64,000 bases of DNA from Bugula neritina (Eukaryota > Animalia > Bryozoa), in contig OZ037768.1 of NCBI GenBank assembly GCA_964035545.1, positions 2,636,741 to 2,700,740 of the forward strand, given 5' to 3'. The translations under genes and the position numbers were made by a program. Shown here one piece after another: positions 1 through 64,000 of the stretch (the stretch's first letter is position 1; every line of letters starts with the position of its first letter). Under the pieces are notes generated by a model that worked only from the letters and a program-made list of their open reading frames with translations, was not told the DNA's origin and did not search any database.

Positions 1-44
1 TCTTGTTCTGCACTAAGTTACATTCAACCCACAAGTTTATCACA
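1..44 (+). repeat. 3' end of the 5' LTR
   Basis: Exact match to 7444-7487, ends in CA and is followed by the PBS. Confidence 0.95.
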
Positions 45-45
45 T

Positions 46-65
46 TGGTGGCAGCGGTGGGATTC
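46..65 (+). promoter_or_regulatory. Primer-binding site, tRNA-Leu type
   Basis: TGGTGGCAGCGGTGGGATTC lies 1 nt after the LTR and is complementary to the 3' end (...GAAUCCCACCGCUGCCACCA) of eukaryotic tRNA-Leu(AAG/UAG). Confidence 0.88.
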
Positions 66-90
66 TGAATACTAGTGTAAGAAGAACAAG

Positions 91-996
91 ATGGCTCCAG
101 GGGGTGAGGAGGCAACCCCTGGAGCAGCCGCGACACCAACCCTCACTGTGGAGGCTTTGGTGACAGCCCTCCGAAAGTTGCAGGGGACAGGGCAGGCGCC
201 ACCTGGTGACAGGTACCGCCTCAGTCCCCCAACTTTTGGAGGTGATGGGGATGTGGAGCAATTCATCCGGGAGTTCCAGGACGTGGCCACCATCGCTGAA
301 TGGCCAGTGCCGGTGCGCGTCCTCCAACTCCGGGCCTGTTTGACAGGCCGGGCCAAGAGTTTCGCTCTGGGGCCCGATGAAGCACACATCTTACGTGCCC
401 TAAGGGCCAGGTTTGGCATGACGTCAGAGGAGGCGTCTGACCGCCTACAGGCCCTGAGAAGGGACAGGAGGACATCATTGGAGGACCACGCCAACGTGGT
501 GGAACGCTTGGCCCAGGCTGCTTTCAGCCAGGCTACCGGAACGGAAAGACAGCGCCTGGTGTACAACGCGTTTTTCCGGAGTATAAATCATCCTGACCTC
601 CAACGCTATTGGATGGCTGGCAAGGTGGGCAGCCTGGACGAAGCTCTGGAAACGGGTAAAGCCTATTTCCAGGTAGAAGAGCTTCAAGGACCAAGATTCG
701 CCGCCCGCCAGGTGGTCGATGAGGAGACCGCCCTGCCTGCTAAACCCCAAGTAGCGGCCGCAGCAACTAAATCACTCGAGCAGACGCAGCTCACCATGTT
801 AATGGACATGATGAAAGGCCTGCAGGCTACAGTGACGAAGTTGCAGAGCGAACAGGCGGATAGGCGGGCTCCCCGTTCACGGGACAACCCTGTCCGCCCA
901 TCTCTACTAACCTGTTGGGGGTGCGGGGTGCAAGGGCATGTGAGGAGGCACTGCCCTAGAGGCCAAGGGCCTTTAAACACCCAAGGCTCACGGTAA
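91..996 (+). CDS. gag: Gag (capsid plus CCHC zinc knuckle)
   Basis: 301-aa ORF with a capsid-type start (PPTFGGDGDVEQFIREF) and a C-terminal CWGCGVQGHVRRHC (CX2CX4HX4C). Confidence 0.93.
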   Translation: MAPGGEEATPGAAATPTLTVEALVTALRKLQGTGQAPPGDRYRLSPPTFGGDGDVEQFIREFQDVATIAEWPVPVRVLQLRACLTGRAKSFALGPDEAHILRALRARFGMTSEEASDRLQALRRDRRTSLEDHANVVERLAQAAFSQATGTERQRLVYNAFFRSINHPDLQRYWMAGKVGSLDEALETGKAYFQVEELQGPRFAARQVVDEETALPAKPQVAAAATKSLEQTQLTMLMDMMKGLQATVTKLQSEQADRRAPRSRDNPVRPSLLTCWGCGVQGHVRRHCPRGQGPLNTQGSR

Positions 997-1016
997 CTTC
1001 CGCCAACCGTGGGCCT
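972..1016 (+). promoter_or_regulatory. Programmed -1 ribosomal frameshift signal
   Basis: Slippery heptamer T TTA AAC (972-978) is in the gag frame. After a 5-nt spacer comes an 11-bp stem, AGGCTCACGGT (984-994) / ACCGTGGGCCT (1006-1016). The -1 frame is open from here into pol. Confidence 0.85.
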
Positions 1017-4000
1017 CACGCCAATCCCATCCGGGATAGGACTCGAAGAGGAGAAGAAGAGACCTCCACAGGGTCTGCCGATACCGAGTGGCAGAGGCCA
1101 CGGAGACCTCGGAGACCGCAAGGTCTACCCGATCCTCCGGCCGTGTCACTCGAGACCCGGATGCAGCTAGAAGAAGCAGGATGGCAGGCACCTCGGAGAT
1201 CTCGGAGACCGCAAGGTCTACCCGATCCTCCGGCCTGGCCACTCCAGAACCGGTTCGCGGGGTTGCCCGAGGAGGTTGTGGAGGAGGATTCAGCTTACTC
1301 GCAAGAGTACCCCAAGCTACCCTCCCGACCTCAGAAAACCCCCGTTGTCTCTAAGACAAAGAGGAGGCCCGCTGTGCGGACCCAAGTTGTGTCTCCCCCA
1401 GAGACTGACCGCTCCAGGAGTGCCCAGCCGTATGGAAGCAGCTACTTTCTGCCCGGAAAGATTTCGGGTAAAGCTGCCACATTCCTACTGGATACTGGGT
1501 GCACTACCAACCTGCTGAGTAGGCGTCTCTTTGACACTCTTGGTGCACGAGAGCGGGCGAGCCTCGAGCCGTATGAAGGTGCGCATGGTACGTTGGCGGA
1601 CGGATCATGCATTCCTTTCTACGGCGTCATTTCACTACCTGGACGCGTCCGTGATCAAGCAATTCACGAGACGTTCATAGTCAGCCAGCTGAAGGAGGAC
1701 GCCATCCTGGGAATGCCGTTTCTGGAGAAACACCAGTGTCACATGGATTTCCAGAAGTCAGTGGTGGTGATGGCTGGGAAGGAGCTTGTCTGCGTCGACA
1801 AGTTCGGAAGGCCCTTGGTGGGCGGAGTCCAGGTAGTGCGGGACTGCACGGTTCCGGGAAGATCCCAGGCGACTCTTCGCTGCAGAGTCAACTGCAAGGG
1901 GATCGCCGGCCTGGGGGTGGTTGAGGGAACGCACGGAGCGATCCGACTAGCAAACAGCCTGAATCGGCTAGATTGTCGGCAGGAGCTCCTCGTGCAGTGC
2001 ATCAACCCCTTCACGGAACCTGTCCGATTATCGGCTGGAGCGCTGGTGGGGAAGTACCACTCCATCCAGGAAGCGGATGTGGGTCCGGCACTGGAGACAG
2101 TGGCCGACACCCAGGGGAACCCCCCTCACACCAGACGAGGAGCAGTCCCGGAGCATATGGCTGACCTGTATGATGGGGCGTGTGGAAACTGTACAAGTAG
2201 TACTGAACGCCAAGTACTGGCTCAACTACTTGCGGAGTACAGTGATGTCTTCAGTCGTGGAGATAGAGACATGGGGCTGACCAAGGTCATCTCCCACGAG
2301 ATACCCCTGGCAGCCGGCACCACTCCCATCAGGCAGCCTACCCGGCGTCTAGGCCCGGAGAAGGAGAAGGAGGTGAGCCGACAGGTACAGGATCTTCTCG
2401 ACCGGGATCTGATTGAGCCTGCCCACGGTGCGTGGAGCTCTCCAGTAGTCCTGGTCAAGAAGAAAGATGGTAGCTGGAGGTTCTGTGTGGACTACCGCAG
2501 ACTCAACAGCGTTACCATCCAAGACGCCTACCCTCTCCCACGGATAGATGAGTCTCTGGATGCCCTCGCGGGTAGCAAGTACTTCAGTACTTTGGATCTG
2601 CTTAGCGGGTACTGGCAAGTGCCTCTCAGTCCTGATGCCCAGGACAAAGCAGCATTCATTACTCGCGACGGGCTCTGGAAGTGGAAAGTCCTGCCATTTG
2701 GACTAACGTCCGCCCCGGCAACTTTCCAACGGCTCATGGAGCAGGTCCTCAGTGGATTACACTGGAAGACCCTCCTCATCTATCTGGACGACGTCATTGT
2801 CATCTCGCCAGACTTTTCGACTCATGTCAGTCGTCTGCGGGAGGTCTTTGACCGCCTCCGGGCAGCTGGACTCAAGCTGAAGCCCTCCAAGTGTGCACTC
2901 TTGCAGCCGGAAGTCACGTACCTGGGCCATGTGGTGGGCCGTGATGGGGTCGCTACCGACCCAGAGAAGGTACAGGCTGTGAAGCAGTGGACTGTCCCCC
3001 GTGACCTCCCTGAGTTGCGCGCATTCTTGGGCCTAGTAGGGTACTACCGGCAGTACATACCTGGCTTCGCAGGAGTGGCTCAGCCGTTAAATCGGCTGAC
3101 CGCAAAAGGGGTCCGGTGGCAGTGGACGCAGGAGGAGCAGCAGGCATTCGACCACCTCAAGCAACGGCTAATGGAGGCGCCAATTCTGGCGTATCCTGAT
3201 CCAGCCAAGGAGTACATCCTGGACACCGACGCCAGTGACCACAGCGTGGGAGCTGTCCTGTCTCAAGTCCAGGGTGGAAGTGAGGTGGTCGTGGCTTACT
3301 ACAGCAAGACTCTCGCGGCCGCCGAGAAGAACTACTGCACCACTAGGAAGGAACTCCTAGCAGTAGTCAAGGCGGTCAAGCACTTTCGGCCATATCTGTA
3401 TGGGAGAACGTTCCGTTTGCGAACAGACCATGCATCACTGATATGGCTGTGTAAACGTGCGGAGCCCTCGAGCCAGGTAGCTCGTTGGCTAGAGATTCTT
3501 GCCGAGTTCTCTTACCGGATAGAACACCGTGCTGGCCGGAAGCACGGAAACGCCGACGGCATGAGCCGCCGGCCGGTAGAGGACTGTAAGCAATGCCTGC
3601 ACATTGAAAAACGGGACGGGGGACCCGCTCGCCTTGACGTGGAAACAGAGTTAGGGGAGGGCGCCGTCTATCGGTGGGAGCACGGCCATCTTCGGACCGA
3701 AACCCACTCAGACGACGTCCAGGCGCTTCACGCCAACCCCACTCTGTACCAGAATGTCAAGGAGCTGTGCCGACTCCAGGAGACGCTACCCGGCCCGGTA
3801 GCGGACATTTTCCGGGCCAAGAAGGAGGGCCGACGACCTAGCGAGGAACAGCAGCGGCAGGGAGACGTTGAGTTCCAACTCCTCTGTCGTCGCTGGGATG
3901 CCCTCAAGGTCAGTCCTGATGGCCTCCTGATGATAACGTTAGCAGCAGACAACCGTCAGCAGGAGAGGGACCGCGTCGTCTGTCCACGCGCCCTCCGACG

Positions 4001-6929
4001 GGAACTGATCTGGGACACCCATAAGCAGGCTCATTCTGGAGTCAGTCGGGTCATCAGGTGTCTGCGGCTGCGTTGGTATTGGCCCGGAATGACTCGGGAC
4101 GTACGACTGCGGGTACGGCAATGCGAGGTCTGCCAAGCTAGCAAGCATGGCCGCCCCACGGAAACCACTGGTCGACGCCGGCTGTACGCTGGTCGACCGT
4201 GGCAAGTAGTGGCGGTAGACCTTGTCGGGCCTATGCCGTTATCCGCCAGAGGGAACACCTGGATACTGGTGCTCACGGACCACTTTACCCGGTGGGCGGA
4301 TGCTCTGGCTATCCCAGACGCAACTGCCCCCACGGTGGCCCGGACCCTGGACCAACATGTGTTCTGTTACCTCGGTTTGCCCGAGCAGATACATACGGAC
4401 CAGGGCGCCCAGTTCCAGTCCCAGCTCATGGGAGACCTCTGCCGGATATGGGGGGTGAACCAGAGTCGGACCACCCCATATCACCCACAAGGGAACGGAG
4501 TCGTCGAGCGGAACAACAGGATGTTGGGTGACGCCCTCAGGAGCCTGCTCCTTGGTCGAGGTCAGGAAGAATGGGACGTGGTGCTGCCACAAATCATGCG
4601 GGCTTACCGCAGCACACCACACTCCACCACACAGGAGACCCCAAACTTCCTGATGCTAGGCCGGGAAACGCGGGTTCCGGAACACCTGACATACCACGTT
4701 CCCGCCCCCGAATCACCGGTACATGAGTACGTCGAAAGACTGACAGAGATCATGGGTAAAGCCCATGATGCACTGCGGGCCCAGCAGTGGCAGATCCGCA
4801 CAGAGGACTCAGAAGAGCCCCCATTGTATCAGGTGGGAGACTGGGTCTGGATGGTGAGCTATCGTAGGCGACGCGGACAGTCGGCTAAACTTCAGCCCAA
4901 GTTCGTGGGTCCCTACTGCGTGGTGGAGGTGCTGGCCAACCACACATACCGTGTGGAGCGCTCTGGACAGGTCTCAGTCCAGAGCGAACAGCGCCTGAAA
5001 CCATACCATGCCAGCCCAGACGCGGTGGGTCAGGCTCCACCCCTCCTGGAGCCCAACCGCCAGCCTAACCAGCGGGGGAGAGCCACCCGGCCCCGGGAGG
5101 TGGAAATTGTCATCCGAAGGGAGGCAGAGCAGGAGCAGGCTGCCCTACGAGAACAGTTGGAACAACAACAGAGGCAGGAGCAGCAGCAGCAACACGCCCC
5201 AGAGCCACCACCCCTCTGGGGGGAGGACACCCCCACCCGTATTACGGGTGAAGGCGGGGACCCCCCTACGGTGGCAACTGAGGAGCAACTGGCACCACCA
5301 GCACCCACACCGCTGGAAAGGAGCCAGCGAGCGAGGAAACCACCCAGATATCTGGCAGACTATCACATAGGACACCTAGGGTTGCCCCCCCCAAGTGGGA
5401 ATCCATCTGTCCAGGGCCATTACTCCTCCTTAGTTAGTAAATTCTTCCAACCTCCTGGAGAATCACTACAAAAAGGAACAGTTGCAAACCGAAATTCGGA
5501 GGGCACGCGATTGTCTGAGTTGTCCCTTCAAAACTCGATGGGAATTCCCCACGATCGCGTAGCAGGTAAAAATATTGAAACACGAGGCTCGGCCATTTGC
5601 ACTACTACTAACCCACTAGTAACACGCAATTTTAAAGCTGAAACTTGTAATCGAATTAATCACGAATTGGATATGGGTATTACTCTTCCCGGTAACAACA
5701 CTACAAACACAGGTATTTCATTAGAGTCAGAGCCTCCCGTACCGGAGTCTGACTCAACTGTAATTAATTGGGCTAGTTTAGATTTGTTAGAATCTAATTT
5801 ATTAACGGAGGAAGTCGATGTGAGTTTTGGAGAAGACTCTCTAAATGAGTTTTTATTAGACCAGGACATAGGGTCAGTCACTCTCCATGACTCACCTCGG
5901 CTCCCTACCACCCACAAAGTACCCTATAAGGCGATGCCGAATTTCGGCGACGGCGAGACCGGCCTTACTCGGCCTCTGCTGTCTATTGTAGACACTGCAA
6001 TGGAGTGTGATGAGGTGGAGGTCAGTCGAGTCGACTCCCCCCCTCCACCAGCCCCCGTGACGGCTCCTTGCAGCCCGCGGGTCGCCACAGACCGGACTGA
6101 GGTGCTATCCACCATGAATAGTGACCCTGTCGCCAACCCAGTTGAGCTACAATTAGCCGCCGGGGAGGAACAGGGAATACTATGCGGTGTGCCCTCCTCT
6201 ACTCGAGCTGAAGACGGTGACACCCCCACCTTGGCTCTACCCCAGGCACTGGTCGCCCGCCAGTCCTGGGTCTCTCGCGACACTAATCAGAAGATTAGTG
6301 AAGCATGCGGGGCAGCGGGCAACCGCATCTGCCGGCAATGTCGGAGGAAATTCTCCTCCTCCCGGCGGTTGCGTGTTCACGCCCCACAACATTTCATCAA
6401 CGTATTCTGCCCTTGCGGCGAATACTCCTACCAGCGGGATTATGTGCTGCGCCACCAGCGCATCTCGCGCTGCCACCCAGGTCACGTGTTCACCGTGGAT
6501 CAGGCCACATTTCCGGAGTTCCGGGACCTCATCCTGCCGCACGTCGCGGACCCCCACAAGCGTGCCACCCTCGGCCAAGGGTTTCCGGCGTGCAGAGCAA
6601 TTCAAGAAGAAGACGGAGAACCCGCCGCCGCCCTCCAACCAGCAGCCACCCAGCCTCTTCGGGTCATGCTGACAAGGGTCGGGGATGGTGCCAGACCCGG
6701 TACATCGGACCTGGACCCCCGCTCCTCGGCGGCAAGCAGACACCACCCAGAGCACAGGCAACACCCGGAGCGCAACACACTCCGCTCCCGACCGCAACTA
6801 GAAGAGGAGGTGGGCCACTTACGGCGCCGCGTGGCACGGTGTGAGGAAGATCTGACACAATTGCGACGACGACTGATCCGGCTGGAACGACGTCAGACCG
6901 ACAACGACGATGGGACATGGAGGGAGTGA
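972..6929 (+). CDS. pol: Pol polyprotein (protease, RT, RNase H, integrase) with a long C-terminal extension bearing C2H2 zinc fingers and a leucine zipper
   Basis: Motifs: LLDTG (protease), YLDD (RT), DAS (RNase H), H...H...CEVC plus the DDE core, GPY, RKPPRYLADY, then CRQC-x12-H-x3-H and a heptad coiled coil. The ORF track gives 1143..6929 and the frame is open back to 972. Confidence 0.95.
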   Translation, partial: FKHPRLTVTSANRGPHANPIRDRTRRGEEETSTGSADTEWQRPRRPRRPQGLPDPPAVSLETRMQLEEAGWQAPRRSRRPQGLPDPPAWPLQNRFAGLPEEVVEEDSAYSQEYPKLPSRPQKTPVVSKTKRRPAVRTQVVSPPETDRSRSAQPYGSSYFLPGKISGKAATFLLDTGCTTNLLSRRLFDTLGARERASLEPYEGAHGTLADGSCIPFYGVISLPGRVRDQAIHETFIVSQLKEDAILGMPFLEKHQCHMDFQKSVVVMAGKELVCVDKFGRPLVGGVQVVRDCTVPGRSQATLRCRVNCKGIAGLGVVEGTHGAIRLANSLNRLDCRQELLVQCINPFTEPVRLSAGALVGKYHSIQEADVGPALETVADTQGNPPHTRRGAVPEHMADLYDGACGNCTSSTERQVLAQLLAEYSDVFSRGDRDMGLTKVISHEIPLAAGTTPIRQPTRRLGPEKEKEVSRQVQDLLDRDLIEPAHGAWSSPVVLVKKKDGSWRFCVDYRRLNSVTIQDAYPLPRIDESLDALAGSKYFSTLDLLSGYWQVPLSPDAQDKAAFITRDGLWKWKVLPFGLTSAPATFQRLMEQVLSGLHWKTLLIYLDDVIVISPDFSTHVSRLREVFDRLRAAGLKLKPSKCALLQPEVTYLGHVVGRDGVATDPEKVQAVKQWTVPRDLPELRAFLGLVGYYRQYIPGFAGVAQPLNRLTAKGVRWQWTQEEQQAFDHLKQRLMEAPILAYPDPAKEYILDTDASDHSVGAVLSQVQGGSEVVVAYYSKTLAAAEKNYCTTRKELLAVVKAVKHFRPYLYGRTFRLRTDHASLIWLCKRAEPSSQVARWLEILAEFSYRIEHRAGRKHGNADGMSRRPVEDCKQCLHIEKRDGGPARLDVETELGEGAVYRWEHGHLRTETHSDDVQALHANPTLYQNVKELCRLQETLPGPVADIFRAKKEGRRPSEEQQRQGDVEFQLLCRRWDALKVSPDGLLMITLAADNRQQERDRVVCPRALRRELIWDTHKQAHSGVSRVIRCLRLRWYWPGMTRDVRLRVRQCEVCQASKHGRPTETTGRRRLYAGRPWQVVAVDLVGPMPLSARGNTWILVLTDHFTRWADALAIPDATAPTVARTLDQHVFCYLGLPEQIHTDQGAQFQSQLMGDLCRIWGVNQSRTTPYHPQGNGVVERNNRMLGDALRSLLLGRGQEEWDVVLPQIMRAYRSTPHSTTQETPNFLMLGRETRVPEHLTYHVPAPESPVHEYVERLTEIMGKAHDALRAQQWQIRTEDSEEPPLYQVGDWVWMVSYRRRRGQSAKLQPKFVGPYCVVEVLANHTYRVERSGQVSVQSEQRLKPYHASPDAVGQAPPLLEPNRQPNQRGRATRPREVEIVIRREAEQEQAALREQLEQQQRQEQQQQHAPEPPPLWGEDTPTRITGEGGDPPTVATEEQLAPPAPTPLERSQRARKPPRYLADYHIGHLGLPPPSGNPSVQGHYSSLVSKFFQPPGESLQKGTVANRNSEGTRLSELSLQNSMGIPHDRVAGKNIETRGSAICTTTNPLVTRNFKAETCNRINHELDMGITLPGNNTTNTGISLESEPPVPESDSTVINWASLDLLESNLLTEEVDVSFGEDSLNEFLLDQDIGSVTLHDSPRLPTTHKVPYKAMPNFGDGETGLTRPLLSIVDTAMECDEVEVSRVDSPPPPAPVTAPCSPRVATDRTEVLSTMNSDPVANPVELQLAAGEEQGILCGVPSSTRAEDGDTPTLALPQALVARQSWVSRDTNQKISEACGAAGNRICRQCRRKFSSSRRLRVHAPQHFINVFCPCGEYSYQRDYVLRHQRISRCHPGHVFTVDQATFPEFRDLILPHVADPHKRATLGQGFPACRAIQEEDGEPAAALQPAATQPLRVMLTRVGDGARPGTSDLDPRSSAASRHHPEHRQHPERNTLRSRPQLEEEVGHLRRRVARCEEDLTQLRRRLIRLERRQTDNDDGTWRE

Positions 6930-7124
6930 GACCCGCCTCTCCCTGACTGGTGGCATGACAATTCTCTGTTATACATATTCGTTGTCCCTTATACTATGTA
7001 CTTGGTGTTTTGTTTTGTTTTGTTTCTTTGTTCTCTCTCTTCTGTTTCTTTTTTTTGTTTTGTTTATTGTCTGTCTCATTGTTATTATGTTATTATTCGC
7101 CCTCGTATCGGAAAGCATGCTTTC

Positions 7125-7138
7125 CGATAGGGGGTGTG
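7125..7138 (+). other. Polypurine-tract-like region
   Basis: G-rich GATAGGGGGTGTG immediately before the TG that starts the 3' LTR. Confidence 0.65.
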
Positions 7139-7487
7139 TGTGATAGATTATGCCTTGGTTTGTTCTTTTGTTCAATAATGTTAATTGGGGTCCGAAATTC
7201 GGAGTTCCGAGTTTCGGCTTGACCGAAGATCGGTTCCCCCGATCTTCGGGCCTGCCGAATTTCGGAGCTACCGAACTTCGGGCCACACACACAAAAGATT
7301 CTTTGTTTTATGTTCTTTTGTTCGCTGTATATAAAAGCAGGCGAGTTACGGTGTTAAGCCAGTCTACTACTGGAGCTCGCCTAGACAAGTTGACATTATT
7401 TTTATACTATAATAAACATTTGGAACTCTACTACTTCAACCTATCTTGTTCTGCACTAAGTTACATTCAACCCACAAGTTTATCACA
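7139..7487 (+). repeat. 3' LTR (349 bp)
   Basis: TGTGATA...TATCACA terminal inverted repeats, TATATAAAA at 7328-7336, AATAAA at 7411-7416. The last 44 bp are identical to 1-44. Confidence 0.95.
7192..7281. promoter_or_regulatory. Array of six CCGA-nnn-TCGG palindromes in LTR U3
   Basis: Copies at 7192, 7207, 7223, 7239, 7255 and 7271 (spacing 15,16,16,16,16), ending about 46 bp upstream of the TATA box. The array is seen directly; a regulatory role is inferred. Confidence 0.75.
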
Positions 7488-9227
7488 ATATCATCATTTG
7501 TTACATGGTCTTCCCAATTTATATTGTAAATGTGTCAAAGCATCCGCATCTCAGTTGCACTCATTTGCTTCAATATTGACAAGAGCAACTGGGTGGCATC
7601 ATTCTTTGAGTGGGTCATTGCAGAGTTCAATCTTCCGTTTGACAGACACCCTGTCCTTTGAATCAGATTGGATTCTTGATTGCATCTCATCCTTATAAGT
7701 AGTGAAAGCATTTATTTCAGACTCATCCCTCATGTCACTGAGGCCTTACTGTATCTTGTTGCATGCAAAAGTGCTGTACACCCACACCTTGAGAGTTTCA
7801 GTTTTAATGGTGATGCCAATGATTCTCCCTTGCTGTGACCAAATCTCACGAAGGTCACCTCAATGGTCATGTCCGACCAGATGCCGTTGAGCTGGCCGCG
7901 TTTATGATGCATTGTGTGGTTACCAGCCGCGAATTCAATCCTTACATCTTGGGGCATGACCTCCATGCTGTGCAGATAGTGCATTTCCTCTTGCATTGCT
8001 AGGTGTAAGGCCCAGTCTCCTTCTCTAACAGCTATGACGTGGGTGTTGATAATAAAAATTGGTCCAATAAAGCACATGACCCACAGTTTTGCTGTTATTG
8101 AGCTCTCTGCAATCTTAATCAACATATTTTCAAGGTCTTTCATGCTAGTGATTACACTTTCATCAAGACTAGCTTTAACAGTTTTCCCACCAATATTCTC
8201 AAACCTCGTACATTCTGGGAAAACTTTTCTATTTAGCATTTTGGAGAAACCACCAAAAGTAGAATTAACTATTTCTACCAAATCACCCTTAACTATTAGT
8301 GTTCCAGTGCACCCAACATAGGTCATTAAAAGGGGAGAAATTAATAGCAAACGTTAATGAAAAGGGATAGTATGAAAAAGGTAGGAAACCACTGTTCTAA
8401 TAGATGTATTACTTCCCCCAGCATGAAATACATTTTCATTCATAAAAAACTGTTTACAAATGCTTTTAGAGGAAAAGTCAAATGTGCTGATTGTAGAAAT
8501 AGTTTTTGAAAGCAAAAATGTCAAATAAATGATGCGCCAATAATAAAGCAATTAAATTATGTTAAGAAGCCATGGTGCTGTGTTATTAAGCTTGTTGACC
8601 CCTTTTTATAACTTTAAAAAACCTAGCTAAATTTTTAAAACTGAAAATGACCATTAAGTTGGCAGCTCAACAAACCTTTTTGATAAGCATGCTAGTTTGA
8701 AATAAATTGCTATTTAGCTCATATGGCAATGACGTTGCATTTTAAGTTTGCAGAACCCCTTTCAGCTTTATTTGGTGAACATATTTGTAATCAGCATATA
8801 AAATCACACCATATAGTAAAATTTCATGAAGTTAGAACTTAAACTGATGCAGAGATGCAAGGAAATTATAAACACGGCAAGGCTAAAATGAATGATTAGG
8901 GCTTAGCTTAGTTACCCTTGGGTATCATTTGCCTATTACTCAATAATGCACATGATGAAGGCACATGCATCTTTATTATATTAATTTCTAAAGATTTCAA
9001 AGCATTGGAACCTTAAATTTAGCCCCAATGGGTAGGTACATTTGAATTGGAAAAAATAGTTTGGTGCCTGGCGGCCATCTTGAATTTCTCAAAATGCTCA
9101 AGGGTAAGAAGTCCACACCCACCTGGAAACATTTACCTAGACCCTATATTTGAATAATCAGGAGAGAAAAAAACTTTATCCGGAGTTGCGAACCTAAGTC
9201 AAAAATTGGCATTTTTCTGCCAGACTA
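7488..9227 (-). pseudogene. Decayed DNA-transposon remnant (possibly Academ-like) interrupted by the Gypsy insertion
   Basis: ORF 7730-8350 has AVREGDWALHL...NGIWSDMTIEVTF, typical of a large invertebrate transposase family, with frameshifts and stops toward the LTR junction. Candidate terminus TAGTCTGG (minus) at 9227; GGCGGCCATCTTG motif near 9070. The superfamily call is from memory. Confidence 0.5.
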
Positions 9228-10237
9228 TTGGTAGAGAATATTTTGCTGTCGAGAAAAAATTATGATGTAAGAGTAAACTTTTCCTTTGGTTGATCAAGCA
9301 AAATTGTTCACTCATTTTTCTCATTTGAGTTGGGTTTTTGTATTTAAATTCTTTAAATATCGATGAGCACACATCATCGTGTAAGTTAGTATAAATTATA
9401 CATTATGATCAAGCTACATAACTAGATTTTCATGCATGTTTTCATCATAGTGGCAATTATATTGTACAATAGAGCTTTATATGTTATTATGGCTGAATTA
9501 CGTACCAATGCATATAATACATATATGCTATGCATTTTAGGATCATGGCATTGTAGTAATTACTTACCATTGACCTATAACTATAATTTATAGTTTCAGT
9601 CCACTGGTCATTACAATGTACCTACAGATGCGGCTTTATCTATATCATTAGTAGATTTCGCTGTACTCAAAGTAAATATATTTATCATAAGATCATGATA
9701 TTGTGGCCGAAGAACATTCTAGAATTAATATGACTGCACATATAGCTCGCTGGTAAACTAGAGTCGAGAATGTGTAAGACACATGCAGACGTAGAGTATA
9801 CTTTGGGTTGTAAAGTCTGCCTCAAACTACTCTGTATTCAGTGTGTATCTACAGCTGGTGTATGTGTCAATGGTAAATGTCTATTTGTTTTCATTAATTA
9901 CTCCGCATGTTAAAATTATTCACAGCTTACACCAATTTCTATTTGCTCAGGTACATCACAGCATACATAACTCACATTGAAAGACTTGATAATGCTAACA
10001 ACAGTAATCTATTGTATATCATTACACACCAACCTAATACATGTCTACTTACATGACTTTCTCTCTCCCTCCATGTGATCCTTTTGTAGCAGTGACAGCG
10101 AATGTGAAGCTTGTTTATATAAAAATCATTTTGAGTTAAAACAAACAAGTGGTGTTGATATAGCTAGGAGTGGATGCAACAATCTGATAAACCCCAACAG
10201 GAAAATTGTTGTGGCAAATAGAATGGGTTGCATGTAC

Positions 10238-10350
10238 GTTATTATAGCCAATAGGATAGGTTGTAAGTTATTATAGCCAATAAGATAGGTTGTAAGTTAT
10301 TATAGCCAATTGCATAGGTTGCAAGTTATTATAGCCAATAGGATAGGTTG
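10238..10350. repeat. 29-bp tandem repeat, about 4 copies
   Basis: GTTATTATAGCCAATAGGATAGGTTGTAA units. Confidence 0.85.
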
Positions 10351-11149
10351 AAAGTCAGAGAATGTGTCTTGAAGCTGTGTATTTAACCATTTTTATGAGT
10401 GTTGGTTGATGAAAATAGCTATAAAAAGACATGGCTGCTTATTTCTGGAGAAATTAATTTCTCCATGGTTTTCTTATGTCATTTCATAAATACGCAAAGT
10501 TCTATCAACAAATTTAGCCAACAACTCCTATATAATTCTCTACTTCGTGAGACTGAAAAAACGTAATCAACTCAAACCACAGGCTCTTGTAGGAGTGTAG
10601 AGTTATAAAAGTGTACCTACCTTATATTCCACCTACTGCATCTATAAGGCATAAAATGTGTAAATAGAAACTATGCCAAATCAGCATATATACAACTGTC
10701 TAGGATAGGTTCAGACCCAACTCCATTCTTATCATTTAGCATGCCTTTGGGAGACATGTGCTCCTTCAACCTGGTTTGTTCCCCTGAGCTTTGGCTGAAA
10801 GCCAAATGAGATCACAGCTATTTGCATAAGTTATAGCAGCGGTTTAAAGTAACGCTGTGTGACAGCTTGTTTTAGATAAACTTTTGTGCTGCTGTTAGAA
10901 AAACTGCAGCTATTGCAACAACAAATTTATAACAATATTTGATTTTTGTTTTTGTAGCAATATTGTATTGAATGTAAATTAGTTAAATGACTCTATAAAC
11001 AGTAGCATACTACAGCACAGGCAACTTTCATTGGAGAAACGTTAAAGTATAGACCCTGTAAAACTATTACACAAAAATAAGTGTATTCTTGCAAAATATA
11101 TTGCAATAATTATTGCGTCTATGATTTCAGGCTTCTAGATGTAGTTAAA

Positions 11150-11260
11150 TCTGCCAACTACCTGTCTGCTACCTGCCAACTACTTGTCAACTACCTGTCA
11201 GCTACCTATCAACTACTTACCAACTACCTGTCAATTACTTGTCAACTACCTGTCAACTGT
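11150..11260. repeat. 11-bp tandem repeat, about 10 copies
   Basis: CTACCTGTCAA-like units. Confidence 0.85.
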
Positions 11261-11331
11261 CCCATGCAGAAGCTACAGTGCAGATTTCATACTGCATTAA
11301 ACAAATATAAAGAATAATTTATCTTTTTCTT

Positions 11332-14300
11332 TTATTGTGTCATCGACTTCTCTACTCCGTAGGCAATGTCCAGAAGTTTTGCTTCTTCAAAATGTTTGCA
11401 TACAATCTGTAAGCCAACTGGTAGACGTTTAGTGTCATTCTAGAAAATTAAGCTAACTTTGTTGAATATCATAAGGAGATGAAGGGGATAGACACACAAT
11501 TATTGCCTTTCTAATTTCTTTTAATTTCTACCAAAACTAAAATGTCTGAAAGAATAACCTACACAACTACTGGTGAAAGACTCTCTAAATTAAAGTATTA
11601 GCACCTCAAATCTTCAACTAAAAGCTGAAACTATAAGTTATACTTTCATATTTATAGTTAAAAATGTTCTTTGATGACAATCAGCCATATTACCCATATT
11701 GCATCTTCTGGTTCAACTTTTCCCACATTCAGAGACAAGGCAGGATGTCCAGTTAAGTTAAAGGGTGCTGTGTTTACATTCTTGGACTGTATTTCTCTGA
11801 TAAATTCTGTATATACAGTAGGATAATTACTTTTGACATAAAGCTATGCTAGATTAATTATAAAAATCTTTGAAATATATGTCATTTTAAACCTGATGTA
11901 GCGTATAAATAAAATGCTATATTGTATATGTTGCCAACAGTGTAATAAAATAACTCCAATTGTATATTTATCAGGTAGAATGGTTTACTTGATGCTAAAT
12001 GCATTATGAATGTAAGTTTAGTAGAATAAAGTGTATTGGTGATCAATAATAACGAAATTTTGCTTCTAAGTCATTGTGAAATTCAGAGAGTAGAAGTTTA
12101 CCTTTAGGTGTGAGATCCAGGGGTGGTAGCTTTACAGCAACAAATGGTATGGTAGGCATAATCAAGGCATCATATTTCTCTAAGACATCATTGTATGCTT
12201 TTCTTAGTGTAGGTCTACAGTTCATTGCTCTAGCAACCATCTGATTTCCTGGAAGTACGCAAAAATATTCTTTAAAAGCTGGCACTTGAAGATTTAAATA
12301 AAATTAATTGACCGTGTAAAACACAATGGCTGTTCAATTTAATTGGATATACGTCAACAGTTTTGAAATTACCATCTTTTCTTCTGATAAATTCTCCAAA
12401 CATGGTGTATGCCTTAACTGGTGGTGACATATCGTGAGCTCTAACCTGTAATTAACCATATGGCACATTTTCTCAATCCATATTCGATCTATATATCAAA
12501 TATGGATTAAAAATAATTATGTTTGAAAATTGCTACAGAGAGTATAATATGGACAGATCTTATGAATAGGAAAATTTCTTTTGGTAACAGCAATGAGCAA
12601 ACAATTGTGAATTTATATTCAAACTTGAAGAAAACTCCTACTACAACCTTACATAACATTTGTTTTATTTCCTTTTTAAGCAGACTTGATCTATATTATT
12701 TTAGTAGCTGGGAGACCACGAAGTTTCATAAAAACTCCTTTTACCTACTCAGGTAAAACCAGCATACCTACATACATCTCAGTACAGCATATCCTTGATA
12801 AATTAAAGTGCAGGTCAACTGCGAGGTCGAGACTATCTAAGGTCACATTTTAAAGTCATATTTATGTGCTCCAACTTTAATAAAATTACTTCCTTAAGCT
12901 TGGCCTCAACTAGGTGATTCCTTAAATTTTGAAGTTTATATTACCTGCATAGCTTGCTTGAAATGGCGTAATGCAGACACATTGTACATCTCATTGAAAC
13001 CTGGTGGTTGGCCATAATTCTTAATCATGCTTTCATAAAATGCTGGCAACAAAGCCATCCATAGTGATTCGCCTATTCAAAACATTATCAATCCATTATA
13101 AACCTATTTTTGTAAGATGTTTTATAAACTTAGCAAAGCACAATTTATTCAGACGACACCAGCAAAATACGAAAGTGCAGAGCCTTTTGCTTTCTACTGA
13201 GGTGTGTTCAAGATTGTTGCATGCTACATTGCACTAGAGAGTTTGTAGCTCACAGATGTGATAAGCTGAACAGCCAAATCTCACGTAAAATTGAAAAACA
13301 AAGCAATAAAGTTTTACAACTATAAAAAAGCAAAATAATGTTTTAATGCTCAACTCCCATCATGCACGTAGGAAAATTATGTAACTCAAGTTCTTGCTTC
13401 TTGCATTTATTCCTAAGCCATTAAATTATAAAAAAAGTTTATAATTGTCTTCATTGTTTCTTAGCTGTTCATACCTGCCTGCATGCAGTTGTAATAATTA
13501 TTAAATAATTGACAGTGTACTTTGTGCATGAAGAGGTATGCTGACTTCTTCTACGACAGCCCCTGACTCTCTCAGTTTAGTAATCACATGACTCATTACA
13601 GACTTCACACCACCAAAAGCTTTTCCAGAACCTTCTTTGACATAACCAAACTTTACTCCAGCTAAATCACCTGTCAGCTGAATATGGTATGTAGAGTTTA
13701 TATGGTAGTTGCTATTAACATTTAAATAATTATATATAAGGTTTCATTAAACTTGAGACGTACCAGCTGACTATATTTTGGTATGACTACGTGAGGATTC
13801 TGCCTATGATCTCTACCATCATCATATCCTGCAATGACCTCTAGTAACTTAGCCACATCAGTGACATTAGAGGCCATTGGGCCCAGGTGGTCAAATGATG
13901 GTTCACAACCTGTAAAGCAATGAGCAGTTCTAATTAGCTTTAGAAATAATATTTTCAAGTAATCTCTACCAAACTATAAATATCTGTTGAACATCCTTTT
14001 TCAGATGGAACATATTTCTGCTGTCAATCATGTATGCTTAGCCGATATATAAATTAAATCAAGATTTGTCAAAGTAGAAGCCCATTTTTCTGCGGCTAAA
14101 GCAAATTTTATTCATATATCTGATTTTAGGATGCTTAAAAAGATAAAGAGGAAAAAATAAAACATACAATTAGTCTATAATATTCTGAACACTCTAAAAC
14201 TTCAATTTTCTAGAAATATTAAAGTTTGCCAAAATTAGATTGCAGATATAAAAAATACCAGCCAAAAATAACATCAACAATGCAAACTTGCGTTATTCAA

Positions 14301-17300
14301 AGCTGGGACAATTGTTTCACTGTATAAAAACACTTAACTGAGCCCATGTTGATATATAAATGATGCTGAATGGGTTTCTAAGAATAGCTTATAATAAGAA
14401 ACAGGTGCAGCAACAAAGCTGTTTTACAATTTCTGCATTTCAATAAAACTCTAAGCAAAATATTGGCTTCTAATTTCTCTAAAGAAGAAGTTGTTAGAAT
14501 GGATTGCTGAAGCTTCTTTATTGTATTCTCCTTCCAATGACGCTGTAGCTTGCTTATGGCTTTAAAAACTTGTTTAATCATAATATATTGCGTTTGAAGA
14601 TGTCAATAAAGCACTTTTAGGTAGTTTAAAAGTGCATTGCTAATTGGCTATTAGAATTTAATTTTCTGAATTTCATATCATTACAGCCGAAGAGTTTTGT
14701 CAAATCTGATAAGTGTGGCCATTCATATATCAAAAATATAATCATATAAGTATCATATGCCTTAATACATACGATATGCAACAACTGGACTCAACTTTAT
14801 ATAGGTATAAGTGTATAAATCTAAATATGTAATCTATTACTTTAGCTGTTACCATAATATACATCTTATATATTGCAATATTCTACTCAACCCAATGATC
14901 CAGTGACCGGAACTAAACCAAATGTAGCCTTAAGTCCTACACAACCAGACCAACAGCTAGGAAGGCGTACAGACCCTCCCTGATCACCTCCAATAGCCAT
15001 GTCCACTTCGCCAGTTGCCACCTAAGCAGTAAATTATACTGTGCTGTTTACATCATATAGTTTTTGAGTAAAACAAAGTAAGAAGTGTAAACAAATTACT
15101 GAAACTCCCAGTAAAATAAGATTTCAAAACGTCTTTGCTGAAAAGTTTTTATTTGTAAAATTTTACCAGAACAGCACTCCCAGAGCTGGATCCACCTGCA
15201 GACCTGGTGACATCATGAGGGTTGAGTACTGGACCACTCGCACTGGTGAAACTGTTCCCTGAGCAACACTGGTTTTCACATGTTGACTTTCCGACAATAG
15301 TTCCACCTACAACATGCATAACCTATAAATAGTAAAACTAAAGGAATAGTTGATAGTATAGTTTAGGAAGACAGTGTGATAGCTTGGTCCATTGTCATTG
15401 TTATATGTAAATTCATCTAGCTTATAGAACAGCAGTTGTGGTGGTATAATGGCTAGAGTTGCCGCCCCCCCCCCCCCCCCCCTATAATACATGCTGTGCT
15501 GGGCTGGTAAAGCAACCCACCCATCCTCCTATCATAGCCATTGATGATAATATTATACTAAATAGCATCTGGTCATAATTGTTCCTGTACCACATTAAGG
15601 AGCTTTAAGCTATTTAGCTATGATGATTTAGGGGGGCATGTCTATAGCCTGCCTCAATACTTTTAGCATCCAAATAGAACTATGACTATACATAATCATA
15701 CTTGGGAGTTTGTAAAGGATTAGCTTTTTTATATTTACATTCATTCGCTTATATAAAAACTACTAGAGTTTCTTAGACAAATTTCTCAAATATAAAAAAT
15801 AACAGACAAACTAGTTTATTTATATGCAAAATTGTTGTGATAGAAAACAGATTAATGACTTTTTTCAACAAATACCAAGGTGGCATTTATGGTAAATTAT
15901 ATAGTGTAATAAATAGTACTGCTTCAGCCCGCAATGGCTTAGCATCAAACTTCTTCTAGGGAACCTCAAGCTCAGAAAACACTGTATCAATTATCAAATC
16001 TATCATCAGACCTGCAAAAACAATTTTTTAAGATTTCAAATTACATCTCAACATGAGAGAAAATAATATTAAAAAAAAAAATGTTTACTAACATCTTTCT
16101 GCTAAGTTTATACCTGCTTGCAGTATTCTCGTAACTACTGTAGCATCAAACTCTGGGGTGTATCCTTCCCATATTTTAGATCCATTAGTAAGTGGAGTTC
16201 CAGCAACAAATACATTGTCTTTTACTGCTATGGTTTTTCCAGCTAAGATTCCAGAACTTTCTCCTTTGATTTCCACTTTAGTTGCCCTAAAAAGAGATAA
16301 TAACTCCACACAATAATATAAAAATTTGAATAACAGCTACATGTTGCATTTTTGTGAATAATATACTATAAATTTTCTTTTTACCAGGCATTGTATGGGT
16401 TATCTTTTCTTGCTGGTTTCACACCTGGAATCCTAGGGTACAGAACGGGAGTTGTCTCCTCTTCAATTAACCTCAACCCATCACAAGTTTTTAACCAGGT
16501 GTTGATCACATCTGCATGCCATTAGACCAATATTAGACACTATGTTATATTGTAAGATTTCAGCACAAGTTGCAGCATTAAATAATTAAGTCCACTACAA
16601 TCAATACACACAGTGTATGGAGTAGACAGTGGCATCGTTAAGTCTTGGTCTTGGTCGGACTACGGAACCACTTTTCAATGGTGTATTGAGGAAGCATAAC
16701 TGACATATGTCAACCTATGGTGGTTTACATATTTTCCCAAGTATATTTTACACTGCTTTAACACCTATGAAGTATAAGAGGCCTGAAAACTTAAGCAGTT
16801 GAAATCAGTAAGTCTGTGTTCTAGATAAAATATATTTTGAGGGAGAAGTTCAACTCACAACATAAACCAAAATGAATGGATAACCAGCAGGCTATTTAAA
16901 TTTCTGTTACTGCATCTAGCTGCATATTAAAATCACGCCATTTTCATCTCTACAAGTTTGACCACTTTCAACAGCTTGTGGCTATAGGCTAGCCCAGAAT
17001 AACGAGAGAATATTTCTCTGTAGCCTCTATTGATAACGTTGCAAGTTGGCTAACAGGAGTACTCTATGTTTCTTACAACTGACCTAAATACTCTTGGATT
17101 TGGTCTTCATTGATTCCAAGATTGAGATCTGCTGAAATCTGAGATAAATCTGCAGAAGAAGCTGGTTCAACCAAAGGGATATCTGCAACAAAACACATCA
17201 AATGTGGTGTACACAAAGTCTCAAATAAACCATTAATTTTTACAATTGGTAATACTTAGGAAAAATATTTATCAGTTCAAATAGAAAGCATAGATTTGAT

Positions 17301-17665
17301 GAAAATGATACACCATTGCCAATACAAACTACAAGGTGCATGGAGTCAAATGTTTGTTCCATTATTACTTACATATTTCAAGTTAGATGGGTGCAAAGTG
17401 CACACAGATATTATGCACTGGTCATGTAGTAAACCAATATATGCACAAATTATTTGGCAATTTTTCTGGCTGTGTTATAATTATTTTTTTTTATAAATAT
17501 AGCAACAAAACATCACATGTGCAATAATCTCCTTGCCTTCAGAGTTTTCATCAGCAAGCATTGATATTATTACTTAGATGCCCATCTGTGTACATAGACA
17601 TTATAAGACTTATAAACAAGGTTAGACTCAAATGTTAGCTACTGAGTAATATACTCACACGACAT
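11332..17665 (-). CDS. Amidase-signature family amidase (multi-exon, about 13 exons)
   Basis: Exons encode IAVKDN (catalytic Lys, ~16220), GGSSSGS (~15180-15200), [20 protein letters not shown] (14892-15022), [24 protein letters not shown] and LPVGLQIV...*. The start ATG TCG T|GT at 17665 joins in frame to the exon beginning at 17182. Confidence 0.9.
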
Positions 17666-19116
17666 CTCCTTGCTATTCATTCTTCACCTAGTAAACTACA
17701 TGTGGTTAAATCAACACAAAAGCTATAATTCAGTAATGGTTAAAGATACAGTTGGTCAACCCTTTTGTTAGTAGTTAATACAAACAAGAATATGCTTTTA
17801 ATGGTACCCTATATCTAACCAGTGGTGGATATAAAATGGCATATACCCCTTAATCACTATGAAAAAAACTTAGGTTTTAATCTATCAAAGTCATATCTTA
17901 TAAATGTATGGATAGCCAAAATTAATAGTAGCTTCTTTTTGGAAATCTTCAGGCAAAACCCTGCCAGTTGGGGAGACCAACGAGTTAAATAAAAAAGAAG
18001 ATAACTCTGATTCTTTAATTAGAAAGTATGTTTAATATATTGACATTTTAGATTTTTAACTGCATGTATTATATAATAATATTGTTATTATATATCACTA
18101 TTTTTGAATGGGTTTATATTATGCATATCTTCTTTGTAGTAAGAATTGACGTATGTTTCAACATAGAATTTAATAGTTATATAACTGTTATGCTGTCCAG
18201 TTTTCTCATATATTTATTTTGATGCAATATATATTTTATGTGCAAGTTATTTGAATGACGGTATTGAAATATATGTATATTTAAATAAACTTGGATCAAT
18301 TGCTTGTTATGTAGCACATAGATAAATTCCTTTGATCTGCATTAACTTATCAATTTTGCATTTTATATACTTCCTGTTGTTAGAAAAGATATTGTGCTAA
18401 TAAGTATTCATTAAAGATAATACCTATTATTAATGTATTAGCGCTTTTTTGTCCCATACACATATCTGTGAAAATAGGAATATTATCCCAGATAATTTTT
18501 ATTAGCTGTTATAGCTATTAGCTATAGCTATTTAGCAATGGATGCAACATTTATATGGGTATATATTACAGGTATATTGCCGTAGGTAATGGTACCTAAA
18601 TAAAAAACTGGGAAGCGTTCAAGTGGGAGAAAACTTGTTGCTACGGTGTGTTTTGTGTCACAAATTGTGTATGTTTTGCGTTTATAAATTTACAAAATTA
18701 GGGTTTATTATTTGCATGATTTATCTAAGAAATGGAAGAAAAGGATAATGAAAATTTACAAAATGAAAATATAAAGAAATAATAAATTTTACAAAAGGTA
18801 GTGGTTTGCATGAAAAAGGCAGATAATTATGAAATTATCAGTAAAAGCATCATTTATCAATATGGGATAATATATACATATGAATCAATACAGAGTACTA
18901 TAATATTATATACATGAAACACTTTTTAGTTATTGCAGAAATATTCTACACAAAGTCACTGAGGCATCAGAACTTGTGAATTTTACAGCAGCATCTCTTC
19001 AGTCAATCTGAATATTATAATTATTTCAGTTTAAACTAGAAGCATAGCTAACTGGCTAGACACACAATACACCATGTTATATGAGATGTTATACAATAGA
19101 TGGGAGGGAGGACAAC

Positions 19117-26943
<7,827 letters not shown>

Positions 26944-27095
26944 AAATAATTATATTTTGAACTAATTCTGAAAGTATTTAAGTGCAATTGAATAGTAAAT
27001 ACTATTAAGTATCAAATCTCGAGAACAGCCAGAAGCGATTATAATAATTAGACTAGCAACAATACGCACCATGAAAACAGTGAATTTTCCACAAA

Positions 27096-27106
27096 CCCCG
27101 CGAAAA
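27096..27106 (-). promoter_or_regulatory. E2F-like site upstream of MCM2
   Basis: TTTTCGCGGGG on the minus strand about 160 bp 5' of the ATG. MCM genes are established E2F targets. Confidence 0.55.
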
Positions 27107-29011
27107 CCGTTCAAGGACTAGTGATAGTTATAGTTTTATAAATGCATTACGGACATCACTTGTACACTTCGAAAATTATTTTGAATTTCTTAAAATGAGG
27201 CAATGGGAATTACCCAATCGCAGAAAGTTAGAAATGCGTGCTTTCTATACATTTGCTAATATTAAAGAGAACAACTCCTACTTTGACACTATCACTCTTC
27301 AAATTTAGTGTAAGCTTTAGTTCTCTTAGATCTTAGGAAGCTAACCAGTATGCAATAGGACGTGATTGGAAAAATAAAGTTTAGCAACTTTATAGTGATG
27401 AAAAATAAATGTAGCAGTTAAATTTATACATCATTAGTTGGCCATAGCCATCCTGATAAAGACGATAATAACTATTGAAGAAAAAGCAATATTTGAAAAG
27501 TTGCATAATACAATTAGGACAAATTGTATTTTGTCAAAGTATGTACATATTGCTTCATTAACTTCACTAGATGATTTTGAAATTGTTTTCTGGTTGTTTC
27601 TATCACAAAGATTAACTGTATTATTTCACATAGCACTAATTTGTTGTGTTTTATATGAGCAACTTACAAACTTTATATCAACTATAATTTTTTAAGAACC
27701 AGTTTTAGTCTTAATATTTATGACATGAGAAGTTTAACTGTAAAATAAAACAGCCACAGTTATTACTTAGAAACTTATTACTAGAGACTTCGAACCGACG
27801 GAATACTTTTCTACATCTAAGACATTTGTATAGTTATTTTTGCTTTGAATGTTTTTAGCTAATTGTACCTTGAAATTAACAGTAAAAGTCACTCCATACT
27901 ATCGGATATAAAACGTTAAGGTTTGCAGATTAAATTAGACAGAAAATATTCATAATTATAGTTCTATACTAATGTTTTTTGATGAGCTTAGTTTAGTATA
28001 ACATTGTTTAGTAAATAAGTATCTTCACTTTGCAAAATATCCTTAATGTTGATCTTGAGCGATAATAGAAACTTCAGCCCTTTGGATGAAGCCCCATTGT
28101 GTTGGATGTATAAGTAAGTCCACGGTGTATTACATATCAAATGCATACGTGATTTAGCCACTGTACATAATATATAATATAACCACTATTCAATAGCGTT
28201 TATTGTAGCAAATTATATACTCTATTATCATTATTTATTAGCTACAGAATGATATGTTATATTGACATTTCCAAGCGACCAATCAGCTTTGAGATAGCGT
28301 AGCTGATTTTTCTATACATTCCATTCACAACACATTATGCACACCATCACCATGATACGTGGATATCTGCAGCGTGCTGCAGGTTGGCCAATAAATGAAA
28401 TCACATTTACCTAACATATCAAAATTTATTTATTAAACATTTTATTTCACAGGTGTCAAAATACAGAACTTCATAGTACGTTTTCAATTTATCCTTTTAC
28501 ACTCATGAAACAAAATATTTAAATAACATTTTGATCAGTACCTTTGCACATAATGAATTTCACTGCATTTCCATTACTTCACAAAATGGATGCTTGTATG
28601 GATAAATTTGTAGTTACGGTTTCATTCCATATGCAACTGTTTTCAAACATCAAATGAAAAATCCATTTTTATGATGCATGGAAACGCAGTGAGTAGCAAA
28701 CTATCAGCCAACCAAAATGTAATAGTGCAAAGAGAATTTTATATTCATCAATTGCCAGATACACGTATGTAATAAGTTTAAGATAAATGCATCGGACATT
28801 TGATTCTTTATAAAAAACTTTTTATAAAACTAAGAGTCAAAAAACTTGGTTGTTTAGCCTCTTTAGTATTACACATGCATATCAAAAATATATTTTCTCA
28901 ATTTAAAAATAATAAAAAATTATGGTTTTCGGATTGATTCTTTTGTTTTAGAAAAATGAATTTATAAATTATGAAATGAGTTTTTATGAATTTTTGATGG
29001 TGTGAAATCTT

Positions 29012-31109
29012 TTATGAAATGTTGCAGCCGGTGGTATTACTGCCTCTTCTGCATTGCGGGGAGATCATTCCTTGAAGACGAAATTTCACTCTCTCATAGG
29101 TCAAGATGAAGGATTGGCGGTTCTCTATGCTATTGTAGAACCTGTCATGTGTCAGACTGTGTTTCTCCTTGTGCAGTCTCCACATGGCGTTAGTTATCTC
29201 CCTTGGTAGTTGTCTGCAGTTGAATCTTGCAGTCTTTATTTTGTCTCCTGTCAACAGAATCTGAGGCTAAGCATTGATTATTGATCATATATATAAATAT
29301 ACTAATTATATTCAAATAAAATCTATTCCCCAAAATTTGCAGTTACTGCAGTGTATCATATTCACATAAATTTTCATTAGAAAAATCAACTATTATTATG
29401 AATTAGTTAAAGTCTATAGTTATTTATTTTATCTTCTATTTAATATATTTTATTAGATTCAATAAAATAAATATATAATGCATGCATGTAGTCACAGCGT
29501 TTAGCCATGGCATTAAAGTTATGTATATATATTATACAGGCATAAAATTTTATAATAACTATATATGATATAATTCAAAAATAAAATTATTCCAAACAAA
29601 ATTAATTTCAAGCAAAGCACAAGCAGACGCTAATGCCTATGCTACGCAATGCTACGTTACATTTGTAGTACCAGCAAAATATGGCGCTACTCAAACACAG
29701 TGTTGGCTTATGGATTGTGTTGAACTTGGTCACTGTTTGTTCAATTCAGTGTCATCATGGTGGTTTTGTCATAACACAGCTATAGAAATTACAGCAGTTT
29801 TAGTTTTAGGTTTCATAAAATCTCTATCTAATTGCCAGGGGAAGAAAATGCATATCTCCTAAATGAGTTTGCCAATGTTGAACATAAATGCTATAGCTGC
29901 AATTTTTTTATTATATCACATGATAACAATATTTATTGAAATCCTAAGAGCATTATTACATAACATGTAGAAGCAGTACTTCATACGGCAATAGTGAAAC
30001 ATTTTAAAAAAACAACGAGTTCCAAAAAATGGCTATTTTTTAAAAATAGTCAGCAAATTGTAAACTGCTTGGCAGTCATAAATGACTCAGCGAGTATTAA
30101 GATACTAACTGGAGTTATCCTCTTTTTAATAAAGCTTGTCTATCAAACTTATACCCTGTACAATACAAGTTACAGATTTTTATATAAGCTGCATAAAAAA
30201 ACTTTGAAATGTTTTTTTTTCAAAAAGTTCAAAGTGTTATATTGTCAGTTGAAATAAATAGTATTTTCAGAAACTATTGAATAAAAAGAAAGACAGGGTT
30301 TATCTCCTGCCCTCCCTCTAATCACACAAACTGAGAAGCTCAAGCTATTTACGGCTGCATTTTGTGTGATGCTTACAAAATGACATGGTGTGGACTTTTT
30401 CATTTAGATATAAATATATTATATACATTGCAATTGTATATACTTTCAAATGTTAAGCTAATAAAATACTAGCGTCCGTGGTGACATTAAACAAGTTAGA
30501 AACCATGTAACTTTTAGCAAAACTTTTGCACATTTCTAAGATAATGGGGGCGTATAATGTTCTATTAAACAGTATAATGTGAGTTTTTATATATTTTTAT
30601 AGTTTTACAACATTACAGCAAAATTTCATTTTGAGCAAAAACATCTCAAATTAAATTATGTTCATGTTTCTAAATACATACAATCATTGCTTTCTATTTT
30701 TATTAAAATTTAAGTATTTAAACTAATTAACTGGTAAAATTATAATATATAAAATTGCTTTATTACAAATTGTACAACATTTTAAAACTTATAGTTTTAA
30801 ATCTAGTGGGTCCTATTTTATTACAATGTGAGTTTTTCAAAGACCACTTCGTTACACTGTATTTTATTAAAACAATTTTAATAAACTTTCAACCGGCCCA
30901 TTATATTATAAACATTATGCACATCACCCTAGTACTACGTAGAACTATAACAGTTTAGCATTCAGTCTATACTCACCTAAGCTGTTTCCAGTAGCAAAGA
31001 AGTACTCAGTCAATATGAATTCAAGGTCTTTAGATAGCCTGATGACCATTTCAAAGTCATTGGCAGAATATGGATCTCTGCAGACGTAAGTGCTTGATGT
31101 GTTGCCCAT
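29012..31109 (-). CDS. HEPN/DUF4145-like small protein A (122 aa), with N-myristoylation and CaaX signals and a degenerate catalytic motif
   Basis: Exons 30977-31109 and 29012-29247 are joined by a phase-1 GT-AG intron, giving MGNTSS...NDFEMVIRLSKDLEFIL...KEKHSLTHD...GCNIS*. TATA-like TATATAA at 31427-31433 and a probable 5' UTR exon near 31368-31400. Confidence 0.8.
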
Positions 31110-31805
31110 GCTGATTAGTTTGTCGCTAAAGTTAGGCTAAAACAAAAAAGTTTTCTCAAAGGCAAAATTTAAAACTCGTGTAATATGCCTGTAATGAGCA
31201 TTACGAAAAAAAGCTCATTTTGTGTTAAAATAAAAGCACTAAAGAATTAAGAAGAAAAACTATGAAAAAGTTGATTAGTATATTATCATATAATAAAGCC
31301 AAGTAATAGTTTCTATACTGAGCATATTCGTGCTGTTGCTGCAGGCAAGTATATATAAAAGTTTTACCTGTTGAATCCAAGATGGAGCAGTGCTATGTGG
31401 TCTCTGTTTGGTGCTGAAGTGTCTGCTTATATAGCTGCTTATTCAAGGCCATCTATTGGTAGATAAATATATCATGCATAGCTGATGGTCACAGGTTACT
31501 CGTCAATTTCACTTCATAAATAGAAGACAATTCCCAAGTTAACAATGTTATCTCATTCAAGTAACAATTTCTTATCACTAATGTAATAGTATTAATTTGA
31601 ATCAAATAATAATTTGAATTTAGTAGTTATCTTCTCATTGGTTTTTTTCTATCAAGGAACTGATCAATTTATAATTAAATTAGCCTTTTTGTATGTATCT
31701 AGTTTATTCCGCTGTATTTGTCCCGTACCAATTTGTAAACTACAAACGTCTCGTAACTTTGTTGTAGAGTTGCCTTCACATGCACACCTATTCTATAACC
31801 TATAG

Positions 31806-32035
31806 CAGGGGTGGGCAACTTTGTTTGCATGAGGGCCAAGTTTAGAAGTCAGCTAAAACAAAGAGCCAGATAATTGTATACATTTTAAGTTTTATTATAG
31901 TAAGGTAATTTGTCACCAAACCTATACTGTGGTTATCAGAATGCATCTAACAGTTTTACTTATCATAAGCCTTAAAAGAGCCACTGAAAAGTCTTAGGCA
32001 AAGGGTTACAGGTGGCCCCTAGTTGCCCACCCCTG
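31806..32035. mobile_element. hAT (Charlie-like) MITE
   Basis: TIRs CAGGGGTGGGCAACT / AGTTGCCCACCCCTG. The flanks ACCTATAG and CTCTATAG resemble an 8-bp TSD (6/8 match). Confidence 0.75.
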
Positions 32036-32068
32036 CTCTATAGTCATTGAATTGTTATATAACTATAT

Positions 32069-32157
32069 AGCTCTAAGTTGGGGGTGACTGAGTGCAGTAG
32101 TTTGGAGTTGGGGAACTAACTCCAAACTACTGCACTCAGTCACCCCAATTTGGAGCT
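32069..32157. mobile_element. Short palindromic MITE-like element
   Basis: GGGGTGACTGAGTGCAGTAGTTTGGAGTT / AACTCCAAACTACTGCACTCAGTCACCCC hairpin. A related copy lies at 60977-61115. Confidence 0.7.
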
Positions 32158-33066
32158 GCTGACTTAGTATTTAACTAGCAATGAAAATAGGATATTAATG
32201 TCATATGATCACTTATCTTGTATGTTAGTTTCGGCTTTGTTGGTGATTTTTGCATGATTATTGTTTTCTTGATTTTTGTTAGCAGTCAATCTTTTTCACA
32301 AGAATGGAGTTTTGGTAAAAACCAGTCAATCAGTTTCCTCACCATTGAGTCAATTAGGATACAGATACACACAATATACAACCAGCTATTGGGATTTCAA
32401 TTTATTTGATAGAAACTCGTAAAATCACTGAATTATAAATTATTACACGAGGTTACAGTTAATCCGTGTATTACACTCACGGAACAAGTGGTGGTTAAAA
32501 AAGTATATAATTCTGAAGACTGCTGGTGGAAAACAATGGTTTACAGAATACAAAAGAACAATGCACAATATTATACTCAATATAGTCGCCTTACAAAACT
32601 ACCTAGCTATTGTGGTGACCAAAGTCAACTTATCAAAAGTAAAAATTTCGTAGCTTTGGGCGGACAGGGAAGTTTTTTCAGTCACGCAGTTAGCCCATAA
32701 CTATCATTGCAGGTTGGCATTTGATTATTCAGTATACAGTATACAGTCTTTAAAGATTGCAAAAAAGTTTTGGATTCAACTAAAACTAAACGGTATCAAG
32801 CATAGTATTTATGCAAAAATTGATGGTTTCATTACAAAAAGAAAGAAATATGTGTGCATAGATTAGATGCAGAATTTGCACTGACTAATGATACAAAAAT
32901 AATTATTAGGAATCATCTGAGATCTACATTGCTTAATAACTGGTCCACTAATACTTCGGAAAAAATATATCATCATAATATTTAAAAACAATACTTGGAT
33001 AAAATGCATTTGGCATTAAAAACAAAGTTACATTGACCTATTTAAATATTTTGCGTCATTTTACAA

Positions 33067-33888
33067 TTAGGAAATGACGCATCCGTATCCACCAGATGAC
33101 GAAGGAGAGATCAGTTGCTGCAGACTATGCTTTGCCTGCTGGTAGGTTGTAATAAATGATTGGCGATTTTGAATTTTGTTGTAAGTTCTATCATGTACCA
33201 ATTTGTTCCTTTCTTTATTGAGCTGCCATAATGCATTGGTTATTCCTCTCGGCAACTTCTGACCGTTATAAGTTGCAGAATTGATTTTCTCACCTGGACA
33301 ACAAACAAAGTTAAATTATACAGGTAGGCATATAAAGCAATGTTGCCTCAGTTTCAGATTGCCACTATTTACATTAGAAACGATCTGTTAATTGTTCGCA
33401 GAAACTGATTACAAAGCATATTTACAGTTCATGTAGGAAATGTTTAACATATGGATTTATTTTGGTACCTTCATAGTTAGGCATCTAATACTGTGCAGTT
33501 ATGCTTGAAAATAAGTTACCAATAAAAGACAAACAAAACTAAAAGGTGCCTTGCTACTAATAATTGATAACAATATTTGCAAGTTCTATATAAGATCTTG
33601 CAAATATTCTAATGCAAATAACCCTAAAGCCTGTGGCACTGTTTAACAGTACAATAACCAACCACCAGAAAATCTGGATCTATATACTAGCAGATTCCTC
33701 ATCTCACGATTTGCTGCTCAGACTATAGAGTTAAATTGAATTAGCAGCAAGTTACCAAATCCGTTGCCAGTAGCTTGAAAGTGCTCAGTTAGAAAGTACT
33801 CTAGGTCCTTGGCTAGTCTGATGACTAGTTCAAAATCATTTGTGGAGTAGGATTCTGCATACCTAAGATCACTCGAACTGTTACCCAT
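33067..33888 (-). CDS. HEPN/DUF4145-like small protein B (119 aa), with N-myristoylation and CaaX signals and an intact RxxxxH motif
   Basis: Exons 33756-33888 and 33067-33293, with the same intron position and phase as paralogue A, give MGNSSS...NDFELVIRLAKDLEYFL...KERNKLVHD...GCVIS*. Confidence 0.82.
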
Positions 33889-34365
33889 TGTCTGTTTTGA
33901 TCACCTTGAAAAATTCGGATTAGCAATGCAATATTGATTTAACTGTAGTATGGTTAAAATATATTCCCTCCACCCTGCTCACAAGCAAAGCTCAGCCATT
34001 CCATTTGTCCTCCATATTTTCAAAAACTGCTACAGTTAATTGTGCCATGAATACAAACCTGCTGTTTCTTTAGCAACAATCAGACAATTTTATAACTTCA
34101 TTGACTGACTCGCACTATATAAAGCACACTATAAAATGTATGCATTATCTCAAAACCATACTAATATATATATAGAAATTATATAATATAACTTTTACAA
34201 CATGTATTACGATTATAATAGATAAAAAACAATAACAATATATGGGATAGCTTTAACTTTTCAAGTCAGTGAGTTAAGCAGGTTCAACTCAAAAATGAAT
34301 TTGAAGTGTCTGGGTCAATATGGACGCAGCACTGCTACTATTACGTCAATAATTTACTAGTTAGA

Positions 34366-34716
34366 TTTCAAGTAGCTATAAGTTTTACTATAACTGTATA
34401 AGTATGCCCAAAATTCTTTTTATCAAACTCAAAATATATGATAAATAAACCAAACAATATGATCTTCCAGTTACTATTATACATGGTGCCTGTTGGGAAA
34501 ACTGGGAAAGCTTTTCCCTAATGCATGATAGCTTTTCACATATCATCTCAGCTAGGCCAGCTATACAATTACAATTACAAGTAGCTACAAGTTTTACTAT
34601 AACTGTATAAGTATGCCCAGAATTCTTTGACATGGTGATATTTTTATCAAACTCAAAATATATGATAAATAAATCAAACAACATGATCTTGCAGTTACTA
34701 TTCTACATGGTGCCAG
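34366..34716. repeat. Local direct duplication (two imperfect copies, about 130 bp)
   Basis: CAAGTAGCTA...TACATGGTGCC occurs at about 34368-34490 and again at about 34578-34714. Confidence 0.8.
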
Positions 34717-35638
34717 TTGTGATAAGACTAAAAGTGTTTTTATCACACTTGAACCTAAAATGTTGAGCGAGATTCAGATAGTGACATAGTGTTACAGCTA
34801 GTGTAACTTGTAAGTGTTAAGTTTTTATCCCAAGTTTAAGTTATATCTGTTAGCAGTTATGACTTAGTCACTTACAAGTTACTGACCATCACTTAATAAG
34901 GATACTAACATTGTTGATGCTAAAATTAATAATTAGCTTAAAATATTTAAATTAGTTTCCACTTACGCCACACAATAGTAAGCTGGAACGATGGAGACTT
35001 GCTAGTTACTAGTTCACGGGAACATTTAAAACAAGACACAGAGAACCACTAACAGAAGTGTTAATGTTTCACTGACGACTCCGGAGAGCCCGCAGTGGAA
35101 AAGATTAATGAATTAGGCTATGTACGCGTGTATTTGTTTAGAAAACATGATCATGTGATATCGTATAAAAATTTACATAAGAAAAGATAACTCCGTATAA
35201 CAACAATTGTTTTTGTAGTATTGTTTTTTGCATCAAGCAAATGTTCAAGTTTCAAGTCATAACTACAATGAACGTAACTTGAACCGATTTTAAAGTGCCT
35301 GCATGTTAAACCAGCATAACATTAGGTAAGCTAAGAAAGGTTTTCAGATTTGTGTAACAACTCAATCTAATGGCATTTCAATAAACATGTATGCAAGAAA
35401 TTGCTGAAGTAAATATATTTCAAGTCTCCATCATAAATATACAACAGTTTTTGCATGTACCGGACAAAAGATAAAAACATTACAAACAAATCACAAAAAA
35501 GGCCTTGATGCAAATATATTTTGTCTAGATTTTATGAACAAGTTATTTCCCAAAATGCATCAGACGAAATTCCAGTAACTCCTGGACCTGAACCTTGTCA
35601 ACACATCTAGCCAATCAGCAGCTAATAGCCACATTTTC

Positions 35639-38600
35639 TCAGGTTTTATCCAAGGAGAAGGGGGTCAGCTTATGGCCCGCCTTCAGCAGTATATGGTCAA
35701 CAAGAAAGAAGCTACATCTTTCATTGTCCTTCACCCAATCATCCACCACATCCTGTAATATAGAATATTCCATTTGTTGTGGGAGAATTAATTATAAAAT
35801 TTCTCTTTAATGCTGAGTACTCACCTTGTCATGTAAATAAAAATATATTAGAAGTATTTCAATTTTATTAATATTCACTTGAATCTACAGTTACATTAAA
35901 ATTAATCTTGTTACATTAAAGATGATTTTGACTACTGCTGAAATCAACACAGCCATAATCAATATAATTGAAACATAAAATCATGCTGAAAAATCTTCAC
36001 AATCAATTTGTTAGTAAAACAATTATACCAAAAGAGTACGCTACGCTTACCATGAGTAGCAGCATAGTCTTAGAGTACTCCATAGTATATACATGTTATT
36101 AGCTACAGTATACACATGTTACAGCTACAGTATATACATGTTACAGCTACAGTATATACATGTTACTAGCTACAGAAATCACAGTTGCTGAAACTAGCTA
36201 CACCAAAACTGCACCGTCTACAGACTGATTGAATTACCTGCAAGCCATCGATGAATTCATCCGTAAAATCCCCTTTAGCATCGTACAGGCACCAGCATAA
36301 GCTTACATGAAAAGATGGTTCCTAGAAAGAAAAAAATATTAGAAAAAATGAGGCTCATCTATAATACAAAACCTTTTCCAGTGCAAAGTTTCTGACCCCA
36401 AATCATTTATCAATATAATTATATATCCTCATTATTACTTTATATCAACAATATTCAGAACAAACCACAGCGTTACCTACAACCAACAACAGTTTAATAT
36501 TCAACATAACATGATGGCTACAAACATCTGGTTTACTTGGACTATTCTTTAGAACTGAAGTTATCTACACTAATAGTTTAGGAAATAAATGTCTTGCTTT
36601 AAATGTTTATTCTGCATTTTTAAAATCAGCATCGCCGGTAAAGGTTTAAATCTAACATGCACTTAGAATGACATCAATCAACCTAAACTACAAAAACGAA
36701 CAGGGCTAGATCCAAGTCAAAGTGACTCGAATAAACATTTTAAAGAGAAAAGAGTATCAGTTGTACGAAATAATATTTATTTGAGAACAGTTGTGCCAGC
36801 AGCTTGCCTGTACAGTGTAGACTGTAGAGTAACCAATGCAAAGTATTTCTAATACAGATGATGAAAATCATTATTACAAGTATATTAAAACATTAATTCA
36901 CTTCAGAACTCCAGAATTTCACTGATAACTGATTAGACCTTATCTCAATATCTGAGAGTTATAAAATTAAAAATTGTGAAGTAAAGCATGGAAACTCACA
37001 TCGTAGAATGGTGGGAGGTTATACATAGCCAGCACTTTATTAAGACTATTCACTATTTTTAGTAGCTGTTCGTCTCCACACACTACTTTGACGCCGACAA
37101 ATGTCCTGGTACGTTCATCATTCACATAGACATCCACATCTCTTAGGCTCACATAGAAACTGTAGGAAAATACACAGAGCTATAGAGAGCACAACTCTAA
37201 ATTTATGGTGCACAGTTAGTTAAAATGAGAAGACAACTACTAAACCAAAATTATGTTAGTTATAACAGCTTGGGAATAGAGAGCCTTCGTAGGAAGAGTC
37301 TACAGAGTATGTGATAGATAAGTTAACAATATACAATCATTCTATGAAAGTGTGTTTGAAATCTGTAAATGACTGAAAACAGGGAGACTGGCTAACATAT
37401 GAGTTATAGAGCTAGAAAATGAAGAGCTGGTAGATATGCAGTGCATGTGTCTGAAAGAAAACCCCTCCAGGTCTGATAACAATGCCCAGAGAAACCCACA
37501 CACACATCAGACATGAGTGAATGGTTTAAATATAACACAACATCAGACGCAAGTAGGTGACATGAATAGAACACACAGCACGTGTACTGCAATTAAAATC
37601 TGACCTCCTAAACAAGGCGGCCATGTTTTCTAATGACTGACTGAGGTCACTTAGCCAATGATGCCTCAGTTTGAGCGTGCGGGTGAGACTAATGTGGGGG
37701 TTGTCAATCTTATGGAAAGGATGTCTGTGTGTAGATCTTGCATTGAGTTGCTCTAACAACGAGTCTGACAGTTCATTCAGATCTTCAGCGTACGGAACTA
37801 AAACAACGAATAAACTGTGAACGCTTGACAAGAGTTTCGTTGATACAGTTATATGCACGGAGAGACAAATATTTGAATATTGTATAAATAGCTTGTGGCT
37901 TCAGCAACATTTCAACATTGTACATGGTTACAAAAATGATATCTACAAAAAGTTAAAATGATATGTTATTATAATTTACACTGTAAATATATTGTTAACT
38001 AAAATCAAATAATAAGCTATGACATCACCATTTATTTTTTATATTACTGAAAAATATGTGCTCAGTATTTGGCTGCACTTTTTAACTGGCAGATACTTAA
38101 TGTCTTAAATTATGTTAGTTTAATTAGCCTATGGGATTTTAATAAGCACCATAGTTGAGGTATAAATATTTCATTCCAAACTGAATAGAAAGGTAAATGA
38201 GCTGAACCTGTTACGGATATATAAGAAGCCCAATTCCCTCTCTCATGTTCAAAAGATCTGATCCTGCCTTCATGCTGTTCTATATCATCAGTACTTTCAC
38301 ATTTACTTTGTTTTGAGGCAGAGACGGGAGGAGGCAGATTTACAACAGCACTAAACGTGACAAGTAAGAACAGTTTAGTAGTATAGTTACAATCCTGCAC
38401 TGCATAGACTTTATCTAGTACTAGACAAAAGAGTACTATAAATGTATAAACAACATTATTTAGTATAAGGAAGAGAGAAATTTTAGAGATATTATTCATA
38501 AACCATGCAATTAATCAAGTGCAAATAACAAATTCTTAATAATGTAGTAAACAAGACTTAGAAAAAGCAAAGCTATCAAGCAAAACACATGCAGAGTATA

Positions 38601-38690
38601 ACTATACCTACTATCAGGTGACTTTGTGCACTCTGAATTAACTTCTTCTTCATCTGATCCACTGTCGGGGTAACTTACCAATCCATTCAT
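35639..38690 (-). CDS. USB1: U6 snRNA phosphodiesterase USB1 (6 coding exons)
   Basis: MNGLVSYPDS start, HEGRIRSFEHERGNWASY, two 2H motifs (PHISL and FHVSL), YVNDERTRTFVG and a KAGHK...* end. Confidence 0.93.
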
Positions 38691-41436
38691 GTCTGATATG
38701 ACTGATCGAGTTTTACAAACTTCTCATTAGGTAATTCCCAACCTGTAATAACAACTAACAATGACATTGGTAAAAATTTTTATGACTCAAACGTTAAAAT
38801 ATTTAAGCTAAAATTTAATGCATAGTGAAATGTAGACTAAATTTTTTGTTTATAGACTTATTGGTTTAGCTGAATTGAATACTAACTACAAACATGTTGG
38901 TAAAAATATATTATTATGAGTTTCAGTAAAAAATGATATTACTGACTGTAACTTTAATAAGTCTAACATTAACTGTACGTCTTGATTAAAACTAGTGGTC
39001 ATTGCTGAAAGTACTATAGTGGTAGTCATATTCATACTGATTATCTCATTTCTATTTACTTTTAGTTCTCCATTGAGTGTCACTGTAAGTGTAACAGTGA
39101 TTTTTGACAATTATAACGATAATATTAAGTATATTCACTGCCATTTAATTTATCGCTATCAGTTTCAATATCAGAATCATAATGATAATGATAAGGCGAA
39201 AGACTAACGTAACACTTACACTAACACTAACAGCAACTGTAAGTCACTAAGTGTTATGACTCACGAGTTAAAGTATCTGCATCATGCTCATACTCATAGT
39301 CATACTGGTATCCTTACAATTACAGGTATGACAATGACTGGCGAGTATCAGTATAAGTATGGTTATGAGTATAAGCATGGCTATGAGTATCAGTATCAGT
39401 ATGACCTTGGGCATCACAATCAGTATCAGAATAAATCTGTTTCAATCACAATCAGTATCACAAAGTCAAAGTGACAATGGCAATGCAGCACGAGTATACA
39501 CTATTACTGTACAAAATAAGAATGCTTATACTTATAGCTATACTAATACTTATGTTATAAATACAATTATAATTTATAATTCGCAATGACAATAATATTC
39601 TTAGACATAGTACTAGTAGCATGATCTTAATTTAACATTCACATTGTCATTGTCATTGAGCTTGACAAAATCTTTCTATTCGAAATTATTCGACGTAATG
39701 CCTGTACATTAGAGTTATCTTACCTAAAGAAGCTGCAGATTGGTGAAAGGTCCCAAGTTTTTGTTCTCATGCTGAGTGGATAACTCGAATTTTCTATGCT
39801 AATCTTGAAATTGGATGTTATGTGCATCAAAAAACTTGTTTCTGTTGTGGAAATTTTATAAGCATGCCTAAATAGAAGGTGCATGGGTAAAAAGTGACAT
39901 ATATATGTAAATATAATATTAAGAATTACTTTTTGGTTATAATTATCACATAAATATAATTAAAACAATTTTAAAAAGTAAATGTAAATCAAAGAAACAG
40001 CTGTTATTTCGTTGAATTAGTAAATAATATAGTATTTAATTACTGAATATTGATAAAATTGATATAAATAATGGTGCGTGATACAAAATATTATAACATC
40101 ATGCTAAAATATAATACAATTATATAATATGTTATATTGCGTTTATATCATGGATGCTAAAAATGCTATATCAGTAATATATGACATATTATATAATATA
40201 TTGACATAAACAGTGTTACTATCAAAAAGGAATATATCATTTAGCGGAATTTGTTGTATTATATTTTGCTGTAAATAGCTATATATAATAAATTTAAGTT
40301 AAATCTAAAAGGTGATATGAAAGCTCAGTGTATAATGTTATGACTCATTATGGATATTAAATTAGGCTTTTATGTGAATTTGAATTATGTATAGATAAAA
40401 TTAGCTAACTATATTTTTGCAATAAAATATTTGCCATAATATTTTAACATGTTAAATCACTGATGAAAGTAGGAAATATAGTGCTAGAATATATATAGTG
40501 CTCTGGTATTTCTTGAACTGATACTTGCAATAAATTAATTACAACATCAGTTATATAAACATAAATTGGAAACAATTCAATTCAGCATAAGCAATGACTA
40601 CACTTTCTTTTATTTCTATATCTCACTGGATTTGATATGCAGAGTGTTTGTATGCATCACTATCTGTAATGATATTGTGATGAAAGAATAGAAACATTTA
40701 ACTGAAACTCTGGTAACTCTCCAGAGAGTAAACTTTTGTTTTATATACAATAGTACACATGACATATTACATCATAGTATGAAGTATTAACAGGTAGCAT
40801 ATATGATAAATAAGGTAAAGATTTATTAGATGCCAATTGACTGTTAATGCTATAAATATGAAAACTTATTTACTACAATGTTGTCTCCAAGTTTTTATTT
40901 GTTTTAATTGGAAAATTTATATTTAGAAATTTATCTGGTTATGACATTGTTTAAACAAATTTATTTGTTGAGTGCAGGCCAAGCTTGACTGACTGGAATA
41001 TTAAAAGTCTTTGCGGTGGCATATAAGAGCAAAGAATTTCTGATTGACATATTATATTGAGAGAGTGTTTGCTTTGTACAATAGGCTTAAACAAAAAGAG
41101 TGAATACAATCAATGCTGTAAGGTGATTACATAAATCCACTGAAAACGATTTGATCAGTGTTTTGTTCTAGTTATATAATACTCATTATTACAGCATATC
41201 ACATTAAAACAACTCATGTTGCTACAGCCAAGAATGCAAACACTAGTTAAGCCATAAAACAGGTCCAACTTCAAAATACAAACAAGCATCAATAATTTAA
41301 TTTGCAGCTTCTTGTAGCTTAAGTACCCAGATTAGGCAACTTTTTATTATGAATGTATACTTCAAAAACACAGGTTAAATTTTTATGACTAGGTCAGTTT
41401 TAAACCAGCAGAGAAAGGATCGACTTAAAATGTACA

Positions 41437-42363
41437 TCAGTCTCCCTCGTAGACTATGTGTATTGCAGTATCACGTTTTTCATTAGTGTCCAAATCAGTA
41501 GTTTCTGGTGGCTGCTCTATTTGGCTTTCTTCCAGCCCTATTAGCCATTCAACTATTCGTTTGTCTTTCTCGTCGTCTGTATCATACCCGGCATCGGAGT
41601 TCCCATTCAACGGCGCCATTGATGAAGACAAGCTGCTACTCTGAGAGCAGTGCCGCAGTTTACTGAGGTTCTCTTGGCTCAGGCGGCTTGCTGGCATCTG
41701 ATTGGGGCTTTTTGTGTCTGGAGGAGTTGGAAGAAGAGGAGGGTTGTTATTAGTATCAGGAGAAATGAGAGTCACCATTTGTGTGCTCCGAATACTTATG
41801 TGTCTGTCTGTTATGGGTGGAGGAGTTGTTACTGTGCTGTTAGGTATCAGTTTGGTTTCATTTTTAATGATACCATTCTGTGAAATTGCTAATTGAGCTA
41901 GACCTGACTGTAAGCTACCAGGCGCCCCTATCTCATACAAAGTTTCTAATCTGCCATTCATATTCTGACTGCTGTTAAGGTCTCCAGTCCACGTCCTGGA
42001 TCTGTTCAACCCTCCAGCTGCCGGAGACAGCCGTGTTGATCTGTTACTCCCGTCGTGACTGGAAGTTGTTGAAGTTGGACTGAGAGGAGATTTACGATTT
42101 GATCGCTTTGGAGGAGGATCTAAATTGAGCTCTAATGAAACGTCATATTGTCTGCGTTGCGTTGGCGAGTTGTAGCTCGGAGAGTGAGGTTTAGCACCAA
42201 TAGGAGGAAGTTCTGGAGCACTCAGCTTTCTCTCCTGATTCCACTCTCCTCTAGCATTAGCTCCTGGCAAAAGAATAGCCTTTTCTCTTGTAGTATCTGT
42301 GCCACCTGCTATTGTATTCTTTCCAATAGAGATTAGGTTACCATTTTTTACTGGCATTCCCAT
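41437..42363 (-). CDS. Uncharacterised 308-aa S/P-rich protein (single coding exon)
   Basis: Long ORF in very AT-rich surroundings with a splice acceptor just upstream of the ATG. It is mostly disordered, with a compact C-terminus (DKRIVEWLIGLE...DTAIHIVYEGD). Confidence 0.8.
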   Translation of the reverse strand: MGMPVKNGNLISIGKNTIAGGTDTTREKAILLPGANARGEWNQERKLSAPELPPIGAKPHSPSYNSPTQRRQYDVSLELNLDPPPKRSNRKSPLSPTSTTSSHDGSNRSTRLSPAAGGLNRSRTWTGDLNSSQNMNGRLETLYEIGAPGSLQSGLAQLAISQNGIIKNETKLIPNSTVTTPPPITDRHISIRSTQMVTLISPDTNNNPPLLPTPPDTKSPNQMPASRLSQENLSKLRHCSQSSSLSSSMAPLNGNSDAGYDTDDEKDKRIVEWLIGLEESQIEQPPETTDLDTNEKRDTAIHIVYEGD

Positions 42364-45300
42364 TTACAGTGAAGTCATGGGCTAGTGGCAATAAAAGTTT
42401 CTCTACAATGCATAACAAATAAGTTTAAAAGACAGCATAATAAATTAGACTAAAACAATGTATAGAAAAACCGATTACCACAATCTCAGCCTGCATATTA
42501 TTGTATAGGTATTTTAGGCTACAATGTTCTTAATCTGAAAATTCAAGGCCTATTTTTATCACTTTGAAAATCAATATATATAACAGTTTAATTTTCAAAC
42601 TGTTGTTTGAAAGAACAAACACAATTAAAGTTAATATTTGTGTAGTTATGCTAAACATTGTACTCAAGACATACAGGCATGGAGATAGTCTTGGTATGTC
42701 ATCCAAGAGCAATAATATGTATATAAAATATGATAGGGAGGCTTTATAACTCTATATAAGCTTTATAAATTAAGAGATCTGTTGAAAGTGAACGTCCTAA
42801 ACACTAGTGTCAATTCACTTCTTATTAGCCTGTAATATGCAGAAGATTTGCATACTTGGAGGGGGGTATATGTAGTGATTTGGATTAAATAAAATGCAAT
42901 CAATTTTTTTCTTCAACCAACACATGTGCCAATGGTTTGCTATGTTATATTCATTTGTTCAAGTATACGATTGCATGCATGTGTTTGTAGGTAGAAGCAA
43001 GACTTTTAATTTGGTTTGTTAATAAATAGTCTAAAAGGAATCACTTGCTTCACAAGATTCTTTTCACCTCCTCTGAGACTATGCATGTATTTGAATCATT
43101 AAAACTTTATTTACACAAAACAAGTTGCTAATTGATGAAATGTATTTCCTGACACGCAGCCTGTTGTATAGTTAGTTGGCTAATAGATCAATACTACTTC
43201 CAATTTATTGATCACCAACAAGTTTACATGACTTTGAGATTTATAACTTGTAATACTATTGTACAAGAAATATAGCAAGTGGAACTACGCTATTTTAGGC
43301 TATATAAAACAAGTGGGCGAATGACTGTACTTGTTTAAAACCAGCTTTGTTTTGTAATGAGAATCTATAACGTTATAAGAATTGAAAGAGTGGACACATT
43401 TTGTTATAAATTAAAACATTACAATATATCATAAGAGTATAAGTCAATCCTAATTTTGCTATAAATTATGAGACACAAATTAACAGAAAGACATAACATG
43501 GCTATACAGTAGAATATAAAAACTCACTAATCAACTGCCAAAACTTACAGCTGGCGTTGCATTACACCATATCACAACAGGCTGGCCCTAATAATCAGCT
43601 ATTGTTAAATAATATCAATCACAATAATTTTTTCAAATTCTAGAAAAAGGAATTTTCAAAAAATATAGATTTAAAAATTCAACCTACCTCCATATAGAAA
43701 TACTACTAAAAAAGCTTTCCAACTACAAAGTTTGAATTAGATGACTACAGGCAAAACTGACAACAGTTACCTTAAAACGACAGCGGCCATCACACTATAA
43801 CCTCGAACAGATATGTTGGCACTAATGAACAATGTCGCACCCACACTTATAATAACCACTCGCAGTCGTATTCAATACAATAATATATTGAAACCTATTG
43901 ATTAACTATGTAATCAATACCTTTACTGAACCTTTTCAAATTGAAAAAATGACCTGCAGTTGGTGAATACATTATTCTAAAGTAAACTGCCTGTGCTCTG
44001 ACGTAGGTTCAATGTTATATATTATCAGTACCAACAACGATACATTATTAAACATTCAATATTGCAATGTATTTGACTTCGTGTAAGGTCACAATGTACA
44101 GTATTTTATCTCTACCTGGTATCCGTATCAAGTGACATCTATTATTTACATTAAAAGTCAGTAATTTTATCTAGAATGGCATGCTGATTAAAATGCAATA
44201 GCTCTATTATGGCATTGCCGAGTCATTATTAAAAGTTAAAATAGAGTGTCGTATGACATGGTCTAAAATATTTCGATAACTCATTATGTGATAGAAATAT
44301 GCTCAACAAAAATAAAACTAAAACTTAGTACTTTATTTAAAAAAAAAGCTGCAGGCATGTCTTCATAACCTTATCATTACAATAGCATATATGAATTCAA
44401 AACTTAAGGACCAACCTATTTTAGTGCATTAAAGTGGAAATTGATGCTTCAAATAAATTGATTATAAGAAGCAAAATATTGTTTGCCTGTTCATATTTAG
44501 AAGCAAATCAGATTCACTTACAAAAGGAGAAGTATAGTCAGCTAAAAAATATTTTGCGTTATATTACTAAGTATTTACAATAATATGTTGAAGCTTAGAC
44601 TAATAAATACCCCTGTACACCTTCATACTCCATACAAACACTGGTGTATTTTCTTTCTCATTATCAAGTGATAAAATTTATGAAAAGGCTAATTAAAATA
44701 TGATAAAATAAAGAAGGAACTTTTATGCAAGTGAACATGGCCAATGTAGTGTCTATATTTGCATTTTTTAAACAAATTAACCCTATCTGTAAGAAACATA
44801 ATGATTCAGTGAGTTGCTTAGCAACCAGACTGCCTCATGATGCCTGTTATTAAGAGTAGTGTATATTTACACTGTGCAAGTACATACAAAACAGGGCCTT
44901 CAAGGAACTATAAAGTATAATTTATTTCTATTAGTATCCACAAGGAACCATTGGCACTGTTGACAAAAGAGATAAGTTTAATAATAAATATAAGAATAAA
45001 AACCAAAAATAGAACAGTTTTACACATTTCAGTACACTTTACGATAGATTGGTAAAAGACAGGCTGTGTGCTACAACTTAATAAATGTTTTTTAAGTATA
45101 AATATCAACTATTTATTATTCCAATCTAATATTTGATTGAAAAATAATATATATTATTAAAAAAATTTCACATACAATTTTGCTCACATAAAGTCTTGTA
45201 ACTTAGGAAGGTCATAGGTGACTGGCTGCTATAATATCCAGAGTTTTATTAGAAACAAAGATGTCAAGAAAGCACCCAGGTTTTGTTGGTGAAATGTATA

Positions 45301-46586
45301 TGCCCCAGACAACTCAATCCAGTCTAAAACACATAGGAATATGATGATGAATAAGTTTTACTGCACAATAGTTGAATAATACAGATGAGAGTAACATCAG
45401 TATATACAAAACACTAGCTCTTTCTCTGAAAGCTTTTCATAGCTTTTTCTCTGAAAGCTTTTTATAACATTTTCTTTGAAAGCTTTTTATAGCTTCTCCA
45501 AAAATTTGCATAGCAGCAGTGCCATAATACAATACCTCTTCTATTACATTAAATAATTAAACAACAACAAAAAATAACACATTTCAAAGTTACAAAATTA
45601 AGCAAAACATAGAGCATTAATTCATAGAATATCTACGTATTTACTTTGACCAACAAAAATACCACAATAAAATTATGATAAATATTTTTATTGCACAATA
45701 TGTGTTATATAGTTTTGTAGTACAGGGAGAGTGAAATGAGTATATACAAAAACATTATAGTTATTTAACTGAGAGCTTTTAATCATAGATTTTTCTCTAA
45801 AAGCTTGTATAGTAACAATGCTAGAATATAACAAAATACACATATGTACTTGGTGCGTGTGCAAAGTGGGTGACACTAGACCATTGCCCAAATATATTTT
45901 ATATATATTTAAAACAAGTACTGTTCATAAATAAAGAAATAAGGAATGTTGTATAAGCCATAATTAGCCATATATAAAACAATTATGTAAAAATGGTTGG
46001 GATAGTTGATACTGCCAAATAAATAAATGCACTTGACAATGCAAACTGTTCTTAATAATAAAAGTAAACAAAAAATGTTAAGTATTATTAACGATATTAC
46101 ATAACACAATAGCTGTGCAAACGACTTTATCACATCAAAGAAATGAAATTGTTCAGTTCATGCAGTTGAAAGAGTTTTCAATTCTCTTTTGTGAAACTGC
46201 TCACTGAGAAATTACACACTGAATTGTAACTTAATCATTCCAAACATATATTGAATAAGAAATAAGTTAATATTAGCATATTGGTGATGAAATCTTAATG
46301 TTAGCCTAGAAACGACAGCAAAGACAATTCGTAGAAATAAATTAATGAGTCACGACAAAATTAAAATCCCTTATATTACCAGCAACCCAAGTGTTATAAA
46401 ACTACTCATTCGAAATGTACCTGCACTCATAACAATAGGTAGTATAATCTATATTATTTATAAACAGCACCTCCTACAAGGTCAGCTATTGTTAGCAATG
46501 AATCAGCAGTTTTGAAGCACATGCATTATTCAAAGGAGCTAAAAATAAACCTTGAAATTTTTTATGGAATACTTTAATTTAAAAAA

Positions 46587-49500
46587 TCAATGAAGAACTA
46601 AACGTGTAAAAGACAATGAAGCAGAGAACTTTGACCTACTGTCAAGGTCGTTGACTAGATTGGGGTATGTTTCCTTCCAAATTTTAAGATTAACGGATCT
46701 CACATCTCCAAAGTCGCATGTTTTGTTGCACTGTCTGTGGTCATAGACATGATTGGATCGAATTGATTCGCCATTGACAATCCGAAACCTAGACTGGGTT
46801 CCTTGTCCACAGGGAACATTGCAGGCTGTCCATTCAGACCACCCAGATAAAATACCTACAATGTAGAATAGGGGTTGGTGCAAAACATATCTTTCTGGCA
46901 AATTCCATGGGACATGTACCCAAGGATATTCACCCCATGCTAAAATTAAAACATGCGCATTCCAAAACTATATATTTTAAGCCAGCAATTAAAAAATAAA
47001 AAACAAGCAGACTTCACACATACATGGGGAACTACAAAGTTATATTAGAACAAACTAGAGTAAGAAGGAAGTTGAAAAGGAAGCAAAATTAATTTAGCAA
47101 TTAATGGGATAAGATAAAATCCCAGTAAGATGTAATTACTGCCAAATTACATAACATTGATTTATAACTTTGAACCTTTTTCCAATCTTATCATTATGAT
47201 TTAGCCAGCTGGTTGCTAAAGAAAAATAGCTGCTGCAGTGGGCTCCCCAAGTGTCAAATTGTCATACATGTTTACACATACTCAATACCTATCATTGATT
47301 TACATCTAAAGTAAATAATGGCCAGACAAAGTATTACACAATGCAGCAGTACCACACGGCAGTTCGGCATGCCACTGATGAATGATCTTAGGTGAGCAAA
47401 GCTCAACCTACCCTGCACTCCGCTTGTTGATATTTTTGGTTGAATGATTTTAGATCAAAACAGTCCAAAGTGGAATTAAGACTTTCGTTCAATGCCAGCA
47501 ATATGATCATGCAAAAATATTTCAACACTTTTTAGAATAGAGTGGTAAAGAGCATAGCAAACGCCTGAGGAGACATTTTGTATTCAAACCTTTAAATACA
47601 GACATGGGCAGATTACAAAAGCTGTATTTATATTAATGTGTTTACTTAATTAACATTAAATGCTTTAAAGTGTGCGCTGATTATCAGCAATCAGAAGGCA
47701 AAATTCAGAACGCAAACTTTAAGAGTAACTATAGACAACGGGCAGCCAGTTGAAAAGTTGCTGACAGACTTCATAGGCTATCGGGAAAGAAGCAGCAACA
47801 CACTCTTAGCTCATCTGACGAATTACTGCGTTAAAGTATAGTTAACAATATTTTGAAAAATGATAAAACATTAAACTCTAGCTCATTCTTAGCTTATGTT
47901 TTAACAGCAAAGATAAATAAAATATTGACAATTCATAAATTTGTTTTCATACAGTAATAACAGCTGTGGTAGAACACAGGCCATTTTCATCAAAATTTCC
48001 ATTAACCCTCAATTAACATAAGAAATCCTCCAACAACCTCACTTTCAGTCTCAAGCCCCAGCAATCTAAGAAGCTAGAAACCAAACAGGTTATTTTTAGT
48101 ATTTCATGAAACACTACCTGTATATGAAGCATATCAAATTGAACTAAGTTTTTATAGGTACAACACATACAGCCTAAAATTTTTGAAAAGAAAAAATATT
48201 CGAGTATATTTTTGGGCTATATTTTAATGCTAGTCGTGTTGTATGAAGCAGGGGAAATGATCAGACAATAAGTACTGAGTCTATAGACAAGTTGTCTTCT
48301 CTTTTCCGGGACAAGCATAACATTAAAACAACAACTAAAGATGCTAAAATTTGTTCTATGCAACTATTCATTTTTATCGAAAACAGATGGCAAAGATTTT
48401 GTATATATGTTTCTTACAAAGTTGAATGTTGCAAACTTTTAGTTCAATAGTATATCATTCTCAAAAGAAGATCTTTGGTCAACTATATACAGATGTTTAT
48501 TTGACTAAAAGCAAAAAAACTTTTTAGTACTATTTACTGTGTATTATTTATATATAATTACATAGGCTTTGTTTTATAAAAAGAACACAACTCCTATAAA
48601 GTTTTTAAAGGGTAAAATGTAAGCCAATTTTCCTTCAACTGTTTTTTATATTACCTTAGGAAATTACACTTTTTGACAAGCATGACCAGCCAAGTAATTT
48701 AATAATATTTTACTAAACAGCTGCTTGAAGTTAGATATTTAAATGTGAAACATTTTGGCGCATAATCTCAAATTATTTACAATTTTATGTTTAAATTGTC
48801 TAAAACCAGAGCTTCTTGTACAAAATATGTCTATAAAAGTCCATTAGAAGCAGTAATAAAGAAATTGATAGAGCCTAAGTTCTTTAATTTATTATTAACT
48901 TTTGGGGTGCGGGCTGAAATTTTTGCGAGAACACAACTACTTTTGCTACATTTTTAATTTAGAACACAGGCTTTTCTCAATTTCTCAATTACTGCACCTA
49001 CCTCCAAAAGTCATGACTACACTATACCAGACTAACATTGCAACTGCTCACTAACGAATCCGCGACATCTCGAAAATGACAATTGGAACTGAAACACCTA
49101 TTTGGAAAATAGACAATTAGAAAATGGACAATTGGAAAATGAAAAAGATTCAACATGGCCTTGTCAAGAGGGGGCGTTTAGTATCTGGCTGGGTTAAAAA
49201 GAGCTTTTTGTAAACGTGAACAATTTTAAATTAGAACTACTCGGTAACTAATTCTACTTTCATGATAGCCTAACTGATTTGCCCATTATATTTATTTTTA
49301 AAAGCTATTTTGGAATTGACCAGATGCCGCACAACTCCTCAGGACCAGACCATGTTGAATATTTTTCATTTTCCAAGTGTCCATTTTCCAATTTTCTATT
49401 TTCTAATTGTCCATTTGTCAAATAGGTGTTTTCCAATTGTCATTTTCACCTTACACCACGAGTAACACTGTACTAGAATGCACACACCACCAGAAGTAAG

Positions 49501-52500
49501 ATGCTAATAGCCACTCACTTTTGCAGATGTCGTTTAGACAAACTTCGGTCTCAAACTGAGCAGCAGGTCCCTCACAATGATACTTATAAACAGATGATGG
49601 GGAGGAACGTATGCACAATCTATATTTTGTTCTCTCCGCCTGCCACCTCTCCCCGTATAGATTACACTCACATGACGACCAGCTAGTCCAGGAAGTTATG
49701 CTTTGTAACATATCTACACAGTCAAAAACTTATTGTTCACTAAAACTGTAGAATGCCTGTCACTATTTGTAAGTGACTATCTGACACTAATAAAAATTAT
49801 GACTATTTGAGATTAAAAATGTGTATAATTAACTGTATCTATAGAAATATCTGACTAACAAGCACTAACAGATAGTGTAACTCGCTTAATTACTAAGACT
49901 AACAATTAGTGTGACTCACTGAATTACTAAGACTAACAGTTAGTGCGACTCACTAAATTACCAAGACTAACGGTTATTGTGATTCACTGAATTACTAAGA
50001 CTAACAGTTAGTGTGACTCACTTAATTACCAAGACTAACAGTTAGTGTGACTCACTGAATTACTAAGACTAACAGTTAGCATGACTCACTGAATTACTAA
50101 GACTAACAGTTAGTGTGACTCACTGAATTACTACGACTAACAGTTATTGTGACTCACTTAATTACTACGACTAATGGTTATTGTCATTCATTGAGTTACA
50201 AGACTAATGGTAAGCATGACTTACCGAAACTGAAAACAAAGAAAATCTCGGAGAGTCCAACCAGAGGCATCTCTAACCTGTACATACCAGAAAGCTTATC
50301 AGTCATTCGGCTGGTTGAAACAACCTGCAGATCAAACCTTTTCTCACTGATCTTGGGGTGAACATGAAACTGTAAAATACAAGGTAGGATAAATTACACA
50401 GTAACTTGTATATTGAATATACTCCCCTTTCCTTACAGTACGCTCTGGTGATATAGAAAATTATTCATTAGATTAGAACATTGAGGAGTAGCTGTGATAA
50501 GAGGGGTTTCTTACAGCATTATTGTGAGAGAGAAAACCGAAGTTGACACTTGTTAGAATTGTCAGCTGTAAACAAATATATAATCATCAAATTATATTCC
50601 TGTTTCCAATAGCTATACCATGTCTCTATTGTATCAGCATGTTTATTATAATATAATATTATATTGAGTTTATAGGCAAGTATTTTATAGTACTAAACAA
50701 CTTATTTAATCATAAATAATCAACTTGAAGATCCCTTTTAATACTAATTAAAATCTTGAAGTTTACTGAAGGTACAGTATCTAGAAAAAAGGATAAAGAG
50801 AAGAAAAGTTTCCTGCATAAGGTGATATAATACCATAACATCATTCTTTTCAGACATGTTGTTTTCCATATTACACAAGACCTTGAGCCTACTTAAAAAA
50901 ATGTAGAAATACACTTATAAATGTAAAAATCACTTTAGACATTCACAAGTATACTCTATATGGCAATTTCAAAGTTAGCAAACCTGCTAATTAACATACA
51001 TGTGCAACAAAAAAAAACAAAAATTGTTGGTCAATAGAAATTTCGCTGAATAAACACAACAATACAAAGGAATATGAAAAACTCACAGAAGCATCCTGGG
51101 ATTGCATTGGTCTGAATGTAAAATTCAGCAAGGAGTTGATATCAAACAATTCATGCCAGTAGTGTGCTCTCCCTACAAAGCATAAACCTGACATGTGAAA
51201 CAAGAAAAGGTGTGGCCATTATCTCAGACACCACTGAAAATGCGCCAATCATTCATGTAGCTAAAAACCTATTCATTGTAAAATGTAATCACAATCTTTC
51301 TTAATCACTATTCTGCGATTTCTATACTTGATATGTAAAATTTCTAGTGTGCACATAACTTTCCTGTTCAGTTTAAGTCAGCAGTAGTGACAAGGGAGAT
51401 AATTTCTAAACACCAGATCCAGGTTTGTCAAAAAGAGAACTATATTGCAAGCAGTATGACCGACCTGTGAGTATGTAATGAATGACTTTGTCATAGTTTG
51501 CATCAGTTATTCTCGTGTAGAAGTCGTGTAGGAATATAGGGCCCCATTCGTATTTTATGTGATGAGCCATTAAATTATAAAAACCCTAAAATAAAAATTT
51601 ACCTAAATTCAAAACAAAAGTTTCTACAAGTTTATATCAGTTCAGTAATAAAAACCATAGCATATAATAGTAGTATATAAATTTATGTTGTAAAAAGAGT
51701 TGCAATCATATCTGAAAGATGATGTATTTTTTGGCAATTATATCATATATTTTTTAAAGATAGAATCTTGCTTAGTGTAATATGAACATTTATAGCAACT
51801 TAAAAGGTTAAAGCTAGATTACCTACAGTTGAACACCTCTTTAACTTATAGAGTGACAACTCTCTATTATAATACTCTGTAGCTGTGTGAATAAATAGCA
51901 TCAAAGTTGATAGATCTGACACAAGGGGATATACAAACCTTCAGAGTAAACTCAAACGGAGCACTAAGAGGAAGAAAGATAACTCTTTGTATCTTAGAAC
52001 TTAGCTTTGAACCCAGATAGTCACCAGCGGCTAATGAAAATACAATATTTTACAATTATTCGATAATAAATTGAGAGGCAAAGAGTAAAAAACTGTGAAA
52101 ACCTTAAAATTGAAAACATAAATGCTGAGAATTCCAAATTAGTTACGGTGCTATGGCATTGTATTGGTATGTGTTAAGTAGATTGCTTTACACTAAATAC
52201 ATTTACATCAGTGAGGCTAAAGTAAATTCTCATAATCATTTGCTATTTAAAAAATATTTATTTAGCTTAAAATATGCAAGATATATTTCAAAATATTACG
52301 TTTGAAGGAATTTCATTTGATGATGCTAATGATGTATAATAAATAAAAGAGAAAGAAGGCTGAATATATTCAATCTAATATTTTGCAAAGTTGTTGTTAC
52401 AAGGTAACAATGACGTCTGGAAACAGTGGCAGTGACCAGACTACTACAAACTGGAGGAGATCTCATTGAATAAGCAGCAAACACAATACATACACTTCTG

Positions 52501-55500
52501 ACAAATCTTAAACATAGGCTGAGGGATCTGTTGATATGGTGTGGTGCGCCAGCTCCACGATGAGGTTCTGAGGTATACGTGACGCCTGAACGCACTGGGG
52601 TTGGACATTTCCACGTTACTCAGACGACTGTAGGTTACTTCCTCTCCGTCATCTACCCATTGCCATTTGTTTACATCCTATAATGTCAGTATGATACATA
52701 TAAGCTAATTTATCTAACTTATTCAAACTTATTAGTAATATTGTAGTAGTTTTGTGGGTTATAGAATGAAATCAGGCAGAGAACATAACTCCTTGTTATA
52801 GAAGAGACAAGAGAGAGTGTTGCATTCGTGTGTGTATAGTATCCTTTATTGTAGAAGAGAAGTATCCAGTCCAGGCTCCAGTCTTCAAGTGACTGAAGCT
52901 CGAAAATGCATGTTCTTTTATACTAGTAGAACAAAGGACTTCTAGAATCTAGAACCTTCCACCGACAGCGGGCCGACATTCAGCAGGAAAAGGCGACATT
53001 CGTCATGCCGGTAACCGACAGACCCAATGTCGGCATCCACCTGCCGAACTCAGTCCAACTGCCGGTTTACATGAATCAAGAAAAATGAACCCAACCAAGT
53101 GTATGCGTATTGTAACTTGTAATTAGGGGAAAAGGGATTAACTATTTACTATGCTAAAAGCTTAACAATAGCCATAGTATTTAAAGGATTGCTCTATCTT
53201 GTCTAATAAATGGCCATTTAGGTCAAACACACATAATATTGTGTTTTTCTAAGCATGCATTGACAAAAAGCATTTGACCAAAGGTAGAAAAAGTTAGTTG
53301 AAGTTGAGGGTGTAGATTGGTAACAGCCAAAACGCCGATTTTGAAATGAGCTGGGAACTGTGACGTAACAGCGCCAGCATTCCTGCTGGTCACGTGACTA
53401 TACAAATGAATAACTATAGAAATATGACTGTGAGATGTGATCTTTCAGCTCGTAATTTGTATATTTATAGAAGTGCAAATGTGAATTATCTCAATCTATA
53501 GTTTTTTGACATTTTAAATAACATGTATGTAATAACATTAGGCTATATTTTGCTTGTAACCATTAGAAAAAAGCATTGCAAAAGCATGCATTCTTTAGGA
53601 TGAATGCCTGCGACCGATCTAAACTAGGTCAGATTGTGCAATATTACGGGCACACCAAAGCTGACCTATATAGCGCACTGTAACTGCTTGAGCGTTATTG
53701 GTTGATATTGTGCTCAGCAACCTTGAATACTAGCGTTATAGTTAGCACGTGCAGCATAGTTACTGGCGTTCACACGTCACGTATTAGGCTATTCTTTTTC
53801 ATGGCTGAAAATTTTACCGCCCTCAAAATTGGAATTTTGAAAAGCTGTTTTCTAGGCACATATCCCTTTGCAAAGTCACAATTGTTTGCATACACATTAA
53901 ATTATAGTTCATAATTATAATGTGATTGTAATAAACTAAGATTGAGCAATCCTTTAAGGTATTAGAAAGTTACGCCACAGACTTAGCTATAACTACAATA
54001 TTTAGAAAAATAGCCACAAGTAATGTGTCAAGGGGATAACTCTTAACATTTACCACAATATCACAGAGAGTGCCTGGTTATGCCCATTTCTGTGCTCCAT
54101 CAATAAACCAGTAAAAAATCTTTATGAAATTTTTTTCCAACATTGTTGAAATATCAGTATGAAATGATGTAGCAGAGAAAACTAACACTTTACATTAGTA
54201 CGGTTTGTCTATAAATATACTTGTGTATTTGATAAGCCCAACCATATCAATGCACTTTTTCCAGTAATCTCTGTAGTGTAGTCTTGAATAAACCACTTTT
54301 TAGTCTTGAGAGTTATCCCAGTTTGAACCCAACGATTAAGCAAAGATTTTAGCCTGTTTGCTTCTGAAAAGCTTTTGAGAGTGAGAAGCTCTGATTGCAT
54401 AGCCCAACAAACTCTCCTACTATGCTCAAACCCTTTGGCTAAAACAAAAAAATTAGTCTAAAATGTAATTTAGGCAATTAAATTGGTATTTTAACTTGAA
54501 TCGTTACAAAACTGGAAGACAGTGTGTAAGTACAGGGGTTCAAGGTGAATAAATAAACGTAGCTTTTTTTGAGTGATCTGAATAATCGATTTAATAAATC
54601 GAATAATAATTTTGGAACAATTAGAAATACTCGGCCAATCAATGCTTAATGCAAATTTTTGTGCTTGGCATGAACGCTAAGCACATCTTTAAAACTAGAA
54701 TACTGTGGTCTAAAATCAGACAGCTGCGACATCATGCATAAAGAATGCATTGCTGAATGGCAGCAATGAACGCTCACCTATTGCTGAATGGGCCATAACT
54801 ATGGCAGCATCTGATATGACTTATTGCTAACTTAACCATGACTACTACTTGGTAACCAGTAAAATGTATGAAACACATACTAAATATTGACTAGACACGC
54901 AAGTCCATGGTCTAGTCTCTTACCTCTGGTCAACAAGTAGCATTTCTTGTTACCACTTCCTGGTGGGTCAGGATTGAGGGTCATCCAGAGACCACCACAA
55001 CCAATATCTGTAACAGAAAAATACAGGCTAACAGCTTGTCAATCAGTATTTAAACTCTGATTTGGCAAAATGAAAAAGTTAAATTATGTGAGAATTACTG
55101 AATTTGTAAACGAATTTTTATAGCTACAAATCTACAGAATATATTACATCTACTCACTTATTTATAGCAATACTTACTTTACATACACTATAATAAAAGT
55201 AAGTGTCGTAAATATTACACGGCTCAGACCATCTAACTTACTTGGCACACAGTCTATTTCGTAGTTGGGTCTCCAAACTCCCAACTCACAAGTTCTGTAG
55301 ATAAACACTTTGGACATGTCATCTGTATTCAGGGGATTGCTGAAACCAACGTAGCAAGTAAACAGCTGCTTAATGACATCATTTTCGTAATCGATGCTAG
55401 TGTAGATCTCTTTGCTGTTGGATGGTTGTCTGTGCAGAGTAGATATACACTGGTTATCTGTAAATGTAATATAATTTAGTATTAACCATAAGTATTGTTA

Positions 55501-55829
55501 TTATATTTGTTACCTCATGCAATAACATGTGTATTATATTTGTTAGTACATTAATATCATCTCACACAACAACTACTCTTTTACACACAGCCAATAAAAG
55601 TAGTTGGAATCAGCTTACTTTTACGTCTATCCTGGCAACCATAAGAACCATAACTGATTCAACTTAGTAAAGGCAAAGCAGTCAATGTCTAAGAAGTTAT
55701 TGGTTGGTAAATAAAGTTCACAATTGTTATAGACCCTACAGTTAAGGTCTCTGAGACATACTTACAGGCATCAACATGGTAGATTCCAAAAGATAGGAAT
55801 ATCAAGTGGTATACTTTCAAGCACTTCAT
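46587..55829 (-). CDS. Secreted mosaic protein: signal peptide, Sushi/CCP, C-type lectin-like, unknown region, 2x thrombospondin type-1
   Basis: Hand-assembled exons: MKCLKVYHLIFLSFGIYHVDA (55829); C...FTCYVGF...RTCELGVW...C (~55240-55457); CYLL...LIWLGL...WQWVD...IC (~52490-55007); WTSWSSC (~49515-49713); WSEWTACNVPCGQGTQSRFR (46587-46855). Confidence 0.75.
49072..49448. mobile_element. Foldback/MITE-like element with internally repetitive long TIRs
   Basis: GAAAATGACAATTGGAA...ACACCTATTTG...GGAAAATGAAAAA at the left is mirrored by its reverse complement at about 49362-49448. Confidence 0.7.
49874..50225. repeat. 34-bp intronic minisatellite, about 10 copies
   Basis: AGTGTGACTCACTGAATTACTAAGACTAACAGTT units. 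Confidence 0.92.
52794..53071 (-). mobile_element. Possible solo-LTR-like or retroelement terminal fragment
   Basis: TG...CA ends, minus-strand TATAAAA (52916-52922) and AATAAA (52845-52850), and clustered CGAC motifs. No TSD is visible. Confidence 0.3.
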
Positions 55830-56688
55830 CTAGCAATAAAATAATAACTCAAGTCAAAAATGAATGAGTTGGAAGTTATTGAATTCTGGAACTAAAACAT
55901 TATGCAGTTACACAATGCAAGGCAGAATGAGACAATGAGAATGACACAACGTAATCCACTGACTGTTGTTTACTTACCAGCTGAAGCCACCATAAAACTT
56001 TATAGACTGTAAAAAAAACAGATCTTACAATGGAAGAAGACGGAAAAGTCTAAAAAAAGTATCATTTGTCAACAAGAAAATGCATGTATACACTTCTGCA
56101 TTCCTATTAGTATAATGAGAAGTTTACCTTGCACAAAACAGTTTTAAACAAAGTGCCATGTTGAAACTATGTAAATTCAGTAAATGCCAAGTAAGTTTTC
56201 TAACAATAATGTAACAAATACATGGCAATAGAGTGCCTCAAGCTGTGTGCAAATCTTGTCTGCATAATATTGATAATAACCCACAAAAAGGTCAATGAGA
56301 ATACATGTATGAAAACTCATGACAATCAAACAATAACTCAACACCCTCAAAGAATGGCCACGGCCTTGAGTTTCACATCAACCATGTATTTAAAGCAAAA
56401 ACTTTATATAAAAATATTTTTTTATAAAAATATGAATGAAAATCCACAGAAAACACAAATTTGGCTTTTAATAAGTTGACTAAATATGAGAGAGTAAGCG
56501 AAGCTGTCTACCAACACATATACCCGTCACATTTTATAGAGCACATGCCTGTATACCACATAGAGTAAAATAAGTCCACTTCAGTCATAATCAAATGTAT
56601 ACTTGGTCTACAATGGCTAGATATGTAATGTAGTCCAGTTAGAGTTATCTGAGTTAGAGTTAAATCAATTCCCGGCATCGAGCATGAA

Positions 56689-59600
56689 TTAGTTCTCAGC
56701 CTCAACCTTCTCGAATGATGAGTCACTGTCAGAGTCTTCCGACTGTAATCCTGGAGCAAGTCCTGGTGTGGGTTCTGGTTCGAGTTGTGGAGTAAGTTCT
56801 GGCGTGGGCTCTGGTGGGGGGTTTGGTGTGGGTTCTGGTTCGAGCTTCGATGTAAGTTCTGGCGTGAGTTCAGGAGTATGTTCTGGTTTAAGCTCTGGTT
56901 CAGGCTCTGGTTTGAGTTCCGGTGTGGGCTCTAGTGTGAGTTCTGGTGTGGGTTCTGGTGGTAATTCTGGTGTGAGTTCTGTTTCGGGCTCTGGTTTGGG
57001 TTTCTCAACTTGACTCGGTATTTCCGACTCCAATTCCTCTTCAACAGCTGGCATCTTCTGCAACGAATGCGTGTATTATACTAGAATGGCAATTCAAGAT
57101 ATTCCGCCACCAGAACTCAGTATCAAGAAGTGCGAGACTCATTGAATTCGGCCAGAGAAGAATTAAATTTCATAGTAAAGAAGGAAAAGTATTCCATGCA
57201 CGTTTCTAAGTAAACGCTTATGGATATTTTTGACTAGCTAAATTGTAAAAGTATTTTGCTTTTTGAACTGTAGAAGTATTTTTACATTCTATAAACACTG
57301 TATTACATAGATTTGGCGTGTTTTAAACTTTTTGGTGATAGAAAGATGGAAGAAAATGTTTCATCATCTAGTAAACATTTTCTCCTTTAAGAAGTTAAAG
57401 TAAAGTCAAATCATCTCATAGGCTTGAGGGCCACAATCTGCTTTCAGTGAATTACAATAACACAAGAAGACATGGAATAATCCACAACAAAGCAGTACGG
57501 CAGCTCAGTACTAAATGACTCAGCGCAGACTATTCAAACATAAGCAAGATAACTCCGAGATGCTTACTTTCTCCGTTTTCAATGCTTGAGGGGTAAAAAA
57601 TTCCATTTGGTTGCTCAAAGGCCCCATGAAGTGCATGTATCCATCCTTGTATATCTCAAGGAAGGGGTACGCCTTCAGTCCTCTCTCCTAGAACATCAGC
57701 CAAACCAGCTGACTAACACGTGTGAGAATACACCTAGAGCCTTAGACTATCATTCTATTATAACAACATTATACTAACAGCCACTAACATGTGACATAGG
57801 AAAGTTTTGTGTGAATTAAAAATGTGGTACAAGGATATAGTTTATCTATATATAATAAGAAGAAATTCAAAAATAGATCAGCCGCCTAAACTGTTCTATT
57901 ATAAAAGCTACTTAACCCAATCCAGTTTTGAAAATATTGTTCGATTAAATCATCATATCTACATCTACTAAAGGCTTGCTAGTTCTCCAGTTATAACCAC
58001 AACATTACTACACTTGAGATTTCACCTGACAAACTTGTTACAATGGAGTTTAGAGTAGAAGTGCGAGAAAGCAAATAATGCAGAGAATGGGGAGCTGAGT
58101 ATTTTCACTATGCAAAAGGACTGATGAGGTGCTATTGAGGTGCAAGCAGACATGGTCAAACATACAGTAGCAGATAACTCCTTACGTTAATATAAGAAGC
58201 CAGAGCAGGGTACACGCGCTTGATGGCAATAAATATGGAGAGCATGTTGATGTAAGGAAAGACGCAGTTGACGCTGGCTTTTACTGCCGGCAAGGTCATG
58301 AACTTGTACTTTTCCTTGGCATACGCTGCCCGAACTTGTGGGTCAGCCTCGGCCTCTGTCTCTCCCAGAATACACCCGACAGCCCAGCGAAGTTTGTTTG
58401 ACGCTACCTGCATATAACATACATTTTAATTCAACATTACCAACTTGTAGATTACTAAATTGGTGGTAGAGTGAAAGCAGGCAGCAAAGAAAACCATCAG
58501 ATACAAAGATTTTACTACCTTCTAGCTACAATTCTAAGTTTGTGCACTATTTTTGACAAAAAAAAACTATTATGACATAAAACTTCTTGGTATAAATGCA
58601 GAAGATAATGTCTAATTCTCATTCTTTTGACAGCTAAAATTTTTAGTAGCAGCTTTTTATATCTAAATAGAAATCTAGTAGATTCTTGTTTATTCATATT
58701 AATGTCATTTCTCTAATCTTATGATATTAGAGGTATGTCAATGCGAATACCACGCACTTAATATGGTCTACACAAATCAGTGTGAGTATAGTGCTTCTTT
58801 AATCATGCTTAACTACCTTTTAGCTTTTTCTATTTTTATTTTTATGAGATTAATAACTTGCGACCCCATTCAGAAAGTTACAGACTCAACTTTTAGTAAG
58901 CATTAAAATATCACAGGTTTAATCTGTATTCTATAGGCATTAAATGTGATTATAATCAACTTTCATTCTCATTCTGATTTAATTGAATAATTATAACAGA
59001 GAATAGCTTATCTCACTATCAGCTAGGAAAAGTCACTAGTTATTCTAGAGAATATAATAACTAATTACAAAACAGCAAATGCTGTAACAAATGCTAACCC
59101 TGGTCTAATGTAAGTTGTCACTAGAGGCTTCCCTATAGACTTTCCAGTTGCTGTAAAAGTCCTACCTCAACTGAGGGACTAAAACTGAGATAATAGGATT
59201 ATTACAATAACATTCTGATTAAGTGAATTTTATTGTAATATTCAGACAACTGAATATCAATAAATAAATACAATAGAAGATTACCAAATATTTACAATAA
59301 TAATATAAGTTGAATAATTTTATAAAAAATAAATATTAAATAAATATCTATATTCATATTGATATTGCAAGTATGTCTTTTAGTACGAGGGTGGTTCAAA
59401 AAGTAACGCCTGTTGTGTAAGATCAGAGAATTTTTATTTTCTGAATACTTAAACTATATATCAAAATGATCAGCAACAACTTAGGAACACACTTTATTTC
59501 TCAATATAGTCTCCTCCATTGTCCACAGCTGCTGTCCATCGTTTTATGAGAGCATGTATTCCTGCCTCGTAAAAGGAGGATGGTTGTGAGCGCAGCCAAG

Positions 59601-60917
59601 ACCGTACAGCCGTTTTAACTTCTTCGTCAGTAGAGAATCGCTGACCTCTAAGTCCTTCCTTCATCGGACCAAACAAATGAAAGTCTGATGGAGCCAAGTC
59701 AGGGCTGTATGGTGGATGAGGCAATGTGGTCCACCCATGACGGGTGATTTCCTCTCTTGTTCTCAAACTTGTGTGGGGACGGGCATTGTCGTGCTGAAGG
59801 AGCACGTTAGCCACGTTGACATTTGGTCTGCAACGCTTAAGTCTGGTTTTCAACTTCCTTAGAGTCTCAATGTAGGCTTAAGCGTTGCAGACCAAATGTC
59901 AACGTGGCTAACGTGCTCCTTCAGCACGACAATGCCCGTCCCCACACAAGTTTGAGAACAAGAGAGGAAATCACCCGTCATGGGTGAACCACATTGCCTC
60001 ATCCACCATACAGCCCTGACTTGGCTCCATCAGACTTTCATTTGTTTGGTCCGATGAAGGAAGGACTTAGAGGTCAGCGATTCTCTACTGACGAAGAAGT
60101 TAAAACGGCTGTAAGGTCTTGGCTGCGCTCACAACCATCCTCCCTTTACGAGGCAGGAATACATGCTCTCATAAAACGATGCACAGCAGCTGTGGACAAT
60201 GGAGGAGACTATATTGAGAAATAAAGTGTGTTCCTAAGTTGTTGCTGATCATTTTGATATATAGTTTAAGTATTCAGAAAATAAAAATTCTCTGATCTTA
60301 CACAACAGGCGTTACTTTTTGAACCACCCTCGTATTAGTATTAAAATCAACATTAGAATAATAAATTTAAATATATTTATATTAACCATAATTATTATTG
60401 AAGAACTAGGCAGTAGCAGTACACGTGGTGAGTACTGCCCTACAGCTTACTAGGTAGTAACTCACTGACGGTGACACTGACAGTGACTGGTACTGTGACT
60501 ACCAGACTAGGCACAAGCAGTAGCAGGACTTAGGAGCGCTATTCGGTATTCCAAATCCATGGGCCTATTTGCACAAGCTGAGACTGATAATTGATAAATG
60601 ATGAGGTAGGCTAATTATTGGACGCGTTTTATCTGATATTTAAAATTTAGTTCCCCTACCTTCTCTGGATCGTCATAATAAATGCCCAATTGAGTCAGCA
60701 TGGGAGCAATGCTTGTACTTTCTGTGAAATAAGACCCGACGTCGTTGTATGGCCCTTCTCCATCTTTGTACGCTATGTAGCATGAATTAATTGGTGGTTT
60801 CCTTGTTTCAACAACCACTGGTGTGAATAAACCACAATATATCAGCATGAAAAATACAGAAAGAGCAAACAAGACTATTAGAACAACAAATCCCCATAAC
60901 AAAATTGAAACTTCCAT
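56689..60917 (-). CDS. TEX264: TEX264 homologue (ER-phagy receptor; TM, GyrI-like domain, disordered tail with LIR), 322 aa
   Basis: Exons 60660-60917, 58186-58407, 57568-57687 and 56689-57057. N-terminal TM, GPY, GIYYDDP, AVGCIL, AIKRVYPAL and PFLEIY motifs; C-terminal SDSSFEKV resembles the TEX264 LIR (SSFEEL). Confidence 0.9.
59386..60332. mobile_element. Mariner (DD34D) foldback element: two inverted copies of the transposase 3' end plus TIR
   Basis: TA|CGAGGGTGGTTCAAAAAGTAACGCC at both ends with a TA TSD. HDNARPH...YSPDLAPSD shows 34-residue D-D spacing. Arms are 59386-59841 and 59877-60332. Confidence 0.95.
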
Positions 60918-60976
60918 GATGTTTTTCTAAGTAAATTTCTGTATTGAGCGCAGACTGTGAAACTTAACTAGTTGTA

Positions 60977-61115
60977 AAGCAGTTCCGAGTTGGGGGTGAC
61001 TGAAAGCAGTAGTTTGCGGCTCTCGAGTTTTGAGTTGGGGCTTATTATAACCCCCAACTTTAAACTTGATAATTGCGTACTGATGCACTCAGTCACTCCC
61101 AACTTGAAACTGCTT
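60977..61115. mobile_element. Palindromic MITE-like element (same family as 32069-32157)
   Basis: AAGCAGTT..GAGTTGGGGGTGACTGA ... TCAGTCACTCCCAACTTGAAACTGCTT. Confidence 0.65.
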
Positions 61116-61624
61116 ATAGCAATATCCGTAAAACTCGTTAATTTTAGGACAGCTTTTAGTAGCGCATAGCTATGAAATATTTCTTGCATCAAAAGCGGAA
61201 CTTATACTTATATGTATCACAGTTAAGCAGCTTAATTGCGGTGGAGATAAGCTAGGCAATTAGTGAGGTATCCAATCGTTTTTCAGGAGTAAAATAAATG
61301 TGAAACCCAGACTGGCACTTCCAAGAAAAGAAAACTCTCATAATTTCACTGCAATAATTCTACAGCATAGCGGGATGCGGGAGGTGCAAAAGCCTAACGT
61401 AAATAAAGTAAACCAACATCGGCCAAAGGTTGAGGTTCAATTTCTGTTACCTTGGGCTTGATGAGTTTGATGAATTTGGGAAGCAAGTAGTATTAGTTGT
61501 AATAAAATATTAATATGTATCAAATTTTGTAATTTTGATATAATTAATAATAATATTGCATTATAACAGTATCGTTTAAAAGTAATGACTATTTAATAAA
61601 AATAATGCAATCGGCTAAAATACG

Positions 61625-62270
61625 AACTATTACTTATTACTATTAGTATTACTATTAGTATTACTATTACTATTAGTATTAGTATTACTATTACTATTAG
61701 TATTACTCACTATTAGTATTACCATTACTATTAGTATTACTATTACTCAGTATTACTGTTAGTGAATAATACTATTAGACTTAGTATTAGTATTACATTT
61801 ACTATTAGTATTAGTATTAGTAAGAGTATTAATATATTACAGTAAATATAATTGTGAATGTAATATTTACTTTTAGTAATACTATTACTATTAGACTTAG
61901 TAAGTATTACTAATAGTAATAGTATTATTATTACTATTACTATTAGTAATTACTATTACTATTAACTATTGAGTATTGTCTATACTATTAGTATTAGTAT
62001 TACTATTAGTATTAGTATTACTATTAGTATTAAATTTAATATTAGTATTACCCTTACAGTTACTATTAGTATTAGAGTAGTATTACTATTAATAATTACT
62101 AATTAGTATTGATCTATTATAAATATAATTATTATATTTATAATAAAATCATATTCATAATGATAACTTAAATATGCTATTAGTATTACTATTAGAGTAC
62201 TACTATAAGTATAAGTGTAACCATAACTATTGCTATAGTATTAGCATTAGTACTACTCTATTAGTGTTTC
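61625..62270. repeat. Low-complexity (TAT/TAG/TAC)n tract
   Basis: Degenerate TATTAG/TATTAC repeats. Confidence 0.9.
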
Positions 62271-63172
62271 AATTGGAACTTGCCCTCTAACTCCAAGCCC
62301 TAAGGAGTAAGGACTAAATCTAATCCGGTAATCGCATTCAATTTCATTATTTCATTGATTAATGACTAATCACTAATGTCAGCAGACAATAAGACTAATG
62401 TCTTATACTTATCTGTAGCGTAATCATAGTAATTATGATTATGATAAATTATAACTGATAGATTTAAATTATGCCTAATAATTTCAATAATACAGTTATA
62501 GTATTACTATTAACTTGAAGTTAAAGTTTAATAGTATAACTAATACTTATAATACTAATAACTAATTGTAATATGTATAGTTACACTTACACCTTTAAGT
62601 TTAATGTTTCATCACATCGGTAATCATTATCAGTAATACTAATAGTAATAGGTATAATTTATTAATAGTAATGATTAACTTTTAGTTTAAGCTATACTAA
62701 CTTAAAAACTGAGAGTTAATGTTATATTCATATCTAGGCATAAATTACTGCTTGATCATCATTAATTTATTATGGTTTTGTAATTACTAATTGAACTATG
62801 TGTATGTATGTATGTATGTGTATATATTTAGTATTTCTTCCAGTTAGTCATGTTTGTACTCAGTGGTTTTCGGTAGCTCCTGCATAAAAAAATACCAAAG
62901 ATACTTGAATTTTCAATTTTAGCATTAGAATAATTTATTAATTTTGCTTGCAATTTGCAAATGCAAAATAAATATAACAATGTTATGTGCTAAAATTAGA
63001 TATACAATGTCACATATATGCAATCAGTTATATTTTCATACGAGCAACTTTTCTAGCTTCAACGTTTAAATTGGTTATTGATTGGTGCTGCAAAAACATT
63101 GATGCGTGTTTGTGTATTATTTCAGTTGGCTGGAAGTAACAAATCCGTAACTATTCATAAATTATTAGTAAG

Positions 63173-64000
63173 ATGCCTTCTTCACATGACGGCAGCAGGA
63201 AATCTAAGCTACTCACACAGTTTTGGACATACTCAAAGTTTGTGAGCGTGCTATGTGTAGCCTGGTGTCTAGGCTACTATGGACTCAGTGTGGCTTGGGT
63301 TGGGGTCGTCTCCATTTTCATCTACATCTGGATGTTTGAGAATTATCAATTTAATCTGTCATTTAGAAACCCTCAACAGTTTGTTCAGGTGAGATATGTC
63401 TAGGTGAGCTATGTCCAGGTGAGATATACGCAGGCGGGATATGTGTAAGTGAGTTATACAGCTAAATCTGTATTATAAAGCAAGTTTTTAAATTACCTTA
63501 TATCTGTTTTTATTGTGAGGGAAAGTACTTTAATTTTATTATGAATAATTTCCTGTTTTAATATTTTTGCTCTGTTCTATAAAAACGGACGTCGAGATGC
63601 ATTTTGGAATCTCTTGCTCTAGGATGTTTCTAGTATCAACTTTATTATGGTTTAGCTTTCAGCAACTTATGTATTTTGTTTTATTCTGTTATATTAATTT
63701 AATTTCATGTTTATTTTAGGCACTTCAGTCTCCTGACCCTAAGCAATCTGTCTGGTTAACAAAGGTACGTCAAATTTATTTACTCTTTGTTTTAAAAATA
63801 TTATAGTAAGTCTTCTTCAACTTTTGCAAAGTTAGTATAAATAAGTCAAGTGAAATGTTTAGTGTACATTTATATATCGTAAAAAGGTTAGATAGACATA
63901 TACAGCTTTTAAGGTGTTGTGCTTGTTGCAGTTAGAGTTTCATGTCTAATAATGTTGGTAGATATTTATGAAACTGTGGCCTTACGCTAAGGAGAAAATT
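63173..64000 (+). CDS. ESYT: Extended synaptotagmin-like protein, 5' part (TM hairpin and start of the SMP domain)
   Basis: Exons 63173-63388, 63720-63764 and 63962 to the window end give ...AWCLGYYGLSVAWV...SPDPKQSVWLTK|IFMKLWPY, matching the ESYT pattern PD....WLNK....WPY. Confidence 0.8.

What the first reader, a model, noticed from the sequence alone, without database searches (positions are those of the whole stretch)
29012..33888. Tandem pair of intron-containing, doubly lipidated HEPN/DUF4145-like proteins: candidate membrane-tethered RNase system in an animal
Seen in the sequence: two paralogues (122 and 119 aa, about 55-60% identical by hand count) that the ORF track shows only as C-terminal fragments. 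Both have a 133-nt first coding exon and the same phase-1 intron. Both begin MGNxSS and end in CaaX (CNIS, CVIS). Established knowledge: MGxxxS is the N-myristoylation consensus, CaaX with X=S directs farnesylation, and HEPN RNases use an Rx4-6H motif and act as dimers. Inference: the core (ELVIRLAKDLEYFL...ATGNGFGEKI...LP...RNKLVHD) resembles stand-alone bacterial DUF4145-type HEPN proteins. A minimal HEPN anchored to membrane at both ends is not an architecture I recognise in animals. It could be a horizontally acquired and domesticated defence or stress ribonuclease.
Basis: partly seen in the sequence, partly recalled or inferred. Interest (0 to 1): 0.88.

Follow-up and report, generated by a model that had tools for sequence, protein, structure and literature searches.

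The report
Lipid-anchored mini HEPN RNase gene pair
Two neighbouring bryozoan genes encode tiny RNA-cutting-type (HEPN-fold) proteins that appear to be pinned to membranes by a lipid at each end, and they belong to an apparently undescribed family found in algae, protists and, with a membrane-spanning tail instead of lipids, bacteria.

Summary
Two minus-strand, two-exon genes encode 119 and 122 aa proteins: A (33888-33067) and B (31109-29012). Each has a 133-nt first coding exon, the same phase-1 intron, an MGNxSS start and a CaaX end (CVIS, CNIS). Both genes sit in the same MCM2-B-A-USB1 order in the Bugula neritina assembly GCA_010799875.2. Both are under purifying selection (dN/dS 0.12 and 0.05).

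They are not orphans. A HMMER search finds 213 related clusters. Of 238 complete members, 105 carry both a myristoylation consensus and CaaX. Another 50, all bacterial where checked (Planctomycetota, Verrucomicrobiota, Vibrionaceae), carry a C-terminal transmembrane tail instead. R[NQDH]xxxH occurs in 230 of 238.

The AlphaFold model (pLDDT 88.5) best matches HEPN structures, and the motif sits at the end of helix 3, as in HEPN. No Pfam model reaches its cut-off, so this is an unmodelled HEPN-clan family. I found no paper describing it.

The bryozoan genes nest inside the eukaryotic lipidated clade, nearest an ichthyosporean, so direct bacterial transfer is not supported. Paralogue B has lost R, N and a conserved Gly. 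The genome holds five more divergent paralogues.

RNase activity, lipidation and splicing remain untested.

The parts
33756..33888 (-). Gene A, coding exon 1 (133 nt; Met1 to the first base of Gly45). It starts MGNSSS, which fits the N-myristoylation consensus. An in-frame TGA lies 5 codons upstream of the ATG.
   Evidence: identical in protein to B. neritina P0001
33294..33755 (-). Gene A intron (462 nt, GT..AG, phase 1 in Gly45)
   Evidence: about 88% identical to the B. neritina intron
33067..33293 (-). Gene A, coding exon 2 including the stop codon. R73-N-K-L-V-H78 lies at 33193-33210 and the CaaX box CVIS at 33070-33081.
30977..31109 (-). Gene B, coding exon 1 (133 nt). It starts MGNTSS. 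The family's conserved Gly43 is Ser here.
29248..30976 (-). Gene B intron (1729 nt, GTGAGT..AG, phase 1 in Gly45)
29012..29247 (-). Gene B, coding exon 2 including the stop codon. The degenerate motif K73-H-S-L-T-H78 lies at 29147-29164 and the CaaX box CNIS at 29015-29026.
   Evidence: the motif is identical in B. neritina GCA_010799875.2

Best explanation
Genes A and B are a Bugula-lineage tandem duplicate. They belong to an undescribed, widely scattered eukaryotic family of about 115-130-aa single-domain HEPN-fold proteins. Shown: the gene structures, their conservation, the family, its invariant R-N-x-x-x-H, the co-occurring MGxxxS start and CaaX end, a bacterial sister family with a C-terminal transmembrane helix instead, and a confident four-helix model that best matches HEPN structures. 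Inferred: the protein is N-myristoylated on Gly2 and farnesylated on the CaaX Cys (X = S, M or C in most members). Because the HEPN bundle brings its N- and C-termini together, both lipids can enter the same cytosolic membrane leaflet. The conserved G-x-G-L-[HG]-E-K loop and the RNxxxH motif would then lie at the membrane-distal pole. There the protein would act as a metal-independent endoribonuclease on RNAs close to a membrane, probably as a dimer as in other HEPN RNases. A keeps the catalytic motif. B has lost Arg73, Asn74 and Gly43 yet is under even stronger purifying selection. B is therefore most likely a catalytically impaired partner or regulator of A (a heterodimer), or has a changed activity. 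My odds: real genes in a lipid-anchored HEPN-like family about 0.9; HEPN superfamily about 0.8; active RNase for A about 0.5; defence or conflict role about 0.3.
For: Gene models. The same splice is annotated in B. neritina and the synteny MCM2-B-A-USB1(HVSL) is shared. dN/dS is 0.12 for A and 0.05 for B. Family size: 213 clusters at E<1e-3. Alignment A1 has R73 invariant and N74, H78, G41, G43, K27 and E30 at 90% or more. Anchors: 105 of 238 members have the myristoylation consensus plus CaaX, and 50 of 238 have a transmembrane tail with neither lipid motif. Position 6 is Ser in 128 of 138 members that start MG. The CaaX X residue is S 49, M 39, C 33, L 8. The bacterial transmembrane-tail family appears at 287 loci in Planctomycetota, Verrucomicrobiota and Vibrionaceae, including V. 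cholerae. Fold: AF2 pLDDT 88.5 with helices 18-37, 44-50, 60-78 and 88-106. The VIA-align top hit is the HEPN protein 2hsb at Z 8.8, followed by 1wwp, HepS, 1ufb, HepT, sacsin HEPN and Csm6. Foldseek's top hits are HepT and HepS. The Atlas structure rows include HEPN, DUF4145 and RiboL-PSP. Weak Pfam hits fall only on HEPN-clan models. The motif's position and the juxtaposed termini follow PMC3710099. Five further paralogues in the same genome all start MGN, share the intron, keep RNxxxH, and carry N-terminal Cys residues instead of CaaX.
Against: No Pfam, NCBIfam or PDB sequence match reaches significance. Foldseek E-values are all above 0.1. Z 8.8 is within the range that unrelated helical bundles can reach (note). 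Lipidation is predicted from motifs only. The dimer geometry could not be shown: the model of the natural tandem protein P0002 had pTM 0.52 and a weak second half. Bacterial relatives sit as stand-alone genes in ordinary neighbourhoods with no conserved partner gene, which gives no contextual support for a defence role. B lacks the Arg.
Confidence: 0.6

Rival explanations
1. This is a non-catalytic, membrane-bound HEPN-like adaptor or ligand-binding module. The conserved R-N-x-x-x-H would bind a nucleotide or a partner rather than cleave RNA, as in several HEPN families without RNase activity.
For: Paralogue B survives under strong constraint without the Arg and Asn. Bacterial members are stand-alone genes in housekeeping contexts. 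There is no significant match to any characterised RNase.
Against: R, N and H are invariant or nearly so across bacteria and eukaryotes. This includes the polar residue after the Arg that marks catalytically active HEPN families (PMC3710099). HEPN families that lost catalysis usually lose this motif.
Confidence: 0.2
2. The bryozoan genes came by horizontal transfer. The transfer would be either directly from bacteria or from another eukaryote such as an ichthyosporean-like symbiont, followed by intron gain and expansion.
For: The distribution in animals is very patchy. Among labelled proteins only the cheilostome bryozoans Bugula and Watersipora appear. The nearest labelled relative is Amoebidium, an animal-associated ichthyosporean.
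Against: A direct bacterial origin is contradicted. Bacterial transmembrane-tail proteins and eukaryotic lipidated proteins are split by a well-supported branch, 98 SH-aLRT in the quick tree and 94/98 in the careful tree, and the bryozoan genes nest deep in the eukaryotic side. Amoebidium is itself a holozoan, so vertical descent with many losses fits equally well. The shared intron, the synteny in two assemblies and at least 7 paralogues show long residence in the lineage. I rate the eukaryote-to-eukaryote version at about 0.25 and the bacterial version at 0.05 or less.
Confidence: 0.25
3. The resemblance to HEPN is coincidental, and this is a generic four-helix bundle with a chance RNxxxH.
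For: All sequence-profile hits to HEPN models are below cut-off. Structural Z scores are middling for helical bundles.
Against: Independent weak signals all point to the same clan. These are four different HEPN Pfam models, the HEPN entries at the top of two structure searches and the Atlas rows. The motif also sits at the diagnostic place, the end of helix 3, with the diagnostic Asn.
Confidence: 0.1
4. The genes are contamination or an assembly artefact from algae or protists living on the bryozoan.
For: Most relatives are from diatoms, haptophytes and green algae.
Against: The genes lie 2.67 Mb into a 24.8-Mb contig, between animal MCM2 and USB1 genes. The same order is seen in an independent B. 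neritina assembly. An orthologue sits on a 75.9-Mb Watersipora chromosome. The bryozoan-type sequences form their own starred clade.
Confidence: 0.01

Closest known systems
DUF4145 (PF13643) and HepT-like (PF01934) families of the HEPN clan
   Same: Small all-helical domain with R-N-x-x-x-H at the end of helix 3. These are the only Pfam models that give repeated weak hits: 11 and 6 of 89 members. UniRef already labels a diatom and a Chromera member 'DUF4145 domain-containing'.
   Different: No member tested reaches the gathering cut-off. A whole-genome DUF4145 scan of five bacterial genomes that carry the family finds no hit over the cut-off. There is no fusion to restriction, helicase or MNT partners and no conserved neighbour. 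The defining extra feature here is an obligatory membrane anchor.
Membrane-associated HEPN proteins: Ire1/RNase L KEN domain, the C6orf70 (ERMARD) family, and bacterial transmembrane-fused HEPN groups (Anantharaman et al. 2013, PMC3710099)
   Same: The concept is the same: a HEPN RNase held at the cytosolic face of a membrane and predicted to cleave RNA there.
   Different: Those proteins are large and multidomain and are anchored by N-terminal or internal transmembrane segments. The bacterial DUF4145-like transmembrane group described there has an N-terminal transmembrane domain with a WP signature. Here the protein is the bare domain, anchored by myristate plus farnesyl in eukaryotes or by a C-terminal tail anchor in bacteria. 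That paper describes no lipidated eukaryotic family.
Two-signal lipid-anchored proteins (Src-family kinases, G-alpha subunits, Ras)
   Same: They use N-terminal MGxxxS and/or C-terminal CaaX as membrane signals (established knowledge). The divergent Bugula paralogues use MGNC or MGNSCC, as in myristoyl-plus-palmitoyl proteins.
   Different: Myristate at one end and farnesyl at the other end of the same small domain is unusual. I found no paper linking it to a HEPN domain.

Membership tests
HEPN superfamily | [quoted passage not shown] | tested here: met
   The AF2 model of P0001 (pLDDT 88.5) has helices 18-37, 44-50, 60-78 and 88-106. The best VIA-align match is the HEPN protein 2hsb at Z 8.8, with at least a dozen other HEPN entries in the top 50. 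This rests on a predicted model, and the Z score is only moderate for a helical bundle.
HEPN superfamily | Rx4-6H motif at the end of helix 3, with a polar residue (N, D or H) right after the Arg | tested here: met
   Gene A has R73-N-K-L-V-H78 at the C-terminal end of helix 60-78. R is invariant and N and H are at 90% or more across 89 members. 230 of 238 members have the motif. Paralogue B does not meet this feature (K-H-S-L-T-H).
HEPN superfamily | Significant profile match to a recognised HEPN-clan model | tested here: inconclusive
   Only sub-threshold hits were found: DUF4145 best E 4.3e-5, HepT-like 4.8e-4, and also HEPN_Apea and HEPN_Swt1. The profile search against PDB sequences found nothing. 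HHpred was not available.
HEPN superfamily | Metal-independent endoRNase activity, usually as a dimer with a composite site | not testable with these tools
   There is no biochemistry. The model of the natural tandem-domain protein P0002 was too weak (pTM 0.52) to read the domain-domain geometry.
DUF4145 (PF13643) | Score at or above Pfam's gathering cut-off (23.1 bits) | tested here: not met
   The window exons and P0001 give no hit. The V. cholerae homologue scores 19.9 bits and Chromera 16.6 bits. Five bacterial genomes with the family have no hit over the cut-off.
N-myristoylated proteins | Met-Gly start fitting G-{EDRKHPFYW}-x-x-[STAGCN]-{P}, with Ser6 preferred | tested here: met
   A starts MGNSSSD and B starts MGNTSST. 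132 of 238 members fit the consensus, and Ser is at position 6 in 128 of 138 members that start MG. The actual modification is not testable here.
CaaX-prenylated proteins | Cys at the fourth position from the C-terminus, followed by two mostly aliphatic residues. X = S, M, C, A or Q directs farnesylation. | tested here: met
   A ends CVIS and B ends CNIS, each directly before the stop codon. 136 of 238 members have CaaX, with X mostly S, M or C. The actual modification is not testable here.
HepT-MntA type VII toxin-antitoxin pairs | An adjacent nucleotidyltransferase (MNT) antitoxin gene | tested here: not met
   No neighbour is shared by more than 10 of 43 bacterial loci. The V. cholerae neighbours are DUF2500, YhhN, Dps, RsmD and FtsY. 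The window has no such gene.

The most novel reading that the evidence does not exclude
Membrane tethering is the defining, conserved property of an ancient stand-alone HEPN RNase module. It is tail-anchored in Planctomycetota, Verrucomicrobiota and Vibrionaceae and doubly lipidated in eukaryotes. The module would carry out a so far unrecognised membrane-surface RNA cleavage, either surveillance of membrane-bound translation or attack on membrane-associated viral replication. In bryozoans it expanded to at least 7 genes and evolved an asymmetric active/inactive A-B heterodimer.
Probability: 0.25. Interest if true: 0.85.

Novelty: new variant of a known kind. Interest (0 to 1): 0.68.

Why it matters
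HEPN RNases are the effectors of Cas13, Csm6, RNase L, Ire1 and many toxin-antitoxin and abortive-infection systems. A bare HEPN domain whose one constant accessory feature, from bacteria to algae to an animal, is a membrane anchor would point to a general and unstudied class of RNA cleavage at membrane surfaces. The anchor type was swapped between a transmembrane tail, myristate plus farnesyl, and myristate plus palmitate. The family is experimentally easy to approach. It occurs in Vibrio cholerae, in culturable green algae and in diatoms. The predictions are simple point mutants: G2A, Cys-to-Ser, R-to-A and H-to-A. In Bugula the naturally degenerate paralogue B, kept under strong constraint next to the intact A, offers a built-in test of whether HEPN half-sites are regulated by heterodimerisation. 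Earlier notes of this scan report several other HEPN expansions in the same genome. I did not check those notes. If they hold, they fit a lineage-specific conflict or immune role.

Tried and rejected
1. A direct Pfam scan of the four exon translations and of P0001 gave nothing meaningful.
2. phmmer and a profile search against PDB sequences gave nothing.
3. NCBIfam and PADLOC gave nothing usable.
5. The search for related loci with the broad alignment A1 failed for lack of conserved stretches. It worked with the bacterial sub-alignment A3.
6. A whole-genome DUF4145 scan in five bacterial genomes, meant to harvest true DUF4145 proteins for a profile-profile test, yielded none over the cut-off. 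No hhalign test against DUF4145 was therefore made.
7. AF2 of the natural tandem-domain protein P0002, meant to read the dimer geometry, gave pTM 0.52 with a poorly supported second half. I treat it as inconclusive.
8. A search for a conserved partner gene next to the bacterial homologues found none.
9. Literature searches for HEPN together with myristoyl, prenyl, CaaX, farnesyl or tail-anchored, and for DUF4145 in eukaryotes, returned nothing relevant.
10. I rejected direct bacterial HGT (trees), contamination (synteny and chromosome context), and pseudogene status for B (dN/dS 0.05).
11. The joined spliced proteins of the window were not submitted to any tool, and paralogue B was never folded.
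Full report
**1. Observation.**

- Gene A (minus strand): exon 1 is 33888..33756 (133 nt, donor G|GTAACT) and exon 2 is 33293..33067 (acceptor ..gtccag|GT). It encodes 119 aa, starts MGNSSS and ends CVIS.
- Gene B (minus strand): exon 1 is 31109..30977 (133 nt, donor G|GTGAGT) and exon 2 is 29247..29012 (acceptor ..ttgacag|GA). It encodes 122 aa, starts MGNTSS and ends CNIS.
- Both introns split the codon of Gly45 after its first base.
- The exon-wise alignments give about 57% identity between A and B.

The joined window proteins were never handed to a tool. For whole-protein analyses I used P0001, the annotated 118-aa Bugula neritina protein. It uses the same splice, is identical to A in exon 1 and is 91% identical in exon 2.

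**2. Are they real genes?**
- The B. neritina assembly GCA_010799875.2 carries both genes in the same order, between a USB1/HVSL gene and MCM2. The window has the same order.
- Between the two genomes dS is 0.22-0.28. dN/dS is 0.12 for A and 0.05 for B. The introns are 80-90% identical.
- B's unusual K-H-S-L-T-H and its CaaX box are retained in both genomes.
- Watersipora subatra, another cheilostome bryozoan, has an orthologue on a 75.9-Mb chromosome with the same intron position, an MGNESS start and a CLIC end.
- Unlabelled metagenomic eukaryote contigs carry the same two-exon structure (L004/L005; L096). L096 lies next to a gene with the Ig-like_KY domain, which I take to be an animal gene.

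**3. The family.**
- phmmer of P0001 against 1.84 billion representatives finds 213 clusters at E<1e-3.
- An 89-sequence alignment shows one invariant residue, Arg73. Asn74, His78, Gly41, Gly43, Leu44, Lys27, Glu30 and Asp18 are conserved at 90% or more. The signature is therefore G-x-G-L-[H/G]-E-K ... R-N-x-L-x-H.
- Labelled eukaryotic members come from the following groups:
  - diatoms (Seminavis, Ditylum, Fragilaria, Skeletonema, Detonula, Craspedostauros)
  - a haptophyte (Chrysotila)
  - Chromera
  - green algae (Parachlorella, Micractinium, Auxenochlorella, Pyramimonas)
  - oomycetes (Atlas row only)
  - the ichthyosporean Amoebidium parasiticum
  - the two bryozoans
- No other animal appeared among the labelled hits. 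That is a limit of the databases and of the word-based search, not proof of absence.

**4. Membrane anchors are the constant feature.**
- Among 238 complete members of 90-200 aa, 105 carry both a PROSITE-type myristoylation consensus and a CaaX box.
- Another 31 have CaaX only. In several that I read (P0009, P0010, P0018, P0019) an MGxxxS lies just upstream of the domain, which points to mis-called N-termini.
- Another 24 have the myristoylation signal only.
- Another 50 have neither lipid motif but carry a hydrophobic C-terminal helix directly after the domain.
- Ser occupies position 6 in 128 of 138 members that start MG. The CaaX X residue is S 49, M 39, C 33, L 8, so farnesylation is the expected modification (established knowledge of FTase specificity).
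- Members that start MG but lack CaaX more often have a Cys in residues 3-8 (7 of 31) than those with CaaX (5 of 107).
- The transmembrane-tail members are bacterial where I checked. Two metagenomic contigs have bacterial neighbours. A scan of one genome per species finds 287 loci, mostly Planctomycetota (Gemmataceae, Isosphaeraceae, Phycisphaerae, Kuenenia), Verrucomicrobiota and Vibrionaceae, including V. cholerae.
- In bacteria the domain begins at residue 2 and no neighbouring gene is conserved (at most 10 of 43 loci).
- In V. cholerae the gene lies among housekeeping genes: Dps, DUF2500, YhhN, RsmD and FtsY.

**5. Fold and superfamily.**
- The AF2 model of P0001, built with the family alignment, has pLDDT 88.5. 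Its helices are 18-37, 44-50, 60-78 and 88-106.
- R73-N74...H78 sits at the C-terminal end of the third long element. This is where Anantharaman et al. place the HEPN Rx4-6H motif: the end of helix 3, with a polar residue after the Arg marking active families (PMC3710099).
- An exhaustive structural comparison ranks the HEPN protein 2hsb first (Z 8.8). It also lists 1wwp, HepS, 1ufb, HepT, HEPN toxins, sacsin HEPN, ST0689, Csm6 and Roquin.
- Foldseek's best rows are HepT and HepS, but with E>0.1.
- The Atlas structure rows include HEPN, DUF4145 and RiboL-PSP clusters.
- Pfam gives only sub-threshold hits, and all repeated ones fall on HEPN-clan models: DUF4145 in 11 of 89 members, HepT-like in 6, HEPN_Apea in 2, and HEPN_Swt1 in one.
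- I conclude that this is an unmodelled family of the HEPN superfamily, nearest DUF4145 and HepT. It is not a DUF4145 member by Pfam's own cut-off.
- The library searches returned no paper linking HEPN to myristoylation, prenylation or tail anchoring.

**6. Origin.**
- In a 75-row quick tree and a 35-row careful tree, the bacterial transmembrane-tail proteins and the eukaryotic lipidated proteins are split by a well-supported branch (98 SH-aLRT; 94/98).
- A and B are sisters (94/92) inside a starred bryozoan-type clade (99/93). That clade also holds Watersipora and the intron-bearing metagenomic genes.
- The bryozoan-type clade joins Amoebidium and an unlabelled relative (95/90).
- The A/B duplication therefore happened in the Bugula lineage. 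B's stem branch is longer than A's (0.55 against 0.23).
- Direct transfer from bacteria to bryozoans is not supported.
- Vertical holozoan descent with many losses and eukaryote-to-eukaryote transfer cannot be told apart with these data.

**7. More paralogues.**
A profile search of the window's own genome finds five further, much more divergent copies.

| Location | Strand and layout | Start | Motif | Other features |
|---|---|---|---|---|
| C4:2606741-2607379 | plus strand; convergent with the next copy, about 30 kb before the window | MGNSCC | RNRLVH | none noted |
| C4:2609141-2609771 | minus strand | MGNTGSC | RNLLVH | Pro/Gly/His-rich repeat linker |
| C5:10627126-10643609 | three tandem copies | MGNCF | RNPLCH | Pro-Ala linker; one copy lacks an ATG in its exon-1 frame |

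- All five share the same phase-1 intron in the G-x-G-L-G glycine, and none has CaaX.
- Their N-terminal Cys residues suggest myristate plus palmitate as the two-signal anchor (inference).
- On the tree they are long branches whose placement is unreliable.
- First-reader notes of this scan had flagged these loci. I had found them independently.

**8. Mechanism proposed (inference).**
- The HEPN bundle brings its N- and C-termini together. Both lipids can therefore insert in one leaflet through linkers of about 12 residues (N-terminal) and about 10-15 residues (C-terminal).
- By helix topology, the end of helix 1 (the G-x-G-L-H-E-K loop) and the end of helix 3 (RNxxxH) lie at the opposite, membrane-distal pole.
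- There the protein would cleave RNA near the membrane, probably after dimerising in the plane of the membrane.
- A is predicted to be active.
- B has lost Arg73, Asn74 and Gly43 but is strongly constrained. I predict it is an inactive or altered partner of A.
- The biological role is open. Candidates are surveillance of membrane-bound mRNAs, a stress response, or defence against viruses that replicate on membranes.

**9. Verdict.**
- The HEPN and dual-lipidation reading is supported as far as sequence and predicted structure can go.
- The bacterial-HGT reading is not supported.
- It is a new variant (a new family and architecture) of a known kind.

Noticed in passing
G000:C4:2606741-2607379 (+), C4:2609141-2609771 (-), C5:10627126-10643609 (-) (loci L092-L094): Five further, very divergent paralogues lie in the same genome. 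All start MGN, share the same phase-1 intron and keep RNxxxH. None has CaaX. N-terminal Cys residues (MGNSCC, MGNTGSC, MGNCF) suggest myristate plus palmitate. Low-complexity linkers (PGGH repeats, PAPAPA) separate the anchor from the domain. One C5 copy lacks an ATG in its exon-1 frame.
   Followed up: partly
L090:4001-4369 (Vibrio cholerae ATCC 14035) and 286 other bacterial loci (L012-L091 kept): A bacterial sister family: a 120-135-aa HEPN domain that starts at residue 2 and ends in a C-terminal transmembrane helix. It is a stand-alone gene without a conserved neighbour. It is widespread in Planctomycetota, Verrucomicrobiota and Vibrionaceae, and I found no paper on it.
   Followed up: partly
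P0002 (233 aa) and P0006 (1019 aa), metagenomic proteins: P0002 is a natural tandem fusion of two complete domains, each with RNxxxH. P0006 holds about 17 tandem 56-aa repeats, each with RNLMRH, and one source labels it DUF1330.
   Followed up: partly
P0014, P0020, P0260, P0261 (unlabelled marine eukaryotes): This is the sister subgroup of the bryozoan/Amoebidium clade. P0014 and P0020, the two I read, have no CaaX and end in basic residues (..KRR, ..FKR). P0020 starts MG and P0014 does not. This may be a myristoyl-plus-polybasic anchor.
   Followed up: no
window 31801-32040 and 32081-32146: In the A-B intergenic region there is a roughly 240-nt element bounded by 20-nt inverted repeats (95% complementary), which looks MITE-like. 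Next to it is a perfect 29-nt palindrome with an 8-nt loop.
   Followed up: no
window 34365-34749: Two to three direct repeats of about 210-225 nt (92-95% identical) lie just upstream of gene A.
   Followed up: no
window 19700-26100 (-), 37526-38499 (-), 41437-42363 (-): The flanking genes are MCM2 (MCM core and MCM2 N-terminal exons), a USB1/HVSL-type gene, and a 308-aa Ser/Pro-rich ORF. All three are syntenic with B. neritina contig VXIV02002496.1. A 142-aa ORF at 23885-24313 is a tandem repeat, probably inside an MCM2 intron.
   Followed up: partly
window versus GCA_010799875.2: Synonymous divergence of 0.22-0.28 from the published B. neritina assembly suggests the window comes from a different member of the B. 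neritina species complex or a close congener.
   Followed up: no
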